Shown one piece after another: positions 1 through 64,000 of a stretch of 64,000 bases of DNA. The stretch spans positions 26,133 to 90,132 of the forward strand of contig JAAVEO010000039.1 of assembly GCA_014801225.1 (NCBI GenBank). Reading direction: 5' to 3'. The notes beneath the pieces were generated by a model. The model made no database searches and was not told the DNA's origin. It saw only the letters and a list, made by a program, of their open reading frames with translations. A program made the position numbers and the translations under genes. Position 1 is the stretch's first letter, and each line of letters opens with the position of its first letter. The stretch comes from Bacteroides sp. (GTDB lineage: Bacteria > Bacteroidota > Bacteroidia > Bacteroidales > Muribaculaceae).

Positions 1-2
1 TA

Positions 3-2885
3 ATCCACTGCGCCGAAATGAAGAGTGATATTCTTGCCAGTCCATTCTACGGGCACCTCGATCTCCTTCTTATACCAGAGAGCCTTGCCGGGCTCGAGAG
101 GCTGACATACTCCGGAGAGAGAGGACTCGATGGGGAAAGGAACAAGAATCTGAGAATTGAAATCTTCATTGGAGGGAACAGCCTTGGCGTCAACGATAGC
201 ATAGTCCCAGAGACCGTTAAGGTTCTGCCAATCATTTCTTACCATGATGGGACGGGGATACTCGGGGAGAACATTATCAGGGTCGACATCAGCAGCCCAA
301 CGGGTCTTGATATGATTCCCTTTGGGTTCCCATGCCGTGGAAGGCTCGGGAATTTTGGCGAGTTCCTGATCCATAAGCACCTTTGCCCAGAGGCCGGCGA
401 TTACGGAACGTGCGGAGAAGTTCTTGGAAAGACCGTTGTCGCAGGAGTACCAGTCGGAGAGCGGAATGCGGCTACCTGTTTCGTTGATATAATCCCAATG
501 CTGATCGGAGTATTTGTTGAATGTGGCATCATCATCGACGAGGGCTGCCATCCACATGAACCAGTCGGACTTGGTGGAGTCATCGCGGTTGTCAAGGGGT
601 ACACCGTATTTACCATTGTGATTGGCATACCATTCCATCTCGCGATTGTAGACACAGTCGGGGAAATTGTTGTATCCCCACATCTTGTCCCAGAGGAGGT
701 TGTACTTCTGGCTCCATGTGCCGGGCATGTTGAAGCCCATCTTGTAGTGGTTGCCGTCGCGTGCCTCAGCCTCCCAAAGGAGAGCCATTTCCTGACCCCA
801 CTGACGGTATTTCTCGATATCACGGGTATTACCGCCCACGAGAGGGATGAGATCGGCCCAAGCTGCCACAGCAGTGATAGCCTTAACAGCGAGATTTGTG
901 TTCTGCTCGGAAGGACCTTTGAAGTCATCGGTGCAGAGCTGGTTGCCGGGGTTCTGACCCTCGTTGCGGCAGTACTGAGCCCAGGAAGCGAGGATGCTGC
1001 GGTAGGGCTTGAGCCATTCGCCGTCACCTGTAGCCTTGCATATAGCGTTGCAGAGGATAAGGATATTTGCGGTCTCCTCAAGGGGCATACTGTCACCATA
1101 CACCTGACCGTTGGCAAGAGGATACTGGCCAAGGTCGTGAGCCGCACAGTTCTTACCCTTGCGGGCATCGCTCATAGCATAATCGAGGATGGAGAGCACC
1201 ATACCCTTCATCAACTCGGGGTTGTAAAGGAGATAGAGAGGAGAAGAGGGATAGGTAAGGTCGACAGTGTTGACACATCCGTTCGACTTATTCTCCTTGG
1301 AGAAGTATAGAAGTTTACCGGTGTTATCCTGGAAGCACTTGTGAGCTGCCATAGCATGGCGGTAAACACCGGAGAGCTGCTCTGCATACTTAACGTTGCC
1401 GGCCTTCTCGCCGTCATCGTAGATTCTCTTGTCGAGATCGCGGCAACGCTGCATGAGCACGTGATAGTCTTTGCCGAATTCATCGAAAGCCTCGAAGATA
1501 GTCTTCCCGTCGCGTGCGTAATATGCTTTATAATTGTTGCCCATGTACTGCATATCGTACACTTCGTCGTAACCTACCATCATAAAGTCGCGACCCTCTT
1601 TGATCTTGCCCATATCGTTGACAAAGATCATGAGAGGCATCTCGGAGAGGTTGGAGCTTTCAGTGTTGCCGGAAAGAGTGTTGGTCACTTTACCATTGTT
1701 CACAAAGTCAGCCTCACCTGTCTTCTGGCCGGCCACAGCGATCTGTCCGTTGATCTCGGGAATATAGAGATAACCCCAGTCGATAGAGATAAGGTCGCCG
1801 GAGCGTCCGAGTACATTCTGATCCTTGGCACCTGCCTTGAGGTAGCGCACACCGTTCTGAGTGTCGATACCGGTCACAGTGCGCTGGTCCATCTCGTTTA
1901 CGGTAAGCTGAGCGGTAGTGGCGAGATAGAACTGCACATCATGCTCCTTGCCGTCGGTGGAAGTCACCTGATAAGAGATGTAGTTGATAGGAGTGGAAAG
2001 GATATCGGGATCGTCGATAAGGAGAGGAGCTGTGAATACGAGGTCGAGATTCACGGGGCCGCAAGTGAAGTTGTAGTAGCTTCCTGTAGCCATAACGTCC
2101 ACAGAGTTCTGGCGAGCCAACTGAACGGGAGCGTTATCCTTTTCATTAGTATAGATACCGAAGTCGAGATACGCACCGCCGGTAGTATTATGGCAGTGGG
2201 CGGCAAGCACGTGCTTGCCGGGAGTCAAACTCTTCACCACATCGGCGGGAATCTGCTTCTTCTCGTCCATAATCCAGGTCTCGCCTGTGGAAGCTACCTG
2301 CTTGCCGTCGAGATAAAGCTCGAAAACATCGTCATGAGAGAAGGCCACCCAAAGCTCCTTTGCAAGATCATCGGCAGTGAGCTCGATTTCACGACGTACA
2401 TATATATCGGTGTTCTCACCGCTCCACTCGGTAGTGCGGTTGCCATAACCCTCTTTGGAGCCCCAGGATGCATTCTCGGTTGCCCAGTTGCCATCGTTGA
2501 AATTAACAGCTGTCCAGCCTGTGCCGTTCTGTTTGGCACGGCTTACCTTACCTTGCCATTTGTAGCCGTCGGAAACCTGGCCGGCGATAGGATACAGAAG
2601 CACGTCGCGACCTGTGCCCATAAAGCGGTAGGCAGTGCCATCTACTCGGAGGATACCGTCGATAGCCTTTTCATGCTCACACCAGAGACGTGTGGGGCCA
2701 CCATTCAGCGCGTCGTAATTCGACCAGATCGAGAAGAAGGGGTCGTTGACAAGCAGGGGCACTGAGGGGAGCCTCAGGTCTGTCTGCTTGTAAGGCACGA
2801 AGTCAGCCGGAGTCTGAGCCACCGAAGGAGCGGCAACACCGGCGACGAGTGCCATCGCAGCGATTAGATTTTTTGTTAAACTCAT
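3..2885 (-). CDS. Secreted GtaA/'glutaminase A'-like protein (DUF4964/DUF5127/DUF4965/DUF1793 type) fused to a GH2 N-terminal region; 3' end lies outside the window
   Basis: Not in the ORF track because it has no stop in the window. Hand translation from ATG 2885 gives MSLTKNLIAAMALVAGVAAPSVAQ (signal peptide), LRLPSVPLLVNDP, FSKENKSNGCVNTVDLTYP, HDLGQYP, MPLEE, NQLCTDDF, WSQKYN, collinear with 16441-18969. From about 332 downward it reads HIKTRW...PEYPRPIMVRNDWQNLNGLWDYAI...ILVPFPIESSLSG...LHFGAVD, typical of GH2. Confidence 0.88.
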   Translation of the reverse strand, partial: MSLTKNLIAAMALVAGVAAPSVAQTPADFVPYKQTDLRLPSVPLLVNDPFFSIWSNYDALNGGPTRLWCEHEKAIDGILRVDGTAYRFMGTGRDVLLYPIAGQVSDGYKWQGKVSRAKQNGTGWTAVNFNDGNWATENASWGSKEGYGNRTTEWSGENTDIYVRREIELTADDLAKELWVAFSHDDVFELYLDGKQVASTGETWIMDEKKQIPADVVKSLTPGKHVLAAHCHNTTGGAYLDFGIYTNEKDNAPVQLARQNSVDVMATGSYYNFTCGPVNLDLVFTAPLLIDDPDILSTPINYISYQVTSTDGKEHDVQFYLATTAQLTVNEMDQRTVTGIDTQNGVRYLKAGAKDQNVLGRSGDLISIDWGYLYIPEINGQIAVAGQKTGEADFVNNGKVTNTLSGNTESSNLSEMPLMIFVNDMGKIKEGRDFMMVGYDEVYDMQYMGNNYKAYYARDGKTIFEAFDEFGKDYHVLMQRCRDLDKRIYDDGEKAGNVKYAEQLSGVYRHAMAAHKCFQDNTGKLLYFSKENKSNGCVNTVDLTYPSSPLYLLYNPELMKGMVLSILDYAMSDARKGKNCAAHDLGQYPLANGQVYGDSMPLEETANILILCNAICKATGDGEWLKPYRSILASWAQYCRNEGQNPGNQLCTDDFKGPSEQNTNLAVKAITAVAAWADLIPLVGGNTRDIEKYRQWGQEMALLWEAEARDGNHYKMGFNMPGTWSQKYNLLWDKMWGYNNFPDCVYNREMEWYANHNGKYGVPLDNRDDSTKSDWFMWMAALVDDDATFNKYSDQHWDYINETGSRIPLSDWYSCDNGLSKNFSARSVIAGLWAKVLMDQELAKIPEPSTAWEPKGNHIKTRWAADVDPDNVLPEYPRPIMVRNDWQNLNGLWDYAIVDAKAVPSNEDFNSQILVPFPIESSLSGVCQPLEPGKALWYKKEIEVPVEWTGKNITLHFGAVD

Positions 2886-3027
2886 AGATATTTTGGTTAA
2901 TTCAAAAATGATTTCAGGGTCAAATCAAGAGAGAATAGCGGGATTGCTCCCTGAAGATTCATGGCTTGCCTGCGAATCCGGTTGTAAAATTACTTTCTTA
3001 TTATTAAGGAGGGCTGAAAAAAATATT

Positions 3028-3035
3028 CAAAGATA
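3028..3035 (-). promoter_or_regulatory. Candidate Bacteroidetes -7 promoter element (TATCTTTG) for the leftward gene
   Basis: CAAAGATA on the + strand reads TATCTTTG on the - strand, matching TAnnTTTG, about 140 nt upstream of ATG 2885. Confidence 0.4.
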
Positions 3036-3123
3036 GAGAAAATATGGTCAAAGAGTGAAAAAAGGGAGTGAAAGAATAGGAAAAATAAGGGAATCTGTAT
3101 GAAAGAAAAGGTAGTAAGAAGAG

Positions 3124-3200
3124 GAAATATTAGTATTTGAACAGATATTCTCCACAGAAGAGAATGAGAGTATGTACTTTTGCCCTCGAAAGAAATTTCA
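3124..3200 (+). promoter_or_regulatory. PUL promoter: TATTTGA motif plus -7 element TACTTTTG
   Basis: TATTTGA at 3134-3140 and TACTTTTG at 3175-3182. The same 42-nt offset occurs at 6474/6516 and 16340/16382. Confidence 0.65.
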
Positions 3201-3312
3201 GAGTCAGTTCGGTTCCACTTGACATCGAAAGAAGTTTCGGTTAAAATCGGTTCCACACACCCGCATCCACACATTGGAAATATTTTTATTACCTTAAAAT
3301 AACAATAGCAAC

Positions 3313-6054
3313 ATGAAACAAAGACCTTTACTTTTCGGTCTGGTGCTTCTTGCCGGAGGATATGCCTTCGCAGCGGAGTCTCCTTTCACAGGCTCCACTC
3401 CCGAGGAGGCACTCGGAAAAGAGTACTATCTCTATCAGGTTGAGACCGGCACATGGCTTCAGGCAAACATGTCAAAGCTCGACCAGTGGACAACTCACGC
3501 CGAACTTGGTGATGTGGGATTTGATGTAGAACTCAGAAAGCTCGATGGCTTCAACGAGGGATACCAGATATTCTGCAATTTCACCAATAATGGCGAGCTC
3601 AACGGCTCCGATCAGGACCGTTTCTTCCTTGACCAAGGCGACCGTCAGCTCACAGAGTGGATCTTCGAGCCGGTAGCCGGTGCTGAAAATCAGTACAAGA
3701 TCATGGTAAAAGCCCGTCAGGTTGCCGAGGATCGCAGAGATAGAGACGGAGTAGCCGAAGATAGATATATCGGAGCCCGTCCCGGAGAAGAACTTGGAGG
3801 TCTTTCCGACAATCCCACTGAGACCACCTGGCAGCTCGTAAGCCGCGAGGAGCGTCTTGAGAAAGCAATGGCTCAGGCTAAAGCCACCGGTGAACCTGCC
3901 GACATATCCTTCCTTATTCCTTGGAACGACCGCGGTCGTAACGACCAGCGTGACCGTCAATGGGAACAGATCGTAATCAATGATTTTGGTGGAGGCGACG
4001 GATTCGGCGGCAAGGCCGGTTACCCCGTACGCGAGGCTTGGCATCGTATGAACCATACAGCATCCATTACTCTTGAGAATCTTCCCAAAGGCACATACAG
4101 CTTCTCAGTGCAGGCATATTATCGTGACACTGAAATGGAAAGCGATGAATTGCTCCAACGCCATGTGGATGGCACAGAACGTCTTCGCGCAAAATATTCA
4201 GCCGGAGTTGCTACAGGCACTGTCATGTCGATCATGGATGATACCAAGACTTCACAAGGAGGAGGCTTCGAGCGTGAAGTAGAACTCCCCGACGGCCGTA
4301 AAATCTTCGTCCCCGACAATATGGATCAAGCCGGCGAAGCTATGATCGCGGGTAATTATATTAATGAGTTTATCGAGACTCCCGTGACCGACGGCAAACT
4401 TCGTATCTCCATCTCCAAGACAGAGAATGATGATGACTGCCATCGCGATTGGCTTATTTACAAGCGCTTCTTCCTCCGCTATGACTCGGAAGATGTCAAG
4501 GAAGACATTGACGGCATCCGCGGAGAACTCCGTCAGCTGATCGATCAGGCTTACGAACTTCCTTCTCATCCTCTCTTTGCCGAAGTCATCGCTTCCGCTG
4601 AGGAGACTCATGCCAATGCCACTTCATCAAGTGCATTCGTAGATGCAAAGGCTAATCTCCAGAATTGGATTAACATTATCAATACAAGCAGGGATGTAAT
4701 CGACAACTTCCGCGCCACCACTGCTCTCCACTCTGACGATGAGGCTGAAGCAAAATATAATGCCGCTGCCTCTCGCGCTGAATTCGAGAACGCTCTCAAG
4801 ACTCTCCGCTTCGCTTACTTCCGCGCCAATGCCGATACTCACGAGAATGTATTCGAAGGCAGCGAACCCAAAGAGGGTAAATTCTACCTCTATAATGTAG
4901 GTCAGAAGCAGTTCCTTGCCGGCGGTTCCGACTGGGGCGCACACGCAGCCCTCGCCCTCCCCGGCGTAGAACTTACTCTCGAAGAGGGAGAGAACGGCAC
5001 AGATTTCCATATCGAGACCGGACTCTTCAACGGCGACAACCACTATCTCAACTATCGTGGCTATATGGATGCCGGCAAGGGAGGTAAATGGCGTTTCTCC
5101 AAGGTGCCGGGCAAGAGCAACGTTTATCATATCCTTCAGGCCGATTATCCTGATGTCTACGTGGCATGGAATCCCTGGGGATCAGTAGACGCAGGCCAGA
5201 ATGACGACACAAATGTCTGCACGGAGATGCGCGACCTTAAAGAGGATGATCTCAACGCCCAATGGATTCTCGTAAGCCGCGAAGAGCGCGACGAGATGCT
5301 GGCCAACGCTACTGTAGAGAATCCCGTAGATGCCACTTATCTTCTCAAGAGTCCCAACTTCAGCCAGCGCGAGAATGCCCGTGACGTATGGGGAGGAGCG
5401 GAAGTGCCCGGATATGGAGATAACCGCTATGACTTCGTAGCCGAAATATTTAATTCGGCGGATGGCAAGATTCAACAGGAGGTAACACTTCCCAAGGGCG
5501 TCTACGAGATGACTGCACAGGGATTCTTCCGCAATGGCAATGAGAACGCAATGTGGAATGAAGACCAGGATATCAAGAATGCAGAATTCTTTGCCGGAGA
5601 GGATGAAACCAGAAACGTAGCCGTACCCGGTATCCTTACAGGAGCCAACACCGTTCCGGGTGAGGGTCGCAAGGGTGAGTACAACGACTGGGGTACGCTC
5701 GTGACTTACGAGGTGCCTGATATGCCTCACAATGCCACTTCCTATTTCAAGGCCGGCCAATACAAGGCAACCATGAAATTCGTAAGCGACGGCGAGACTG
5801 CCACTCTCCTTGGCGTCAAGAAAGTCGGCAAGGATGTAGACGGCGACTGGGTAGTGGTAGACAATTTCCGTCTCACCTACTACGGAGTCAAGTCGGAACT
5901 CAACGGCGACAGTATCAGCACAGGTGTGGAAGGCGTAGAGGCTGAAGCCGTAAACGACGGCAAGATCTACAATATCCAGGGTCTTGAAGTGAAGGACGCC
6001 TCCGAGCCCGGCTTTTACATCAAGAATGGCAAGAAGTTTGTAGTAGTAAAATAA
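3313..6054 (+). CDS. Secreted, internally duplicated protein with putative glycan-binding beta domains and a T9SS-type C-terminal signal
   Basis: 913-aa ORF with a signal peptide and two related halves (YYLYQVETGTWL / FYLYNVGQKQFL; LPKGTYSFSVQAYYR / LPKGVYEMTAQGFFR). It ends GVEGV...IYNIQG...PGFYIKNGKKFVVVK. Confidence 0.85.
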   Translation: MKQRPLLFGLVLLAGGYAFAAESPFTGSTPEEALGKEYYLYQVETGTWLQANMSKLDQWTTHAELGDVGFDVELRKLDGFNEGYQIFCNFTNNGELNGSDQDRFFLDQGDRQLTEWIFEPVAGAENQYKIMVKARQVAEDRRDRDGVAEDRYIGARPGEELGGLSDNPTETTWQLVSREERLEKAMAQAKATGEPADISFLIPWNDRGRNDQRDRQWEQIVINDFGGGDGFGGKAGYPVREAWHRMNHTASITLENLPKGTYSFSVQAYYRDTEMESDELLQRHVDGTERLRAKYSAGVATGTVMSIMDDTKTSQGGGFEREVELPDGRKIFVPDNMDQAGEAMIAGNYINEFIETPVTDGKLRISISKTENDDDCHRDWLIYKRFFLRYDSEDVKEDIDGIRGELRQLIDQAYELPSHPLFAEVIASAEETHANATSSSAFVDAKANLQNWINIINTSRDVIDNFRATTALHSDDEAEAKYNAAASRAEFENALKTLRFAYFRANADTHENVFEGSEPKEGKFYLYNVGQKQFLAGGSDWGAHAALALPGVELTLEEGENGTDFHIETGLFNGDNHYLNYRGYMDAGKGGKWRFSKVPGKSNVYHILQADYPDVYVAWNPWGSVDAGQNDDTNVCTEMRDLKEDDLNAQWILVSREERDEMLANATVENPVDATYLLKSPNFSQRENARDVWGGAEVPGYGDNRYDFVAEIFNSADGKIQQEVTLPKGVYEMTAQGFFRNGNENAMWNEDQDIKNAEFFAGEDETRNVAVPGILTGANTVPGEGRKGEYNDWGTLVTYEVPDMPHNATSYFKAGQYKATMKFVSDGETATLLGVKKVGKDVDGDWVVVDNFRLTYYGVKSELNGDSISTGVEGVEAEAVNDGKIYNIQGLEVKDASEPGFYIKNGKKFVVVK

Positions 6055-6235
6055 TAGTATTCGAAGTATTTGGATTAAAGATTGTTTAAAACAGTAAGGT
6101 ATTAGCTCCGGGGAATTTTCGGGCATCAGGGAAGCATCAAGCTTTCGGAAAGCTTTCGGCCCCCGGTGACAGAAAAATCTTAAGGGATATCCTCACACGT
6201 TAATTATTGCTTAGAGGACTATTAGGTTCATTGGT

Positions 6236-6276
6236 AGGGACGGCTGCTGCGTGCGTAGCGGCCGTCCTTCTTTTTT
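6236..6276 (+). terminator. Intrinsic terminator
   Basis: AGGGACGGCTGCT...AGCGGCCGTCCTT stem followed by CTTTTTT. Confidence 0.75.
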
Positions 6277-6455
6277 GTCAAGCTGAAGCTTGACCACAGA
6301 ACCAAGACGGCTATTTCTCACCGGCTGCCTTACTGAGGAGAGAAAACGGGGTTAGCCTGCTTAATCATTCCCTAATATCTCGTATTTACTTTATTTTCAA
6401 CACCTTACGACAAACCTATTTTGAGCAAAAATGAATAGAAAAATGGAGATTGACA

Positions 6456-6532
6456 AGTATTTGGCAGTATTTGATTAGAATTTACGATGAGATTGTGAGG
6501 GGAGTATCTATCTTTGCAATTGAAAAACTCAG
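6456..6532 (+). promoter_or_regulatory. PUL promoter: direct repeat AGTATTTGGC-AGTATTTGA plus -7 element TATCTTTG
   Basis: Direct repeat with a 10-nt period at 6456-6474; TATCTTTG at 6509-6516. Confidence 0.7.
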
Positions 6533-6654
6533 CGATTCACCCGAACGAAATTCTATGGATTCAAGAGGGATTCATCAAATGGTAATTTCAGCATTCTAAC
6601 AACTGAAAAAAAACTAACAACAAAAATAAATCACCTTAAAACAACAGCAACAAC

Positions 6655-9474
6655 ATGAAGAAAAGAGATTTACTCTTTGGATTCGCCCTGCTGGCAGGTG
6701 GCTATGCATTCGCAGCTACCTCTCCTTATACAGGTGCGGAAGCAGCTGAAGGCTCCTACTATCTCTATCAGGTAGAGACCGGTACATGGCTTCAGGCAAA
6801 CATGTCAAAGCTCGACCAGTGGACAACTCACGCAGAGCTTGGCGAAGTAGGATTTGACGTAGAACTTAGAAAACTCGAAGGCTTCGAGGAGGGTTTCCAG
6901 ATCTATTGCAATTTCACCAACAACGGTGAGCTCAACGGTTCCGATGAAGACCGCTTCTTCCTCGATCAGGGCGACCGTCAGCTCACAGAGTGGATTTTCG
7001 AGCCCGTAGCCGGCGCTACAAATCAGTACAAGATCAAGGTAAAAGCCCGTGAGGTTGCCGAGGATCGTGTAGGTAGAGACGGCGTAGCCGAGGACCGCTA
7101 TATCGGATATAACTCCGAGGAGGATTTCGGAGGTCTTTCCGATAATCCCACAGAAGGGACATGGCAGCTCGTGACTCGCGCAGAGCGTATCGAGAAGATG
7201 GTAGCCGACGCAAAGGCCGGCAAACCTGCCGACGCCACCTTCCTTATTCCCTGGAACGACCGCGGTCGTAACGACCAGCGTGACCGTCAGTGGCACACAA
7301 GCATCGTCAACAACTATGGAGGCGGCGACGGACATGACGGTTCGCAAGGCTACCCCGTACGTGAGGCTTGGCATCGTATGTCACACACCTCCTCCATCAC
7401 TCTTGAAGGACTTCCCACCGGAACATACAGTTTCGCAGTACAGGCATTCTATAGAGACACTGAGATCGAGAGCGTAGACCTCCGCACCCGCTACAATGAG
7501 GGTACAGAGAATCTTGAGGCCACTTATAGCGCCGGCGCTACCTCAGCCAAGGTAATGTCTATCTTCAAAGAAGCCAAAGATGTTCAGACTGACGGCTACT
7601 CTTACAAATTCTTCACTGATCCCGAATTCCAGATTCCTACAGAGGAAGAGGATCCCGATAAGAACTATATCGAGCAGAACAAGGGTGTCTGGGTGCCCAA
7701 CAGCATGAGCGACGCTTCAATCGCGATGTTGAACGGTGCTTATATCAATGATTGGATTCAGGCTCCTGTCACCGACGGTAACCTCACACTCAGCATCTCC
7801 AAGACTGCCACAGGCGATGAGCACCACCGCGATTGGCTTATCTACAAGCGCTTCTTCCTCCGCTATGATTCCGAGACTCCTATTGCAGAGGATCTGACTC
7901 CGCTCAAGACTACTCTCAGCGAGCTCATCGACCAGGCCAAGAATCTTCCCGCCGCTCCCAAATTCACTGAAGCTATTGATGAAGCTGAGAACGCTCTTTC
8001 TACAGCAACCGGATCGAACGCCCTCCTCTCCGCCACTCAGACTCTTCAGGATTGGGTGAATATCATCTCATCTTCCGCAGATTTCATCAAAGCATTCAAT
8101 GCTACCCTTCCCCTCGTTAAGGATACTGCCGAGTCTGTTGAGAAATTCAACGAAGCTACCGATCGCGGAGGTTTTGAGAATGCTATCAAGACTCTCCGTT
8201 TCCAGCGTCGTCTTGAAGTGGCCGGCACAACCGCTGAAGATGTATTCGCAGGTCAGGCTCCCAAGGCAGGAGAGTTCTATATCTACAACCTTGGTCAGAA
8301 GAAGTTCCTCGCCGGCGGTTCCGACTGGGGTGCACACGCTGCCCTCGCACTTCCCGGCGTAGAGATTACTCTCGAGACAGAGGAAGGTCTTCCCGAGACT
8401 GACTTCCACATCGAGACCGGTCTCTATAATGGTGAGAACAACCACTACCTTAACTATCGCGGCTACATGGATGCTCCCATTGCCGGAGCATGGCGTTTCC
8501 TCCCTGTAGAGGGTAAAGAGAATGTCTACAATATCGTTCAGGCCGACTATCCCGATGTCCACGTAGCTTGGAATCCCTGGGGCAGTGTTGACGCCGGCAA
8601 CAATGACGAGACTAACGTCTGCACAGAGATGCGCGATCTTCAGGCCGACGATCTCAACGCTCAGTGGAAGCTTGTGACTCGTGAAGAGCGTGAGGCTCTC
8701 CTTGACAAGGCTTCTCTCGAAAATCCCGCTGATGCCACATTCTTCATCCAGAGCCCGAACTTCAGCCAGCGTGAGAACGCTACCGATATCTGGGTAGGTG
8801 TAGGTATCCCCAATTATGGAGGCGGCAACTTCTATGACTTCATCGGAGAATTGTGGAACGCATCTGAAGGCGAGGGTGTCAACCAGATGGTTGAGAATCT
8901 TCCCGCCGGTACATATATCCTCTCCGCTCAGGGCTTCTACCGTAACGGCACTGAGAGCAACATGGGCGAATTCGACCAGACTGTAAGCAACGCCGTGCTT
9001 TATGCCGGATCTGAAGAGGTTGAGTTCCCCAACATCATCTCCGAGACAGGCAAGGCTCCCTACGAGGGTCGCACAGTGGTATCCGAGTTCGAAGGCACCG
9101 AGGGCGAAGTATATGAGGTGCCCGACGGTCAGCGTCAGGCCACCGACTACTTCAAGGCCGGTCTCTACAAGATGTATCTCGCTTTCGAGCACGACGGCTC
9201 TGATCTCGCCATCGGATTTGAGAAGACCGCTGCCGGTGAAGAGGGCGATTGGATTGTAGCTGACAACTTCCGTCTTACTTACTATGGCGACGCCTCTCTC
9301 GCTGACGTTCAGAAACTTGCTGACGAGATGACAGGCGTAGAGACTATCGAGACTGAGGCTCCTGCGGCTGTAAACAACGACAAGATCTACAACCTCCAGG
9401 GTATCGAGGTGAAGAACGCTACCGTTCCCGGTATCTACATCCAAAATGGCAAGAAGTTCGTCGTGACTAAATAA
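6655..9474 (+). CDS. Paralog of 3313-6054: secreted, internally duplicated protein with a T9SS-type C-terminus
   Basis: 939-aa ORF sharing long identical peptides with the upstream gene (YYLYQVETGTWLQANMSKLDQWTTHAELG, FLIPWNDRGRNDQRDRQW, FLAGGSDWGAHAALALPGVE). It ends IYNLQG...PGIYIQNGKKFVVTK. Confidence 0.85.
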   Translation: MKKRDLLFGFALLAGGYAFAATSPYTGAEAAEGSYYLYQVETGTWLQANMSKLDQWTTHAELGEVGFDVELRKLEGFEEGFQIYCNFTNNGELNGSDEDRFFLDQGDRQLTEWIFEPVAGATNQYKIKVKAREVAEDRVGRDGVAEDRYIGYNSEEDFGGLSDNPTEGTWQLVTRAERIEKMVADAKAGKPADATFLIPWNDRGRNDQRDRQWHTSIVNNYGGGDGHDGSQGYPVREAWHRMSHTSSITLEGLPTGTYSFAVQAFYRDTEIESVDLRTRYNEGTENLEATYSAGATSAKVMSIFKEAKDVQTDGYSYKFFTDPEFQIPTEEEDPDKNYIEQNKGVWVPNSMSDASIAMLNGAYINDWIQAPVTDGNLTLSISKTATGDEHHRDWLIYKRFFLRYDSETPIAEDLTPLKTTLSELIDQAKNLPAAPKFTEAIDEAENALSTATGSNALLSATQTLQDWVNIISSSADFIKAFNATLPLVKDTAESVEKFNEATDRGGFENAIKTLRFQRRLEVAGTTAEDVFAGQAPKAGEFYIYNLGQKKFLAGGSDWGAHAALALPGVEITLETEEGLPETDFHIETGLYNGENNHYLNYRGYMDAPIAGAWRFLPVEGKENVYNIVQADYPDVHVAWNPWGSVDAGNNDETNVCTEMRDLQADDLNAQWKLVTREEREALLDKASLENPADATFFIQSPNFSQRENATDIWVGVGIPNYGGGNFYDFIGELWNASEGEGVNQMVENLPAGTYILSAQGFYRNGTESNMGEFDQTVSNAVLYAGSEEVEFPNIISETGKAPYEGRTVVSEFEGTEGEVYEVPDGQRQATDYFKAGLYKMYLAFEHDGSDLAIGFEKTAAGEEGDWIVADNFRLTYYGDASLADVQKLADEMTGVETIETEAPAAVNNDKIYNLQGIEVKNATVPGIYIQNGKKFVVTK

Positions 9475-9505
9475 TCCCTTAGGATTCTACAGATTATTCT
9501 GATAT

Positions 9506-9543
9506 AAAATCCCCGCTCCCGCACCACGGGGCGGGGATTTTTT
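9506..9543 (+). terminator. Intrinsic terminator
   Basis: AAAATCCCCGC...GCGGGGATTTT stem with a T-tract, just after the stop at 9474. Confidence 0.85.
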
Positions 9544-9636
9544 CAACTATTTCCAATTATTTCCTATAATTGCAACTGTTGACTAATTTTATTATCTTTG
9601 CAAATTGTAAAGACTTAATATCTAATTGAATAACGG

Positions 9637-12600
9637 ATGATTCGTAAAACCGCGATTCTCATATACATTATATTCTCGATACTGTTGTCGGCAGCTTCCG
9701 TGTCGGCATCTTCTTCCGTACGTCTACATTCCACGGGAGCAGGCATCGGAACTGTGAATCTATGTTCTCTGCGAGATAAATACGGATTTCTTTGGATCGG
9801 CACCACCTCGGGCCTGGCTTGTTTCGACGGTAATGGTTATCCTGTCAACGGGAATCCGTCCGGCATAATCCGCAGCACTTCCAATATCAAGGTGAACTCG
9901 CTTTTCGAGCATGGCGACGATATATGGTTTACCACTCCTACGGCTCTTATGGTGTTCGATCGCAAACAGAACCGGATTTCTCGATTCCCCTACAAGACAA
10001 AATATAATGTCGAGATCGCATCGCATGTAGACCGTATCGCTACTGCGGATTATGACCATATCTGGATTGTGACTCAAGGCCAGGGTCTTTTCATCTTCGA
10101 TACAAAATCAAATACTCTCACTCAAGATTCACGCCACGGCTCATTCTTCTCCGACGTGACCCTCGGCAATGACGGCTATGTGTATGCGGCCGCCCTCAAT
10201 GGAGAAATAAAGAAATTCAATCCCAAGGGGGAATTGGCGGCTTCTTACTCCATTCCGGGATATACCTCTCACAAAAGCCGCGTTTCTCTCGAAACCCAGG
10301 GGCCCTCGATATGGATTACTTCCGGCTCCGACCTTTATCATCTTGACACCAAGACCGGCGCAATCTCCCATAAAATGCGTACGGACGGCATAGGAGGCAC
10401 CATCAATGCCATTCTCAACAACGCCCCCGATAACCTATTGCTCGGCACACCTGCCGGAATATGGAACTATAATACGGCCAACGGCAATTTCGAGCGCCTC
10501 TCCTTTACCGACACCCGATTGAATCCGATACCGTTCGATTCCAGAATCAATCAGCTTACGATGGATTCGGATGGAAATGTCATTGTAGTATCTCCTGGAG
10601 GGGGTATCAATGTGCTTTGTACTTCTGAATCCCCTTTCCGCTTTATCCCGGTAGAGTCAACCTACAATCCTCATAATTTCGTATATTCGCTTTGTGCCGA
10701 CACAAAGGCCCGCGGCCTCTGGGTCGGCTCGGATATGGGACTGAGTTTCTATAACTCTTTGTCGGGAGATGTGACTTTCGGAGTTGTCCCGGCAATAAAA
10801 GGAGAACCTGTATCGGCAATTTCCACTGACGGGGATATGCTTTGGGTAGGCACAGCCCGCAACGGTCTGTTCCTTCATAATACCGCCACCGGGGAGACCG
10901 AACATTTCAACTATAATGAGGATACCCCCTACTCTCTCATGAGTGACGAAATATCGGATATCTTCATTACTTCCACCGGCGAGACTTATGTGCTCACACA
11001 GTGGGGAATATGCAGGTATGAGCCTACGCGAAAGGAATTCTATACTCTCGCGGAGATGGGACAACAGAACCAGGTGGTCACGATGGCTGAAGATCGTCGG
11101 GGCAACCTCTGGGCATCCACCGTGAACGAGGGTCTCTTCATTCTCAAACCGGGAGAAAAACGCTTTACACCCTACCCAACCAAGACTTTGGATAAATCCA
11201 TAGTCAATATTATGATTTTGGGTCGTGACGGCACTTTATGGGCCGCAACCCAACAAGACGGTATTTTCCGTTTTGACAATAAGACCAAGGATTTCGTCAA
11301 GATGGAGATTCCTCTTCTTGCCAATCGTCCAATTATGGCTATGGAGGAGGATGCCGCCGGCACATTATGGATAGTATCGGGGCAAGCCTTGGTGCAGATT
11401 ACAAAAGAAGGGAAAGTTGACTTCAATTTTTCTCGTCTTGTTTTCCAATCTCCCGTACTTCGTTCCTCTGCTCTTCTCCCTAACGGAGATTTTGCTTTCG
11501 GATGCAGCAACGGATTCCAAATATTTAATCCGGCTAACATTAATCTTTACAGTGGAAGTGTCAGCACTTTCCCCACGTCTATATCTTTCCCGCTGATGAA
11601 GAGCGATGAGGAGGCGTTGGAATCGTTAGGTGTGAATGTACTGCTCTATACTACGCAGAAGATAACCCTTCCTTACGATCATAATACTTTCACTATCCAT
11701 CTCTCCGCCAATCATCCGGCTGAAGTGCCCGCCGTGAATTATGATTATATGCTTGAGGGTGTCGACAAGAATTGGAATGTAGGCAATGCGCAGTCGGAGG
11801 TGACTTATAACAATCTTGCCCCGGGCACATATCGTTTCCTCGTGCGCCCCTCGGGAATACCGAATGCGGATTCCAGAGTATTGATAATCAAGATATTGCC
11901 CCCGTGGTATCGTTCTATATGGGCATATATTGTATATGGTCTGATAGTCATCGGGGCCGTAGTAATCGCTGTGATTATAAGCCGCCGGGCGATTCGCAAA
12001 CACTATGCACGCTCTCTGGAGAATATGCGTGTGAAAAAGGAGAGGGAAGCCTGGGAATCGAAGATGCGTTTCTTCGTCGACCTTGTGCATGAGATTCGCA
12101 CTCCCCTTATGCTTATTTCATTGCCACTGGAACATCTTTCGAAGCAATTCAAGGATGTGACGGCTCATACGGATATGTTGACCAACCGGAGTTATATGGA
12201 ACGTCACATCAAAGCCGGAAGAAGATATCTCGGATCCATGCAGAATAATCTCAACTATCTACTTGGTATCACCAATCAACTTCTTGATTTCCGTAAGATT
12301 GCCAATGACAATGAATTGAATATGAACTTCAAGCGTTGCAATCTGAATACGCTTCTATCCGAAGTGCTTGTAAGATTCAAGGACCCGATGGAGACTGAGC
12401 ATAAGGATATGCAGCTTCTTCTTCCCGCTAAGCCGTTGTATGCCGTCATCGATGAGGAGAAAACCGACCGCGTGCTTATGAATCTTCTCGGGAATGCTCT
12501 GAAATATTGCAAAACGAAGGTAATGGTCACTCTTACTGAGGAGAACGGGAAAGCCCGCATCTCGATTGCCGATGACGGCAATGGAATACCTCAGGCGGAA

Positions 12601-13752
12601 CGTGAGAATATCTTCGAGCGCTATTATCAGATAAAGAATGACAAAATCGGTTCGTCGCTCGGCACCGGCCTTGGATTGGCTTATGCCAAAATGATTGTCA
12701 AGAATCATGAGGGCGATATCGAAGTGACGGAAAGCACGCTCGGGGGCGCGGATTTTATTCTTACTCTTCCGCTTGAGAGCGAGACTGCTAAGGGACTTGA
12801 TTTGAAAGATTCTGACGAGAAAATAGCAGATCCCGCCTCGGGCCCCGCCGACGCGGCTAACGGAAATCTCTCAAAAGATACAGACAATTCAGAGTCTTCT
12901 ACCGCAGAGAGCGCCGATGCTGAAAAATCCGAAGAGGAATCGTCGGGCGAGGAGATATGGAAAGAGAACACCGTTCTTGTGGTGGACGATAATAAGGAGC
13001 TTCGCGATATGATATGCGAAGGTCTGGAGAATAATTACAATGTGGTCTCCGCCTGCGACGGTGTGGATGCGCTTGAGATTCTCAAGGATATTGATGTAGA
13101 TTTCATCGTGAGCGACGTGATGATGCCCCGCATGGACGGTATCGAACTTCTACGCAAGGTGAAAGAGGATATCAATACCTGCCATATCCCCTTTATCATC
13201 CTTACGGCCAAGACAAGTCAGGAGGCTCGCGAAGAGGGTATGACTAACGGAGCGGATGTCTATCTCGACAAGCCCTTCTCTATCCAGAGTCTGATACTTC
13301 AGATTGAGAATATAAGACGCACCCGCCAATTCTTCTATCAGCGTCTGCGAGGCACAGAACCCATGCCGGTAGTGGAAGAGGCTCAGAAGCAGGCTGTGGA
13401 GGAAGAGAAACTGCCTGCCGTCAATAAGTATGACCGGGAATTCATGGATAAACTCAATGCCAAGATGGAAGAGAATTTCTCGAATGAGGATTTCACTATC
13501 GACGACCTCGCAGAGCATCTGAATATGAGCCGCTCCAGCTTCTATCGCAAGCTTAAGGCGTTGATGGGCATGACCCCGGTGGACTATATGAAGAATTACC
13601 GACTTGATGCGGCCGCACGGATGCTGCGCGAAGGCACGAGAGTGACGGAGGTGGTCTATAATGTAGGCTTCTCCTCATCCTCCTATTTCGCAAAATGCTT
13701 CAAGGAGAAATATGGTGTGCTCCCGCGCGACTATGTCGCTTCATTGCAGTGA
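9637..13752 (+). CDS. Hybrid two-component system (beta-propeller sensor, Y_Y_Y, HisKA, HATPase, receiver, AraC HTH)
   Basis: 1371 aa. Propeller repeats (GFLWIGT, GNLWAST), YNNLAPGTYRF, a TM helix, HEIRTPL, GTGLGLA, SDVMMP and a C-terminal AraC region (MSRSSFYRKLK...VGFSSSSYFAKCFK). TATCTTTG promoter element at 9593-9600. Confidence 0.96.
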   Translation: MIRKTAILIYIIFSILLSAASVSASSSVRLHSTGAGIGTVNLCSLRDKYGFLWIGTTSGLACFDGNGYPVNGNPSGIIRSTSNIKVNSLFEHGDDIWFTTPTALMVFDRKQNRISRFPYKTKYNVEIASHVDRIATADYDHIWIVTQGQGLFIFDTKSNTLTQDSRHGSFFSDVTLGNDGYVYAAALNGEIKKFNPKGELAASYSIPGYTSHKSRVSLETQGPSIWITSGSDLYHLDTKTGAISHKMRTDGIGGTINAILNNAPDNLLLGTPAGIWNYNTANGNFERLSFTDTRLNPIPFDSRINQLTMDSDGNVIVVSPGGGINVLCTSESPFRFIPVESTYNPHNFVYSLCADTKARGLWVGSDMGLSFYNSLSGDVTFGVVPAIKGEPVSAISTDGDMLWVGTARNGLFLHNTATGETEHFNYNEDTPYSLMSDEISDIFITSTGETYVLTQWGICRYEPTRKEFYTLAEMGQQNQVVTMAEDRRGNLWASTVNEGLFILKPGEKRFTPYPTKTLDKSIVNIMILGRDGTLWAATQQDGIFRFDNKTKDFVKMEIPLLANRPIMAMEEDAAGTLWIVSGQALVQITKEGKVDFNFSRLVFQSPVLRSSALLPNGDFAFGCSNGFQIFNPANINLYSGSVSTFPTSISFPLMKSDEEALESLGVNVLLYTTQKITLPYDHNTFTIHLSANHPAEVPAVNYDYMLEGVDKNWNVGNAQSEVTYNNLAPGTYRFLVRPSGIPNADSRVLIIKILPPWYRSIWAYIVYGLIVIGAVVIAVIISRRAIRKHYARSLENMRVKKEREAWESKMRFFVDLVHEIRTPLMLISLPLEHLSKQFKDVTAHTDMLTNRSYMERHIKAGRRYLGSMQNNLNYLLGITNQLLDFRKIANDNELNMNFKRCNLNTLLSEVLVRFKDPMETEHKDMQLLLPAKPLYAVIDEEKTDRVLMNLLGNALKYCKTKVMVTLTEENGKARISIADDGNGIPQAERENIFERYYQIKNDKIGSSLGTGLGLAYAKMIVKNHEGDIEVTESTLGGADFILTLPLESETAKGLDLKDSDEKIADPASGPADAANGNLSKDTDNSESSTAESADAEKSEEESSGEEIWKENTVLVVDDNKELRDMICEGLENNYNVVSACDGVDALEILKDIDVDFIVSDVMMPRMDGIELLRKVKEDINTCHIPFIILTAKTSQEAREEGMTNGADVYLDKPFSIQSLILQIENIRRTRQFFYQRLRGTEPMPVVEEAQKQAVEEEKLPAVNKYDREFMDKLNAKMEENFSNEDFTIDDLAEHLNMSRSSFYRKLKALMGMTPVDYMKNYRLDAAARMLREGTRVTEVVYNVGFSSSSYFAKCFKEKYGVLPRDYVASLQ

Positions 13753-13791
13753 AAATAATCTTTCAGAATAAGTAAAAATAATCTTTCAGAA
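13752..13791 (+). repeat. 17-nt direct repeat AAAATAATCTTTCAGAA (2 copies)
   Basis: Copies at 13752-13768 and 13775-13791 fill the gap between the HTCS and the acyltransferase. Confidence 0.8.
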
Positions 13792-13793
13792 GA

Positions 13794-14921
13794 ATGGGTA
13801 AAAGAATTGTATTCCTGGATTATATCCGGGTAATTGCGTGCTTTCTGGTGATGCTGGTACACGCCAGCGAGAATTTCTATCCTGCACCGGGAGCTACGGA
13901 TATGGCGGGTCCGATGTCGTTTTTAGCCAATGAGACCGACCGCCTCTGGGTATCGATATATGACGGATGCTCCCGAATAGCTGTGCCGCTCTTCATGATT
14001 GTTTCCGCCTTTCTCCTTGTGCCGATGAAGGAGGGGCAAAGCTCTATGGAATTCTATCGCCGCAGAGCTGTGAGAATCCTTCCACCCTTCTTGATTTTCA
14101 TTGTGCTTTACAGCACAGTGCCTATACTCTGGCATCAGATAGATATCGAGACCTCCATGACTGACCTCTCCCGCACATTCCTCAATTTCCCCACTCTTGC
14201 GGGTCATCTATGGTTTATGTATCCCCTTATCGGCCTTTATCTCTTCATTCCCATGATTTCCCCGTGGCTTGCCAAGGTATCGGCAAAAGAGGAACGATTC
14301 TTTATTGGGCTTTTCGCCTTATCTACCTGTATGCCCTATCTCAACCATTGGCTTGGAGAACTCTGGGGACAGTGCTTCTGGAATGAATTCCATACGCTCT
14401 GGTATTTCTCGGGGTATCTGGGATATCTGGTACTCGCTCATTATATCCGCGCACATCTCGACTGGAGCCGATCCAAACGACTGACAATCGGCACTATAAT
14501 GACCCTTGTCGGAACCGTATGGACCGTACTTTCCTTCTATATCCAGGCCGTACCCGGAGTGCTCCACGAGACACCCGTCATCGAGATCGGTTGGAGCTTC
14601 TGCACTATCAACTGCCTTATCTGTACTACGGGCGTATTCCTCCTCTTCACCTGCATCAAGAAGGAGAAAGCACCTGCAATAGTGGCTGAGCTCTCCAATT
14701 TAAGCTACGGAATGTATCTCATCCATATCTTCTGGCTGGGAATGTGGGTTTCCGTTATAAAAGGGGAATTCGGCACAGTAATCGAAATTCCCTTGATTGC
14801 CATCGCCACTTATCTGAGCTGTTGGGTGAGCTGCAAAGTCATCTCGATGCTTCCATACGGAAATTGGGTGGTGGGCACTGCCGGAAAACCTCGTAAACCG
14901 ATACAGACTGTGACACACTGA
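13794..14921 (+). CDS. Acyltransferase family 3 (membrane O-acyltransferase)
   Basis: RIVFLDYIRVIACFLVMLVH, AVPLFMIVSAFLL, GHLWFMYPLIGLYL and SYGMYLIH motifs; about 10 hydrophobic helices. Confidence 0.92.
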   Translation: MGKRIVFLDYIRVIACFLVMLVHASENFYPAPGATDMAGPMSFLANETDRLWVSIYDGCSRIAVPLFMIVSAFLLVPMKEGQSSMEFYRRRAVRILPPFLIFIVLYSTVPILWHQIDIETSMTDLSRTFLNFPTLAGHLWFMYPLIGLYLFIPMISPWLAKVSAKEERFFIGLFALSTCMPYLNHWLGELWGQCFWNEFHTLWYFSGYLGYLVLAHYIRAHLDWSRSKRLTIGTIMTLVGTVWTVLSFYIQAVPGVLHETPVIEIGWSFCTINCLICTTGVFLLFTCIKKEKAPAIVAELSNLSYGMYLIHIFWLGMWVSVIKGEFGTVIEIPLIAIATYLSCWVSCKVISMLPYGNWVVGTAGKPRKPIQTVTH

Positions 14922-14952
14922 TTCATTCTCCGAACAAACAAACGACTTATTT

Positions 14953-15005
14953 TACCCCCTGCGGACTCCCCTAACAGGATGCCGCAGGGGGTATTGTCAT
15001 TTTTT
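14953..15005 (+). terminator. Intrinsic terminator
   Basis: TACCCCCTGCGG / CCGCAGGGGGTA 12-bp stem followed by a T-rich tail. Confidence 0.75.
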
Positions 15006-15052
15006 CGCAGAATAATTACGATGATTGGAAAAATTTTACTATTTTTGCAACC

Positions 15053-15123
15053 ATAAGGGTTACACGCGAAAGCCTGAAGCCGCAATAAAGCGACTTCGTG
15101 AACCTGAAGTCTTCCCTTTTTAT
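15053..15123 (+). ncRNA. Candidate small structured RNA with two CCTGAAG motifs
   Basis: Follows the -7 element TATTTTTG (15040-15047). It has a closing stem AAGGG/CCCTT, an inner GAAGCCGC/GCGACTTC hairpin, two CCTGAAG copies and a terminal T-run. Confidence 0.45.
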
Positions 15124-15156
15124 GACCGTTGAACCGTCAATTAATTCGGTGTCACC

Positions 15157-16191
15157 ATGAAACAACTTGCGATAACAATAATCTCGATCCTAACATTCAT
15201 CTGCCTGATTTTATGCGGATGCAAGCGCTCGGATATCACTCCCGACTATGGAAGGGAAGTGATAGAATCCGGCAGTTATCCTCAAGCTATAAAAGTGGGA
15301 GAGTTCTATTATTTCATAATGCCCGACTCACGTCCCGGGCATATTTCCCTTCGAAAAACCGATAAGATAGAGAATCTTGGAGCCGGCGAACCTATCACAG
15401 TCTATAAGACTACTGACAGCAATATGCAACATATATGGTCGCCAGAAATTCATCATATCAAAAATAAATGGTATATCTACTTCGAGGCTGACGACGGCAA
15501 TACCGACAATCACCATCTTTACGTACTGGAGAATATCTCCCCCGATCCAACTACCGGAGTATGGAACCTTCACGGACCTATCCTTACCAACGAGGATTGG
15601 AACTATGGTATCCACCCCTCCACCTTCGCCATTGGTGACAGAAGATATCTTATATGGTCGGGGTGGGAAAAAAGGCGTACGGAGACGGAGACTCAGTGTA
15701 TATTCATAGCCGAAATGGAGAATCCCTGGACTCTGAAATCGGAGCGCGTACTAATCTCGCGTCCCGAGTATGAATGGGAAAGGCAATGGATAAATCCGGA
15801 TGGCACACGTTCGGCTTATCCTATCTTCGTAAACGAGAATCCGGAGGCTTACATTTCTCCCGACAAAAAGACCGTCATCATTACCTATTCTGCCAGCGGA
15901 ATTTGGACCAGATATTCTACTTTAGGACTTCTCCGAGCATCTACAGATTCGGATATACTCAATCCGAAGTCTTGGAAAAAAAGCGCCGAACCGGTGTTCG
16001 TTCCGCGTGAAGAAAGCCCGTATTCCGGGAGTTCGAATGTATGCCTGCTCCCCTCTCCCGACGGGAAGGAGACTCTCATGCTTTTCCAAGTAAAACCGAA
16101 CGACCGGACAATCCACAGCGATCATGACCGCGTGCTTATAAAAGCTATAACATGGGATGGTGACACTATGCCTGAATTCGGCTCATATTGA
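15157..16191 (+). CDS. GH43-family five-bladed propeller lipoprotein with atypical catalytic residues
   Basis: Lipobox-like LCGC; IWSPEIH, WYIYFEAD, YLIWSGW, VNENP and TYSAS motifs of GH43 arabinofuranosidase-like proteins. Confidence 0.88.
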   Translation: MKQLAITIISILTFICLILCGCKRSDITPDYGREVIESGSYPQAIKVGEFYYFIMPDSRPGHISLRKTDKIENLGAGEPITVYKTTDSNMQHIWSPEIHHIKNKWYIYFEADDGNTDNHHLYVLENISPDPTTGVWNLHGPILTNEDWNYGIHPSTFAIGDRRYLIWSGWEKRRTETETQCIFIAEMENPWTLKSERVLISRPEYEWERQWINPDGTRSAYPIFVNENPEAYISPDKKTVIITYSASGIWTRYSTLGLLRASTDSDILNPKSWKKSAEPVFVPREESPYSGSSNVCLLPSPDGKETLMLFQVKPNDRTIHSDHDRVLIKAITWDGDTMPEFGSY

Positions 16192-16321
16192 TATCATCTG
16201 TCAGCCTGTCAGCCTTGAAAAATTGACCTTATATACTTGTGCAAGTGGAATCGCAGCTGTTCAAACTCGTTTTTAACATTTCATAATTACCTTATTTTTC
16301 AAATAAATAAGTCAAGTGAAT

Positions 16322-16398
16322 AGATTTTGGCATTATTTGAACAAGGTTTACCGCAATAAAAGGAGTAATTAAACTTATTTTGCAGTGTGAAAACTCAG
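16322..16398 (+). promoter_or_regulatory. PUL promoter: TTTTGGC-ATTATTTGA motif plus near-consensus -7 element
   Basis: TATTTGA ends at 16340 and TTATTTTG ends at 16382, the same 42-nt spacing as the other two PUL promoters. Confidence 0.6.
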
Positions 16399-16440
16399 AG
16401 GTGTTAGCCAGCTAATCCTCAGAAACGACTTAACAGACGC

Positions 16441-18969
16441 ATGAATAAAGCTATTTACTGTGCCCTTTTGATGGGGACTGCGATTACCGTGAATGCTCAG
16501 ACTGCTGACGTATTCAAGCCCTACAAGGAGACCGAACTGCGATTGCCTTCGGTGCCCCTTTTAGTATCCGATCCCTACTTCTCCATCTGGTCGCCCTACA
16601 ACACTCTCAACGAGGGTGCCACCCGCCATTGGACCGATGATGAGAAACCTCTGGAGGGAATCCTCCGTGTCGATGGAACCAACTATCGTTTCATGGGTGT
16701 GAAGAACACCGTGATGCAAACCGTAGTCCCTATGGCCGACGAGTTGGCCTGGAAGGGAGCGATCACCCGTGAGAACCCCGGCAACGGCTGGCAGAATCCC
16801 GGTTATGACGATTCCTCCTGGACTATTGCCGAGGCGGCTTTTGGTTCGCCCGACCTCTCGAATGTACGCACAAGATGGAGCGATCAAAATTCCGACCTGT
16901 ATGTACGTCGCACCGTTGACCTCACTCCCGAGGATCTGGAGGGAAATCTTTTTCTCATATATTCTCACGATGATGTGTTCAATCTCTACATCAACGGCAC
17001 CGAGGTGGCCAATACCGGCGAGACCTGGCGCGAGGGTGTGAAGCTTGAGCTCACTCCCGAGATGAAGAAGCTCCTCAAGCCCGGCAAGAATGTGATAGCA
17101 AGCCACTGCCATAACACCACAGGGGGAGCCTATACCGATTTCGGTCTTTATCGTAATCTGAGTGTGGACGATGGTTCTACTCTCAATGCACGTCAGAAAG
17201 ATGTGGATGTCACCGCCACTTCCACTTATTATACTTTCGATTGCGGATCGGTGGAACTTAATCTCGTATTCACTGCTCCGATGCTCATCGATGATTATGA
17301 TCTTCTTTCTTCTCCGATCAATTATATTTCCTATCAGGTGACTTCCACCGACGGAAAGGCTCACGATGTACAGCTTCTTCTCACCGCTTCTCCTCTTATT
17401 GCCCAGAACAAGGCTTTCCAGCCCACTGTCTCTACTTTCGAGCAGAAGGATGGTGTGACTTACGTGAAGACCGGCACTATCGAGCAGCCTATCCTTGCCA
17501 AGACCGGCGACCATATCTGCATCGACTGGGGCTACCTCTATATGCCCGCTATCAACGGTCAGGTGTCGCTCAATACGGATGAGGCTATCAAGACTTCCTT
17601 CCTACGCTCGGGCAAACTCCCGCAGACTCAGACCGAGATGGTGGCTTACAATGCCGGACAGGCTCCCCTGCTCGCTTATATGCACGATTTCGGCACTGTG
17701 AAAGAGGGCGCAAGCTATGCAATGGTAGGATATGACGAGGTGTACGACATCGAATACTTCTTCAAGCGCTACAAAGGGTATTGGGCACATGACGGCCAGG
17801 TGAGCATCCTTGATATGTTCAAACGTCTTTCCAATTCCTACAGCTCCATCATGAAGCGCTGCCGCGAGTTTGACAAGACCATCTATGAGGATGCTTACGC
17901 AGTAGGCGGCAAGGAGTATGCCGAGCTTCTCTCCGGCAACTATCGCCACGTGATTGCCGCTCACAAGCTCTTTGAGGATGAGAACGGCAATCTCCTCTTC
18001 TTCTCCAAGGAGAATGACTCCAACGGCTGTGTGAACACTGTTGACCTCACTTATCCCGAAGCTCCTCTCTTCCTTTGCTATAATCCCGAGCTTCAGAAGG
18101 CTATGATGACTTCTATTCTCGATTACAGCAAATCCGGAAGATGGACTAAGCCTTTCGCTGCTCATGACCTCGGTCAGTATCCCCGTGCAAACGGTCAGGT
18201 GTATGGAGGCGATATGCCTCTCGAAGAGGCCGGCAACCTTCTGACTCTCATCGCTCAGGTATGTATGCTCGATGGCAACGCCAATTATGCCAAGCCTTAT
18301 TGGGATATCCTCAAGACTTGGACCGACTATCTCGTGGAGAACGGTCAGGACCCCTCCAATCAGCTCTGTACCGACGACTTCGCCGGACATTGGGCTCTCA
18401 ATGCCAACCTCTCCATCAAGGCTATCATGGGTGTAGCCGGCTTTGCCGAGCTTGCCGCTCTCAAGGGTGACACCGCCGAGGCGGAGAAATATATGAATAT
18501 CGCAGCCGAGATGGCCAAGAAGTGGGAGGCCACCGCTAAGGAGGGCGACAAGAAGAATGCTCACTATCGCCTTGCATTCGATCGTCCCGACACTTGGAGC
18601 CAGAAATACAACATGGTTTGGGATAAGCTCTGGCAGACCAATCTCTTCCCCAATAACGCAATGCAGACCGAGATCGACTACTATCTCACAAAGCAGAACC
18701 GTTACGGTCTGCCTCTCGACTGTCGTAAGGATTACACAAAGAGCGACTGGATCATGTGGACCGCAGCCATGGCTCCCAATCAGAAGACTTTCGTAAAATT
18801 CCTCACACCCCTCTACAACTACGCTAACGAGACAGCGACCCGCGTACCTCTCAGCGACTGGTATGACACAAAGACCGGTTTCAAGACCGGCTTCATGGCC
18901 CGCTCCGTAATCGGCGGCCATTGGATGCCCCTCTTCGCTTATAAGCTCGGCTTGATGCCCGCTAAATAA
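16441..18969 (+). CDS. GtaA/'glutaminase A'-like protein (DUF4964/DUF5127/DUF4965/DUF1793 type), probable six-hairpin glycosidase
   Basis: 842 aa with a signal peptide; PSVPLLVSDPYFSIWS, FSKENDSNGCVNTVDLTYP, HDLGQYP, MPLEEAGN, QLCTDDFAG, WSQKYN and YTKSDW motifs. Confidence 0.9.
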   Translation: MNKAIYCALLMGTAITVNAQTADVFKPYKETELRLPSVPLLVSDPYFSIWSPYNTLNEGATRHWTDDEKPLEGILRVDGTNYRFMGVKNTVMQTVVPMADELAWKGAITRENPGNGWQNPGYDDSSWTIAEAAFGSPDLSNVRTRWSDQNSDLYVRRTVDLTPEDLEGNLFLIYSHDDVFNLYINGTEVANTGETWREGVKLELTPEMKKLLKPGKNVIASHCHNTTGGAYTDFGLYRNLSVDDGSTLNARQKDVDVTATSTYYTFDCGSVELNLVFTAPMLIDDYDLLSSPINYISYQVTSTDGKAHDVQLLLTASPLIAQNKAFQPTVSTFEQKDGVTYVKTGTIEQPILAKTGDHICIDWGYLYMPAINGQVSLNTDEAIKTSFLRSGKLPQTQTEMVAYNAGQAPLLAYMHDFGTVKEGASYAMVGYDEVYDIEYFFKRYKGYWAHDGQVSILDMFKRLSNSYSSIMKRCREFDKTIYEDAYAVGGKEYAELLSGNYRHVIAAHKLFEDENGNLLFFSKENDSNGCVNTVDLTYPEAPLFLCYNPELQKAMMTSILDYSKSGRWTKPFAAHDLGQYPRANGQVYGGDMPLEEAGNLLTLIAQVCMLDGNANYAKPYWDILKTWTDYLVENGQDPSNQLCTDDFAGHWALNANLSIKAIMGVAGFAELAALKGDTAEAEKYMNIAAEMAKKWEATAKEGDKKNAHYRLAFDRPDTWSQKYNMVWDKLWQTNLFPNNAMQTEIDYYLTKQNRYGLPLDCRKDYTKSDWIMWTAAMAPNQKTFVKFLTPLYNYANETATRVPLSDWYDTKTGFKTGFMARSVIGGHWMPLFAYKLGLMPAK

Positions 18970-18981
18970 GGTATAAAAAAG

Positions 18982-19023
18982 GTTGTCTGAAGATGTTTTA
19001 ATTTCGAAATATCTTCAGACAAC
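18982..19023 (+). other. Intergenic stem-loop (RNA stability or partial termination)
   Basis: GTTGTCTGAAGAT...ATCTTCAGACAAC inverted repeat without a downstream U-tract. Confidence 0.6.
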
Positions 19024-19075
19024 TACCCAATCCGATTTTTCATTTATCAGACAACAACAATAATAACTTAATATC

Positions 19076-20647
19076 ATGATCTTAAAATCCTTCAAAAAGG
19101 CCCTTAACCGGTGCTTCGGGATTCTCTGCATCGCAGGTCTCGCTTATGGCATGACCTCCTGTAAGAGTGATGATGAGACAGCCAACTACTCCCCCTTTGA
19201 TCCGAAGCAGGAGGTGGTAGTGACCAGTTTCACTCCCGAAGAAGGTGGTTATCAGGACCAGATCGTAATCTACGGTCGTAACTTCGGCAACAAGAAAGAG
19301 AATGTAACTCTTAAGATCGGCGGCAAAGAAGCCGTTGTGGTAAACGTACAGTGGGACAAGCTTTATGCTTTCGTTCCCTCTCAGGCTTTCTCCGGTGAGG
19401 TGGAAGTGACTGTCACCGACGGAGAGGGGAATGTAAAGACTGCCACAGCTTCCAAAAACTTTACATACGAGGCTAAGGTAGTGGTAGGCACTCTTTGCGG
19501 TTACCAGAATGAGCATGACTCTCAGGGTGAGCTCTTCGGCTCCTTTGATGTCTGCACCGGCTTTCTCTATGAAGGATGTCTCGCTTTTGACCCCCTATAT
19601 CCCGACAAGCTTTACATCGCTTACGATACAGGCAGCGGTTATCTCGCCGAGCTCAATCTCGAGACCCGCACTTACAGCCGTCTGATGTCGGCCAACAAGT
19701 TCCAGAACCAGCGTCTGCGTAACATCGCGTTCTCTCAGGATGGCAAATATATGCTCGTATCCACCGACCGCGCTGACAATGACCTCCACTCCACAAGTGT
19801 ATGGATCGTGACCCGCAATGCCAACGGCACTTTCTCCGACTCCAGCTCTTGCCAGCCTCTCGTGGCTTACAAGCAGTGTAACTCCGTAGCGGTTCACCCC
19901 GTGAATGGTGAAGTTTACTTCAACTCCTTCTCCAATGGTGAGCTCTTCACAATGAATCTTGACGACTATCTGAACTTCGAGCCTACAGTAAGCAATCCTC
20001 TTACAGGCGAGATGACAAGCTGGACCGGCTACCGCGAGGACAACTGCTTCCGCGAACTCTTCAAGATTCAGGACCCCTCTTACGAGTTCATGGTGACTAT
20101 CCACCCCTCCGGCAACTATGCTTACCTTACTGTCGTAAACCGCAGTTACATCCTTCGTTCCGACTATGACTGGAACAAGAAACAGTTCACTACTCCCTAC
20201 GTAATCGCAGGTGAGAACGGTATCGAAGATTATACCGACGCAGTAGGAACAAGCGCGCGTCTCCATCGTCCGTACCAGGGTGTATTCGTGAAGAACGAGA
20301 AATATGTGGAAGAGGGTCGCGATGATGTCTACGACTTCTATATCGCCGACTGTCTCAACTTCTGTATCCGTTCGCTCACTCCCGACGGCATCATGCGTAC
20401 TTATGCGGGCCACTCCCCCTCCACCAACGGTAACATCTGGGGTACGGAGGATGGCGATCCCCGTCAGGCTGCACGTTTCCGCGACGTGACCGGTATCGCT
20501 TACAGCGAGGCAAGAAAGTGCTTCTACGTTCTTGACCACAACAACCGCCGTATCCGTTCTATCGGTAAAGAGAGCGAGGAGACAATCATCGTTCCTCCCG
20601 TTGTTGACGAGGAGACTGAGGAGACTGAAACTCCTTCCGAGAACTAA
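19076..20647 (+). CDS. IPT/TIG-domain plus beta-propeller surface lipoprotein (PUL-associated)
   Basis: Lipobox MTSC; IPT region (FTPEEGG...IYGRNFG...LKIGG); NHL-like propeller C-terminus (YIADCLNFCIR, ARFRDVTGIA). Confidence 0.85.
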   Translation: MILKSFKKALNRCFGILCIAGLAYGMTSCKSDDETANYSPFDPKQEVVVTSFTPEEGGYQDQIVIYGRNFGNKKENVTLKIGGKEAVVVNVQWDKLYAFVPSQAFSGEVEVTVTDGEGNVKTATASKNFTYEAKVVVGTLCGYQNEHDSQGELFGSFDVCTGFLYEGCLAFDPLYPDKLYIAYDTGSGYLAELNLETRTYSRLMSANKFQNQRLRNIAFSQDGKYMLVSTDRADNDLHSTSVWIVTRNANGTFSDSSSCQPLVAYKQCNSVAVHPVNGEVYFNSFSNGELFTMNLDDYLNFEPTVSNPLTGEMTSWTGYREDNCFRELFKIQDPSYEFMVTIHPSGNYAYLTVVNRSYILRSDYDWNKKQFTTPYVIAGENGIEDYTDAVGTSARLHRPYQGVFVKNEKYVEEGRDDVYDFYIADCLNFCIRSLTPDGIMRTYAGHSPSTNGNIWGTEDGDPRQAARFRDVTGIAYSEARKCFYVLDHNNRRIRSIGKESEETIIVPPVVDEETEETETPSEN

Positions 20648-20681
20648 TCCCCACCACTGATAAACTCAACCTACATCACTA

Positions 20682-23600
20682 ATGAACAAGAGAATACTCT
20701 CGCTACTCGTGGCCGGCGCGCTCACAACCGCTGCTGCGATGGCAAAAGAATATAGCGGCACAGTGCTCAGCACTTCCGACGGCGAGCCCCTTATCGGCGC
20801 CACTGTCATGGTGAAGGGTACAAATGTCGGCGTAACTACCGACCTCGACGGTAACTTTACCATCGATATCCCGCAGAATGGAAAAACTCTCGTAGTATCC
20901 TACGTTGGTATGGAGAGCATGGAGATACCTGTGAAAGAACTTCAGGACTCCGGTAATGAAATCAAACTTAACGAACTCAAGACAGAACTTGACGAGGTAG
21001 TCGTCACCGGTATGGGTCAGCGTAAGAAAATTACAGTGACCGGCGCCGTGACAAATGTGGATGTCGACGACATGAAGCATTTCTCCTCCTCAAGCCTTAC
21101 AAATGCTCTGGCAGGTAATGTGCCGGGTATCATCGCGATGCAGACTTCCGGGCAGCCCGGTAAGAAGACTTCCGAATTCTGGGTGCGCGGTATGTCAACC
21201 TTCGGCGCAAGCTCCAAGGCTTACATCCTCGTGGACGGTTTCGAGCGCGACAACATCGACGACCTCAACATCGAGGATATCGAGACTTTCACAGTGCTTA
21301 AGGATGCCTCCGCAACAGCTATCTACGGTTCGAAAGGTGCGAACGGCGTTGTGCTCATCACTACCAAGCATGGTAAGGACAGCAAGATCAACGTGAATGT
21401 GAAACTTGAGGCTTCTTACAACACTCGTACAAAGACTCCCGAGTTTGCCGACGGTCTGACTTACGCTTCTCTTCTCAACGAGGCCAGCATCACTCGCAAC
21501 AAGGGTGTCTACTTCACTCCCACCGAGCTTCAGCTCTTCCAGAACGGACTTGACCCCGATCTCTATCCTAACGTAGACTGGAAGGACCTCCTTCTCAAGG
21601 ACGGCGCAATGAGCTATCGTGCCAACGCCAACATCAGCGGTGGCGGCGAGCGTGCCCGCTACTATGCTTCGTTCTCATTCGTGAGCGACGAGGGTATGTA
21701 TAAGACCGATTCCTCTCTGAAGGATAAATACAATACCAACGCCAACTACAACCGTTACAACTATCGTGTGAATCTGGATATCACCGCCACTCCCACCACC
21801 ATCATCAAGATCGGTACTGCCGGCGACCTCTCCACACGTAACGCTCCGGGGCAGGGTGACGACTGGGTATGGGACTCCCTCTTCGGCTACAATGCTATCC
21901 TTACTCCGGTAATGTACAGCAACGGCTATGTGCCGATGATCAACATCCTCCGCGATGACAACCGTACCAACCCCTGGGTGATGACTACTCAGACCGGTTA
22001 CCGCACGGAATGGAACAACAATCTGCAGAACAATATCTCTCTCGAACAGGATCTCCGCTTCGTGACTCCCGGTCTTCGTTTCACAGGACGTATCGGTTAT
22101 GACACTTACAACCTCAGTGTGATCGAGCATCTCCAGCGCCCCGACTGCTACTATGCCAACGGACGTGACAAAGAGACAGGCGAGGTGATCTACGACCGTA
22201 TTAAGGACAAAATCGATATGTATCAGACTTCCCGTGGTGACGGTTCCCGCCGTTTCTTCGTGGATCTGCTCCTCAACTATGGTCGTGAGTTCGGCGCCAA
22301 CAACGTAGGTGCCAACCTTAAATACACTTACGATACTTTCACCACTACTCAGAATATCGGTGACGATATCAAGAACTCCGTATCGAGAAAGAACCTCTCC
22401 TTCGCAGGTCAGCTTCTCTATAACTACGATTACCGTTACTTCGCCGATGTCAACTTCGGTTACAACGGTTCGGAGAACTTCGCCGATCACCACCGCTTCG
22501 GCTTCTTCCCCGCATTCTCACTGGGTTGGGCTCTCAACCGTGAGAAATTCATGGAGCGCGCTTCAGATTGGTTGAATGTATTCAAGATTCGCTACTCTTG
22601 GGGTAAGGTAGGTAATGATAATATCGGTGACGGCATTCGCTTCCCCTATCTCTACCTTCTCGCTCCCACCGGTGACAATGTCTATAACTTCGGTACACTC
22701 ACCGAGATGACTCCCGCCGCTTATATGAACGGCTACCACTTCGCAAGCCTTGCGGCCAACAATGTGACTTGGGAGAAATCTACAAAGCAGGACGTAGGTC
22801 TTGACCTCGCTCTCTTCAACAACAGCTTCACGCTGACTGTGGACTATTTCCATGAGAAACGTACCGGTATCTATATGCTGCGTAACTTCCTCCCCGGATC
22901 GCTCGGTCTGGAGTCCAGCCCCTGGGCTAACGTGGGTGCCGTGAAGTCGGAAGGTTTCGACGGCAACTTCAAGTATGAGAACCGTTTCGGCGAGGTAGGT
23001 GTGACCATCCGTGGTAACTTCACTTACTCCAAGAACAAGATTCTCGACTATGACGTGGAGAACAACGTATATCCTTATCAGTACAACACAGGCTACCGTA
23101 TCGGCCAAATCCGCGGCCTCGTGGCTGAGGGCCTCTTCACAAGTTATGAGGAGATTCGCAACCATCCGAAGCAGACGTTCGGCGATGTGATGCCCGGTGA
23201 TATCAAGTATAAGGACGTCAACGGCGACGGTGTGATCAACGATGATGATATCGTGGCTATCGGCTCTACCAACGTTCCGAGCCTCATCTATGGTGTGGGA
23301 GCTTCTCTTACATGGCGTGGCTTCGACTTTAACTTCCTCTTCCAGGGAGCAGGCAAATCCACTGTGATGCTCGACGGCAAGACTGTATATGCATTCTCCG
23401 GCGAACGTTACGGCCAGATTCTCGATGACCTTGTAGCCGATCGTTATATCGACGGTGAGACCGCTGCCTATCTCGGCATCCAGGCTAATGAAAGCGCTTA
23501 CGCCACTTTCCCCCGTCTCTACTTCGGTAACAACGCCAACAACTACCGCGCTTCTTCCTACTGGGCCCGCACTACTTCTTACCTGCGTCTGAAGAACCTC

Positions 23601-23792
23601 GAGCTCGGCTACTCACTCCCTGCAAGTGTGACCAAGGCTCTCCGTATGGCGAGCGCCCGTTTCTACTTCCAGGCTACCAACCTCGTGACATTCTCCAGCT
23701 TCAAGCTTTGGGATCCCGAGATGGGCAGCAGCAACGGTGAGCAGTATCCTATCACTAAGGCCTTCACTTTAGGTCTGACCGTTTCCTTCTAA
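20682..23792 (+). CDS. susC: SusC/RagA-family TonB-dependent transporter
   Basis: GEPLIGATVMVKGT; plug motif VLKDASATAIYGSKGANGVVLITTK; YNGSENF, TWEKS and YLRLKNLELGY; terminal F. Confidence 0.96.
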   Translation: MNKRILSLLVAGALTTAAAMAKEYSGTVLSTSDGEPLIGATVMVKGTNVGVTTDLDGNFTIDIPQNGKTLVVSYVGMESMEIPVKELQDSGNEIKLNELKTELDEVVVTGMGQRKKITVTGAVTNVDVDDMKHFSSSSLTNALAGNVPGIIAMQTSGQPGKKTSEFWVRGMSTFGASSKAYILVDGFERDNIDDLNIEDIETFTVLKDASATAIYGSKGANGVVLITTKHGKDSKINVNVKLEASYNTRTKTPEFADGLTYASLLNEASITRNKGVYFTPTELQLFQNGLDPDLYPNVDWKDLLLKDGAMSYRANANISGGGERARYYASFSFVSDEGMYKTDSSLKDKYNTNANYNRYNYRVNLDITATPTTIIKIGTAGDLSTRNAPGQGDDWVWDSLFGYNAILTPVMYSNGYVPMINILRDDNRTNPWVMTTQTGYRTEWNNNLQNNISLEQDLRFVTPGLRFTGRIGYDTYNLSVIEHLQRPDCYYANGRDKETGEVIYDRIKDKIDMYQTSRGDGSRRFFVDLLLNYGREFGANNVGANLKYTYDTFTTTQNIGDDIKNSVSRKNLSFAGQLLYNYDYRYFADVNFGYNGSENFADHHRFGFFPAFSLGWALNREKFMERASDWLNVFKIRYSWGKVGNDNIGDGIRFPYLYLLAPTGDNVYNFGTLTEMTPAAYMNGYHFASLAANNVTWEKSTKQDVGLDLALFNNSFTLTVDYFHEKRTGIYMLRNFLPGSLGLESSPWANVGAVKSEGFDGNFKYENRFGEVGVTIRGNFTYSKNKILDYDVENNVYPYQYNTGYRIGQIRGLVAEGLFTSYEEIRNHPKQTFGDVMPGDIKYKDVNGDGVINDDDIVAIGSTNVPSLIYGVGASLTWRGFDFNFLFQGAGKSTVMLDGKTVYAFSGERYGQILDDLVADRYIDGETAAYLGIQANESAYATFPRLYFGNNANNYRASSYWARTTSYLRLKNLELGYSLPASVTKALRMASARFYFQATNLVTFSSFKLWDPEMGSSNGEQYPITKAFTLGLTVSF

Positions 23793-23807
23793 TCTGACAT
23801 CATTACA

Positions 23808-25979
23808 ATGAAAAAGAATATTATAGCTCCGGCATTGAGCCTCATCGCATGCGCAGCTCTCATGAGCTCCTGCGCCAAGGAACTTGATTCCGACAAATAT
23901 TTCGACGATCGTGTCACTCTGGAATCTGTGTTCACGAATGTCAACCAGGCCAACGGCTGGCTTTCTCAGGCATTCTCTTTCCTGAAGAATGACCTCGCCG
24001 ACTGCCACACCAAGGGTGGCGCATTCAACCATTGTTTCGCCGATGACATGTACTACGGCGACCGCGACCCGAACAAGGGTGCCGCTTTTCCATATATGGA
24101 GTCGTACAACGCTTTCAAGAAGGGCGATTATGACGAGAACTTCGGCGCCGGCTTCTGGGATCAGGCTTACAAGGGTATCTTCCAGGCTTCTATCTTCATC
24201 CATAATATCGACAAGCTCAAAGGCACAATCGGCGTGACTGAGGAGGAAGTGGAGGATATGAAGGGTCAGGCCCGCTTCGTTCGCGCTTACTTCTACTGGA
24301 TGCTTCTCCGCAAGTATGGTCCGGTGCCCATCATGCCTGATGAGACTGCCGACTATACTCTCTCTTACGATGAACTCTCCTACCCCCGTAACTCTTACGA
24401 GGAGGTGGCCGACTTTATCGGAGAAGAGATGGTGCAGGCCTGCAAGGAGCTGAAGAACTGGAACCGTTTCCAGGGTCAGACCGATGCCCGCTCTATCATC
24501 CGTCCTACCCGCGGCGCCGCTCTCGCTACCCGTGCTCTCGCATATGTGTATGCCGCTTCTCCTCTCGCCAACGGCCAGCTTGCCAACGGCGAGCATGATC
24601 CGAGCGTGACAGCAGGATTCGTATCTCAGCTTGTCAACAAAGATGGCAAGGAGTTGCTCAGCACTACTTATGACGAGTCTAAATGGGCAAAAGCTGCCGC
24701 AGCCTGCCGCGACGTCATCGAATGTCCGGCCAACTATGAGCTCTATCATGTAGGCATCCAGACTGTAGACAACAAGACTACCGGTTATCCCAAGACTATC
24801 ACTCCTCCCGATGACGGCGACTTCTCCAACAAGCCCTGGCCGGAAGGATGGGCCGATATCGACCCCTATCTCTCTTACCGTGACTTCTTCAACGGCGGTG
24901 CCGGTCTTGACAACACAGAGATTATCTTCTCTCGCGGCTACAATGCTGCCGACGGATGGCATAACAATGTGGATGGCTTCGTATCTCATGCCCTCCCCAA
25001 CAACCTCTTCGGCTTCAACTGCCATGGTCTGACTCAGAAGATGGTGGATGCATACTACATGAATGACGGTACAGACTGTCCCGGTAAGGATAGCGAGTAC
25101 GGCGGTCCGGATGCCGATCCCCGTCCGCGTCGTGAGGGCTGGACCACAACACGTGGTGAGAACGCCTATACCAACTTCCCCCCTCTCGGTCAGAACGTCT
25201 CTTTGCAGTATGCAGAGCGTGAACCCCGATTCTATGCTTCCGTTGCCTTTAACGGCAGCTACTGGTGGAATGCCAATCCTGATGTGAACAGCCACTACAT
25301 GCAGGTATTCTACTATCGCGGCACTATCACCGACAATACTACCAAGGAGACTTTCAACAACGGTTACCAGAACTCCCCCTACTATCTGCGTACAGGTATC
25401 GGCGTGAAGAAGTTCGTTCACCCCAACGACTGGCGCAGTGTGCGCGACGGTGAGGATTATGAGCACTTCGTACACAAATGGGAGCCCGCTATCCGCTATG
25501 CCGACATTCTTCTGATGTATGCCGAGTGTCTCAACGAGCTCAACGGTTCTTACTCCATCCCATCTTGGGACGGCGCCACTACCTACAACGTATCTCGCAA
25601 TGTAGCCGAGATGAAGCGCGGTATCCGCCCCGTACGCTGTCGTGCCGGTGTGCCTGACTATGACGGTGGTGTCTACGGCAGCCAGTCGCAGCTCCGCAAG
25701 CGCATCAAACGCGAGCGTATGATCGAGTTCATGGGCGAGGGCAAGCGTTATTATGACCTCCGTCGCTGGATGGATGCTCCTGTAGAAGAAACCAAGACTA
25801 TCTATGGTTGTAACGTTCTGATGACGCAGGCTCAGAAAGATGAGTTCCAGCAGATTGTACCTATCTACGATCTTCCCACCGTATTCTCCGAAAAGATGTA
25901 CTTCTGGCCTATCTCCACTGATGAGCTCAAGAAGAACAAGAATCTTGTACAGAACCCCGGATGGAAGACATTTCTCTAA
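23808..25979 (+). CDS. susD: SusD/RagB-family glycan-binding lipoprotein
   Basis: Lipobox MSSC; GQARFVRAYFY, YGPVPI, IRYADILLMYAE, ERMIEFMGEGKRYYDLRRW and QNPGW motifs. Confidence 0.96.
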   Translation: MKKNIIAPALSLIACAALMSSCAKELDSDKYFDDRVTLESVFTNVNQANGWLSQAFSFLKNDLADCHTKGGAFNHCFADDMYYGDRDPNKGAAFPYMESYNAFKKGDYDENFGAGFWDQAYKGIFQASIFIHNIDKLKGTIGVTEEEVEDMKGQARFVRAYFYWMLLRKYGPVPIMPDETADYTLSYDELSYPRNSYEEVADFIGEEMVQACKELKNWNRFQGQTDARSIIRPTRGAALATRALAYVYAASPLANGQLANGEHDPSVTAGFVSQLVNKDGKELLSTTYDESKWAKAAAACRDVIECPANYELYHVGIQTVDNKTTGYPKTITPPDDGDFSNKPWPEGWADIDPYLSYRDFFNGGAGLDNTEIIFSRGYNAADGWHNNVDGFVSHALPNNLFGFNCHGLTQKMVDAYYMNDGTDCPGKDSEYGGPDADPRPRREGWTTTRGENAYTNFPPLGQNVSLQYAEREPRFYASVAFNGSYWWNANPDVNSHYMQVFYYRGTITDNTTKETFNNGYQNSPYYLRTGIGVKKFVHPNDWRSVRDGEDYEHFVHKWEPAIRYADILLMYAECLNELNGSYSIPSWDGATTYNVSRNVAEMKRGIRPVRCRAGVPDYDGGVYGSQSQLRKRIKRERMIEFMGEGKRYYDLRRWMDAPVEETKTIYGCNVLMTQAQKDEFQQIVPIYDLPTVFSEKMYFWPISTDELKKNKNLVQNPGWKTFL

Positions 25980-26000
25980 TCAATTAACCTACACACAGAA

Positions 26001-27050
26001 ATGAAAATCGCAAAAATATTCGGACTCTGCTGCCTCGCCGCTGTAGGTTGCACAGGATTCACTTCCTGCAACGAAGACATCGTGGAGGAACAGTACCAGC
26101 ACTACGTCGGCTTCAAGGCTCCCCTCGATACGGAGGGCAACAGTGTCGGCGTGACTACAATCTATGTACCTTACACTCGTCATGACGAGAACGATAAGCC
26201 TCTCTACGAGGCTGAGGGTATCTCCCACTATGATCTTCCAGTGATCGTAGCCGGATCTACCAACATTGAGAATGCTCTCACCGTTCATATCGCACCTTCG
26301 GATACACTTCCTATCCTCAATATGGAGCGTTTCAGCGCTTCAAGAAAGGATATCTGGTACAACGATATGTCGCAGTTCGCTTCTTATGATCCCACTGTGA
26401 CAGTGGCCGGAGGAACAAGCAAGGCTCTGCTCCGCATCAAGTTTGATTTCCGCAATATCGATCTTGCCGACAAGTATGTGCTCCCTCTTACTATCGCCGA
26501 GACTCCCGATTGCGGATATCAGCGCAATCCGCTCAAGAACTTCGCAACAGCCATGCTCCGTGTGCTTCCCTACACTATGTTCTCCGGAACATACAATACT
26601 CAGATGAAGAGTCACATCATCAATACCAGCGTAGCCGATGAGGAGGGTGCAGCCCTCAACTCCATCATGACTTACTGCGTAGGTGATGACAAGGTGTTCT
26701 TCTATGCAGGATCCTTTAACGAGGATTCTCAGGACCGCAAGAAATTCAAGGTATTCGCACAGTTTATCCCCTATGAGCAGGGCGGTAACCGTGGTACGGT
26801 GGTTCTCTCAAGCGAAAATCCGGACATGCATCTCCAGCAGGTGGGCACTGCCACTTATACAATTCTTGAAGTGGACGATGAAGTTGAGACCTACGTAATG
26901 CGTCGCACTGTGATCATCAATGATCTCAACTATACATTTACCGATTATGTGACAGCTCCGGGCTCTTCAATCGACTATCAGGTGTCGGGCACAATGACCC
27001 TCGAACGCAAGTTCAACACCCAGATGCCGGAGGAGGATCAGATCAACTGA
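26001..27050 (+). CDS. SusE-positioned lipoprotein (DUF4973/DUF1735-like)
   Basis: Lipobox FTSC; follows SusD; DTLPILNMERF and KYVLPLTI motifs resemble DUF1735/BT_3987-type domains. Confidence 0.78.
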   Translation: MKIAKIFGLCCLAAVGCTGFTSCNEDIVEEQYQHYVGFKAPLDTEGNSVGVTTIYVPYTRHDENDKPLYEAEGISHYDLPVIVAGSTNIENALTVHIAPSDTLPILNMERFSASRKDIWYNDMSQFASYDPTVTVAGGTSKALLRIKFDFRNIDLADKYVLPLTIAETPDCGYQRNPLKNFATAMLRVLPYTMFSGTYNTQMKSHIINTSVADEEGAALNSIMTYCVGDDKVFFYAGSFNEDSQDRKKFKVFAQFIPYEQGGNRGTVVLSSENPDMHLQQVGTATYTILEVDDEVETYVMRRTVIINDLNYTFTDYVTAPGSSIDYQVSGTMTLERKFNTQMPEEDQIN

Positions 27051-27090
27051 TTCTGAGATTCGCAATCAGGCTCCTTGCCTGAATAATATC

Positions 27091-27141
27091 AGCGGTGGGT
27101 GTCGGAAAGATGAAAACATTTTTTCTATACTCACCGCTTTT
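27091..27141 (+). terminator. Probable terminator hairpin
   Basis: AGCGGTGGGT...ACTCACCGCT stem followed by TTT. Confidence 0.5.
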
Positions 27142-27159
27142 CCTTTCAAATAAAGCATC

Positions 27160-28740
27160 ATGAAAAAATCTTCACTTTTATTGACTCTCGGCACCATGGT
27201 TCTCTCCGGCGCTTACGCGAGTGCAGCTCCTGCTTCTTCCGAAGATATGGAACTGGCAGCGGAGAATATCAAGCGTGCATCCAAAATAATGGATATCACA
27301 TGGAGTAGGGCTTCCATAGGCAAAGACGGTGATTTCGGACTGAAAGACCAGATTCATTTCAAGACTTCGATCGATTTCGGACCGTCCGATGTCTGGCCTT
27401 ATACGGCAGCGATTGAAGCCCATAACTCCATGCTTGAAGCCCTGGAGGCTATCAAGAAATGGAATCCGACAGTATATGACATCTATTACTCCAAATACCG
27501 CAGCCGTCTTGATCAGCTTATTGACAACCTTGAATGGTATCGCGGCACATATAGCCTCGCTTCTTACGCAACTGAGGCTAAGGATGTAAGCCCCTATGCA
27601 GTGCCTCGGGCAGGACAACGCGGGGGAGCCAATGTGACCGGAATACTCAACGTATATGACGATCAGGAATGGCTTGCCCGCGAGCTTATACGTGCATATA
27701 GAGTGACCGACAATGAGGATTATCTTGACCTTGCCACTTACCTTGTGGACTATGTGCTCGAAGGTTGGGACTGCTGGCGTGATAACGAAGGGAACGAATA
27801 TGGCGGAATCACCTGGGGACCGGGTTACAACTCCAAGCACGCTTGCTCGAACGCTCCGATGGTGCAACCCCTCGTTTGGCTCCATGATATCTATAAGGGT
27901 ACGGAAGAGATTATGGAGTATGCTTATCGCAATGAGAACAACGAAGTAGTGACTGAAATCGTAGAACGCGAGGATCATTATCTAATGTTCGCCAAGAAGA
28001 TTTATGATTGGCAGAAGGATCATCTCTATGATAAGGGAAAGAAGGTGTTCTATGATATGCTGGGTGCCGACAACACTATCATAGTGGAGGGTGGCTATCG
28101 TCAGCATATGGATACCGGCAACGCCACAGGCGCTTTCATCAGCTACAATACAGGCACCATGATTTCAGGAGCTGCCGAACTTTGCCGTGTCACCGGGGAA
28201 CATAGCTATGCCGATGATATCAATGATTTCATTGACGGCTCATGGAGAGAATTTGCAACTTACGTACGCCGTCCGGTCGCCACTTATGTGCTTAAGACAG
28301 ATGCGAGCTATGAGAATGGATTCAACACATGGTTCAATGATGTGCTGCTGCGTTCATACGTAGACGCGATTCCTTACGCAGACACCGATGGAAAAAAACC
28401 TTTGCAGTATATCGGATATCATCAGACCAATCTCGATTATGCTTTTGAGAACAATAATGTGAATAATCTTCTTCCAATCAATCTTCTCGACGGTTGGGGG
28501 GATGAGGTTCGCACAAAGCCTTTCCATCAGTTCTCTTTTGCTGCGGAATACGCCCTTTTTGCAAAACAACTTATTGGCGACGGTCTTACCGGTATTGAGG
28601 AAGTAGCAGCAGCTCCCGCCGTCGCGGATAATCTCGTATATAACCTTCACGGCGTATGTCTTGGAGAGTATAACGAGGTGAAAGAGACTCTTCCGGCCGG
28701 AATCTATGTCGTAAATTCCGCCAAAGTGGTCATCAAATAA
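27160..28740 (+). CDS. GH76-family glycoside hydrolase with a T9SS-type C-terminal signal
   Basis: NVYDDQEW (catalytic DD), GGITW, SKHACSNAP and SYNTG motifs. It ends GIEEV...VYNLHG...AGIYVVNSAKVVIK. Confidence 0.88.
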   Translation: MKKSSLLLTLGTMVLSGAYASAAPASSEDMELAAENIKRASKIMDITWSRASIGKDGDFGLKDQIHFKTSIDFGPSDVWPYTAAIEAHNSMLEALEAIKKWNPTVYDIYYSKYRSRLDQLIDNLEWYRGTYSLASYATEAKDVSPYAVPRAGQRGGANVTGILNVYDDQEWLARELIRAYRVTDNEDYLDLATYLVDYVLEGWDCWRDNEGNEYGGITWGPGYNSKHACSNAPMVQPLVWLHDIYKGTEEIMEYAYRNENNEVVTEIVEREDHYLMFAKKIYDWQKDHLYDKGKKVFYDMLGADNTIIVEGGYRQHMDTGNATGAFISYNTGTMISGAAELCRVTGEHSYADDINDFIDGSWREFATYVRRPVATYVLKTDASYENGFNTWFNDVLLRSYVDAIPYADTDGKKPLQYIGYHQTNLDYAFENNNVNNLLPINLLDGWGDEVRTKPFHQFSFAAEYALFAKQLIGDGLTGIEEVAAAPAVADNLVYNLHGVCLGEYNEVKETLPAGIYVVNSAKVVIK

Positions 28741-28770
28741 TATAGCTAACAGTTTCACCGATTATATAAA

Positions 28771-28806
28771 AGGGACTCACGTTCCGCGCGTGAGTCTCTT
28801 TTTTTT
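28771..28806 (+). terminator. Intrinsic terminator
   Basis: GGGACTCACG / CGTGAGTCTC stem followed by a T-tract. Confidence 0.8.
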
Positions 28807-28827
28807 AACAATATCTCAATAAAGTAT

Positions 28828-30141
28828 ATGAACCTGAGAAATTCATTGCTCTCTCTCGGCGCCGCCGCACTTATCGGCCTTGGAATGTCTTCTTGCTCCG
28901 CAAGCCGAAAGACGATAGTATTCAATCCTGCTACTTTCAGTACTTTCCAAGTGTACGATGATTTCAATCGTGTCTTCTTGGATTCGGCAAAATATATTTA
29001 CCGCAATACATCCAAGGATCCTCATGCCACCGACCGTTTCCATGGAGCGGCTGCAATCTGGTGTCAGCCCATGTATGTGGATATGGCTCTCAATGCCATG
29101 CTACTCGCTCAGCGTGAAGGGAATGTCGTGAAGGAGGCACAGTATCGTGACTTGGCAAATCGTCTGGTAGACGGAAATGTAAAGCAGTATCTCAATTTCG
29201 ACTTCGACAATGCCGACGAGACCTATGGATGGTTCATATATGATGATATACAGTGGTGGACCATCACAATGGCTCGCGCCGCCAAATTGCTCGGACGCGA
29301 TGACTGCCGTGAGTTGGCCGAAAAGAGTTTTGCACGAGTGTGGTACGGTTCTCCTCGTGTGGGCGACACCGGCTCATATGCCGATCCTGAAAAAGGACTC
29401 GACGGCGGTATGTTCTGGCAGTGGCAACCACTGAGAAATCCGAAGAAGAATGTGGCTACGGACGCCAAGATGTCGTGTATCAACTTCCCGACTGTCATTG
29501 CAGCCATGTATCTCCACGATATCGTCCCTGCCGGAAGAAAGGCTGATTCCAATCCCGAGACTTGGAGCAATCAGTATGGCGACTTCACACGTCCGCATTA
29601 TGAGACTAAGGAGCGCTATCTGGAAATGGCCAAGGAGATATATGATTGGGCCGAGAAGCATCTCGATGCTGAGCCGAAGGGACGAATTGTAGACCATAGT
29701 GTGAACAATGAGCATCGTGGAGGCTCGCTAATTTACAATCAGGGCACCTTCATCGGGGCTGCCGCTCTTCTCTATCTTGAGACCGGCGATCCCCGCTATC
29801 TGGAGGATGCCAAGGCGGGAGCAGAGTATTCGATAAATGAGATGTCGGTGGATGGTGTGCTTCCTTGGGCTCACAACCGTCGCAATCCTTATGATCAGGG
29901 GTCGCTTGAGCAAGGTATCTATCCTGCTATTTGGGCGCAGTATATGGATCTTCTCATTAATAATTGCGGCCAGGAGCAATATCGCGACTATATCCGCCAT
30001 AATATCTCCGAGGGCCTCAAAAATCGCAATATCTTCGGAGTCTGCGACGGCGAGATGCAGAAATCCACTCCCGATGATGTGCTTATCGGAAGCTATGCGG
30101 CCTCTTCCCTCCCCTCGCTTATGCTTCTTTTCAACGAATAA
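28828..30141 (+). CDS. GH76-family glycoside hydrolase, lipoprotein
   Basis: Lipobox MSSC; FIYDDIQWW, GGMFW, KMSCINFP and YNQGTFIGAA motifs. Confidence 0.9.
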   Translation: MNLRNSLLSLGAAALIGLGMSSCSASRKTIVFNPATFSTFQVYDDFNRVFLDSAKYIYRNTSKDPHATDRFHGAAAIWCQPMYVDMALNAMLLAQREGNVVKEAQYRDLANRLVDGNVKQYLNFDFDNADETYGWFIYDDIQWWTITMARAAKLLGRDDCRELAEKSFARVWYGSPRVGDTGSYADPEKGLDGGMFWQWQPLRNPKKNVATDAKMSCINFPTVIAAMYLHDIVPAGRKADSNPETWSNQYGDFTRPHYETKERYLEMAKEIYDWAEKHLDAEPKGRIVDHSVNNEHRGGSLIYNQGTFIGAAALLYLETGDPRYLEDAKAGAEYSINEMSVDGVLPWAHNRRNPYDQGSLEQGIYPAIWAQYMDLLINNCGQEQYRDYIRHNISEGLKNRNIFGVCDGEMQKSTPDDVLIGSYAASSLPSLMLLFNE

Positions 30142-30175
30142 TTCGAGTAATCCGAGTAATTGAAGATCACAATAA

Positions 30176-30213
30176 GAAATCCGCTTTATGCCGAGGAGCA
30201 TAAAGCGGATTTC
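30176..30213. terminator. Bidirectional terminator between GH76 and dnaJ
   Basis: GAAATCCGCTTTATGC / GCATAAAGCGGATTTC perfect 16-bp stem between convergent genes. Confidence 0.8.
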
Positions 30214-30233
30214 ATATTTATAATAATAAGGGA

Positions 30234-31421
30234 TTATTCGCCTCGGTTCTCCTTGTTGAAGATGTGGCGTAGGCGAGAGAAGATGCGCTTGGCTGTTGAC
30301 TCGGTCGGAACTACGTTGGAAGAGTCTTTGAGCGATTCAACGGCGGCCTTCTCAGTGTCGCTGAGCTGTTCGGGAACATAAACCATCACATTGACAAGCA
30401 AATCACCCTTGACATTGGAATTGTATTGGGGAAGACCTTTACCACGCAGACGGAGCACTTTGCCGGGCTGAGTACCCGGGGCTATCTTCAATCGGGCACG
30501 ACCCTCGATAGTCGGCACTTCGGCTGTGCCGCCGAGAGCGGCTGTCGGGAAGTCAAGCATAAGATTGTAGATAACATCGTCTCCATCGCGGATAAGTTCA
30601 GGATCTTTCTCTTCCTTTATAACTACAAGGAGATCGCCTGTCACACCTCCGTTGGGAGCGGCATTACCTCTGCCGGGCAGAGTGAGCACCATGCCATCTT
30701 CCACACCGGCAGGGATAAAGAAGTTGACGATATCATCTTTCTTCACTACGCCTGTTCCGCCGCAGACATCACATTTCTCCGTAATCTGCTGTCCTGTACC
30801 GTTACAATCGGGACATACAACGGTGCTCATCTGCGGACCGAAAATCGTATTCTGCTGCACCTGGATATGACCGGTGCCATGGCAACGCTGACAAGTATGG
30901 AAAGCTGTGCCATTTTTAGCGCCGGTGCCCTTACAAGCCTCGCAGGCTACCATACGGGGGATCTTGAGCTTCTTCTCAACGCCGTTGAGGATATCTTTGA
31001 GAGTGACTTTAACAGTGACTCTAAGGTCGGAACCCTTGTTGACACGGCGACGCGGCTCTGCGCTACGACCGCCTGTAGAGTAACGGCCGCCGAAGATATC
31101 GCCGAAATTGCTGAAGATATCCTCCATCGTGAAGCCTCCGCCGCCAAAACCTCCGAAGCCCTCGAAGCCGTGGGCACCGCCTCCGAAGCCCCCTTGTTCA
31201 CCTGCAAAGCCGAACTGATCGTAGCGCTGGCGCTTCTTCTCATCGCTGAGAACATCGTAGGCCTCGGCTGCCTCCTTGAATTTCTCCTCGGCTTCCTTGT
31301 CGCCGGGGTTCTTGTCGGGGTGGTATTTGATGGCCATCTTTCGATAGGCCTTCTTTATTTCGTCAGGTGATGCTGTCTTAGAGACACCCAGCACCTCATA
31401 GTAATCTCTTTTCTGTGCCAT
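30234..31421 (-). CDS. dnaJ: Chaperone DnaJ
   Basis: J domain (DYYEVLG, HPD), G/F-rich region and four CxxCxGTG repeats. Confidence 0.98.
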
Positions 31422-31448
31422 TTCAGTGGAATTTTATAAGTAATATTA

Positions 31449-32078
31449 TCACTGGGCCACAACCACTTTGGCGTGGCGAAGCACCTTGTCATTTAGCATG
31501 TAACCCTTCTCTACAGTATCCAGAATCTTTCCTTTAAGAGAGGGATCGGGAGCCGGGATTGCGGAGATAGCCTCATGCTTCTCGGTGCTGAAGTCGCGAT
31601 CCTCGGGATCGATTTCCTTCACACCATTAAGCTCGAGATATTTACGCAGTTTGTTATAGATAAGTTTCATACCCTCTTTGAGAGCAGCTACATCATCACT
31701 ATTCTCACTTGCCTTGATGGCACGCTCAAAGTCATCTACAATAGGAAGGATACCCTTAAGCACACCCTCGGCACCATTACGTATAATCTCGCTCTTCTCG
31801 CGAAGAGTACGTTTACGGAAATTGTCAAACTCCGCCATAAGGAAAAGATATTCTTTCTTCTCCTTCTGAAGTTCTTCCTCAAGGCGGCCGATTTTGGCTT
31901 CGGAACTTTCTTCCTCTACCATGGGCTCATCATTCACTTCTACATCCTCGGGGACGACATCTTCCAACTCGGGAGTCTCGGCCTCTACTGATGCGTTTTC
32001 CTTATTTAATTTTTCCTCGGCAGGATCGCCGTTATAACGGTTTTGATTGTTCTCGTGGTTCTTATTCTTATTTCCCAT
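31449..32078 (-). CDS. grpE: Nucleotide exchange factor GrpE
   Basis: AEFDNFRKR, LPIVDDFERA and KGYMLNDKVLRHAKVVV motifs. Start taken at ATG 32078 (the ORF track starts at 32111). Confidence 0.97.
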   Translation of the reverse strand: MGNKNKNHENNQNRYNGDPAEEKLNKENASVEAETPELEDVVPEDVEVNDEPMVEEESSEAKIGRLEEELQKEKKEYLFLMAEFDNFRKRTLREKSEIIRNGAEGVLKGILPIVDDFERAIKASENSDDVAALKEGMKLIYNKLRKYLELNGVKEIDPEDRDFSTEKHEAISAIPAPDPSLKGKILDTVEKGYMLNDKVLRHAKVVVAQ

Positions 32079-32186
32079 GACGGTAATATATTTTATGTGT
32101 TTTTCTATCAAATTTTACGCCAAAATATGTTAAAACGCATTAAGACTCTCATTATTCATAAAAATCTCTTATGTTTCAACCTATTC

Positions 32187-33074
32187 TTACTTCAATTCTA
32201 ACAACCAAACACCCTCAAGGGTTGACCCCAATGCGTCTATTCCATTTTCAGCCTTTTCCCGGGAAGGATAAAGGCCGTATAAAGCAGCTCCGGAACCGGA
32301 CATCGATGCATAGACCGCTCCGGAGGCGTAGAGCTTCTCCTTCACTTCGCTCAATTCAGGATATAGAGGGAAAAGAGTAGTCTCAAACTGATTGAACACA
32401 CCTGCCTCTTTCCACTGATATGGAGAAAGCGATGCGAGTGTGCGCAAGTCCATAGGAGCGGGAGCAGGCACCATTCCGGCAAAAGCCTCTCGTGTGGATA
32501 TATGAATGCGCGGCTTCGCTATGACAATCCACCAACCGTCAAGCGAAAGGGAAATATCTTCCAGACGCTCCCCCACTCCGGCTGCGTAAGCGGCGTGATT
32601 GCGCACAAAAAACGGGCAATCGGCTCCGAGGCGCAAGGCCATATCCTCCAACTCCGTATCAGAGAAAGAGGAGTCGCAGAGAGTATTGAGAGTGCGCAGC
32701 GTGAACGTGGCATCGGCACTCCCCCCCCCAAGTCCTGCTCCGTCCGGCAGGTTCTTAAGAAGTGTTATATGATATGGAGGCAGCGACATCCCTTTCTTCT
32801 CATGGAAAGCGTCGCGAAAAAGAGATATTGCACGCCACACGAGGTTTTTATCAAGCGGACAGTCGACATGCCTCCCTTTTATTACAAGATTATCCTCCTC
32901 AGACGCCACATATTCTATAATATCGCAGAAAGGATGTGGGGATGCGGAAGTTCCGGCAAGCCCTTCGGCAACGCCTACAGGATAGAAGACAGTCTCGAGG
33001 TCATGGTAGCCGTCAGGACGTTTACTCGTGACGTACAGACCGATATTTATCTTAGCGTTTACAAATGCAAGCAT
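32187..33074 (-). CDS. ispE: 4-diphosphocytidyl-2-C-methyl-D-erythritol kinase
   Basis: NAKINIGL, DGYHDLETVF, GAGLGGGSADA, LGADCPFF and MSGSG motifs. Confidence 0.97.
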   Translation of the reverse strand: MLAFVNAKINIGLYVTSKRPDGYHDLETVFYPVGVAEGLAGTSASPHPFCDIIEYVASEEDNLVIKGRHVDCPLDKNLVWRAISLFRDAFHEKKGMSLPPYHITLLKNLPDGAGLGGGSADATFTLRTLNTLCDSSFSDTELEDMALRLGADCPFFVRNHAAYAAGVGERLEDISLSLDGWWIVIAKPRIHISTREAFAGMVPAPAPMDLRTLASLSPYQWKEAGVFNQFETTLFPLYPELSEVKEKLYASGAVYASMSGSGAALYGLYPSREKAENGIDALGSTLEGVWLLELK

Positions 33075-33226
33075 AGTCTATTTTTCTATTGGCTTGACAA
33101 AAGTACAAAAAATAACGATAGAAAAACAATTCAAACCGAGCGGCAACATAGATTGTTATATCAAAGGAAGCTGAAAGGCTACCTCAATATGAAAACACAC
33201 TGAGAATTAATAAAAGAATAAATGCT

Positions 33227-33523
33227 ATGAAAACATTTGAAGAAGTTATATCCGGAAATGTGCCCTCTTTGGCCGTGTTTATCAATTCCGGAGAAACAGG
33301 CGATAATGAAGTGAATGATGTGATCGAAGAGATTCGCTCCAAGTTTGGAGAGAGAGTCAATGTGCTTCGTGTGAACGGTTCGTATGACCATCGTCTGGCA
33401 CATCAGTACGATATCCATACCTACCCCACTTATATTCTCCTCAAAGAGGGGGAGGAACTGATGCGTGAAAGCGGAAAGAAGAGTGTGGCTGAGCTTTCCG
33501 CGCTCATAGAGCGTGCGTTCTGA
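33227..33523 (+). CDS. Thioredoxin-fold protein lacking CxxC
   Basis: 98 aa with the Trx-like pattern FEEVI...VLRVN...YDIHTYPTYILLKEGEELMRESG; contains no Cys. Confidence 0.75.
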   Translation: MKTFEEVISGNVPSLAVFINSGETGDNEVNDVIEEIRSKFGERVNVLRVNGSYDHRLAHQYDIHTYPTYILLKEGEELMRESGKKSVAELSALIERAF

Positions 33524-33527
33524 TTTC

Positions 33528-34871
33528 TTATATCGTCCGCATTCCAAGCGAACGATGCCATATCACTGCCAATATCATCCCTCTTGCCAATAGATAAATC
33601 AGGAAAGAGGCCCAGATGATATCCATTGCCGAAATACTGCCGATCAGCAACGTGTCACCACCATGATGATAACCCCGGAAGACCGGAAGTGTGGCGGCAA
33701 AGAACAATAGTGAAGCAATGAGAGTGGCAACGAGCATGGAACGTGTGCGTGTCACTCCTATAAAGAAACCATCGTAGATAAAGGCGGCAACCGTGACAGG
33801 AGGGATGAGTATGATCCATAGATGATACTGTGCCACAAATTCACGCACGGGAATATCATCTGTGAGCATATCCACCACTCCCTGCCATCCAATCAGGTAA
33901 AGCCCTAAGAACACAACAGCTATTCCCGCCGACCACCGGAGGAGGTATCTGACCGATTTGCGGAGCATCGCCATATTGTGCGCTCCGGCAAAGCGTCCGC
34001 AGAGAGCTTCTCCGGTGAACGCATATCCGTCCATAAAGAAGGAGAAAAATGTGAAGAATTGCTGCATTACGGCATTAGAGGCCAATGCCACGGCACCTAA
34101 ACGGGCACTGTAGGCCGTAACGGCCATCGTCACAGCCATTACACAGGCCGAGCGGATGAAAAGGTCGGAATTGACGGAGAAGAATTTTTTCATCCCGCCT
34201 CCTTTGAAAAGGGCTCTCCATCCACACCATAATCCTCCCTCGGGAGCCAATCCCATCGCAAGAATCATGGCAAGCGCGAATCCGAACCAATTGGAAAGAA
34301 GTGTACCGTAGGCCACACCCGTGAATCCCATCCCCAGCGGGAATACAAAAAGGTAGCTGGCTATGATATTGACTACATTTACCGATATGGCTACAATCAT
34401 TGCGCGCACAGTGGATTGCATTCCCACAAGCCATCCCGATATAGCCATTATAGCCATCTGGGCGGGAGCTTCATATATGCAGATATTGAAATAGGAAGTG
34501 GCGTAACGGGCCGTATCCGGATCAGCACCTACAAGCCAAAGCATACTTTGCAGAAGGGGGTATTGACATATCACCATCGAAAAGCCAAGGATAAAGCCAA
34601 GAAACAGAGAACGAGAGAAGGCTTCACGGATAGCACACGCATCCTTGCGTCCGAATGCATTGGCGGTAAGGCCGGTGGTGCCCATCCGCAAGAATCCGAA
34701 GAGGCGGAAGAGCACGCTTATCATGAGCGACCCAACGGCTATGGCAGCGAGAAAAACGGCTGAACCGAGATGTCCGGAGATAGCAGTGTCGCACAGGCCG
34801 AGAAGTGGCACCGTGACATTGCTTACTATGGCAGGGATCGACAGACGGAGTATTTCGCGATTGAGATTCAT
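33528..34871 (-). CDS. MATE-family efflux transporter (DinF-like)
   Basis: ILRLSIPAIVSNVTVPLLGLCDTAISGHLG and FGFLRMGTTGL motifs; about 12 TM helices. Confidence 0.93.
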   Translation of the reverse strand: MNLNREILRLSIPAIVSNVTVPLLGLCDTAISGHLGSAVFLAAIAVGSLMISVLFRLFGFLRMGTTGLTANAFGRKDACAIREAFSRSLFLGFILGFSMVICQYPLLQSMLWLVGADPDTARYATSYFNICIYEAPAQMAIMAISGWLVGMQSTVRAMIVAISVNVVNIIASYLFVFPLGMGFTGVAYGTLLSNWFGFALAMILAMGLAPEGGLWCGWRALFKGGGMKKFFSVNSDLFIRSACVMAVTMAVTAYSARLGAVALASNAVMQQFFTFFSFFMDGYAFTGEALCGRFAGAHNMAMLRKSVRYLLRWSAGIAVVFLGLYLIGWQGVVDMLTDDIPVREFVAQYHLWIILIPPVTVAAFIYDGFFIGVTRTRSMLVATLIASLLFFAATLPVFRGYHHGGDTLLIGSISAMDIIWASFLIYLLARGMILAVIWHRSLGMRTI

Positions 34872-34951
34872 GGAGCAAAATTACAAAAAAAGCACCACGG
34901 CAAGGGTATGCAAGGGCCGCGATTGAAAAATAATTACTAATTTTGCCCTGA

Positions 34952-35806
34952 ATGAATATGGATATAGAGCAGGACAATCGTCGCCAGAGAGGATTCGACC
35001 TCTCTGACACCGGACAATGGCGACTCATAATCTATCTCGGCAAGACGGGTATATCAGCCTGGCTCAAAAGCACCGAGGACCCCACTATTCCCGTGGGGCG
35101 ACTCTTTGCATCACGTTGGGAACGACAGCCGGAAGGTCTTCTTTCCCGTATCGAGAATGCAGTATATGACCATCCAAGAGTGCTCGATGATTTCTCGGCC
35201 GATATAATTGTGGAGACGGAGAAATGTCTTTGGGTGCCAAAGGCTCTGACCGAAGATAATCCTGAAGAGAAATGCGAAGAATGGTTCGGACAGGTGTGGC
35301 CGGGAATGGAGACAGAATTCATCACCGATGATTGTGATGAAAAACTGTGTCTGTATGCACTTGTGCCCGGTCTGCGCGATTTTCTGGGACGTACGTTCCC
35401 CGGCACACGTATTTCCTCTCATCAGAGTGTGCTGGTAAGGAATCTTGCCGGACGCGCCGCCGACGATGTGAGGCTTTATATCGATATCCGCGAGGGAGAG
35501 GCCGATCTGATAGCTTTCTCCGGAAAGAATCTCCTGCATTGTTCCACTCACAGATGGGAAGCGGAGACAGATATCATCTGGCATGCTTTCAATCTGCTTG
35601 AGGTGTACGGGGTTGACCCGGCCAAGGCACAAGTGTGCCTCTCCGGCGACCGCACATTACGCGAGAACATAGCACGCGATATGCGGGAATACCTCTCTTT
35701 CGTGATGCTCACGATGGTGCCGAGAGTGGAGTCGGACACTCCGTTGCCTTTGGCAGCCACTTTCTGCGCCGCCCGTAATAACTTCATAGACCATACTGAA
35801 AAATGA
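34952..35806 (+). CDS. DUF3822-family protein
   Basis: 284 aa overlapping the rsmD start (ATGA); IENAVYDHP motif. The DUF3822-rsmD pairing is common in Bacteroidetes. Confidence 0.7.
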   Translation: MNMDIEQDNRRQRGFDLSDTGQWRLIIYLGKTGISAWLKSTEDPTIPVGRLFASRWERQPEGLLSRIENAVYDHPRVLDDFSADIIVETEKCLWVPKALTEDNPEEKCEEWFGQVWPGMETEFITDDCDEKLCLYALVPGLRDFLGRTFPGTRISSHQSVLVRNLAGRAADDVRLYIDIREGEADLIAFSGKNLLHCSTHRWEAETDIIWHAFNLLEVYGVDPAKAQVCLSGDRTLRENIARDMREYLSFVMLTMVPRVESDTPLPLAATFCAARNNFIDHTEK

Positions 35807-36369
35807 GAATAATCAGAGGTAAATATGGTCGTCGCCGGTTTGATGTGCCGCGCAATATCACAGCGCGTCCCACTACCGACTTCGCCCGTGAGAATATATT
35901 CAATGTGCTGGAAAACAGCTACGACCTCGAGGGGAAGACCGCCCTCGATCTTTTTGCCGGCACCGGAGCCATATCGCTTGAATTTCTTTCAAGAGGATGC
36001 CGCAGCGTGACATGTGTGGAGATGGCCGCGAATCAGGCGAATTTCATTCGCAGTGTTGTAGCCCGGCTCAACGATGAGAATCTGAAAGTGATACGGGGCG
36101 ATGTGTTTCGCTTCGTGGCCTCGTGCAAGGAGAAGTTTGATTTTATCTTCGCCGATCCGCCTTATAATCATCCCGACTTCGGGAAGGTGCCCGGGCTGAT
36201 ACTCGGCTCGGATATGCTGAAAGAGGGCACAGTGGTGATAATCGAACATTCCAAGGCTTATGACTTTTCGGATCTCCCCTATTTCCGTGAACACCGAAGC
36301 TACGGCAGTGTGAATTTCTCTATCTTCGTAGTAGAGAAAAAGGCGGAAGCCGAGGCCGAAGAAAATTAA
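35803..36369 (+). CDS. rsmD: 16S rRNA m2G966 methyltransferase RsmD
   Basis: MRIIRG, RPTTD, LDLFAGTGAISLEFLSRG, FADPPY, EH and RSYG motifs. Confidence 0.93.
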   Translation: MRIIRGKYGRRRFDVPRNITARPTTDFARENIFNVLENSYDLEGKTALDLFAGTGAISLEFLSRGCRSVTCVEMAANQANFIRSVVARLNDENLKVIRGDVFRFVASCKEKFDFIFADPPYNHPDFGKVPGLILGSDMLKEGTVVIIEHSKAYDFSDLPYFREHRSYGSVNFSIFVVEKKAEAEAEEN

Positions 36370-36420
36370 GCATAACGACCTGACATATTTATAAAAACTG
36401 AAAAAATTCTTACCTATTCC

Positions 36421-37638
36421 ATGGATACAAAAATAAAGTTAGACACTATCGAAGAGGCTATCGCCGACTTCCGTGAGGGAAAATTCATCATCGTGGTTGA
36501 CGACGAAGACCGCGAGAACGAGGGCGATCTCATCATCGCCGCTGAGAAAATCACACCCGAGCAAGTGAACTTCATGCTCAAGAATGCGCGTGGTGTGCTT
36601 TGTGTGCCTATCACCAACAAGCGTTGCGAGGAGCTTCAACTTGAGCGCCAGGTCAGCGACAACACCAGTGTGCTCGGCACTCCTTTCACTGTGACGGTGG
36701 ATAAACTCGAAGGATGCTCTACCGGCGTGAGCATTAATGACCGTGCCGCTACTATCCGTGCTCTCGCCGACCCGAATTCAGAGCCTTCCACTTTCGGACG
36801 TCCCGGCCATATAAATCCTCTTTATGCTCAGGATCGCGGAGTGCTCCAGCGTGCGGGCCATACGGAGGCAGCTGTGGATTTCGCACGCCTCGCAGGGTTG
36901 CACCCTTGCGCAGCTCTTATGGAAATCATGAGCGATGACGGCACAATGGCACGTCTCCCCGAACTTCGAAAGCGTGCCGATGAGTGGGGTATGAAACTCG
37001 TCAGTATACGCGATCTTATCGCCTATCGCCTGAAGCATGACGCTGTAGTCGAGATGGGCGAAGAAGTGGATATGCCTACAGCTTACGGTCATTTCCGCCT
37101 TATCCCTTTCCGTCAGAATGACAACGGACTGGAACATATCGCGCTCATCAAGGGTGACGTTTCCGATGGAGAACCGGTGCTGGTACGTGTACATTCCTCT
37201 TGCGCTACTGGAGACATATTCGGTTCGCAGCGTTGTGAATGTGGTGAGCAGCTTCACCTCGCTATGGAGATGATTGAGAAAGAGGGGCGCGGAGCCGTGG
37301 TATACCTCAATCAGGAGGGTCGTGGCATAGGCTTGATGGATAAAATCAAGGCTTACAAGCTTCAAGAGAATGGTCTGGACACAGTGGATGCCAATCTGCA
37401 TCTCGGCCATAAGGCTGACGAACGTGACTACGGCGTGGGTGCCAACATTCTCAATATGTTAGGTATCAAGAAGATGCGTCTTATGACCAATAATCCCGTG
37501 AAGCGTATCGGATTGGAGGGTTACGGCCTGGAGATTACGGAGAATGTACCCTTGGAAGTGACTCCCAATGATTACAACCGATTCTATATGCACACCAAAA
37601 AGGAGCGTATGGGTCATGACCTCCATAAGGTGGACTGA
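36421..37638 (+). CDS. ribBA: Bifunctional DHBP synthase / GTP cyclohydrolase II
   Basis: [46 protein letters not shown] and MTNNP motifs. Confidence 0.98.
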
Positions 37639-37692
37639 TAAAGGGATTATTGCATCAGCAACATATTTCCGTAATACCGAATTAACCTCATA

Positions 37693-40569
37693 ATGAACAA
37701 AAATATAATTCTGGGAGCTGCAGTTATTATGGCGGCTTCCGGAGCTTTTGCCAAGCGACCACTCGACCATGACGCTTTCGATTCATGGCAGTCGGTGAAG
37801 AATAATACTATCTCGCGCAATGGAGAGTGGACTGCATTCTCCACTGTGCCGCAGGAGGGAGATGCCGTACTTACACTTTACAATACAAAGACAGGTAAAC
37901 GTATCGACATTCCACGCGGTTATACTCCGGCCTTCACAGCCTCCGGGGATTGGGCTCTCGCTCTCGTGAAACCCTTCTACCAAGCTACACGCAAGGCAAA
38001 AATCGACAAGAAAAAAGATCATGAGATGCCGCAGGATTCACTCGTGATGGTGAATCTTCGCGATGGCTCCATAACTCGTGTACCGGATGTACTTTCTTAC
38101 CGTATCGGCAAGGATGGTGGAGAATGGGTGGCGTGGCTTTCGGCCGACACCACTCTAATCTCTCCCAAGGCTTTGGCAGATAAGGAGGCCGGACGCCCGA
38201 TGACAGTGCGCAATCTTCGCGCAGGGACCAACAAAGTAGTGAAATGGGTAAAAGATTATGCTTTTTCCAAGGATGGAAAGAGATTGGCCTTCAGCACCTT
38301 TGACAACGGCCTCGACACTCTCGCCACTGACGGGATGAGCGTCTTCTCGTTCCCCGACACTACTTTTGTGACTGTGGATACCGGGAAGGTGGCCTACGGC
38401 CGCCCCGTATTCAATGAGGAGGGCTCTATGCTCGCCTTTACCGCTACGACTGATTCGGCCAAGACAGGAACTCCGCGTTATGATCTCTTCCTCTCCGATT
38501 TGTCGAAAGCATCGGCACCTACCGAGAGACTGACAGTAGCCACTTGGCAGCGACCGGCACAGAATCTCCAGATGCCTCATGTGTCAGACCCTGAGGAACA
38601 AGCTCGTCTGGCAAAAAAACGTGAGGAGATGATCCGCGCGCAGCATGGGGATGAGTTGGTAGCGAATCAGTATTCGGTGCCTGTGTTCTCTCATGACGGA
38701 CGTCGTGTGGTAGTGGATGTGGCCCCTTATATCGCTCCCGATGATACCACTATCGTGGATTTCGAACGTGCGAAACTTGATATATGGGTATGGGATGCGC
38801 CATATACTCCCCCGCAGGAGAATATAAATCTCGATAAATGGAAGAAGAAGGGGTGTCCCCTCGTGGTAGATATAGCTTCTGGGCGTACCACTCTAATTTC
38901 CAATGATAAGAAAGCAGATGTGAAAGTGCCCGACCGTTGGGACGGTGATTGGGCTCTTCTTCTTGACCCGGAGGATAATATTATACAGCGTCAGTGGGAT
39001 TATCTTGCTCCTACCGCCGCTTACGCAGTGAACGTCGCTGACGGAAAACGTGAGAAAATCGGAGAGCTTCCTGCCGGAGAGGGTGAAGTATCCCCTGCGG
39101 GAAGATATATGGTATGGTATGCCGACAAGACTTGGTATGCTTATGACACTACCGACGGAACTACGGCCGATATCTCTTCCGCAATCCCCTTCCCCGTATG
39201 GATGGAGGATGACGATCATCCTATGAATCCGGAGCAGTATGGCGCCGCGGGATGGGCCGACAATGACGAGGCGTTCCTTATTTATGACCGCCATGATATC
39301 TGGAGCGTTGACCCGAAAGGTAAGCGTCAGCCGGTATGCCTGACAGCCGGAAAGGGGCGGAAGGATAATCTTCGTTACCGCTATCTTAACACTGATCCGG
39401 AGAAGAGAAGTCTCGCACAGGGCGACCGGATGCTTCTCGAGCTTTTCAGCTATGACACCAAGAAGAACGGTTTCGCAACTTCGAAATATTCATCGCGAGC
39501 TGCCGAGCCCAAGACTTTAGTGCTTGACGAGTATGCTTTCACACAGGTACGCGAAGCCAAGGATGCGCCGGTGTATACCTTCGCAAAGGGTAATTTCAGC
39601 GAGTGTCCGCAGGTATATGTGGCCAAAGGTGATGATTTCAAGGGTATGAAACGTCTTTCGGACGCAAATCCTCAGATGGCCGAATATAGCTGGGGAGACG
39701 CTCAACTCGTGAAATGGCATGCCTACAACGGCGACTTGACGGAAGGTGTGCTCTATACTCCCGAGAATCTTGATCCGGATAAGAAGTATCCGATGCTGGT
39801 AGTGTTCTATGAGACCAATTCTGAAGAACTCTATCGCCATTACACAATGGAACCTTCTTGGAGCTGGGTGAACTATCCCTTCTATGTGAGCCGCGGATAT
39901 GTGGTATTTGTGCCTGATGTGCACTACACTCCCGGTGTGCCCGGCGAGAGTGCTTACAATTATATCTGTTCCGGTGTGGAAGACCTTTGTAAGAAGTATC
40001 CCTGGATCGACAAGGAGCGTATCGGCATAGACGGGCAGAGCTGGGGCGGATATCAGACAGCTTTCCTTGTGACCCGCACCAATATGTTTGCTTGTGCCGG
40101 CAGTGGAGCTCCCGTCTCCAACATGACGAGCGCCTACGGTGGTATCCGCTGGGAGAGCGGTTCGTCGCGCCAGTCGCAGTATGAGCAGGGACAGAGCCGC
40201 ATCGGCAAGACTCTTTGGGAAGCTCCGGAGCTTTATATCGCCAATTCTCCCGTGTTCCATGCCGATAGAGTGGAGACTCCGCTGCTTATCATGCACAATG
40301 ATGCCGATGGTGCTGTGCCCTGGTATCAAGGTATAGAGCTCTTCATGTGTCTGCGTCGTCTGCAGAAACCGGTGTGGATGCTTCAATACAATGGAGAGGC
40401 CCATAATATACGCGCGAGAAAGAACCGTAAGGATATCACGATTCGTCTGCAGCAATTCTTCGACCATTATCTGAAAGACGCCCCGATGCCTGTATGGATG
40501 AAGCAAGGCATACGTGCCGAACGAAAAGGTCAGGAGATGGGCACCGAGCTACTTGAAGATATTCAATAA
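37693..40569 (+). CDS. S9 (prolyl oligopeptidase-family) peptidase
   Basis: Signal peptide, propeller region, GQSWGG nucleophile, HNDAD and GEAH triad motifs. Confidence 0.93.
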   Translation: MNKNIILGAAVIMAASGAFAKRPLDHDAFDSWQSVKNNTISRNGEWTAFSTVPQEGDAVLTLYNTKTGKRIDIPRGYTPAFTASGDWALALVKPFYQATRKAKIDKKKDHEMPQDSLVMVNLRDGSITRVPDVLSYRIGKDGGEWVAWLSADTTLISPKALADKEAGRPMTVRNLRAGTNKVVKWVKDYAFSKDGKRLAFSTFDNGLDTLATDGMSVFSFPDTTFVTVDTGKVAYGRPVFNEEGSMLAFTATTDSAKTGTPRYDLFLSDLSKASAPTERLTVATWQRPAQNLQMPHVSDPEEQARLAKKREEMIRAQHGDELVANQYSVPVFSHDGRRVVVDVAPYIAPDDTTIVDFERAKLDIWVWDAPYTPPQENINLDKWKKKGCPLVVDIASGRTTLISNDKKADVKVPDRWDGDWALLLDPEDNIIQRQWDYLAPTAAYAVNVADGKREKIGELPAGEGEVSPAGRYMVWYADKTWYAYDTTDGTTADISSAIPFPVWMEDDDHPMNPEQYGAAGWADNDEAFLIYDRHDIWSVDPKGKRQPVCLTAGKGRKDNLRYRYLNTDPEKRSLAQGDRMLLELFSYDTKKNGFATSKYSSRAAEPKTLVLDEYAFTQVREAKDAPVYTFAKGNFSECPQVYVAKGDDFKGMKRLSDANPQMAEYSWGDAQLVKWHAYNGDLTEGVLYTPENLDPDKKYPMLVVFYETNSEELYRHYTMEPSWSWVNYPFYVSRGYVVFVPDVHYTPGVPGESAYNYICSGVEDLCKKYPWIDKERIGIDGQSWGGYQTAFLVTRTNMFACAGSGAPVSNMTSAYGGIRWESGSSRQSQYEQGQSRIGKTLWEAPELYIANSPVFHADRVETPLLIMHNDADGAVPWYQGIELFMCLRRLQKPVWMLQYNGEAHNIRARKNRKDITIRLQQFFDHYLKDAPMPVWMKQGIRAERKGQEMGTELLEDIQ

Positions 40570-40718
40570 GTAAATATTCCGGCTCACGCATTGACTGCGT
40601 GTTAAATAATACGAAACGGCTGGCAAAATTAAACATTTTATGATTAATTTTGTCAGCTGTTTTAGTATATCATGCTATCCGGATTGAATTTCATGACGGC
40701 ATACGAATAATATTTCAG

Positions 40719-42245
40719 ATGAGATTTTTTAAGATATTTATTAAGATGACTATGGCTGCGCTCGCTTTGATCTGCGGAGCAAGCGGGGGTGTCGCTATGG
40801 CTCAGGAGAATCCGAAGAGGGAGTTTCGCGGAGCGTGGCTCCATATTATCGGGCAGTCGCAATGGCAGAACAAGAGTACGGAACAGGCCAAGGCTTATAT
40901 CCATGATCAGCTTGACAAACTTCAGGCCGCGGGGTGCAATGCCGTGATTTTCCAGGTGCGCCCTACTGCCGACGCTATGTATAAGAGTGAGTTGGAACCG
41001 TGGACCACTTGGCTCACCGGTAAACGCGGGAAGGCACCCTCCCCTATGTGGGATCCTATGGAGTATGCTCTTGAGGAGGCTCACAAGAGAGGAATGGAAT
41101 TTCATGCGTGGCTTAATCCTTATCGTGTCACATCGGATGCGAAGGAGGTACTTCCGACCGACCATGCTTCGAAGAAGGAGCCTCACCGATTTGTAAAATA
41201 TAACGGTCAGGTATATTTTGATCCTGCCTATCAGGAGAACCGCGACTTCATTTGTGAAGTGGTGGAAGATATCGTGAAGCGTTATGATGTGGATGGTATC
41301 CATATCGATGATTATTTCTATCCTTATCCGGTGAAGGGTGTGAAATTCAATGATGATGCTTCGTATGCGAAGTTTGGCAACGGACAGAACCGGAATGACT
41401 GGCGACGTCATAATGTTGACCTTCTTATAGAGCAGCTTCACGGCACTATCAAGGGAATCAAGCCATGGGTGAGATTCGGAGTCTCTCCATTCGGTATCTG
41501 GCGTAATAAGAAGAGCGATCCTCGCGGAAGCGACAGCAACGGATTGCAGAATTATGACGACCTCTATGCCGATGTGCTCCTTTGGGCCAAGAAGGGCTGG
41601 ATAGATTATCTCGCCCCTCAGCTTTACTGGACTCTCGACAGGGATGTAGCTCCGAGCAGAGGATTGGCAAAATGGTGGAACGACAATTCTAATGGTGTGG
41701 ATATCTATATCGGGCAGGATGTACGTTGCACTATGAATAATGCCGATCCGAAGGCGAAGCGTGCCGATGAGCTTGACACAAAGGTGGAGCTATCGCGTCA
41801 ACTGCCCAATGTGAAAGGAAATATCTGGTGGCACGGGTATTGGGTAACTGAGAATCTCAAGGGTGTGGCAGATCGGCTGGCCTCCACTCATCAGAGTACT
41901 ATCGCACTTCCTCCGGCCTACGGTGATGACAACCGTCGTGCGGCTCCCGTCACCAAACTGCGACTGGAGCATCATGACGGCAAGACATTCCTATGCTGGG
42001 ATAATCCTGCACATGGCAGAGATCAGAAAGCTACGGATGCAGTGCGATATGTGGTGTATGAGTTCTTCCCCGGCGAGGCTGCCGATAACCTTGACGATCC
42101 TCAGACCATAATCGCTCTTACTCCGATGAACCGTGTGCTTGTGGCCGATGAAGATTCCAAGGAGGCTACTAAGGGATTGACTTTCGTAGTGACCGCACTT
42201 GACAGAATGAATAGAGAATCACAACCTACAGTATTGAAACTATGA
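40719..42245 (+). CDS. Glycoside hydrolase-like 10 (YddW/DigH-like) protein
   Basis: KREFRGAWL, FQVRP, FHAWLNPYR, DGIHIDDYFYPY and DYLAPQLYW motifs; Fn3-like tail. Start chosen at ATG 40719. Confidence 0.92.
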   Translation: MRFFKIFIKMTMAALALICGASGGVAMAQENPKREFRGAWLHIIGQSQWQNKSTEQAKAYIHDQLDKLQAAGCNAVIFQVRPTADAMYKSELEPWTTWLTGKRGKAPSPMWDPMEYALEEAHKRGMEFHAWLNPYRVTSDAKEVLPTDHASKKEPHRFVKYNGQVYFDPAYQENRDFICEVVEDIVKRYDVDGIHIDDYFYPYPVKGVKFNDDASYAKFGNGQNRNDWRRHNVDLLIEQLHGTIKGIKPWVRFGVSPFGIWRNKKSDPRGSDSNGLQNYDDLYADVLLWAKKGWIDYLAPQLYWTLDRDVAPSRGLAKWWNDNSNGVDIYIGQDVRCTMNNADPKAKRADELDTKVELSRQLPNVKGNIWWHGYWVTENLKGVADRLASTHQSTIALPPAYGDDNRRAAPVTKLRLEHHDGKTFLCWDNPAHGRDQKATDAVRYVVYEFFPGEAADNLDDPQTIIALTPMNRVLVADEDSKEATKGLTFVVTALDRMNRESQPTVLKL

Positions 42246-43030
42246 GAGATTTCAGCGATAAGGATTTGAAGGATTTTCTTGACCGCGAGGCTGCCAGAAT
42301 CAATACTCCCGAGTTTATCGGAGAGGATCCGGTGCAGTTTCCGCGCAGGTTTGAGAAGTTGCAGGATATAGAGATTGTGGCTTTCCTTTCGGCTATCATT
42401 GCCTGGGGACGCCGGAACATGATATGCCGTGATGCGGAGCGTATGCTTTCGCTTATGGAGCAACGCCCTTTTGACTACGTAATGGACGAAGGGTATGAGG
42501 AGCTTGATCCGCGTATGAATATTCATCGCACTATGTTTGCTTCGGATTTGCAGTATTTTCTGCGGGGATTGCGCAAAGTCTTCTCCGATTACGGCAGTCT
42601 GGATGCATTTTGTGCGGCTGTGAAGGCGGGCGATGATGCGGCTCCTTCTTGGAAATTCGTGGAAGAGTTGCAGAAAGTGATGTGCGCTGAAAATGATGGC
42701 AAGACTTGTTCGCAATGTCTCCCTGTAAATCTGAAGACTACGGCTCTTAAGCGTATCAATATGGCGTTGCGCTGGCTTGTGAGAGACGATGGGATTGTAG
42801 ACATGGGTGTATGGAAGAGTATACCGAAGAGTAAACTTTTCATTCCTCTGGATGTACATGTAGGGAATACGGCCCGCGATCTTGGATTGCTCACCCGTAA
42901 GGCCAACGACCGCAAAAGTGTGGAGGAGGTGATGGAGACTCTCCGGAGGTACCGTCCGGATGATCCCGCTATCTATGACTATGCCCTGTTCGGTATCGGA
43001 ATTGAAAACTCCAAGGCCCGGGCTGAATAA
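42242..43030 (+). CDS. TIGR02757/DUF2400-family protein
   Basis: DPVQFP, KRINMALRWLVR, PLDVHV and DPAIYDYALFG motifs. Confidence 0.92.
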   Translation: MRDFSDKDLKDFLDREAARINTPEFIGEDPVQFPRRFEKLQDIEIVAFLSAIIAWGRRNMICRDAERMLSLMEQRPFDYVMDEGYEELDPRMNIHRTMFASDLQYFLRGLRKVFSDYGSLDAFCAAVKAGDDAAPSWKFVEELQKVMCAENDGKTCSQCLPVNLKTTALKRINMALRWLVRDDGIVDMGVWKSIPKSKLFIPLDVHVGNTARDLGLLTRKANDRKSVEEVMETLRRYRPDDPAIYDYALFGIGIENSKARAE

Positions 43031-43086
43031 TTCTCCAGGCTATTTCTTGAGGGATCGGATCTAAATATTATAATCATATTGAAATC

Positions 43087-44364
43087 ATGAAACTGCGCTC
43101 TATTTTCCTTTCGCTATCAATGATTATGGCAATCGGCGTAATGGCCATGACGCCGTTTCGCACTCATCGGTTTGAACAGTTCAGGGTATTGCCCGGCCGG
43201 GAGAATGCCATTGTATTCTTCGGGAATTCAATCACCAATATGTTTGAATGGAGCGAGGCCTTGGGGAATGATCCGAGAGTTCTGAATCGCGGAGTATCCG
43301 GAGCCATGACGGTGGAATTACTTGAGAATACGGATATCGTCACTTCACTTCATCCGGCAAAAGTATTTATAGGAATCGGAACTAATGATCTCGGCAATCC
43401 GGAGCTTTGCAGCCCTGACAGTGTGGCGGCCAGGATTACGGCTATCGTGAAGCGGATAAGACGGGAGTCGCCTCAGACTGAGGTGTATGTTCAGTCGATT
43501 CTTCCGAGTGATAACGGTATCCGCACCCTTGACGCTATTCGGGATACTAACGCTAAGGTGAAACCGCAAGTGGAGGAGTCAGGCGCGGTATATATAGATC
43601 TTTATGATCTGTTGAGCGGTATCGTAAGTAAGGATATTTCTTATGACGGTCTGCATCTTTCGGCGCGAGGATATGCTTTATGGTTGGATGCAATTTCGGA
43701 ATATACCGGTCTGAAACCCGTTTTCGGAACTGATATCACTGAGGATAATGGCGGCATCGATTGGAATTCATTCGGTATGCGTAACACTTATTTCAGTGCC
43801 TATCCTGTGGCATCGAATGATATTCTTATATTGGGAGATGAGATGATTCATGGCGGCGAATGGCGGGAACTGTTGGACCGACCGAATGTAAAAAACCGTG
43901 GCACGGGTTGGGGATATGGTGGTCTCTCAATGGATAAATGGATTGAGAATACGGATGCTATCTTCGGAGCTAATGGTAATAAAGCGGCTCCGGCCAAGAT
44001 AGTGCTATATGCCGGAACGGAAGAACTCTATGCTCCGGAGTCAGACACTGGAAAGATTCTTGATGGTTATCGCAAATGGATTGAATGCATCAGGGAATAT
44101 GCTCCTGCGTCCACTACCGGAATCGAGATTCTCTCGCTGATACCACGCAATGAACCCGAACTTGACAGCACTCTCACAATACCTTTCAACTCTGCCTTGG
44201 CAAAGATGGCTGCAGCCGGGGATAATATCGGATACATTGACATATATACCCCTCTCTCCGTTATGGAGGAAGGGAAATCTTGCGCTAATCCCCTGTACGT
44301 TTCCGATAATTTCCTTACGGGCGCCGGATATACTCTCGTAGCTGATATCCTCTCCGGGATTTAA
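43087..44364 (+). CDS. Secreted tandem SGNH/GDSL esterase
   Basis: Domain 1: FGNSIT, NRGVSG, GTND, DGLH. Domain 2: LGDEMI, NRG, AGTEE, DNFL. Confidence 0.85.
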   Translation: MKLRSIFLSLSMIMAIGVMAMTPFRTHRFEQFRVLPGRENAIVFFGNSITNMFEWSEALGNDPRVLNRGVSGAMTVELLENTDIVTSLHPAKVFIGIGTNDLGNPELCSPDSVAARITAIVKRIRRESPQTEVYVQSILPSDNGIRTLDAIRDTNAKVKPQVEESGAVYIDLYDLLSGIVSKDISYDGLHLSARGYALWLDAISEYTGLKPVFGTDITEDNGGIDWNSFGMRNTYFSAYPVASNDILILGDEMIHGGEWRELLDRPNVKNRGTGWGYGGLSMDKWIENTDAIFGANGNKAAPAKIVLYAGTEELYAPESDTGKILDGYRKWIECIREYAPASTTGIEILSLIPRNEPELDSTLTIPFNSALAKMAAAGDNIGYIDIYTPLSVMEEGKSCANPLYVSDNFLTGAGYTLVADILSGI

Positions 44365-44376
44365 CTGCTTTTAAGA

Positions 44377-44703
44377 ATGAAGATTGTTAAATGCCGATGG
44401 ATGCCGAAGAGGTATGCTATGAATATGTTCGGGATGATATGGGTAAAGGATCCGAGTTGGATTGACGCGGATGTTATCAATCATGAACGTATACATTCTG
44501 TTCAGCAACGCGAACTTCTCTACCTCCCCTTTTACTTATTCTACTTAATTGAATGGCTTATAAGACTCTTATGCTATCTCAATTGGGAGAAGGCTTACCG
44601 CAACATCTCCTTCGAACGCGAAGCTTATAGATATGGCCATGACCACACTTATCTCTCCAGCCGACGCCGCTATGCGTGGCTCCGATTTCTCCTACCTTTC
44701 TAA
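44377..44703 (+). CDS. Small hypothetical protein with an HExxH motif
   Basis: INHERIH...YRNISFEREAY, a zincin-like pattern. Confidence 0.75.
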   Translation: MKIVKCRWMPKRYAMNMFGMIWVKDPSWIDADVINHERIHSVQQRELLYLPFYLFYLIEWLIRLLCYLNWEKAYRNISFEREAYRYGHDHTYLSSRRRYAWLRFLLPF

Positions 44704-44996
44704 ATAACTATTTCTATCATAAGAACATGACACGCGATTCAAGACCGTACAAGAGCGGATTGTACGAGGATTTTTTTGACGCGGCTTCTACCGACCATCT
44801 CACAGTGGAGAAGGCCGTGAAGAAGAACGAATTAAGAATATTGAGGCTGCGAGAAAAGCCGGTCTCTCTGACGAGATGATTGCTCGGATTTTCGGCTAAC
44901 CAATCTCGCTTGTGATATGACTACAGTGGATACGAAAGTAATCCAAGGATTGACTAATAAATTAGTCCGAAAAATTGTAGAATCGAAAAAAATACT

Positions 44997-45004
44997 TACC
45001 TTTG
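44997..45004 (+). promoter_or_regulatory. Candidate -7 promoter element (TACCTTTG) for the signalling island leader
   Basis: Matches TAnnTTTG about 440 nt upstream of the LytTR start. Confidence 0.5.
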
Positions 45005-45161
45005 TATTATCGAAGGGCACTAAACTTAGTGAATACGCACATTCATAAACGGGTTTAGGCCAACTTCTCATATTCCACGCTGTGGGTATGTCTAAGAGTA
45101 GACACATATCGGTCAGCGGGAGAAATAATAGTAAAAAGCGTGTATTGACGCTTGTTCCAAA

Positions 45162-45389
45162 CTGTTCAGAACTTAGGACACTCTGACTACTCACTTCGGG
45201 ACACGGCAGCAATAGACGCCACGGGGTATGTAATATACCGACTCGGGCTCATTTCAAGCATTCCCGCTTGGAATGGGTTTGGGGTATATACATATACAGC
45301 GTGGAGTCCGTTGCTCAATCCGGTGAGTTGGGCACGTCCTAAGGCCTTGAACAGCGGAGTGAGCAACAATGAGACTCCCCGCTTTTTTT
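45162..45389 (+). ncRNA. Long nested hairpin with an adjoining terminator (candidate attenuator or antisense element)
   Basis: Nested pairings CTGTTCA/TGAACAG, CTTAGGAC/GTCCTAAG, ACTCAC/GTGAGT, GACGCCACG/CGTGGAGTC, TATACC/GGTATA and CGGGCTCATTTCAAGC/GCTTGGAATGGGTTTG, followed by GCGGAGT...ACTCCCCGC and a T-tract. Confidence 0.65.
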
Positions 45390-45445
45390 GTATATGAATT
45401 CTTCTTTCCTCCCGGGGTCTAAGGGCATCACGGTCAGCACGAAAC

Positions 45446-45823
45446 ATGACACACTTGAAAGCATCGGAAACCACCCTATTCTTCAATACGAGGGATGAGA
45501 TGATAAAGGTAAAATTGGAAAAAGTGGCTTATTTCGAATCGGATTCCAATTACTGCCATGCCGTATTCATCAACGGCGCGAAGGCCACACTCCTCACAAG
45601 CCTGGTAAATATCGAGCAACTGATTTCCGAACGATTCCGAGGTGAGGACCCTTTGTTTATCCGCATCGGGAAACGCTTCATTGTTAATCGCCGTTTCATT
45701 TTTCAGATCAATATTCCAAAACAGAAACTCATGCTGTCCGATTTTGTATCTCCACTGATTTTGGAATTATCAATCTCAAAAGAGGCTTTGAAAAACCTCA
45801 AACATCTTTACACATCCAACTGA
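45446..45823 (+). CDS. Stand-alone LytTR DNA-binding protein
   Basis: VAYFESDSNYC and FIRIGKRFIVN, the LytTR F.R.HRS.IVN pattern; no receiver domain. Confidence 0.85.
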   Translation: MTHLKASETTLFFNTRDEMIKVKLEKVAYFESDSNYCHAVFINGAKATLLTSLVNIEQLISERFRGEDPLFIRIGKRFIVNRRFIFQINIPKQKLMLSDFVSPLILELSISKEALKNLKHLYTSN

Positions 45824-45876
45824 AATTTACCGACCAAGCAGCAAAGAATAACGCTACTTAATCATTAGTATTGCAA

Positions 45877-46590
45877 ATGGAAATTATAATTGGCCGACAA
45901 GGCACTCAGAAAACAAAAATTACAGATCCTACCGTCAGCCGGCAACATTGTAAAGTAACGGTAAATCCCGACGGAACCTATACCGTAGAAAACCTTAGCC
46001 AACACGGCACTAAAATTGACGGACGCGATATCTTGAAAGCTACGGCTCAATCCGGCAGCCGTATCCAATTGGGAAGCTCATATTCCGCCGTACTTGCCGA
46101 CCTTATCGGGGCGACACCTCAGCAGAGATGCACAGCTTCCGACCGACGAATCTCAACATCGGAAACCTCCACTCCATCATCTCAATCTTCCCAAAAGGAA
46201 ATTAAGACTTTCAATATAGCTCATCTCAAACGAGTATGGGAGGATTTCAATCAGACCAATATTGAGAAATCGAATGAGCAGCGAAAAATCAATCTTATCC
46301 GTACCGGAATGGGTATCTTCACAATGTGTGCCATGCCGTTGATATATTTCTGCGGACCCGTAGGATACGCAATGACAGCAATAGGTATTTTAGGTAATAT
46401 CTACAGCTTCACGGGTATGAAGAATGCAGAGACGGCGGAAGACAGACAGCGACGTCAGGATGAGTTTGACGATGCATGGGTATGTCCGAATCCGGCTTGC
46501 GGACGATCGTTACTCGCAAAAAACTATAAGATGCTTCTGCGCAATCATAAGTCATGTCCCTATTGCAAATGCAAGTATGTGGAAAAGTAA
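45877..46590 (+). CDS. FHA-domain membrane protein with a C-terminal Zn finger
   Basis: IIIGR, VSRQH and HGT (FHA); Ser/Thr-rich linker; hydrophobic hairpin; CPNPAC...CPYC. Confidence 0.88.
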   Translation: MEIIIGRQGTQKTKITDPTVSRQHCKVTVNPDGTYTVENLSQHGTKIDGRDILKATAQSGSRIQLGSSYSAVLADLIGATPQQRCTASDRRISTSETSTPSSQSSQKEIKTFNIAHLKRVWEDFNQTNIEKSNEQRKINLIRTGMGIFTMCAMPLIYFCGPVGYAMTAIGILGNIYSFTGMKNAETAEDRQRRQDEFDDAWVCPNPACGRSLLAKNYKMLLRNHKSCPYCKCKYVEK

Positions 46591-47311
46591 ACTCTTTTTA
46601 GCCATTCTGGTGGGTATTCTCCCTCTGCTTGCCCGAGGAGAGACGTATGTGGTATGTGTAGGGATCGGGAAGTATGCAAATCCTAAGGTGAAGACTCTTA
46701 TCAAGACGGAGAAAGATGCTAAAGCCGTGGCTGATTTCTATAAGAACGGTACTCCTAATGTAATAACCGTCACAGGAAGATATGCCACCAAAACAAGAAT
46801 TCTCCAATCACTCGCCGACCAATTCGGCAGGGCCAAAGCCGGAGATAAGATTATATTTTATTTCAGCGGGCATGGCTATCCGGGTGGGTTCTGTCCGTAT
46901 GAAATGCAAAAGATAGAGGACGGTCTCACTTATGCGGATGTGATAAAGGTAATGAGTCGGTCGAAAGCCAAAGATAAATTCATTTTTGCAGATGCCTGCA
47001 ACAGCGGCGCAATCCGACAGAGCAAGACAACCCCAAATCCCCAGCCGGGCAATATTCTGCTTTTCCTATCATCACGTGGTAATGAATACTCTATAGAATC
47101 TCCTCTCCTTTCCAATGGATATTTCACCAACTTCCTTCTTCATGGTCTCCGGGGGAAGGCGGATACCAACGGAGATAAGGCAATCACAGCTAAGGAACTT
47201 TATAATTATGTTTCTTCGGGAGTAACGGAATTATCGAAGGGTAAGCAACATCCTGTAATGTGGGGTAATTTTCCCGACAATCTCGTCATCGTGAAATATA
47301 ACAAGAAATAG
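46577..47311 (+). CDS. Caspase-family (peptidase C14) protease with a signal peptide
   Basis: Start at ATG 46577 gives MWKSKLFLAILVGILPLLARG. Catalytic dyad in FSGHG and DACNSG; ADTNGDKAIT and QHP motifs. Confidence 0.9.
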   Translation: MWKSKLFLAILVGILPLLARGETYVVCVGIGKYANPKVKTLIKTEKDAKAVADFYKNGTPNVITVTGRYATKTRILQSLADQFGRAKAGDKIIFYFSGHGYPGGFCPYEMQKIEDGLTYADVIKVMSRSKAKDKFIFADACNSGAIRQSKTTPNPQPGNILLFLSSRGNEYSIESPLLSNGYFTNFLLHGLRGKADTNGDKAITAKELYNYVSSGVTELSKGKQHPVMWGNFPDNLVIVKYNKK

Positions 47312-47419
47312 GTTTGGTCAATTAAAACCGCCATTTCATCCATCATCAGCCGACAGCCAATGATTAAACTTTGCTCTTGGATTAACTTTGTATAAAATAA
47401 CACTAACAACACATCTACC

Positions 47420-47563
47420 ATGTTTCCAATATTTTGGATTGCAGTATGGGCTCTTATATTCAGTATTTTTGACGAGCCCTCCACAGCCCAAATCTGGGGT
47501 TTCATAATAATAGGACTCGGAGGACCTATTGGTAATTGGTTAATTCATGCTCTAAGAGACTAA
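47420..47563 (+). CDS. 47-aa two-helix membrane peptide
   Basis: MFPIFWIAVWALIFSIFDEPSTAQIWGFIIIGLGGPIGNWLIHALRD*. It has an A/C-rich leader and its stop lies 4 nt before the kinase ATG. Below the ORF-track cutoff. Confidence 0.6.
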   Translation: MFPIFWIAVWALIFSIFDEPSTAQIWGFIIIGLGGPIGNWLIHALRD

Positions 47564-47567
47564 TATT

Positions 47568-48791
47568 ATGCAGCTTAAGGAAGGATCAGAGCTTCAGAAC
47601 GGAAAATACAGGATAATCCGTGTCCTCGGGCAGGGAGGATTCGGAATAACCTATCTTGCGGAAAATATTTATTTCGAAAAGATGGTCGCTATTAAGGAAT
47701 TCTTCCCAAAGGATTTCTGCGGACGCGACAATACGAGCCATCTCACTCTCGGCACGCAGAATAATGCCGAGACTGTAGAGAAACTTAAGGCCCGCTTTTT
47801 GAAAGAAGCCAGAAATATCGCCAAACTTGATCATCCCGGTATCATTAAGATTCACGATATTTTCGAGGAGAACAATACGGCCTACTATGTGATGGATTAT
47901 ATCGAAGGGGAGAACCTCAACGTGATGATGAAGTATGACGGACCTATGTCGGAAAAGAAGGCTGTTGGCTATATCACCAAGGTGGGTGAGGCGCTGGAGT
48001 ATATCCATTCGCGTCAGATGACTCATTTCGATGTCAAACCTGCGAACATCATGGTGAGGAGGGCCGATAACATGCCAATCCTCATTGACTTCGGACTCTC
48101 CAAGCAATATGACGCTCAAGGGGATGCCACCTCCACACTTATGCAGGGAGTAAGCCATGGATATTCTCCCATTGAGCTTTACAATGCCGAAGCCATCACC
48201 AGTTTCTCTCCACAAACCGATGTCTACTCCCTGGCAGCGACTCTTCTCTATCTCCTTACCGGCTCCACACCTCATACCGCTTCCCAATTAATCGAGGAAG
48301 GTCTTAATCTCCCTGCCGGAATAAGCCCTTCAATTGCAAAAGCCATTGAAGAAGGTATGGCTTTCTCCCGTACGAAACGCCTCCCCTCCGTCTCAGCCTT
48401 TCTTAGCCTACTAAAGGGCATTCCAAATCCAAGTGTTTCGACATATCAAGAAACTAAATCTCCCGCACCTCCCTACAGTGAGGAGACTCGTATTATAACC
48501 GATAACACCCGAACTTCTACAGAGAATTATTCCTCCGATTATAATTACTCAAATAGTAAGCCTACCAAAAATAAAGAAGATAATAGTTTTCTTTATGCGA
48601 TAATAGGTGGACTCATTGCAATCATAGTTATATTCATAATAATTCAATCTACGGGACACTCAAATTCCGAAGATTCACCTTATGCAGTAGATAGTGATAC
48701 TGTCGTTGCTTATGAAGTTGTTGACGATACTGTGTGGGTTTTGCCAACCTCTGATTCTACTGCGGATGTTGAATATACTCCATATGATTAG
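47568..48791 (+). CDS. Hanks-type Ser/Thr protein kinase 1 (single TM, short acidic outer tail)
   Basis: LGQGGFGITY, VAIKE, HFDVKPAN, DFG, GYSPIE and DVYSL motifs; TM FLYAIIGGLIAIIVIFIII. Confidence 0.95.
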   Translation: MQLKEGSELQNGKYRIIRVLGQGGFGITYLAENIYFEKMVAIKEFFPKDFCGRDNTSHLTLGTQNNAETVEKLKARFLKEARNIAKLDHPGIIKIHDIFEENNTAYYVMDYIEGENLNVMMKYDGPMSEKKAVGYITKVGEALEYIHSRQMTHFDVKPANIMVRRADNMPILIDFGLSKQYDAQGDATSTLMQGVSHGYSPIELYNAEAITSFSPQTDVYSLAATLLYLLTGSTPHTASQLIEEGLNLPAGISPSIAKAIEEGMAFSRTKRLPSVSAFLSLLKGIPNPSVSTYQETKSPAPPYSEETRIITDNTRTSTENYSSDYNYSNSKPTKNKEDNSFLYAIIGGLIAIIVIFIIIQSTGHSNSEDSPYAVDSDTVVAYEVVDDTVWVLPTSDSTADVEYTPYD

Positions 48792-48845
48792 TAATAAACA
48801 TACAGAAAACGTCAACGATTATTAACACCTTTCCACCAAATTATT

Positions 48846-50846
48846 ATGCAGCTTAAAGAAGGTTCAGAGCTTCAGAACGGTAAATATCGGATTCTCCGTA
48901 TCCTCGGGCAGGGAGGATTCGGAATAACCTATCTTGCGGAGAATATTTATTTCGAAAAGATGGTCGCTATTAAGGAATTCTTTCCAAAGGATTTCTGCGG
49001 ACGCGACAATACGAGCCATCTCACTCTCGGCACGCAGAATAATGCCGAGACTATCGGAAAACTTAAGGCCCGCTTTTTGAAAGAGGCCAGAAATATCGCC
49101 AAACTTGATCATCCCGGTATCATTAAGATTCACGATATTTTCGAGCAGAATAATACGGCCTACTATGTGATGGACTATATCGAGGGGGAGAACCTTAACC
49201 AGATGGTGAAGCGTGACGGTCCTATGTCGGAAGAGAAGGCTGTTGGCTATATCACCAAGGTTGGAGAGGCGCTGGAGTACATCCATTCGCGTCAGATGAC
49301 TCATTTCGATGTAAAACCTGCCAATATTATGGTGAGGAGTGCCGATAACATGCCAATCCTCATCGATTTCGGCCTCTCCAAGCAATATGATGCCCAGGGG
49401 GATGCCACCTCCACACTTATGCAGGGCGTAAGCCACGGCTATTCACCTATTGAGCTTTACAATGCCGGAGCCATCACCAGTTTCTCTCCACAAACCGATG
49501 TCTACTCCCTGGCAGCCACTCTATACTACTTAATCTCAAATACAATTCCTCCTCATGCAACAGTTTTAATAGAAGAAAACATTACTTTTCCTATTGGTTT
49601 TCCAATGAATCTACAGAAAGCTCTATCTAAAGCTATGTCTTCTGCGAGAAAGAATCGCTATGAGAGCGTCTCTATATTTGTTAGCGAAATAAAGACTATG
49701 GAGAAGTCCGAAGATACTCAAATCATTCAGCCTACCCCAACACACGGTAATAATACTCCAAAGATAGAAGCTAAGGCTAATATTAGACTAAATCAAAAAA
49801 TAGAGACGCTTAATCTCCATAATGATGGTTATGAAACGAAAGTTTCAAAAGACACAAATATAAAAAAAACTAAATCGTATTCTATAATATTGGGGATAAC
49901 CATTATTGTTGTACTACTTTTCATATCTTTTTTCAACATAGAATCCACTCAGGACACAGAGATATCTACAAACTTAGTGCCAACTAAGGAAAATATTATT
50001 TCATTAGAGGAACAAATGAATATGAGTAGTCCTGTCATTGTGGAGGCACCAAATTATAATACCTCCAATTATTATTCATCTATTCCAATACCACAGATAA
50101 AGAAAGTAAATCAAAAAAAACTTATCGAATCAGAGTTAATATATTCAGATGAATATATTAAAGAATGGATTTCAAGAAACGCAATAGAAACTTATTTACC
50201 ATTATTCAACGCCTCACCATGTCGCGATGATTATAGTGACATATTAGAATCTCTATGTGATCTACCAGTTCCTTTAGTAATTAATGGTCAAAAACTCAGA
50301 TTTTGGAAACAAGATGACCAATACAACTATTTTGCTTACGAAACAGAATCTTACTCTGAACCGAAACCTATTCGACTATTTATTACCAATAAAGAAAATA
50401 ATAAAGTTCTATTTGATTATAAATTTGATAATTATATTTATCCTCCCCAATTCATAGAATCAAATAAAAATTTAATTAATTTTGAAATTAGCAATTTTAC
50501 TCTTCAAAATAAAATATTGTATTTTTCATTTTATCATCGAACATATGCCGTTTGTTCACACGGAATGAATGGCTATATTTCGGCATTGGAGACGGAATCT
50601 AATAAAATAAAATGGCTGAGCAAATCTTTAGTCTGCAATGCTAATTTTATAATTGATGGGGACTATATCATCACAGGATATGGTTTCACCGACGAACCTG
50701 ACTTTCTTTATATTCTTGATAAATATAATGGTAGTATTATATCCCAAACTCCTCTTGCTAATGGTCCCGAAATCATTGGAATAAATAAGAATCACATATT
50801 TGTGCGAACATATTCTTATGAATATGATTTCATCATTAAAAAATAG
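48846..50846 (+). CDS. Hanks-type Ser/Thr protein kinase 2 (single TM, large outer domain, possibly a PQQ-like propeller)
   Basis: Kinase domain nearly identical to kinase 1; TM IILGITIIVVLLFISFF; AT-rich C-terminal region with ISALETESNKIKW and ITGYGFTDEPDFLYILDKYNG. Confidence 0.94.
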   Translation: MQLKEGSELQNGKYRILRILGQGGFGITYLAENIYFEKMVAIKEFFPKDFCGRDNTSHLTLGTQNNAETIGKLKARFLKEARNIAKLDHPGIIKIHDIFEQNNTAYYVMDYIEGENLNQMVKRDGPMSEEKAVGYITKVGEALEYIHSRQMTHFDVKPANIMVRSADNMPILIDFGLSKQYDAQGDATSTLMQGVSHGYSPIELYNAGAITSFSPQTDVYSLAATLYYLISNTIPPHATVLIEENITFPIGFPMNLQKALSKAMSSARKNRYESVSIFVSEIKTMEKSEDTQIIQPTPTHGNNTPKIEAKANIRLNQKIETLNLHNDGYETKVSKDTNIKKTKSYSIILGITIIVVLLFISFFNIESTQDTEISTNLVPTKENIISLEEQMNMSSPVIVEAPNYNTSNYYSSIPIPQIKKVNQKKLIESELIYSDEYIKEWISRNAIETYLPLFNASPCRDDYSDILESLCDLPVPLVINGQKLRFWKQDDQYNYFAYETESYSEPKPIRLFITNKENNKVLFDYKFDNYIYPPQFIESNKNLINFEISNFTLQNKILYFSFYHRTYAVCSHGMNGYISALETESNKIKWLSKSLVCNANFIIDGDYIITGYGFTDEPDFLYILDKYNGSIISQTPLANGPEIIGINKNHIFVRTYSYEYDFIIKK

Positions 50847-51274
50847 ATATAATATATTACCTTATACCTACAGAACCTCCAGTAATCTTCTTATCAGCCT
50901 ATTTATACTTATTGTGTTCATCATACCTATTAGCAATCATTGAATTAAACATCCTGTTCAATGATGCATCGAGATGAGGATGACATTTTAAATTATTGAA
51001 TATGTGCCACGGTAAACATATTCAATATAATTTCGCGAAAACAATGGTGATAATAAGTTTTATTATCTTTTCCATTGCCCTTCTATAGTGGGCCAAAGCA
51101 TTAGTATATGCAACTATACAGTTAGAGGAGTAGTGGTACAAATTCCAAATGGACAATTCGATACACAACTTAAAAGCACTTGTCGTTGCTTTAACAAAAT
51201 GGTTGTTTTCAATTTTCTTTGACTTGAACGTATTTATTTTCTACAAATAATACAATAAAATTAAGTTTAGTATT

Positions 51275-51312
51275 AATAGTAACAACACATCCGTGGATGT
51301 GTTGTTACTATT
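51275..51312. repeat. Perfect 18-bp inverted repeat
   Basis: AATAGTAACAACACATCC-GT-GGATGTGTTGTTACTATT. Confidence 0.9.
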
Positions 51313-51664
51313 TTAAATTAGCAATCCCCTAATTCTCAAAATTTTTCTAAGAAGTGTAGTCCGATCCAAAACAAAAATAAAATAACAGATAACTGAATAA
51401 TTAAAAATAACGTTATATAGACTTCACAGTTAAGAGCCAAACTTAAGAGCTTTCATCTTCCACTCAAACAAACAAACCATCCAAAATTAGAACAATTTCA
51501 AGGCTCTGTATGGAGAATTGTTATGCTATATAAGGCAAAGGTTCGATAAACTTAACTATATCCAACTTAAGTACATTACTAAAATTTACTTATAATTACA
51601 AATCTATAAATATAATATCAATAACTTTTATACACTAAGTATGTTTTATTAAAAAAATAATACA

Positions 51665-52555
51665 ATGGAATTCATTTTCAAACGTTATTGTCTTACACAT
51701 ACTTATCTCTCCATATATTCAGGACAAGCAACGAAAATAAATATCACAAAGGCGCAAAGAGCAGCCTTGAAAAATGGATACTGGAATGGCTCCACCCATT
51801 CATTCCGGATGCGATGCTTCATGGTATTGGGCAAAGCAAATGGTCTGAGCAACGCCGTCGCCGGAGAACGGGCCGTACAAACGTACCAGCGGGTAATGCA
51901 TTGGGTAAAAAGGTTCCAGACCGATGGAATAGCCGGCCTGAGGAACAAGTCCGGGAATAGCCGCAAGCGCATCATCAGTACCAAGGAAGACACGGAGGCT
52001 GTAAGGGAAGCAATCCGACAGCATCGCCAGAGTGTATCCAAAGCCAGAGCCGCCTGGGAGGAAGCCACCGGGAAATAAATCAAGGACGGAGCCTTCAGGA
52101 ATTTTTTATCAGCGATGGCGCAAGATTTGGACGTATAAGGAAACGTCCGAAGGAAATCCCCTCACCGCAGGAGTACGCTTATAAGAAGGAACTCTTGCAA
52201 GAGCTTGAACATCAATGGGAGTCGGGTCTCATTAACTTGTATTACGGTGATGAAAGCCATGTATGCACCGAAGGGTATGTGTCTTATGCATGGAAATTTA
52301 AAGATGAGGATTTCTGTGTGCCCGTATATAAATGCGGAAGACTCAATATCTTCGGAATGATTGACCGCAATTGTGTCTATCATGGTTTCACCACCGAGCA
52401 GAACATAAACTCCGACAGGTTCATCGAATTTATGGAGCACTTCTCTCTTGGCATCCGCAAGGAGACTGTGGTCGTTCTGGATAACTCCACAGGCCACAGG
52501 AGCCGCACAAGGTAAAGAACTGTCTTCAAAAATGGAAGGAAAGAGGCATAATTGA
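51665..52555 (+). mobile_element. Degenerate IS630-family transposase (pseudogene)
   Basis: HTH part (RMRC...WVKRFQTDGIAGL) with a premature TAA at 52076; T-run junction near 52101; DDE part YYGDESH...VLDNS. It frameshifts near 52510 and is truncated before the LPPYSPELNPIE motif. Confidence 0.85.
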
Positions 52556-52562
52556 GCATCGT

Positions 52563-52826
52563 TTGCCCACAACAAAGCAATTTGAGGAACTGATTGAACA
52601 TTGCAGCTGGTCAACTTTTGAGGAGGATGGTATGCACGGCTATAAGATAATCGGTCCGAATGGTAATATCTTGATGATGCCATTAGGTGCGCTCAACCGT
52701 TATCTTTCGGCTGAATGCCTTAAGCCCGATTCCCTCTATTATTACTTCCTTTATCTCGGAGAATATACTCACACACTCGCCAAAGGGGTACCCACCGAGG
52801 CTAATATTTGGACAGTAAAAGAGTAA
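52563..52826 (+). pseudogene. Orphan C-terminal fragment of a DUF1566-like/lectin-fold domain
   Basis: PTTKQFEELIEHCSW...GMHGYKIIGPNGNILMMP resembles the Bacteroidales 'PT..E..EL...C.W....G..GY...GPNGN.IFLP' domain. It has no ATG start and abuts the IS relic. Confidence 0.55.
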
Positions 52827-52974
52827 AAATATAGCAACAATAGCACTGAAAAAAAACTGCAACAAATCTTTATATAATGATTCCGTAAGTTTTTACCGAA
52901 CTATTGGATAATAAGAAATGGCAATTATTCGTTTCAATAATAATCGGTTTAATTACGTATAATTTATTAAAATT

Positions 52975-53181
52975 ATGAACGCAACCATATCTATGGATGG
53001 ACTTTGGATAATTATTGATTCTTTGTCCACAAAAAATAAGAAATGGCTCATTGATAAGTTACAGCTCTCTTTGTCATCGTCAAAAGAAGCTAAAGAGATA
53101 CTGTCAGGAATAGCTCAATCAGCAAAGGAGGCTAAAGAGGGAAAAACTTTTCCCTTAGATACATTATGGGATCAGCTATAA
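52975..53181 (+). CDS. Putative antitoxin
   Basis: 68 aa overlapping the RelE-like gene; LSTKNKKWL and EAKEGKTFPLDTLWDQL tail typical of RelE-associated antitoxins. Confidence 0.65.
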   Translation: MNATISMDGLWIIIDSLSTKNKKWLIDKLQLSLSSSKEAKEILSGIAQSAKEAKEGKTFPLDTLWDQL

Positions 53182-53519
53182 TTTTCGACTATACTCCCGA
53201 ATTTCTGAAATCAGCTAAAGTCCTTTCCAAGCGATACAAATCATTTGCTGATGATTTAAAGTCATTATGTGAAGAGATTGTTAGGAATCCGAACCTTGGA
53301 GATGATTTGGGAAGTAATATCCGAAAAATAAGGATGCCAATTAAGTCTAAGGGGAAAGGTAAAAGAGGTGGAGCTCGAGTAATTTCACTTTCTATGGTAA
53401 TAGATGAAGAAAAGTCAAAGGTGACGTTTCTGTATGTCTATGACAAAAGTGATATCGCTAACGTTTCGGACAAAAAGATAAAACAAATTATCTTGAACAA
53501 TGAATTACCTATAGAATAA
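53166..53519 (+). CDS. RelE/HigB-2-family toxin
   Basis: FLKSAKVLSKRY, GDDLG, RKIRM...SKGKGKRGGARVI and YDKSD motifs. Confidence 0.88.
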   Translation: MGSAIIFDYTPEFLKSAKVLSKRYKSFADDLKSLCEEIVRNPNLGDDLGSNIRKIRMPIKSKGKGKRGGARVISLSMVIDEEKSKVTFLYVYDKSDIANVSDKKIKQIILNNELPIE

Positions 53520-53749
53520 TCTATATTTTAATTTTAGTTCCGCAGACTCACTTAAGGGGCAGATTTCAGTTATATTGGTCCTTTTGGATCGGTCGTATCT
53601 TGCTATGTGACCGAACTAAAAGGACATTACTTTATGTTAGATCTGTTGTCATCAAGTAATTCTTTCCGTAGGTAAATCTATTTCATCATCCAATCCAATA
53701 GTTTAATCATTCAGGAGTGAAAACTTTTGGCTTTCAGAGAAACCTATTT

Positions 53750-53757
53750 TATCTTTG
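53750..53757 (+). promoter_or_regulatory. -7 promoter element TATCTTTG
   Basis: Exact TAnnTTTG match 27 nt upstream of ATG 53784. Confidence 0.6.
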
Positions 53758-53783
53758 CCGCAAAATCAATACTCTCTGAAATT

Positions 53784-54767
53784 ATGGATAACGAAACTAC
53801 TCGCCTCATCAATGATGGAGGCAATTGCAATACTGAAGGTGCTTCTACCGGTAAGGATTCTCAGGCTACGAACAATTGCAGTACAACTCAGGATTCCTTT
53901 GCGTCTACCCAGCAGGAAAATACGGATGCAAAGAGCGAAAAGAAAGGGAGAACCGTGGCGGCAGGTGTCGGAGGATTTGTAGCCGGAGCTGCTGTCGGTG
54001 TAGGCGCTACAGCCTATGCCACTTCCAAGACGGAAGAAATACCTGTGGATGAAGAAGTTAAAGAGGATGCTTCCCAAGATACGGATATCCCTTCTCCGGA
54101 ACAAGCTATCCTCGCTAATGATGAGGGTATACGCTACGCTCACGTGGATGCCGACAACTTCAACGACGCTTTCTCTCAAGCTCGCGAACAGGTAGGACCC
54201 GGAGGACTCTTCGAATATAACGGCAAACTCTATGGCACATACACTGCCAATGAATGGAATGAAATGTCAATGGAGGAGAGAGCCGATTATCAAAACCGTG
54301 TGAATGAAGTGGCTCCGGCTCATCATTCCGATTCCGCACATGTTGCAACCAATGTGGATGAGGTATCCTTACACGATCATTCTCATGCCGTCGCAGCTCC
54401 GGAAGTTATCCCCGCTAACGCTGAGATGATCTCCCCCGAACCTGCGGACAATGAGATTCGAGTGCTCGGAGTTGAAGCTGTAGAAAATCCCAACGGGGAT
54501 GTGATGAATGTAGCACTCATAAAATGCGAGGGAGATCATGTGCTGCTCGTAGATGTAGACAATAGCGGCACAATTGACGTTGCCATCCATGATGACAACT
54601 ATGACGGCCAGATTCAGCCGTCGGAAGTATACGATATTTCGGAAGCCGGTATGCAGGTGTCCGATCTTCTGCAAGCCCAGGCCGCACAGGAGGGTCAGAC
54701 TTTCACTGCATCGGCCGATGATATGCCGGATTATATCAACGACTCCGACTCCATAATGTCGGTATGA
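53784..54767 (+). CDS. Acidic hypothetical protein with a Gly/Ala-rich hydrophobic segment and DxDxDG-like loops
   Basis: Starts MDNETTRLI; VAAGVGGFVAGAAVGVGATAYA; FNDAFSQAREQVGPGGLFEYNGKLYGTY; DVDNSGTID and DDNYDGQI. Confidence 0.8.
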   Translation: MDNETTRLINDGGNCNTEGASTGKDSQATNNCSTTQDSFASTQQENTDAKSEKKGRTVAAGVGGFVAGAAVGVGATAYATSKTEEIPVDEEVKEDASQDTDIPSPEQAILANDEGIRYAHVDADNFNDAFSQAREQVGPGGLFEYNGKLYGTYTANEWNEMSMEERADYQNRVNEVAPAHHSDSAHVATNVDEVSLHDHSHAVAAPEVIPANAEMISPEPADNEIRVLGVEAVENPNGDVMNVALIKCEGDHVLLVDVDNSGTIDVAIHDDNYDGQIQPSEVYDISEAGMQVSDLLQAQAAQEGQTFTASADDMPDYINDSDSIMSV

Positions 54768-54771
54768 TTCT

Positions 54772-55317
54772 ATGGGAAAGATATTTATAGTATGTCCCGC
54801 ATGCCGGCAGCAGTTATCGTTCAATGAAGTGCCGGGGTATCAGAACATGGTGATCGAGTGTCCTAAATGTCACTTCAAAGCCAATGCCAGCGTATATCAG
54901 AGTGGCTCCCAGGCCCGAGGTGTCCAAGGCTTCGACGATATGCCTACGCAATTGGTGATGCCACCCGCTACCGGGAAGGATATCGGGCAAATTCGTGTAA
55001 AATCCACCAACGAGATACAATTTCTCAAACCGGGACGCAACATCATCGGGAGGCGCGCCCAAACGGGCACGGCCGACATCAAGATAAGCACGGATATGTA
55101 CATGAGCCGTCAGCACGTACTTATTGACGTTGTGAAAAAAGGGACCGGTTATGAACATCATCTTGTGGAAATAAATTCAAAAAATATCGTTAAATTAAAC
55201 GGTAGCCCTATCCACCGAGGGGATATTCTTATTCTTAATTTCGGCGATACGATGACACTCGGCACTACCGACATCATTTTGGAATCGTGTGATGACGAGG
55301 CCACCCGGATAGTATAA
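54772..55317 (+). CDS. Zn-ribbon plus FHA-domain protein
   Basis: CPAC...CPKC; NIIGRR, MSRQH, NSKN and GDTMTLG (FHA). Confidence 0.88.
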   Translation: MGKIFIVCPACRQQLSFNEVPGYQNMVIECPKCHFKANASVYQSGSQARGVQGFDDMPTQLVMPPATGKDIGQIRVKSTNEIQFLKPGRNIIGRRAQTGTADIKISTDMYMSRQHVLIDVVKKGTGYEHHLVEINSKNIVKLNGSPIHRGDILILNFGDTMTLGTTDIILESCDDEATRIV

Positions 55318-55327
55318 CAATCTTACC

Positions 55328-56428
55328 ATGATCACAATCAGACAACCCCTTTGCTTCTCGGAAATAGGACGCAAAGATAATCAAGAGGATTTCCTTTATC
55401 CGCAACATGCCGATACTGCCACACGTGTATTTATCATGTGTGACGGCATGGGGGGCCACGACAACGGAGAAGTGGCAAGTCGCACGGCAGCCACAGCTCT
55501 TGGAGAATACCTCTCATCCTGTCGTAAGGTTGACCTTGATGTATTCGATACGGGACTCTCTTTGGCTTACGATGCTTTGGACGGTATAGACACCAATTCC
55601 GCAAAGAAACCGGGCACAACCATGACCTGTCTATGCCTTAACGATGACTCATATCTTGTGGCCCATATAGGCGACAGCCGAATTTATCATATTCGTCCGA
55701 GTCTTTTCAATAAGTCTACAAAACGAGGGGGAATACTGTATCAATCATCCGACCATTCTCTTGTGAACGATCTTCTGAAAGCCGGAGAACTGACGGAGGA
55801 GGAAGCTCATCTGTTTCCTCATAAGAATGTGATCACCCGTGCCATGCAGCCGCATCTTGACAAACGCTATTCTGCTGATGAATATGTGTTTGACGATATA
55901 GAGGCGGGAGATTATTTCTTCCTGTGTTGTGACGGAGTGCTGGAACAACTCTCCAATGAAGACTTATGTGAGATCCTCGCAAATGATAGTCTCAATGACA
56001 AGCAGAAACTCACTGCAATAAAGAGTATATGCGATGGCAAAACACGTGACAACTATACGTGTTGGCTCATTCCGATTGATGAAGTGGAGATAGCGCGCAA
56101 ATCGGAGAATTCCATGATTATTCAGGCATCCTCAGAAGAGAATGAAGATACCGAGGCTGATTTGGAAGATACTGCGGGGAATATTCTGCCAAAGGATTCA
56201 AGTAACGCCTCATCCTCTTCTCATCCAAAAACAGTTAAGGATAATCTCAAAGGGTTGCTGAAGCAGATGGCCGGGATTTCCACCGGATCAGCCAAGAAAA
56301 AATGGCTGACTTGGATATTTATCGTCGTTGCTCTCGGCATCGTGGTTTGGGGTGGCATATTTGCTTTCAATACCTTCTTTGCTTCCAATAAAGAGACACC
56401 GATACAAAAACACACCCGAAAACAGTAG
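55328..56428 (+). CDS. PP2C/PPM-family Ser/Thr phosphatase with a C-terminal TM
   Basis: GRKDNQED, CDGMGGH, GTT, HIGDSR, DHS, NVITRAM, CCDG and DN motifs; TM WLTWIFIVVALGIVVWGGIFAF. Confidence 0.95.
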   Translation: MITIRQPLCFSEIGRKDNQEDFLYPQHADTATRVFIMCDGMGGHDNGEVASRTAATALGEYLSSCRKVDLDVFDTGLSLAYDALDGIDTNSAKKPGTTMTCLCLNDDSYLVAHIGDSRIYHIRPSLFNKSTKRGGILYQSSDHSLVNDLLKAGELTEEEAHLFPHKNVITRAMQPHLDKRYSADEYVFDDIEAGDYFFLCCDGVLEQLSNEDLCEILANDSLNDKQKLTAIKSICDGKTRDNYTCWLIPIDEVEIARKSENSMIIQASSEENEDTEADLEDTAGNILPKDSSNASSSSHPKTVKDNLKGLLKQMAGISTGSAKKKWLTWIFIVVALGIVVWGGIFAFNTFFASNKETPIQKHTRKQ

Positions 56429-56604
56429 GGAAGAAAGACGTAAAGAAGGAAAATATACCGGCAGACAGGCATGGCAAGAATACGATAAAACCTTTGAAAG
56501 TCATAAAAACAGCCTCTCAATCAAAAGGAGCGAGTGATAGCCTTGCAACATCTTTACAGTCTAAAGTCAAAAGCGATACGCCGAAAAAGTAGATTATAAA
56601 AGAG

Positions 56605-56647
56605 ATAGCCGGTTGCTCACGGGATGAGAACCGGCTATTTTTGTTTT
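56605..56647. terminator. Terminator between convergent PP2C and pnuC
   Basis: ATAGCCGGTT / AACCGGCTAT stem followed by a T-tract. Confidence 0.8.
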
Positions 56648-56694
56648 AGCGGATAAATTATTTCGGGGGGGGGAGAATATGAGGGGATGGGGTG

Positions 56695-57342
56695 CTATGG
56701 CTTGGGCATTAGGCGGAGCCATTTGCGGTAGCCGAGGAGGGCTATCAGGGTGTAGAGGGCGTAGAGGATGGCGTAGAAAGGGATGCCTTTGTAGAGGTAG
56801 AGTACGGCGCTTACTATGTCGACGATGAACCATATAAGCCATTGCTCTACGTATTTGCGGGCTAACATCCAGAGACCTATGATGGAGAGAGATGTGGTGA
56901 AGGAGTCGGCTATGGGCACTGTGGAGTCGGTGAAGTGGAAGAGTAGCCACCATATCCCGGCCCACAGTAATCCGGTAGCCATTACTATTCCTCCCCATAC
57001 GGGAAAGGGCGTCCGCGTGATTTTCAGCTCATCTTTATCCTCAGCCGGTTTATCTGTTGGGGATTGAGATGCGGACTTCGCCTCGGTCACTACGGATTTC
57101 TCCGTGGGCCGCCCGGAGGAGCTTTTGCGACTCCAGGCTATGAAGCCGTAGACGGCTATCAAGAGATAGTAGATGTTGATGGCGAAGTCGGCATATAGCC
57201 CTTTGGAAAAGTAGATCCACATGGATATGGCCGGCATCACTACGGAGGCCAACCATACTTTGCGGTCGGCATGGTATTCCCACCAGAGATACAGTAAGCC
57301 TACGCAGAATCCGAGTATCTGAAGAATGAGTGAGAATGTCAT
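56695..57342 (-). CDS. pnuC: PnuC-family vitamin transporter (likely thiamine, PnuT)
   Basis: GLYAD, DSFTT, LARKYVEQWLIW...D and YKG motifs; lies downstream of a TPP riboswitch. Confidence 0.92.
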   Translation of the reverse strand: MTFSLILQILGFCVGLLYLWWEYHADRKVWLASVVMPAISMWIYFSKGLYADFAINIYYLLIAVYGFIAWSRKSSSGRPTEKSVVTEAKSASQSPTDKPAEDKDELKITRTPFPVWGGIVMATGLLWAGIWWLLFHFTDSTVPIADSFTTSLSIIGLWMLARKYVEQWLIWFIVDIVSAVLYLYKGIPFYAILYALYTLIALLGYRKWLRLMPKP

Positions 57343-57347
57343 CAGCT

Positions 57348-59600
57348 TTAGAATTTGAATGAGAGGGTAGCCATAACGTTTACGGGAGCCTGCGCGGCAT
57401 ATCCGGCATAGCGGTAGATTACGGGAGTGTCGCCATCCATATAGTAGCCCGCCCCGGCATAACCGTTGCTGAAGTATTTATTATTGAAGATGTTGTAAAC
57501 ACCAACGCCCACTTTCAACTCTTTGATTCCGCCGATCTTATGGAACAGATAAGCCAGATGAAGATCGGTGACGAAGTATGCTTTGAGCATAGCTTCGGAA
57601 TTACCGGCATTTGTAAGATACTGTTTTCCTACATATCGGCTCTGTAGCGAAGCCTCAAAATCTTTCACATAGAAATTGAAACTGTTGCTGAAAGTAAGAT
57701 CCGCAGAGAAGGCTATAGGAGTATCACCAAGATTGAATGTGATGGGATTGGTCCATTCATCTTCGTAGATATATTCCGTGAAGTCTTTGATCCGGTTGCG
57801 AGAGAGAGTAAGAGTGAAATTCCAGTCAAACCATCGGCAGGGACGTGCACCAAGTTCGAACTCCACACCCATACGGTAGGAATCAGGCACATTGACACTC
57901 ACGGGATTGCCTGTATCCGAGAGCTCGCCGGTAGCTACAAGCTGGTCCTTATAGAGCATATAGTAGAGATTGGCGCCTGCGGAGAAGATAGAGTTGGCAA
58001 ACTTATACCCGGCCTCGAAATCGTTGAGGCGTTCCGCTTCCGGGCGTCGTCCGGGATCTCCGTCGGTAAAATTATCACGGGTCGGTTCTTTACGGGCTAT
58101 AGCCCAAGAGATATATGCGCGATGAGGGCCCGATGTGAAGTTTACTCCAAGTTTGGGGTTGAAGAAATTCCAACGGCGATTGACGTGGAGAGCATAAGGC
58201 GCACCCGTACTCCAATCGAAATTGTCGCTCGCTCCGCTGATAGTGTAGCGTATATGGCGGTATTGGAGATCGGCAAAAGCCGAGAATCGAGAGTCAATAT
58301 CATAGTTGGCACGCAGGAAGAGATTGGCATCTGCCTTATGGCCGTTGTTGTCATAATAAGGCTGGAGAGGATTCAACGGCCCCTCATAATTACGCACCCA
58401 TTTCACCTGACCGAAATGATGACCGTAGAATACAGTGGAAGCTACTCCGAGAGTAAGGTCGATACGTTCCCCTGCATAATTGACATTGACATACCCTCCC
58501 CCGAAATGATTGCGATTATTCTTCAGGCGGATAAGATCGGATTTCTTCACAGTCTCTCCGGCGGCATTGACAAAGGGAGAGAGGCCATACTCCTGCAGAG
58601 TACGTCCTGTCTTGTACTGGTCATAATAGCCGTCGTCGTATGTATAATGCGCGGCTGCATTGAGATGCAGCCCATCGGCGAGACGCTGAGATAGAAGAAG
58701 CTGGAAATGATATTGTGCGTAATTGTCGTACTGGTCGGGATAATAGGCTGTCTTACCATCGGAGTCGATATACTCTCCGCAAGGATTGTAACGACGCCCG
58801 TATTTCTCCATATCGGCAAGTGAGGCGTAATCCCACGCCATGTAAGTGCGTTCCTTTCCACCGAAAGAGAGTAAACGTAAGAGAGTACCGCCCGTACGGA
58901 GAGCGGCCTGCCCGAAATAGCTCCAGAGCTTGGAGGATGCCCTGTCGATATAGCCATCCGAACCAAGATGAGAGAGACGCATATCAAAACTCCATTTGCC
59001 ACCAAGCAAACCGGTGCCGACACGGATTGCCTCGCGATTTGTATTGTAGGAACCGTAAGCGCCATCCACTTCAGCGTAAGCCTCACGCGAAGGAGTATCC
59101 GTAATCATATTCACGCTCGCACCGAAGGCACCGGCACCGTTGGAAGACGTTCCGGCACCACGCTGCACCTGCACATCTCTCAGCGAAGAGGCAAGGTCGG
59201 GCATATTTACCCAGTATACATTATGACTCTCGGGATTATTGATCGGGATACCGTTGGCGGTGACATTAATACGCGAACCATCCGTACCTCTCACACGCAT
59301 GGAAGTATATCCTATACCGGCTCCCGCATCGGAAGTGACCGTAATTGAGGGAGTCATCTGAAGAAGATAGGTCATATCGCGACCGTCATTGTCGCGATTA
59401 AGCTCGGATTTACTCAGATTGGAGAAAGCCACGGGAGTCTTGGCCGTGGCACGGTTGCCCAACACTTCCAGTTGGGCCAAAGTAACGGAAGGGATAGTGT
59501 CTACAAACGTTGTATCGACGGAAGAGAGATTGGAGTCCGCAAATACGGGGAAAGCGCCCCCTGCGATGAGCAGAAGCGACGCAAGGCAATATTTTTCCAT
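57348..59600 (-). CDS. TonB-dependent receptor, probable thiamine transporter
   Basis: Plug SDAGAGIGYTSMRVRG...RINVTANGIP...VYWVNMPD...QRGAG; terminal F; under a TPP riboswitch. Confidence 0.92.
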   Translation of the reverse strand: MEKYCLASLLLIAGGAFPVFADSNLSSVDTTFVDTIPSVTLAQLEVLGNRATAKTPVAFSNLSKSELNRDNDGRDMTYLLQMTPSITVTSDAGAGIGYTSMRVRGTDGSRINVTANGIPINNPESHNVYWVNMPDLASSLRDVQVQRGAGTSSNGAGAFGASVNMITDTPSREAYAEVDGAYGSYNTNREAIRVGTGLLGGKWSFDMRLSHLGSDGYIDRASSKLWSYFGQAALRTGGTLLRLLSFGGKERTYMAWDYASLADMEKYGRRYNPCGEYIDSDGKTAYYPDQYDNYAQYHFQLLLSQRLADGLHLNAAAHYTYDDGYYDQYKTGRTLQEYGLSPFVNAAGETVKKSDLIRLKNNRNHFGGGYVNVNYAGERIDLTLGVASTVFYGHHFGQVKWVRNYEGPLNPLQPYYDNNGHKADANLFLRANYDIDSRFSAFADLQYRHIRYTISGASDNFDWSTGAPYALHVNRRWNFFNPKLGVNFTSGPHRAYISWAIARKEPTRDNFTDGDPGRRPEAERLNDFEAGYKFANSIFSAGANLYYMLYKDQLVATGELSDTGNPVSVNVPDSYRMGVEFELGARPCRWFDWNFTLTLSRNRIKDFTEYIYEDEWTNPITFNLGDTPIAFSADLTFSNSFNFYVKDFEASLQSRYVGKQYLTNAGNSEAMLKAYFVTDLHLAYLFHKIGGIKELKVGVGVYNIFNNKYFSNGYAGAGYYMDGDTPVIYRYAGYAAQAPVNVMATLSFKF

Positions 59601-59607
59601 ATTAAAA

Positions 59608-59712
59608 TCTTCACTACGCCGGTATTACCCGGATCAGGTTCAAAGGGTATGATCTCAGAGCGGCCGGCGCATTGACTCTTCAAGCGCCTTCGGGCCGAAC
59701 ACCCCCGGAGGG
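59608..59712 (-). promoter_or_regulatory. TPP riboswitch
   Basis: The minus strand reads GGGGTG...CTGAGATCATACCCTTTGAACCTGATCCGGGTAATACCGGCGTAG, the canonical TPP aptamer core. A TAATTTTG promoter element lies at 59745-59752 (-). Confidence 0.95.
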
Positions 59713-60000
59713 AAGCATAATAATCTTCCTCTATATTTTTTTTGCAAAATTATAAAAAATTTTTTATTCAGCAATCAGGATACTTTGCAGTCGTCATCAA
59801 GCGGCGATACAGAATTGTTCTATTTTTCGGATTAATTTGCAGATATGGGGCATATAGTAAAAAAAATGGGTAAGTTATTCGTTTTTTTGAGTAATTTTGC
59901 ACACATTTTCAGTCCATAAGGAGTGAAAAAAGCCCCGCCCGGTAGGGTTCGGCAAATATTATTTCGAATTAACAAACAATATCTCATAGTTACGATTTAA

Positions 60001-61089
60001 ATGAATTTACTTACGAGAATTATCACAGCCGGTCTGGTTCTTCCATTGCTGGCAGCGTGTGGACATTCCGATTCCAAAGGATCCGAAGCCACATTCCATA
60101 ATGTTTTCGTGATCTCTCCGGAGGTAGCCTCGGGAGGCAACGTGCGTTCCTACCCCGCAAAAGTGGAAGAGGCCCGCAGTATTTCCGTAGGCTTCAAGAC
60201 TCCCGGTCAGATAAAGCGTATCCTCGTGAAGGAGGGCGATCATGTACGTGCAGGCCAGCTCCTGGCAGTGCTCGACACTGTGGATTATGCCCTCGGCGTA
60301 CGTACGCTCCGCGTGCAGTTGGCTCAGATGCGCAGCGAGCACGAACGCCTCAAGCAACTGTTCGCCACCGGAAATATCACCGCCAATGATTATGAAAAAG
60401 CATCGGCAGGACTTCGCCAGCTGGAGCTTCAACTCAAAATGAACCAGAACAAGCTCGATTACTGCCGCCTCTACGCTCCCGCTTCCGGAGTGATTACCGC
60501 CAAGAATTTTGAAAATTCCGAAATGGTGGATGCCGGCACACCCGTATTCGAACTGATGGACAACAATCATCTCGAAGTAGTGGTGGATCTTCCGGTGAGC
60601 GCCTATATGCAGAGAGCCAACTTCAGAGGGTTCACAGCCACTTCCCCCCATCTCCCGGGAAAGAGCTATCAACTCTCCATGCTCAGTCTTACGCCGAAGG
60701 CCGACAACAATCAGCTCTATCAACTCAAGCTCACTCTTCCCTCCACCGATGTGCAGCTCACTCCGGGACAGAACCTGAATGTGGAGATTCTCACGGAAGA
60801 CGGCGCACTCCTTGCCGGAGCCGGCGAACAGGCCACTGACATCCCTCTCAGCGCAATCGTGGAGCAGAAGGGGCGCCCGGGAGTATGGGCACTCAATCCT
60901 AAAGACTCCACTATCAACTTCACCCCCGTGGAGATTTCCGGCACAGGGGAAGAAGGTAAAGTGCGTGTGGTGTCAGGCCTTGCTCCCGGCATCACAATCG
61001 TGAGAGCCGGCGTGCATCATCTCAAAGAGGGAGAGAAAGTAAAAGTGATAAAGGAAAATTCCGCTACAAACCCCGGCAACCTGCTCTGA
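60001..61089 (+). CDS. RND efflux periplasmic adaptor (MFP) lipoprotein
   Basis: Lipobox LAAC; GQIKRILVKEGDHVRAGQLLAVLD, LYAPASGVI and GVHHLKEGEKV motifs. Confidence 0.94.
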   Translation: MNLLTRIITAGLVLPLLAACGHSDSKGSEATFHNVFVISPEVASGGNVRSYPAKVEEARSISVGFKTPGQIKRILVKEGDHVRAGQLLAVLDTVDYALGVRTLRVQLAQMRSEHERLKQLFATGNITANDYEKASAGLRQLELQLKMNQNKLDYCRLYAPASGVITAKNFENSEMVDAGTPVFELMDNNHLEVVVDLPVSAYMQRANFRGFTATSPHLPGKSYQLSMLSLTPKADNNQLYQLKLTLPSTDVQLTPGQNLNVEILTEDGALLAGAGEQATDIPLSAIVEQKGRPGVWALNPKDSTINFTPVEISGTGEEGKVRVVSGLAPGITIVRAGVHHLKEGEKVKVIKENSATNPGNLL

Positions 61090-61095
61090 TAGATA

Positions 61096-63999
61096 ATGGA
61101 CAGACTTACGAAATTCTTCATGAGCCGCCAGACTCTGTTCTGGTCGCTCATCGCCGGCATCATATTGCTCGGAATCCTGAGCTATATGAATATGCCGAAG
61201 CTGGAAGACCCGGCGGTGCCCGTGAAGCAGGTGAGCGTGATCGCCATCTATCCGGGAGCCGACGCCCACACTGTGGAGCTTGATGTGGCCCAGCCATTGG
61301 AGGATGCTTTGCGTACCCTCCCCGATGTAAATAAGATCAAGACGGAATGTAAGGCCGGGCAGGCCATGATCAATGTTGAGTTCAAAAAAGAGACTCCTCT
61401 TTCGGAGATTGAGCAACATTTCGATATCGTACGCCGCAAGACAGCCGATGTATCGCGTACCCTACCGCAGGGATGTATGGAGCCGATTGTGGTAGACGAT
61501 ATGATGGACGTATATGGCCTTTTCTACGCATTCAAGGCCGACGGTTATACTCTTCCGGAGGCTGAGAAATATGCGAAGTTACTTCGCAGGGAACTTGTGA
61601 CGGTGCCTGGCGTGAAACGCGTAAATATCGGCGGCACACGCTCGGAGGTGATAAATGTGGAGTTTACCCCCGACCAGCTCAAGCGTAACGGCTTGATGCC
61701 CATACAGCTGATGATGGCCCTCCAGAGCGCCACTTCATCCATTGATGCCGGAAAGGTGCCCACCGGTGACACCCGCATGAATATACAGGTGACTGAGGGG
61801 GTGAAATCCGTAGAAGATGTGAGAGAGCTTCTTCTTGACACTCCGGATGGCAAGAAGGTACGTTTGGGCGATGTGGCCAAAGTGACACGGACATTCACCA
61901 CCCCTACCCGTAATGCCTTCTTTGTAGACGGCAAAGAGGCACTTACCATCTCCATTACTCTCGATAATTCCGCAATCGTGCCCGATGTGGGTAAAGCCGT
62001 AGATGCCAAGATAGCCGAAGTGATGAAGCGAATGCCGGCCGGCATGGAGACAGAGAAAATCTTCTTCCAGCCGGACAAAGTGGATGAAGCCATGAACGGC
62101 TTTATGCTCAACCTTCTCGAATCGGTGGTCATCGTGGTAGTGGTGCTGATGCTCTTCATGGGTTGGAAATCGGGTCTTATCATCGGCTTCGGTCTGGCTC
62201 TGACCGTAGCGCTCTCCTTCCCGATACTCTCATCGTTAGGCACTACACTGCAGCGTATCTCTCTCGGGGCATTCATCGTGGCGATGGGTATGCTGGTCGA
62301 CAACTCTGTGGTGATTATGGACGGTATCCTCGTAGACCGACAGAAAGGCTTGCCTCGTAATGTCTATCTCCACCGCATCGGACGCAATACGGCTCTTCCT
62401 CTGCTCGGAGCCACAATCATAGCGGCGTGTACCTTCCTCCCCATCTATATGACTCCCGGATCGGTAGGAGAGTTTGCCGGCGATCTCTTCCTTGTGATAT
62501 GCGTCAGCCTCCTCGTAAGTTGGGTATTGGCCCTTATACAGGTGCCCGTATGTGCCGACCGTTGGATCAAGCATCTTCCGGAGAGCGCAGTGAAGCAAGT
62601 GGAAGCAGCCAATCCCCCGGGAAAGTTCTACGTGTGGATGCGCAATCTTATCGAATGGCTTATCCGCCACCGCTGGGTAGCTATTACATGTGCGATTGTG
62701 CTTTTCGCTGCAAGTGTCGTAGGGATGGGCTGCCTCAAGCAAGTGTTCTTCCCCGACTTCAACTATAAGCAATTCGTAGTGGAATGTTATTTCCCCGGAG
62801 AGGATGACCCGGACGTAGTGACACAGCGTATCCTGGCTATGGCCGACTCCGTAGGGCAAATGGAGGATGTAGACCGTGTGGCAGTAAGCACCGGCGGCGC
62901 ACCGGCCCGTTATTGTTTCGTTCGACCGATGCCCTCCGGCGGCGACCACTACGCAGAGCTTATCATAGACTGCAAGGACTTCGAGACGATGAACAGGATG
63001 ACGGATCAAGTGAGAGCACATCTTCGTGCCATCGCTCCCGATGCGTATGTGCGCACACGCCATTACAACTTCTCGATCGTATCCACCCATACAGTCGAAG
63101 CCGAGTTCACAGGCCCCGATCCCTCCGTACTCCGCTCCCTCTCGGCTCAGGCAGAGGAGATAATGAGAAAAAGCAAATGGGTTGACCCCTATAGCGTGCA
63201 GAACAACTGGTACCCTCGCGGTAAGGAATTGGCGTTCAACTTCTCTCAGAGCGAAGCCACACGGGCCGGAGTAAGCCGCACGGATGTGGGCAACGCCCTC
63301 AAAGCCGCAGGCGACGGTTATGCAGTAGGCGTATTCAACGATGGCGACAAAATGATACCCATCCAGATTACGATGCGTAACCCCGATGGCAGCCGCCTCT
63401 CCCCTCTCGGCGATATTCCCGTATGGAGTTCCGCCAATCTCTCCGTAGATCCGGCGGCCGTACAGGGTCTGCTGACCGGTGCCACCTCTCCCGGACAGCT
63501 GCGTGAGAATATGTTCCGTACGAGCATCCTCTCCAACGTAGTGGATTCCACCACTCTCGTATGGTCGGAAGATTTCGTAAGCCGCTACAATTCTCAGCGT
63601 GCCATTCAGGCGGAGTGTGATCCCGATCCTACAAATCCTGAGGCTACTCCCGCCAAAGTTCTTTCCGACATTCAAGCGCAAATAGAAACCATACCGCTCC
63701 CGGAAGGATACTCACTCCGCTGGGCCGGAGAGGGAGAGGCATCCAACGAATCCAACGAGCTTCTCATGGGTAATATGCCGATGGTGCTTCTCATTATCTT
63801 CGTGGTGCTCCTGCTTCTCTTCAACAATTGGCGCAAGATTTTCCTCGTGCTTATCTGCTTCCCCTTTGTGCTTTGCGGTATCGTACCGCTCCTATACTTC
63901 ACCGATACCCCCTTCACATTCCTCGCCATCCTCGGATTCATGGGCTTGATCGGTATGATGGTGAAGAATGCGATTGTGCTTCTCGATGAGATCACACGT
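61096..63999 (+). CDS. RND efflux permease (AcrB/AcrD/AcrF family), truncated by the window edge
   Basis: Hand translation from ATG 61096 gives MDRLTKFFMSRQTLFWSLIAGIILLG...PKLEDP, SLGAFIVAMGMLVDNSVV and GLIGMMVKNAIVLLDE. No stop within the window. Confidence 0.93.
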   Translation, partial: MDRLTKFFMSRQTLFWSLIAGIILLGILSYMNMPKLEDPAVPVKQVSVIAIYPGADAHTVELDVAQPLEDALRTLPDVNKIKTECKAGQAMINVEFKKETPLSEIEQHFDIVRRKTADVSRTLPQGCMEPIVVDDMMDVYGLFYAFKADGYTLPEAEKYAKLLRRELVTVPGVKRVNIGGTRSEVINVEFTPDQLKRNGLMPIQLMMALQSATSSIDAGKVPTGDTRMNIQVTEGVKSVEDVRELLLDTPDGKKVRLGDVAKVTRTFTTPTRNAFFVDGKEALTISITLDNSAIVPDVGKAVDAKIAEVMKRMPAGMETEKIFFQPDKVDEAMNGFMLNLLESVVIVVVVLMLFMGWKSGLIIGFGLALTVALSFPILSSLGTTLQRISLGAFIVAMGMLVDNSVVIMDGILVDRQKGLPRNVYLHRIGRNTALPLLGATIIAACTFLPIYMTPGSVGEFAGDLFLVICVSLLVSWVLALIQVPVCADRWIKHLPESAVKQVEAANPPGKFYVWMRNLIEWLIRHRWVAITCAIVLFAASVVGMGCLKQVFFPDFNYKQFVVECYFPGEDDPDVVTQRILAMADSVGQMEDVDRVAVSTGGAPARYCFVRPMPSGGDHYAELIIDCKDFETMNRMTDQVRAHLRAIAPDAYVRTRHYNFSIVSTHTVEAEFTGPDPSVLRSLSAQAEEIMRKSKWVDPYSVQNNWYPRGKELAFNFSQSEATRAGVSRTDVGNALKAAGDGYAVGVFNDGDKMIPIQITMRNPDGSRLSPLGDIPVWSSANLSVDPAAVQGLLTGATSPGQLRENMFRTSILSNVVDSTTLVWSEDFVSRYNSQRAIQAECDPDPTNPEATPAKVLSDIQAQIETIPLPEGYSLRWAGEGEASNESNELLMGNMPMVLLIIFVVLLLLFNNWRKIFLVLICFPFVLCGIVPLLYFTDTPFTFLAILGFMGLIGMMVKNAIVLLDEITR

Positions 64000-64000
64000 C

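Follow-up and report, generated by a model that had tools for sequence, protein, structure and literature searches.

Within the window, by which we mean the whole 64,000-nucleotide stretch of a Bacteroides sp. (Muribaculaceae) contig analysed here, lies a gene module that is real and recurs in Bacteroidota. Its core set comprises a LytTR protein, an FHA protein with a hydrophobic hairpin and a Zn module (FHA1), an exported caspase-fold peptidase, an acidic membrane protein, a Zn-ribbon-FHA protein (Zn-FHA), a membrane PP2C phosphatase and zero to five receptor kinases, and this core reappears at differing flanks. The gene set is apparently undescribed, and it likely relays outside signals via threonine phosphorylation. 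By a narrow preference, we interpret it as a conserved, mobile trans-envelope threonine-phosphorylation switch with interchangeable sensors, the T6SS-free gut form of which would probably respond to envelope threat or contact through the caspase and LytTR.

Gene content of the island

The sequence-only reading had proposed a co-oriented, self-contained FHA/kinase/PP2C/caspase cluster, and the ORF map and Pfam searches recovered each gene that it named, on the plus strand and at about the expected place (Table 1). The Pfam E-values were 7.5e-7 for LytTR, 4.5e-13 and 5.6e-7 for the two FHA domains, 2.8e-15 for Peptidase_C14, 2e-37 and 7e-37 for the two Pkinase domains and 3e-8 for PP2C. The AT-rich middle was also borne out, with a GC content of 0.28-0.30 across positions 49701-51664 vs 0.50-0.52 in the flanks; its content, however, had escaped that reading and consists of a broken third kinase beside an IS630 remnant, plus a RelN-like/RelE pair. 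The kinase remnant, the C-terminal 87 aa, is 91% identical to L029:15455-15715 and 80% identical to the kinase end in locus L001, and proteins related to it match Lcl_C. No homologue of the RelN-like/RelE pair was found at the other fetched loci, and the 47-aa membrane peptide, which had been counted as an island component, is not part of the core, its single homologue among the other loci being in L028 (67% identity over 43 aa). With regard to the position between core genes noted from the sequence, a search for an empty site among 14 relatives at the pnuC flank did not reveal an insertion, since none had left-flank synteny or the module. Among sequencing runs, no RNA run was listed as a carrier, and one gut DNA run (share 0.07) yielded short pieces only.

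Table 1 Features of the island (window coordinates)
Feature	Position	Strand	Basis
Leader with promoter-like TAnnTTTG, long hairpin and U-tract; generic element	44997..45445	+	folding, nhmmer
LytTR-only DNA-binding protein	45446..45823	+	PF04397
FHA1: FHA domain, long helix, hydrophobic hairpin, C-terminal Cys4 Zn module	45877..46590	+	PF00498
Caspase-fold (C14) peptidase with signal peptide, His/Cys intact	46577..47311	+	PF00656
47-aa hydrophobic ORF, accessory	47420..47563	+	ORF map
Receptor-like Ser/Thr kinase K1, non-RD (HFD), TM 341-359, 48-aa acidic ectodomain, motif Thr307	47568..48791	+	
Receptor-like kinase K2, TM 347-365, AT-rich ~300-aa ectodomain, motif Thr291	48846..50846	+	
AT-rich gap, GC 0.28, no long ORF	50847..51664	.	
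IS630-family transposase remnant, two pieces	51665..52515	+	HTH_32/28 and DDE_3
Third-kinase 3' remnant, end of Lcl_C-like ectodomain	52563..52826	+	kinase C-terminus identity
RelN-like antitoxin/RelE-family toxin pair, passenger	52975..53519	+	PF06296; NF050107 weak
Acidic single-pass protein, module hallmark	53784..54767	+	alignments, AF2
Zn-ribbon-FHA protein with C-terminal Thr motif (Thr178)	54772..55317	+	PF00498
PP2C phosphatase, C-terminal TM 329-347	55328..56428	+	PF00481/PF13672
Inverted repeat I25, likely terminator between operon and convergent pnuC	56595..56648	.	

The catalytic motifs are intact in both kinases (VAIK, HFDVKPAN, DFG), in the peptidase (SGHG and DAC, by alignment) and in the PP2C (metal motifs). 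SGHG is kept in 120 of 120 relatives of the peptidase, 118 of which have a hydrophobic N-terminus, and a periplasmic location is predicted. The peptidase has the His-Cys dyad and acidic S1 Asp residues of the metacaspase-like C14 members of clan CD, and the S1 Asp aligns with metacaspase-1. The enzyme is likely Arg/Lys-specific. Its tie to the phospho-switch consists of gene order and a single fusion only (PP2C-TM-caspase in L110). The AF2 model of FHA1 (pLDDT 89) has Foldseek matches confined to FHA domains, and the protein is predicted to be a membrane-tethered phosphothreonine reader. The acidic protein consists of an N-terminal stretch with the motif residue Thr6, a Gly/Ala-rich TM segment (57-75), a domain of about 65 aa that we denote AFxxAR and a DxDxDG-rich C-terminal domain, the AF2 model showing two folded domains. 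The protein has 2703 representatives. Searches of Pfam, NCBIfam, PHROG and PADLOC gave no match to it, and the fold search, in which the AFxxAR domain was barely tried alone, gave no clear match, with a best PDB Z of 4.7 (rmsd 5.3, 86 residues aligned) and Foldseek E-values of at least 0.24.

The leader upstream of the LytTR gene contains a promoter-like TAnnTTTG, the Bacteroidetes -7 consensus, and folds strongly, as had been noticed from the sequence (z -5.9 vs shuffles, with 0 of 100 shuffles as stable). Its specificity to the system did not hold up: nhmmer found 8 copies in the source genome, preceding unrelated accessory loci and also surface LRR proteins. We therefore rejected the leader as a system-specific regulatory RNA: strong folding is seen upstream of 30 of 61 LytTR genes by a rough z based on 10 shuffles each, but the same element is present at 7 other sites in the source assembly (G000). 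Rfam gave no match in the window at the gathering score and, with E relaxed to 1, none in the leader.

Recurrence of the module and linkage to T6SS

A neighbourhood survey, which the sequence-only reading had suggested, showed that the genes are co-conserved: all seven other markers are present in 19 of the 30 caspase-anchored loci of at least 19 kb. Across 80 caspase-anchored loci, Zn-FHA was found in 69, PP2C in 66, FHA1 in 64, a kinase in 62, the AFxxAR domain of the acidic protein in 61 and LytTR, which is common in gut copies, in 56. The order FHA1-acidic protein-Zn-FHA-PP2C is kept in most loci of a free-living family (f42) and on a Runella rosea plasmid (NZ_CP030851.1), and the core order is conserved across two orders; other cultured carriers are Odoribacter lunatus (L079) and Bacteroides caecigallinarum (L095). 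The term self-contained does not apply throughout, given that the fetched stretch lacks a kinase in 5 of the 30 long loci and that, among 20 loci anchored on the acidic protein, many with ends missing, 9 have no kinase and 6 no caspase. Carriers are scattered, making up 25 of 200 genomes of the own family and 11 of 300 of the order, and families are intermixed on a quick, unrooted tree. FGE-sulfatase proteins, which belong to the same domain class as TagR, occur in 22 loci, and OmpA and CHAP neighbours at single loci each. No conserved effector or toxin, nucleases and NADases included, was detected among the recurring neighbours.

The receptor kinases support the notion of exchangeable sensors. 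K2 is a tandem duplicate of K1, identical at 633 of 681 nt before diverging sharply, and its ectodomain, which is weakly similar to PQQ/BamB propellers (E 0.04), also occurs as stand-alone secreted proteins. When 36 close kinases were compared, their kinase domains formed one cluster, yet their ectodomains fell into 29 groups, 7 of them stubs of no more than 6 aa.

The absence of T6SS context, remarked on in the sequence-only reading, holds for the gut copies but not for f42. The source assembly, which is 68% complete, yielded no marker of either T6SS or T7SS (TssC, T6SS tblastn, WXG100), the tblastn search returning ClpB-like and FGE matches only, and at the gut loci the same search gave nothing beyond ClpB-like genes. 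None of 26 own-family carriers, most of them at least 90% complete, gave a TssC match, and neither did 10 other carriers of the same order or the 5 carriers among 201 genomes of another order. By contrast, the TssC model matched 46 of 151 f42 genomes: 36 carry both the module and TssC, 13 the module only, 10 TssC only and 92 neither. The module lies within 40 kb of tssC in 19 of the 36 genomes carrying both, and gene maps place it inside T6SS-iii loci; divergent TssC copies are linked to the module in 18 of 26 cases vs 1 of 19 for canonical copies. This linkage is seen in f42 only. LytTR is present in 0 of 36 f42 loci, the caspase in 19 of 20 stand-alone vs 6 of 16 T6SS-linked f42 loci, and non-RD kinases make up 136 of 154 in gut and other loci vs 4 of 41 in f42, but the last two contrasts rest on few events because kin are not independent, the T6SS-linked PP2Cs forming about two clades on the tree.

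A threonine motif and the predicted signalling route

Counts of the motif [DE]xTx[hydrophobic] were compared with those in shuffled sequences. The motif is enriched 5-12x in those tails of the acidic protein, the kinases and Zn-FHA that are predicted to be cytoplasmic, and little or not at all beyond the membrane segment: there were 98 occurrences vs 7.9 in shuffles before the TM of the acidic protein (56 of 61 proteins) and 25 vs 56.6 after it, 99 vs 17.7 in the kinase juxtamembrane region and 36 vs 38.2 after the TM, and 43 vs 6.2 in the Zn-FHA linker, all in a first set that is partly circular, the motif having been chosen after viewing the acidic N-termini. The PP2C linker is only 2x enriched, and other ORFs are at background (266 vs 268). 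The real tests are the held-out loci, with 14 vs 1.7, 13 vs 2.2 and 9 vs 1.3, and the f42 set, with 9 vs 1.3 and 11 vs 1.9. In these tests the C-terminus of Zn-FHA gave a weak signal (3 vs 0.7, reached in 25 of 1000 shuffles), stand-alone f42 acidic proteins showed 1.6x enrichment after the TM, and T6SS core proteins showed no clear enrichment. Because the enrichment held in the two further sets, the module likely encodes its own kinase substrates, with the acidic protein predicted to be both substrate and scaffold. Work on Hanks kinases has described both phosphorylation in the juxtamembrane region and, close to the N-terminus of membrane proteins, phosphothreonines with acidic flanks (excerpts of PMC6554272 and PMC12077195).

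We propose that a periplasmic ligand would be bound either by the ectodomain of a kinase or by a secreted adaptor (Sel1, FGE-sulfatase, Lcl_C, LRR_5 or WG), whereupon the kinase would autophosphorylate its juxtamembrane motif Thr and then the same motif on the acidic N-terminal tail and Zn-FHA. FHA1 and Zn-FHA would dock on these sites, so that the acidic scaffold becomes the centre of a complex at the membrane, and PP2C would reset the system. This wiring of motif phosphorylation, FHA docking and PP2C reset we consider quite probable. In f42 the complex may trigger the divergent T6SS-iii, much as PpkA, Fha1 and PppA do in Proteobacteria, and in stand-alone copies it may gate periplasmic Arg/Lys proteolysis and transcription. 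The T6SS-free form likely acts through the exported caspase-like protease, and toward a threat or contact response as its output, which we infer, we lean only slightly.

Known systems and alternative explanations

We found no matching description of the module in the literature searched, chiefly the main text of open-access papers, and the excerpts of PMC7159879, PMC8195603, PMC3482391, PMC3501461 and PMC13584744 contain no such cluster. PADLOC (PADLOC-DB of 2023) likewise gave no full match: the complete gene complement of PD-T4-6, MADS or PDC-M21 was not found, nor were partner genes, and apart from the kinases, 11 of 14 island proteins had no match or matched generic domains only. Scores against specific models fell below the cut-offs for NCBIfam MAD6 (122 vs 460 bits), for NF033483 in the comparison with PASTA kinases (155 vs 450), for the EACC1-type caspase (65 vs 140) and for PP2C and NF033484, despite an E-value of 2e-42. 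Ternary conflict systems (EACC1, vWA-MoxR, GAP1; excerpts of PMC7159879 and PMC8195603) employ caspase, kinase, FHA and PP2C domains as sporadic effectors or regulators, whereas neither the island nor its recurring neighbours contain a MoxR, vWA, GTPase or STAND core, and the caspase here is exported.

An anti-phage role, with adsorption or injection sensed at the envelope and an unopposed kinase or protease arresting the cell as in KKP, PD-T4-6 and MADS, is unlikely. The module shares with KKP two kinases balanced by a phosphatase (PMC11341870, excerpt) and with PD-T4-6 and MADS generic kinase-domain matches; it differs from all three in receptor topology, FHA proteins, the scaffold and the exported protease. 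In addition, PADLOC matches are limited to generic kinase, caspase and PP2C domains, a conserved nuclease or NADase effector was not found, the leader element also precedes surface LRR proteins, and of 38 candidate stretches on viral contigs, a single one proved to be a relative. No phage genes were seen among the inspected ORFs flanking the island, unlike KKP, which resides on prophage. That the core is a chance pile-up of unrelated genes at an insertion hot spot has negligible probability, the conserved order across two orders refuting it; only the IS remnant, the toxin-antitoxin pair and the 47-aa peptide behave as passengers.

Regulation of envelope growth, i.e., tuning of wall or outer-membrane remodelling, is suggested by the actinobacterial fhaA-fhaB-pstP-rodA-pbpA-pknA-pknB locus, which has in common with the module two FHA proteins, a TM PP2C, two TM kinases and acidic-flanked Thr (PMC6554272, excerpt), and by the weak propeller hint in K2 and the OmpA and CHAP neighbours. 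PASTA, RodA and PBP are nevertheless absent among the recurring neighbours, and the patchiness, changing flanks and intermixed families, together with the caspase and variable ectodomains, set the mobile module apart from that conserved locus, making this role decidedly unlikely. The T6SS regulators TagE/PpkA, TagG/PppA and TagH/Fha1 with TagQRST likewise combine a membrane Hanks kinase, a PP2C and an FHA reader, and the acidic N-terminal Thr tail parallels Agrobacterium p-TssL docking Fha (PMC13584744, excerpt). The likeness extends to the FGE-sulfatase periplasmic partners at some loci and the position of f42 relatives among T6SS core genes; the module differs in its two Zn-module FHA proteins, acidic scaffold, caspase, LytTR and kinase arrays, and its gut copies occur without T6SS. 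It would be possible to view the gut copies as orphan or decaying regulators, acting on an unassembled T6SS elsewhere or surviving as relics, considering the tight linkage in f42, the incomplete source assembly and the IS630 damage to the middle of this copy. However, TssC was missing from all own-family and same-order carriers under a model that works in f42, and a large gut clade with LytTR and kinase arrays has retained the catalytic residues, so that we regard this possibility as very improbable.

The sequence-only reading as a trans-envelope sensing circuit is borne out in the co-conservation, the exchange of ectodomains and the lack of a PADLOC match, and is qualified in regard to T6SS and self-containment. 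The defence or regulated death that it raised as possible roles are speculative, and no toxic effector is conserved. A bolder version, which we hold to be rather doubtful, is that the portable phospho-sensing chassis with its new scaffold is an unrecognised post-translational trigger of the divergent T6SS-iii in free-living Bacteroidota, and that gut Bacteroidales rewired it into an innate-immune-like array of non-RD receptor kinases with exchangeable ectodomains, which would answer contact or an attack by phages or predators by activating a periplasmic caspase.

The T6SS linkage, the Thr motif and the non-RD kinase results are new in this analysis. A review from 2026 on the accessory factors of T6SS (PMC13584744, excerpt) names TagE/G/H for Pseudomonadota genera only and Bacteroidota with TagA-C only, with no Bacteroidota control by kinase, FHA and phosphatase; the f42 linkage provides named genes and residues for such possible control. 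The motif designates exact residues, namely Thr6 of the acidic protein, Thr307 of K1, Thr291 of K2 and Thr178 of Zn-FHA. No trigger or substrate is given for exported bacterial caspases in an excerpt of PMC3501461, and here such a caspase is linked with a specific set of signalling genes, in bacteria that are abundant in the gut.

Gene content of the window copy and its recurrence

All the genes that the sequence-only reading had named in this island were recovered as ORFs of the + strand, with the expected Pfam domains and intact catalytic motifs. In the assembly of the source genome, G000 (2.09 Mb, 68% complete), the module is single-copy, on contig C39; for its caspase and its PP2C, the closest named relatives come from gut Muribaculaceae and Bacteroidales MAGs. 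The two receptor-like Ser/Thr kinases, K1 and K2, are identical at 633 of 681 nucleotides and then diverge suddenly; the K2 tail has a GC content of 0.30, and the K2 ectodomain is also found as stand-alone secreted proteins (10 matches). The middle of the window copy contains an IS630 remnant, a RelE-type pair and, of a third kinase, only the final 87 codons; the copy is therefore an allele with three kinases, like that at locus L029, that has been damaged.

Features of the window and of compared loci, with coordinates
Feature	Location	Observation
Leader	window 44997-45445	
Module genes	window 45446-56428	
Sequence 5' of peptide ORF	window 47399-47418	immediately upstream; similar to one arm of the inverted repeat
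Inverted repeat	window 51275-51312	perfect, 18 nt, inside the AT-rich gap
Non-coding stretch	window 59590-59660	conserved upstream of a TonB receptor/pnuC pair; 87-98% identity in relatives; no Rfam match at gathering threshold; we take it to be probably a TPP riboswitch
Weaker kinase-domain matches in G000	C31:340-903; C31:5297-5860; C15:41853; C30:19921	four matches
Optional trio	L003:5651-7835	within the module, also in many gut loci, not in the window copy; short acidic paralogue without AF domain, ~350-aa LRR_5 protein, ~130-aa secreted coiled-coil protein with conserved Cys
vWA, phosphatase-like and 1500-aa genes	L020:5976-15388 (genome G034)	~15 kb upstream of module; vWA gene presumably TerY-like, the set resembling the TerY-P triad
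Cluster behind a leader	L178:650-9099	ECF-sigma-like ORF (our own reading), unannotated proteins of 329, 636, 160 and 141 aa, AAA+ ATPase, radical SAM enzyme

The proposed co-conservation was borne out by a survey of the regions around PP2C matches, which are present in 31 of 61 genomes, G000 among them: the module genes recur together with unrelated flanks. A caspase profile search of GTDB species genomes gave 253 relatives, and among the best 80, used as loci, LytTR was found in 56, FHA1 (the FHA-hairpin-Zn protein) in 64, the ~65-aa AF domain of the acidic protein in 61 and its C domain in 67, Zn-FHA in 69, PP2C in 66 and a kinase in 62. When only the caspase-anchored loci of at least 19 kb are counted (n = 30), 19 contain all seven markers and 25 at least six, with 0 to 5 kinases per locus. 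Twenty Muribaculaceae loci anchored on the acidic protein, many of them partial and some on contigs already sampled, contained LytTR (13), FHA1 (16), caspase (14), Zn-FHA (19), PP2C (16) and kinase (11). The AF domain was detected in 25 of 200 Muribaculaceae genomes, 11 of 300 from the same order and 2 of 400 from the phylum; at 50% identity, the representatives that contain it number 2703.

Every recurring accessory protein of the module loci is predicted to be exported. In gut loci these are LRR_5 proteins (in 37), coiled-coil proteins of 130 aa (in 28), FGE-sulfatases (in 22) and Lcl_C-like proteins (in 15); in the free-living Bacteroidota family f42, which to judge from the Runella record may be Spirosomataceae, 18 loci have a lipoprotein and 18 a TPR protein. 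A Runella rosea plasmid carries the gene run FHA-hypothetical-FHA-PP2C-caspase. A second type of Bacteroidales cluster (L018, L019) has the caspase, RD-like kinases, a pair of PP2Cs and 3-4 proteins with FHA domains, but no AF-domain protein.

The acidic protein and the exported caspase

For the acidic protein no family match was found in Pfam, NCBIfam, PHROG or PADLOC. According to alignment and AF2 prediction, it begins with a disordered tail, followed by a TM rich in Gly and Ala and by two folded domains. Its tails contain repeats of [DE]xTx[ILFVMY]. Measured against composition-preserving shuffles in dereplicated sets, after removal of sequences lacking a predicted TM (acidic proteins, 2; kinase tails, 27; PP2C tails, 7), the motif is enriched 12.5x before the TM of acidic proteins and depleted after it. 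The juxtamembrane linkers of kinases show 5.6x and their post-TM regions 0.9x; Zn-FHA shows 7-8x (linker and C-terminus), PP2C linkers show 2x, and 250 other ORFs show 1.0x. Because the motif had been picked after those tails were seen, the test was repeated on later loci with the sequences already seen taken out, yielding enrichments of 8.1x, 5.9x and 7.1x (0 of 1000 shuffles as high in each), 0.7x and 1.5x in post-TM regions, and weak enrichment in the Zn-FHA C-terminus. The f42 acidic tails gave 7.0x and 5.7x, and one post-TM set 1.6x. Reports on Hanks kinases (PMC6554272 and PMC12077195) describe N-terminal pThr sites with acidic flanks as well as phosphorylation in the juxtamembrane region. 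We infer that the module would encode its own kinase substrates and FHA docking sites, a predicted wiring that is well supported by sequence.

Among 120 module caspases, SGHG is kept in all, the Cys motif in 109 and a hydrophobic N-terminus in 118, and a long C-terminal extension is found in none. Since the S1 Asp aligns with metacaspase-1, a residue to which we would attribute an Arg/Lys preference, such specificity is predicted as likely. One locus (L110) encodes a PP2C-TM-caspase fusion.

The leader as a separate element

A long hairpin is the fold of the 449-nt leader (z -5.9), for which Rfam gave no match. Similar leaders lie 5' of 30 of 61 LytTR genes, and a leader profile identified eight copies in G000, namely in the window, on C9, C26, C42, C17, C2 and C38 (L175-L180) and on C11, which consist of a promoter, the long hairpin and a U-tract; across the family the long stem is conserved and the arm sequences are variable. 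Genes behind the G000 copies belong to accessory loci with no relation to one another; they encode a type III R-M system with SNF2 helicase, BspA/T9SS surface LRR proteins, Omp28 and an AAA+/radical SAM cluster. The leader is thus a generic cassette, and its family may be a kind of attenuator or mobile promoter element not yet described in Bacteroidales. The cluster at L178 may be a further undescribed system.

T6SS linkage and relation to known systems

In its predicted wiring the module would operate as the T6SS threonine phosphorylation pathway does, and it also has a likeness to the actinobacterial pstP-pknAB locus; the window copy, however, is a member of neither. TssC was found in one of 28 module carriers, the f42 genome G429, where the module adjoins a T6SS-iii locus (TssC, ClpV, PAAR, VgrG, TssE/F/G/N). 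Linkage was not seen in carriers from Muribaculaceae or the same order, and in another order (201 genomes) five carriers and 16 TssC genomes showed zero overlap. Among 151 f42 genomes, 49 have the AF domain, 46 TssC and 36 both, the two lying within 40 kb in 19 of these 36, and gene maps place FHA1-acidic-ZnFHA-PP2C-kinase immediately next to tssK or clpV. The linked TssC is nearly always divergent: 18 of the 26 copies below 600 bits are linked, versus 1 of the 19 above. This subtype (L135-L154; 470-540 bits to PF17541) marks the module-carrying f42 T6SS-iii loci, often alongside a canonical T6SS-iii.

The caspase is present in 19 of 20 stand-alone f42 loci versus 6 of 16 T6SS-linked ones. This contrast, like that in kinase class given below, rests on few independent events, to judge from a quick, unrooted PP2C tree of 106 rows: 68 gut rows form a single clade in which families are intermixed, 18 stand-alone f42 rows form another, and most of the T6SS-linked copies fall into two groups. 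LytTR was found in none of these 36 loci, stand-alone or linked. By catalytic-loop class, 136 of 154 gut kinases are non-RD (6 RD, 12 unparsed), and 37 of 41 f42 kinases are RD; non-RD kinases are reportedly associated with immunity.

In keeping with the suggestion that the system is novel, the module matches no PADLOC system. The consulted parts of the 2026 TAG review (PMC13584744) record TagE/G/H for Pseudomonadota only, and no description of the cluster was found in the portions of the literature searched, including PMC7159879, PMC8195603, PMC3482391 and PMC3501461. The output of the module we infer; the module itself is a real variant of kinase-FHA-PP2C signalling, apparently undescribed, to which a new scaffold and an exported caspase belong.

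What the first reader, a model, noticed from the sequence alone, without database searches (positions are those of the whole stretch)
48480..55317. Shared acidic-T-[RQ]-[IL]-[IV] motif in four island proteins: a putative private FHA docking code
Seen: EETRII (kinase 1 juxtamembrane, 48480-48497), EDTQII (kinase 2, 49710-49727, in otherwise unrelated sequence), DNETTRLI (N-terminus of the 53784 protein), and DDMPTQLV and DDEATRIV (linker and C-terminus of the Zn-FHA protein). Established: FHA domains read pThr with selectivity at the +3 residue, often Ile/Leu/Val, and GarA/OdhI are switched by binding their own phosphorylated tail. Inference: these are the phosphosites that wire the island together, and the Zn-FHA protein may autoinhibit or polymerise through them.
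Basis: partly seen in the sequence, partly recalled or inferred. Interest (0 to 1): 0.8.

Follow-up and report, generated by a model that had tools for sequence, protein, structure and literature searches.

The report
Threonine docking motifs, Bacteroidales kinase operon
Four proteins of a gut-Bacteroidales signalling operon carry the same short, conserved threonine motif in floppy tails; it matches a known bacterial phospho-docking pattern and likely lets the operon's kinases recruit and chain its small phosphothreonine-reading protein, with lineage-specific variants of the motif.

Summary
All five motifs are at the stated places: 5 of the genome's 31 narrow-pattern sites, 0.12 expected. They are conserved in relatives: Zn-FHA T59 120/120, T178 118/120, protein X T6 117/120. 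38 of 49 operon kinases carry the motif in unrelated linkers, against 5.1 in shuffles. The genes form a LytTR / membrane FHA / caspase-like / kinases / X / Zn-FHA / PP2C operon. Its Zn-FHA occurs in 57 of 301 family genomes.

The grammar is not private: Glu at -2 with hydrophobic +2/+3 is the published GarA/OdhI/DgcB self-peptide pattern (PMC6733907). What is new is that relatives use variants. The +3 residue is aliphatic in this clade and polar in a second clade. The second-clade pattern held in 22 fresh kinases and follows the Zn-FHA clade on the kinase tree, but only 3 independent pairs exist. T178 lies too close to its own FHA fold to bind in cis, so chaining is likelier than GarA-type autoinhibition. 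The membrane FHA lacks the conserved Asn. Phosphorylation and binding are inferred, not measured.

The parts
45446..45823 (+). LytTR-only DNA-binding protein, first gene of the operon; candidate transcriptional output; no motif
   Evidence: Pfam LytTR E 7.5e-7; leads the operon in most related loci
45877..46590 (+). Membrane FHA protein (FHA, hydrophobic hairpin, C-terminal Cys cluster); has G-R and S-R-x-H but Q-H-G where most FHA domains have x-N-G
   Evidence: Pfam FHA E 4.5e-13; alignment and hydropathy
46577..47311 (+). Caspase-like (C14) protease with intact His and Cys motifs and a hydrophobic N-terminus that looks like a signal peptide
   Evidence: Pfam Peptidase_C14 E 2.8e-15; SGHG and ACNSG motifs, hydropathy
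47568..48791 (+). Ser/Thr kinase 1 (H-F-D, non-RD), one membrane helix, short outer tail
48480..48497 (+). Motif EETRII in the kinase 1 juxtamembrane linker; T307 codon at 48486-48488
48846..50846 (+). Ser/Thr kinase 2, kinase domain 92% identical to kinase 1, unrelated linker and outer domain
49710..49727 (+). Motif EDTQII in the kinase 2 linker; T291 codon at 49716-49718
53784..54767 (+). Protein X: N-terminal motif, disordered tail, Gly/Ala-rich hydrophobic stretch (53952-54017), two small acidic folded domains; no Pfam, NCBIfam or clear PDB match
53787..53810 (+). Motif DNETTRLI of protein X; T6 codon at 53799-53801
54772..55317 (+). Zn-ribbon / linker / FHA protein with intact pocket (G93 R94 S112 R113 H115 N138); the likely reader
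54934..54957 (+). Motif DDMPTQLV in the Zn-FHA linker; T59 codon at 54946-54948
55291..55314 (+). Motif DDEATRIV at the Zn-FHA C-terminus; T178 codon at 55303-55305
55328..56428 (+). PP2C phosphatase with a C-terminal membrane helix; likely eraser; no motif in this clade (0 of 20 tails)

Best explanation
The five sites are conserved short threonine motifs that likely act as kinase-written, PP2C-erased docking sites for the operon's Zn-FHA protein, which would then be recruited to the kinase linkers and the protein X tail and chain onto other Zn-FHA copies in trans. Shown: the motifs, their conservation in otherwise drifting linkers, the operon, the intact Zn-FHA pocket, and clade-specific variants of the motif. 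Inferred: the membrane kinases sense an outside signal through their variable outer domains, phosphorylate their own linker Thr and X T6, and Zn-FHA binds these. Phosphorylation of its own T59 and T178 gives each Zn-FHA one pocket and two ligands, enough for a branched, membrane-tethered assembly (TIFA- or Rv1747-like rather than GarA-like). The output is unknown; the LytTR protein, the Zn ribbon and the caspase-like protease are the candidates.
For: Conservation: T59 120/120, T178 118/120, X T6 117/120, while neighbouring linker positions fall to 22-66% modal identity. T59 column is at least 90% Thr among 100 Zn-FHA sequences of 26% mean column identity, with G93, R94, N138 invariant and S112, R113, H115 near-invariant. 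Motif behaviour: present in 38 of 49 operon kinases against 5.1 in shuffles (max 12), at offsets of 6-69 residues within the linker, and tandemly duplicated in 6 of 120 X homologs. Co-loss: 4 of 4 orphan Zn-FHA proteins have D in place of the pocket Ser and lack the Asn; none has an acid-T-x-hydrophobic site; 3 of their 4 genomes gave no match to kinase 1 and the fourth one weak partial match. The varying position is +3, the FHA specificity position: I/L/V in 38 of 43 clade-A kinase sites, polar or small in most sites of clade-B genomes. In 22 fresh linkers, 15 had acid-T-x-hydrophobic (null 2.4) but only 1 had the clade-A form. On the kinase tree the two sets interleave (5 changes) and +3 follows the Zn-FHA clade in 47 of 52 scored rows. 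Geometry: FHA termini lie opposite the peptide-binding loops (PMC6509490 passage), and the tail Thr sits 7-9 residues after the last strand in 28 of 29 proteins that have one. Precedent: the DgcB/GarA/OdhI pattern and PknB juxtamembrane binding to FhaA (PMC12077195 passage).
Against: No phosphorylation or binding data. The same grammar is a kinase substrate preference (PknA: acidic upstream, Leu/Val at +3). A conserved linker Thr in PrkC works in kinase trans-activation, and StkP juxtamembrane phosphorylation matters in a genus without FHA proteins, so conservation alone does not need an FHA reader. The kinase-tree test has only 3 independent pairs, sign test p 0.5. In clade A itself +3 of T178 is Ala in 58% of close homologs. 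The third clade (27 Zn-FHA, pocket His replaced) has no acidic motif above chance, and its own variant did not transfer across proteins (9 of 27 Zn-FHA, 6 of 13 kinases picked their own model). 33 of 88 Zn-FHA relatives show no acidic linker site. The membrane FHA of this clade mostly lacks the conserved Asn.
Confidence: 0.62

Rival explanations
1. The motif is only the kinases' substrate and trans-activation signature (like PrkC Thr290). It is phosphorylated, but it acts on kinase activity or charge, and the FHA proteins read something else, such as the activation loop.
For: PknA motif has acidic residues upstream and Leu/Val at +3 (PMC7164672 passage). Conserved juxtamembrane Thr is widespread and needed for PrkC trans-activation (bioRxiv 2025.11.01.686061). 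Kinase activation segments also differ between clades, most clearly in clade S.
Against: Close kinase relatives carry different +3 residues according to the Zn-FHA clade of their genome. 0 of 14 scored non-Bacteroidota plasmid kinases carry the two-hydrophobic motif, although two have an acidic T-x-x-I variant. The motif also occurs in two non-kinase proteins.
Confidence: 0.2
2. Zn-FHA is a GarA/OdhI-type switch: phospho-T59 folds back into its own pocket and turns off binding to a target. The other sites are secondary.
For: Same grammar as the GarA/OdhI/DgcB self-peptides. T59 is the most conserved site. It lies 13 residues before the FHA fold, which may just reach.
Against: T178 cannot reach its own pocket by the terminus geometry. 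In 16 of 55 relatives with a linker site the spacer is 12 residues or fewer, down to 5. The motif's presence in kinases and X has no role in a pure cis switch.
Confidence: 0.1
3. The motif is a phosphorylation-independent strand that pairs with a beta-sheet edge of some operon protein, or a degradation or processing signal.
For: T-x-aliphatic-aliphatic is strand-prone. The model of X draws residues 6-8 as a strand at low confidence.
Against: Thr is fixed, with Ser almost never tolerated (1 of 120 in X, 0 in Zn-FHA). The Ser version is not enriched in Zn-FHA linkers or tails (8 and 1 of 113, nulls 6.8 and 3.0). It always travels with kinase and FHA genes.
Confidence: 0.06
4. Chance matches, or one ancestral stretch copied between neighbouring genes.
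For: The narrow pattern was fitted after the fact. 26 other sites exist in the proteome.
Against: Conservation and shuffle tests in relatives and the fresh test set. The four host proteins share no other similarity around the sites.
Confidence: 0.02

Closest known systems
DgcB (Bdellovibrio), GarA and OdhI: FHA proteins with a self phospho-peptide
   Same: Glu at -2 and hydrophobic +2/+3 around the Thr (PMC6733907 section 9); canonical FHA fold (structural matches to FhaA, OdhI, GarA, DgcB at E 1e-7 to 1e-5).
   Different: Here the sites are in a linker and at the extreme C-terminus, two per protein, behind a Zn ribbon. The same motif is shared with several membrane kinases and a membrane protein. 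No enzyme domain or metabolic target is evident.
PknB juxtamembrane - FhaA (Mycobacterium) and PrkC Thr290 (Bacillus)
   Same: Conserved Thr in a disordered kinase-proximal linker, reported as an FHA docking site or an activation site.
   Different: Non-RD kinases without PASTA repeats, 1-4 per operon, with exchangeable outer domains (LRR, Sel1, MORN, FGE-sulfatase, TonB_C, cyclophilin-like). Best NCBIfam kinase scores are far below cut-off (155 vs 450 bits).
TIFA (animals) and Rv1747 (Mycobacterium): pThr-FHA driven oligomers
   Same: One FHA plus phospho-Thr in a floppy segment leading to higher-order assembly (TIFA from search-listing abstracts; Rv1747 from passages of PMC8339232).
   Different: Analogy only; no homology outside the FHA fold, and no assembly was shown here.
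ArnA-ArnB (Sulfolobus)
   Same: Zinc finger plus FHA adaptor under kinase control (abstract of PMC12852372; passages of PMC6509490).
   Different: No vWA partner in the operon; bacterial, membrane-associated partners.
Kinase / PPM / FHA / one-helix membrane components of T7SSd-e (Garrett et al. 2024)
   Same: Same four kinds of part encoded together (passages of PMC11217815).
   Different: No secretion ATPase or WXG100 gene was annotated in the loci examined; Gram-negative host; adds LytTR and a caspase-like protease.

Membership tests
pThr-binding FHA domain (Zn-FHA) | FHA beta-sandwich fold | tested here: met
   Pfam FHA 30.3 bits over cut-off 20.7; model pLDDT about 90 in the domain; Foldseek top hits are FHA domains
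pThr-binding FHA domain (Zn-FHA) | Conserved G-R, S-x-x-H and Asn pocket residues | tested here: met
   G93 R94 S112 R113 H115 N138, invariant or near-invariant in 100 sequences
pThr-binding FHA domain (membrane FHA) | Conserved G-R, S-x-x-H and Asn pocket residues | tested here: inconclusive
   G-R and S-R-x-H present; the Asn column is His here, and Asn in only 2 of 15 non-duplicate clade-A rows
Bacterial FHA ligand motif (GarA/OdhI/DgcB type) | Thr with Glu/Asp at -2 and hydrophobic +2 and +3 | tested here: met
   4 of 5 sites match; T59 has its acids at -3/-4. The hydrophobic -3 and Ser +1 of the published pattern are not shared.
Bacterial FHA ligand motif (GarA/OdhI/DgcB type) | The Thr is phosphorylated and bound by an FHA domain | not testable with these tools
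   Needs MS and binding assays
GarA/OdhI intramolecular switch | Phosphosite in an N-terminal tail able to fold back into its own pocket | tested here: not met
   N-terminus is a Zn ribbon; sites are 13 residues before and 7 residues after the fold; termini lie opposite the pocket. T59 in cis is not excluded.
PknB/PrkC PASTA kinases | RD kinase with PASTA repeats | tested here: not met
   H-F-D catalytic loop; no PASTA Pfam hit; NF033483 155 of 450 bits
Known anti-phage kinase systems (MADS, PD-T4-6, BREX PglW) | Whole-protein match and the partner genes of the system | tested here: not met
   Only kinase-domain similarity; MAD6 122 of 460 bits, PglW 52 of 990; X, Zn-FHA and membrane FHA have no PADLOC hit
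TIFA-like phospho-driven oligomer | Phosphorylation-dependent intermolecular pThr-FHA assembly | not testable with these tools
   Only the geometry and valency argument

The most novel reading that the evidence does not exclude
Gut Bacteroidales run a family of receptor-kinase signalosomes built like animal and plant immune signalling: arrays of non-RD receptor kinases with swappable sensor domains, a Zn-FHA adaptor that polymerises on its own phosphothreonines, and a caspase-like protease. Different lineages have evolved mutually insulated docking dialects in which the FHA pocket and the +3/-2 residues of motifs in three separate proteins change together.
Probability: 0.2. Interest if true: 0.8.

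Novelty: new variant of a known kind. Interest (0 to 1): 0.52.

Why it matters
Ser/Thr signalling in Bacteroidales seems little studied: four literature searches found no description of this operon. Its Zn-FHA is present in about one in five genomes of this gut family (57 of 301), and a reduced operon is annotated in Parabacteroides distasonis, which can be grown. The motifs name the likely phosphosites in advance. The natural +3 variants offer a ready-made swap experiment on how FHA specificity and short motifs co-evolve. The motif grammar itself is known, so the value lies in the system and its dialects.

Tried and rejected
Complex prediction of two Zn-FHA copies gave no answer (score 0.00, mark 0.42); it is not evidence either way, and no phosphate could be modelled. 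No RNA holder was listed for the region. Protein X: no Pfam or NCBIfam family, atlas hits only to hypothetical Bacteroidota clusters, no Foldseek match at E <= 0.001, best structural Z 5.2 at rmsd 3.6 over 79 residues, so its fold is unassigned. In the Zn-FHA model T59 is the only linker residue between 46 and 66 outside the pLDDT<50 segments; too weak to use. 'Generic to all Hanks kinases' was not supported: 0 of 14 scored non-Bacteroidota plasmid kinases had the motif (21 fetched, 7 not parsed), and none of the four other kinase-like proteins of this genome showed it in a post-kinase linker. A positive motif for clade S was only weakly recovered. A search for outside substrates by motif plus disorder proxy gave 16 non-island sites with no obvious candidate. 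Identity with the GAP1-N2 or vWA conflict systems of PMC7159879 was not supported by the passages seen. Two Prisic papers on the mycobacterial kinase motif were not held. Earlier-findings look-ups by words, place and sequence were empty; one search gave only analogous Clostridia and other cases. No supplements were read; supplementary gene-neighbourhood tables of PMC7159879 could list this operon.
Full report
Observation. The window lies in a 2.09 Mb, 68%-complete genome whose closest operon relatives are mostly titled Muribaculaceae or other Bacteroidales. In my own gene set (1,569 ORFs) the narrow pattern has 31 sites, 5 in the island against 0.12 expected; a wider pattern gives 4 against 0.82. 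Because the narrow pattern was fitted to these sites, I rely on relatives instead.

Anatomy. The genes read LytTR, membrane FHA, caspase-like protease, kinase 1, kinase 2, an inserted transposase remnant and RelE-type pair, protein X, Zn-FHA, PP2C. Both kinases keep the catalytic motifs but have H-F-D instead of H-R-D. Kinases and PP2C each have one membrane helix; X has a Gly/Ala-rich hydrophobic stretch after a basic patch. If X spans the membrane there (inferred), all five motifs face the cytoplasm. The X and Zn-FHA sites lie in or beside low-confidence, disordered parts of the models. Only these two FHA genes were found in the assembly.

The operon is a family. The same order recurs in the 22 close loci as far as contigs reach. 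The Zn-FHA profile matched 57 of 301 genomes of the family and 14 of 401 of the order. Nearly all of 60 further loci showed the same neighbours. A shorter version is annotated in Parabacteroides distasonis. Kinase number varies from none to four per locus, with LRR, Sel1, MORN, FGE-sulfatase, TonB_C or cyclophilin-like C-terminal parts (64 proteins scanned).

The motifs are real short linear motifs. Among the best 120 homologs of each, Zn-FHA T59 is kept in 120, T178 in 118 and X T6 in 117, while nearby linker positions drift. Six X homologs carry the motif twice in tandem. In 100 Zn-FHA sequences of 26% mean column identity the T59 column is at least 90% Thr, though an aligner can pull Thr together in a disordered linker. 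The alignment-free count gave 27 of 113 linkers and 25 of 113 tails (150 representatives, 113 parsed), against 7.2 and 12.0 in shuffles; the Ser version was at chance. 38 of 49 operon kinases have the motif after the kinase domain (null 5.1, max 12; one kinase not parsed; some loci are near-duplicates), at offsets from 6 to 69 residues.

Is the code private? Not in grammar. The DgcB paper (PMC6733907; passages and sections 7 and 9 read) describes Glu at -2 and hydrophobic +2 and +3 as shared by the DgcB, GarA and OdhI self-peptides, with +3 pointing into the FHA cleft. PknA-dependent sites show acidic residues upstream and Leu/Val at +3 (PMC7164672, passages). A conserved juxtamembrane Thr is widespread in Hanks kinases (bioRxiv 2025.11.01.686061, passages and section 5), and PknB's binds FhaA (PMC12077195, passages). 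It is not universal either: 0 of 14 scored non-Bacteroidota plasmid kinases had the two-hydrophobic form (21 fetched, 7 not parsed), though two had an acidic T-x-x-I. Unchecked notes from this scan report similar motif arrays in gut Clostridia.

Dialects. A tree of the FHA domain alone (89 rows, motif columns excluded, FastTree) gave clade A with the window (22 rows, support 99), clade S (27 rows, 96, pocket His replaced by Ser or Cys), clade B (14 rows, 94), a Parabacteroides-type clade and four orphans. With patterns chosen by eye on these data: the acid-T-x-aliphatic-aliphatic form is in 17 of 18 X tails and 30 of 42 kinases of clade A, but 1 of 11 and 0 of 3 in B, and 0 of 21 and 0 of 14 in S. 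Clade B keeps acid -2 and hydrophobic +2 (Zn-FHA 11 of 14, X 10 of 11) without a +3 preference. Clade S lacks the acidic form (4 of 27, 2 of 21, 1 of 14, all at chance) but has T-x-x-hydrophobic in 16 of 21 X-like tails (null 4.5). Models trained on X tails assigned 20 of 21 clade-A and 9 of 14 clade-B Zn-FHA proteins correctly, but only 9 of 27 in clade S; models trained on Zn-FHA did worse.

A fresh test came from clade-B genomes, whose kinases mostly lie outside the operon (10 of 10 genomes have at least one). From 30 of the 62 matches I obtained 29 linkers. Of the 22 from genomes whose only Zn-FHA hit is clade B, 15 had acid-T-x-hydrophobic (null 2.4), 14 with a polar +3, and 1 had the clade-A form. 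The 7 linkers from two genomes holding both B and S operons showed no enrichment. On a tree of 66 kinase domains, A and B kinases interleave (5 changes) and +3 follows the Zn-FHA clade in 47 of 52 scored rows; 14 rows were unscored. Only 3 independent pairs stand on well-supported branches, so co-evolution is suggested, not shown.

Reader and geometry. Zn-FHA has the full pocket and an FHA fold closest to FhaA. The four orphan Zn-FHA proteins have a degenerate pocket and no acid-T-x-hydrophobic site, and their genomes gave no or one weak match to kinase 1. That is one clade, so one event. The membrane FHA of clade A mostly lacks the conserved Asn, so it is a doubtful reader. FHA termini lie together on the side opposite the binding loops (PMC6509490, passage). 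The tail Thr is 7-9 residues past the last strand in 28 of 29 cases, too short to reach back by my estimate (domain length recalled as about 30-35 angstrom; no coordinates were available). T59, 13 residues before the fold, is borderline. One pocket and two ligands per molecule favour chaining, as for TIFA (search-listing abstracts only) or Rv1747 (PMC8339232, passages).

Mechanism. Shown: motifs, conservation, operon, pocket, variants. Inferred: signal-driven kinase activation, phosphorylation of the five Thr, recruitment and chaining of Zn-FHA at the membrane, reversal by PP2C. Unknown: signal and output. The link between non-RD kinases and immune receptors is recalled from eukaryotic work and comes from no call. 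PADLOC and NCBIfam gave only generic kinase, caspase and phosphatase similarity.

Novelty. The parts and the grammar are known. The operon and its dialects were not found in print in four searches of an incomplete library; the one paper does not describe it in the passages seen. Verdict: a new variant of a known kind, with a good experimental handle. Interest 0.52.

Noticed in passing
window 51665-52515: Split IS630-type transposase remnant (HTH and DDE_3 pieces) inserted between kinase 2 and protein X, in a low-GC stretch (about 30% at 49600-51600).
   Followed up: partly
window 52963-53519: Small ORF followed by a RelE-family gene, a likely toxin-antitoxin pair inside the operon; related loci carry other cargo at this position (DUF2971, YhcG-like nuclease).
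   Followed up: partly
window 47568-48245 and 48846-49523: The two kinase domains are almost identical for about 226 residues and then diverge abruptly, suggesting recent duplication or gene conversion with swapping of linker and sensor parts.
   Followed up: partly
window 53952-54023: The hydrophobic stretch of protein X ends in A-Y-A, and A-x-A is common there in homologs. It may be a long signal peptide with a phosphorylatable n-region rather than a membrane anchor; untested.
   Followed up: no
L059:5377-5631, L046:8810-9100, L049:8011-8304: In Parabacteroides-type operons a small, very acidic 85-97 aa protein replaces X between the two FHA genes; two of these three carry a D-D-T-x-M-L site.
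   Followed up: partly
L052, L054, L056, L057: Orphan Zn-FHA genes with a degenerate pocket (D-R-R-H) sit in housekeeping surroundings without kinase genes: a possible phosphorylation-independent repurposing.
   Followed up: partly
G574, G599, G582, G517, G421: These family genomes hold 9-13 paralogous kinases scattered outside the operon, implying one Zn-FHA hub for many receptors.
   Followed up: partly
G000:C31:106-6820: Two near-identical kinase-like proteins fused to BspA-like leucine-rich repeats elsewhere in this genome, without the motif in their linkers.
   Followed up: no
window 56695-59600: PnuC-like transporter and TonB-dependent receptor on the minus strand flank the operon (recognised from sequence, not searched).
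   Followed up: no
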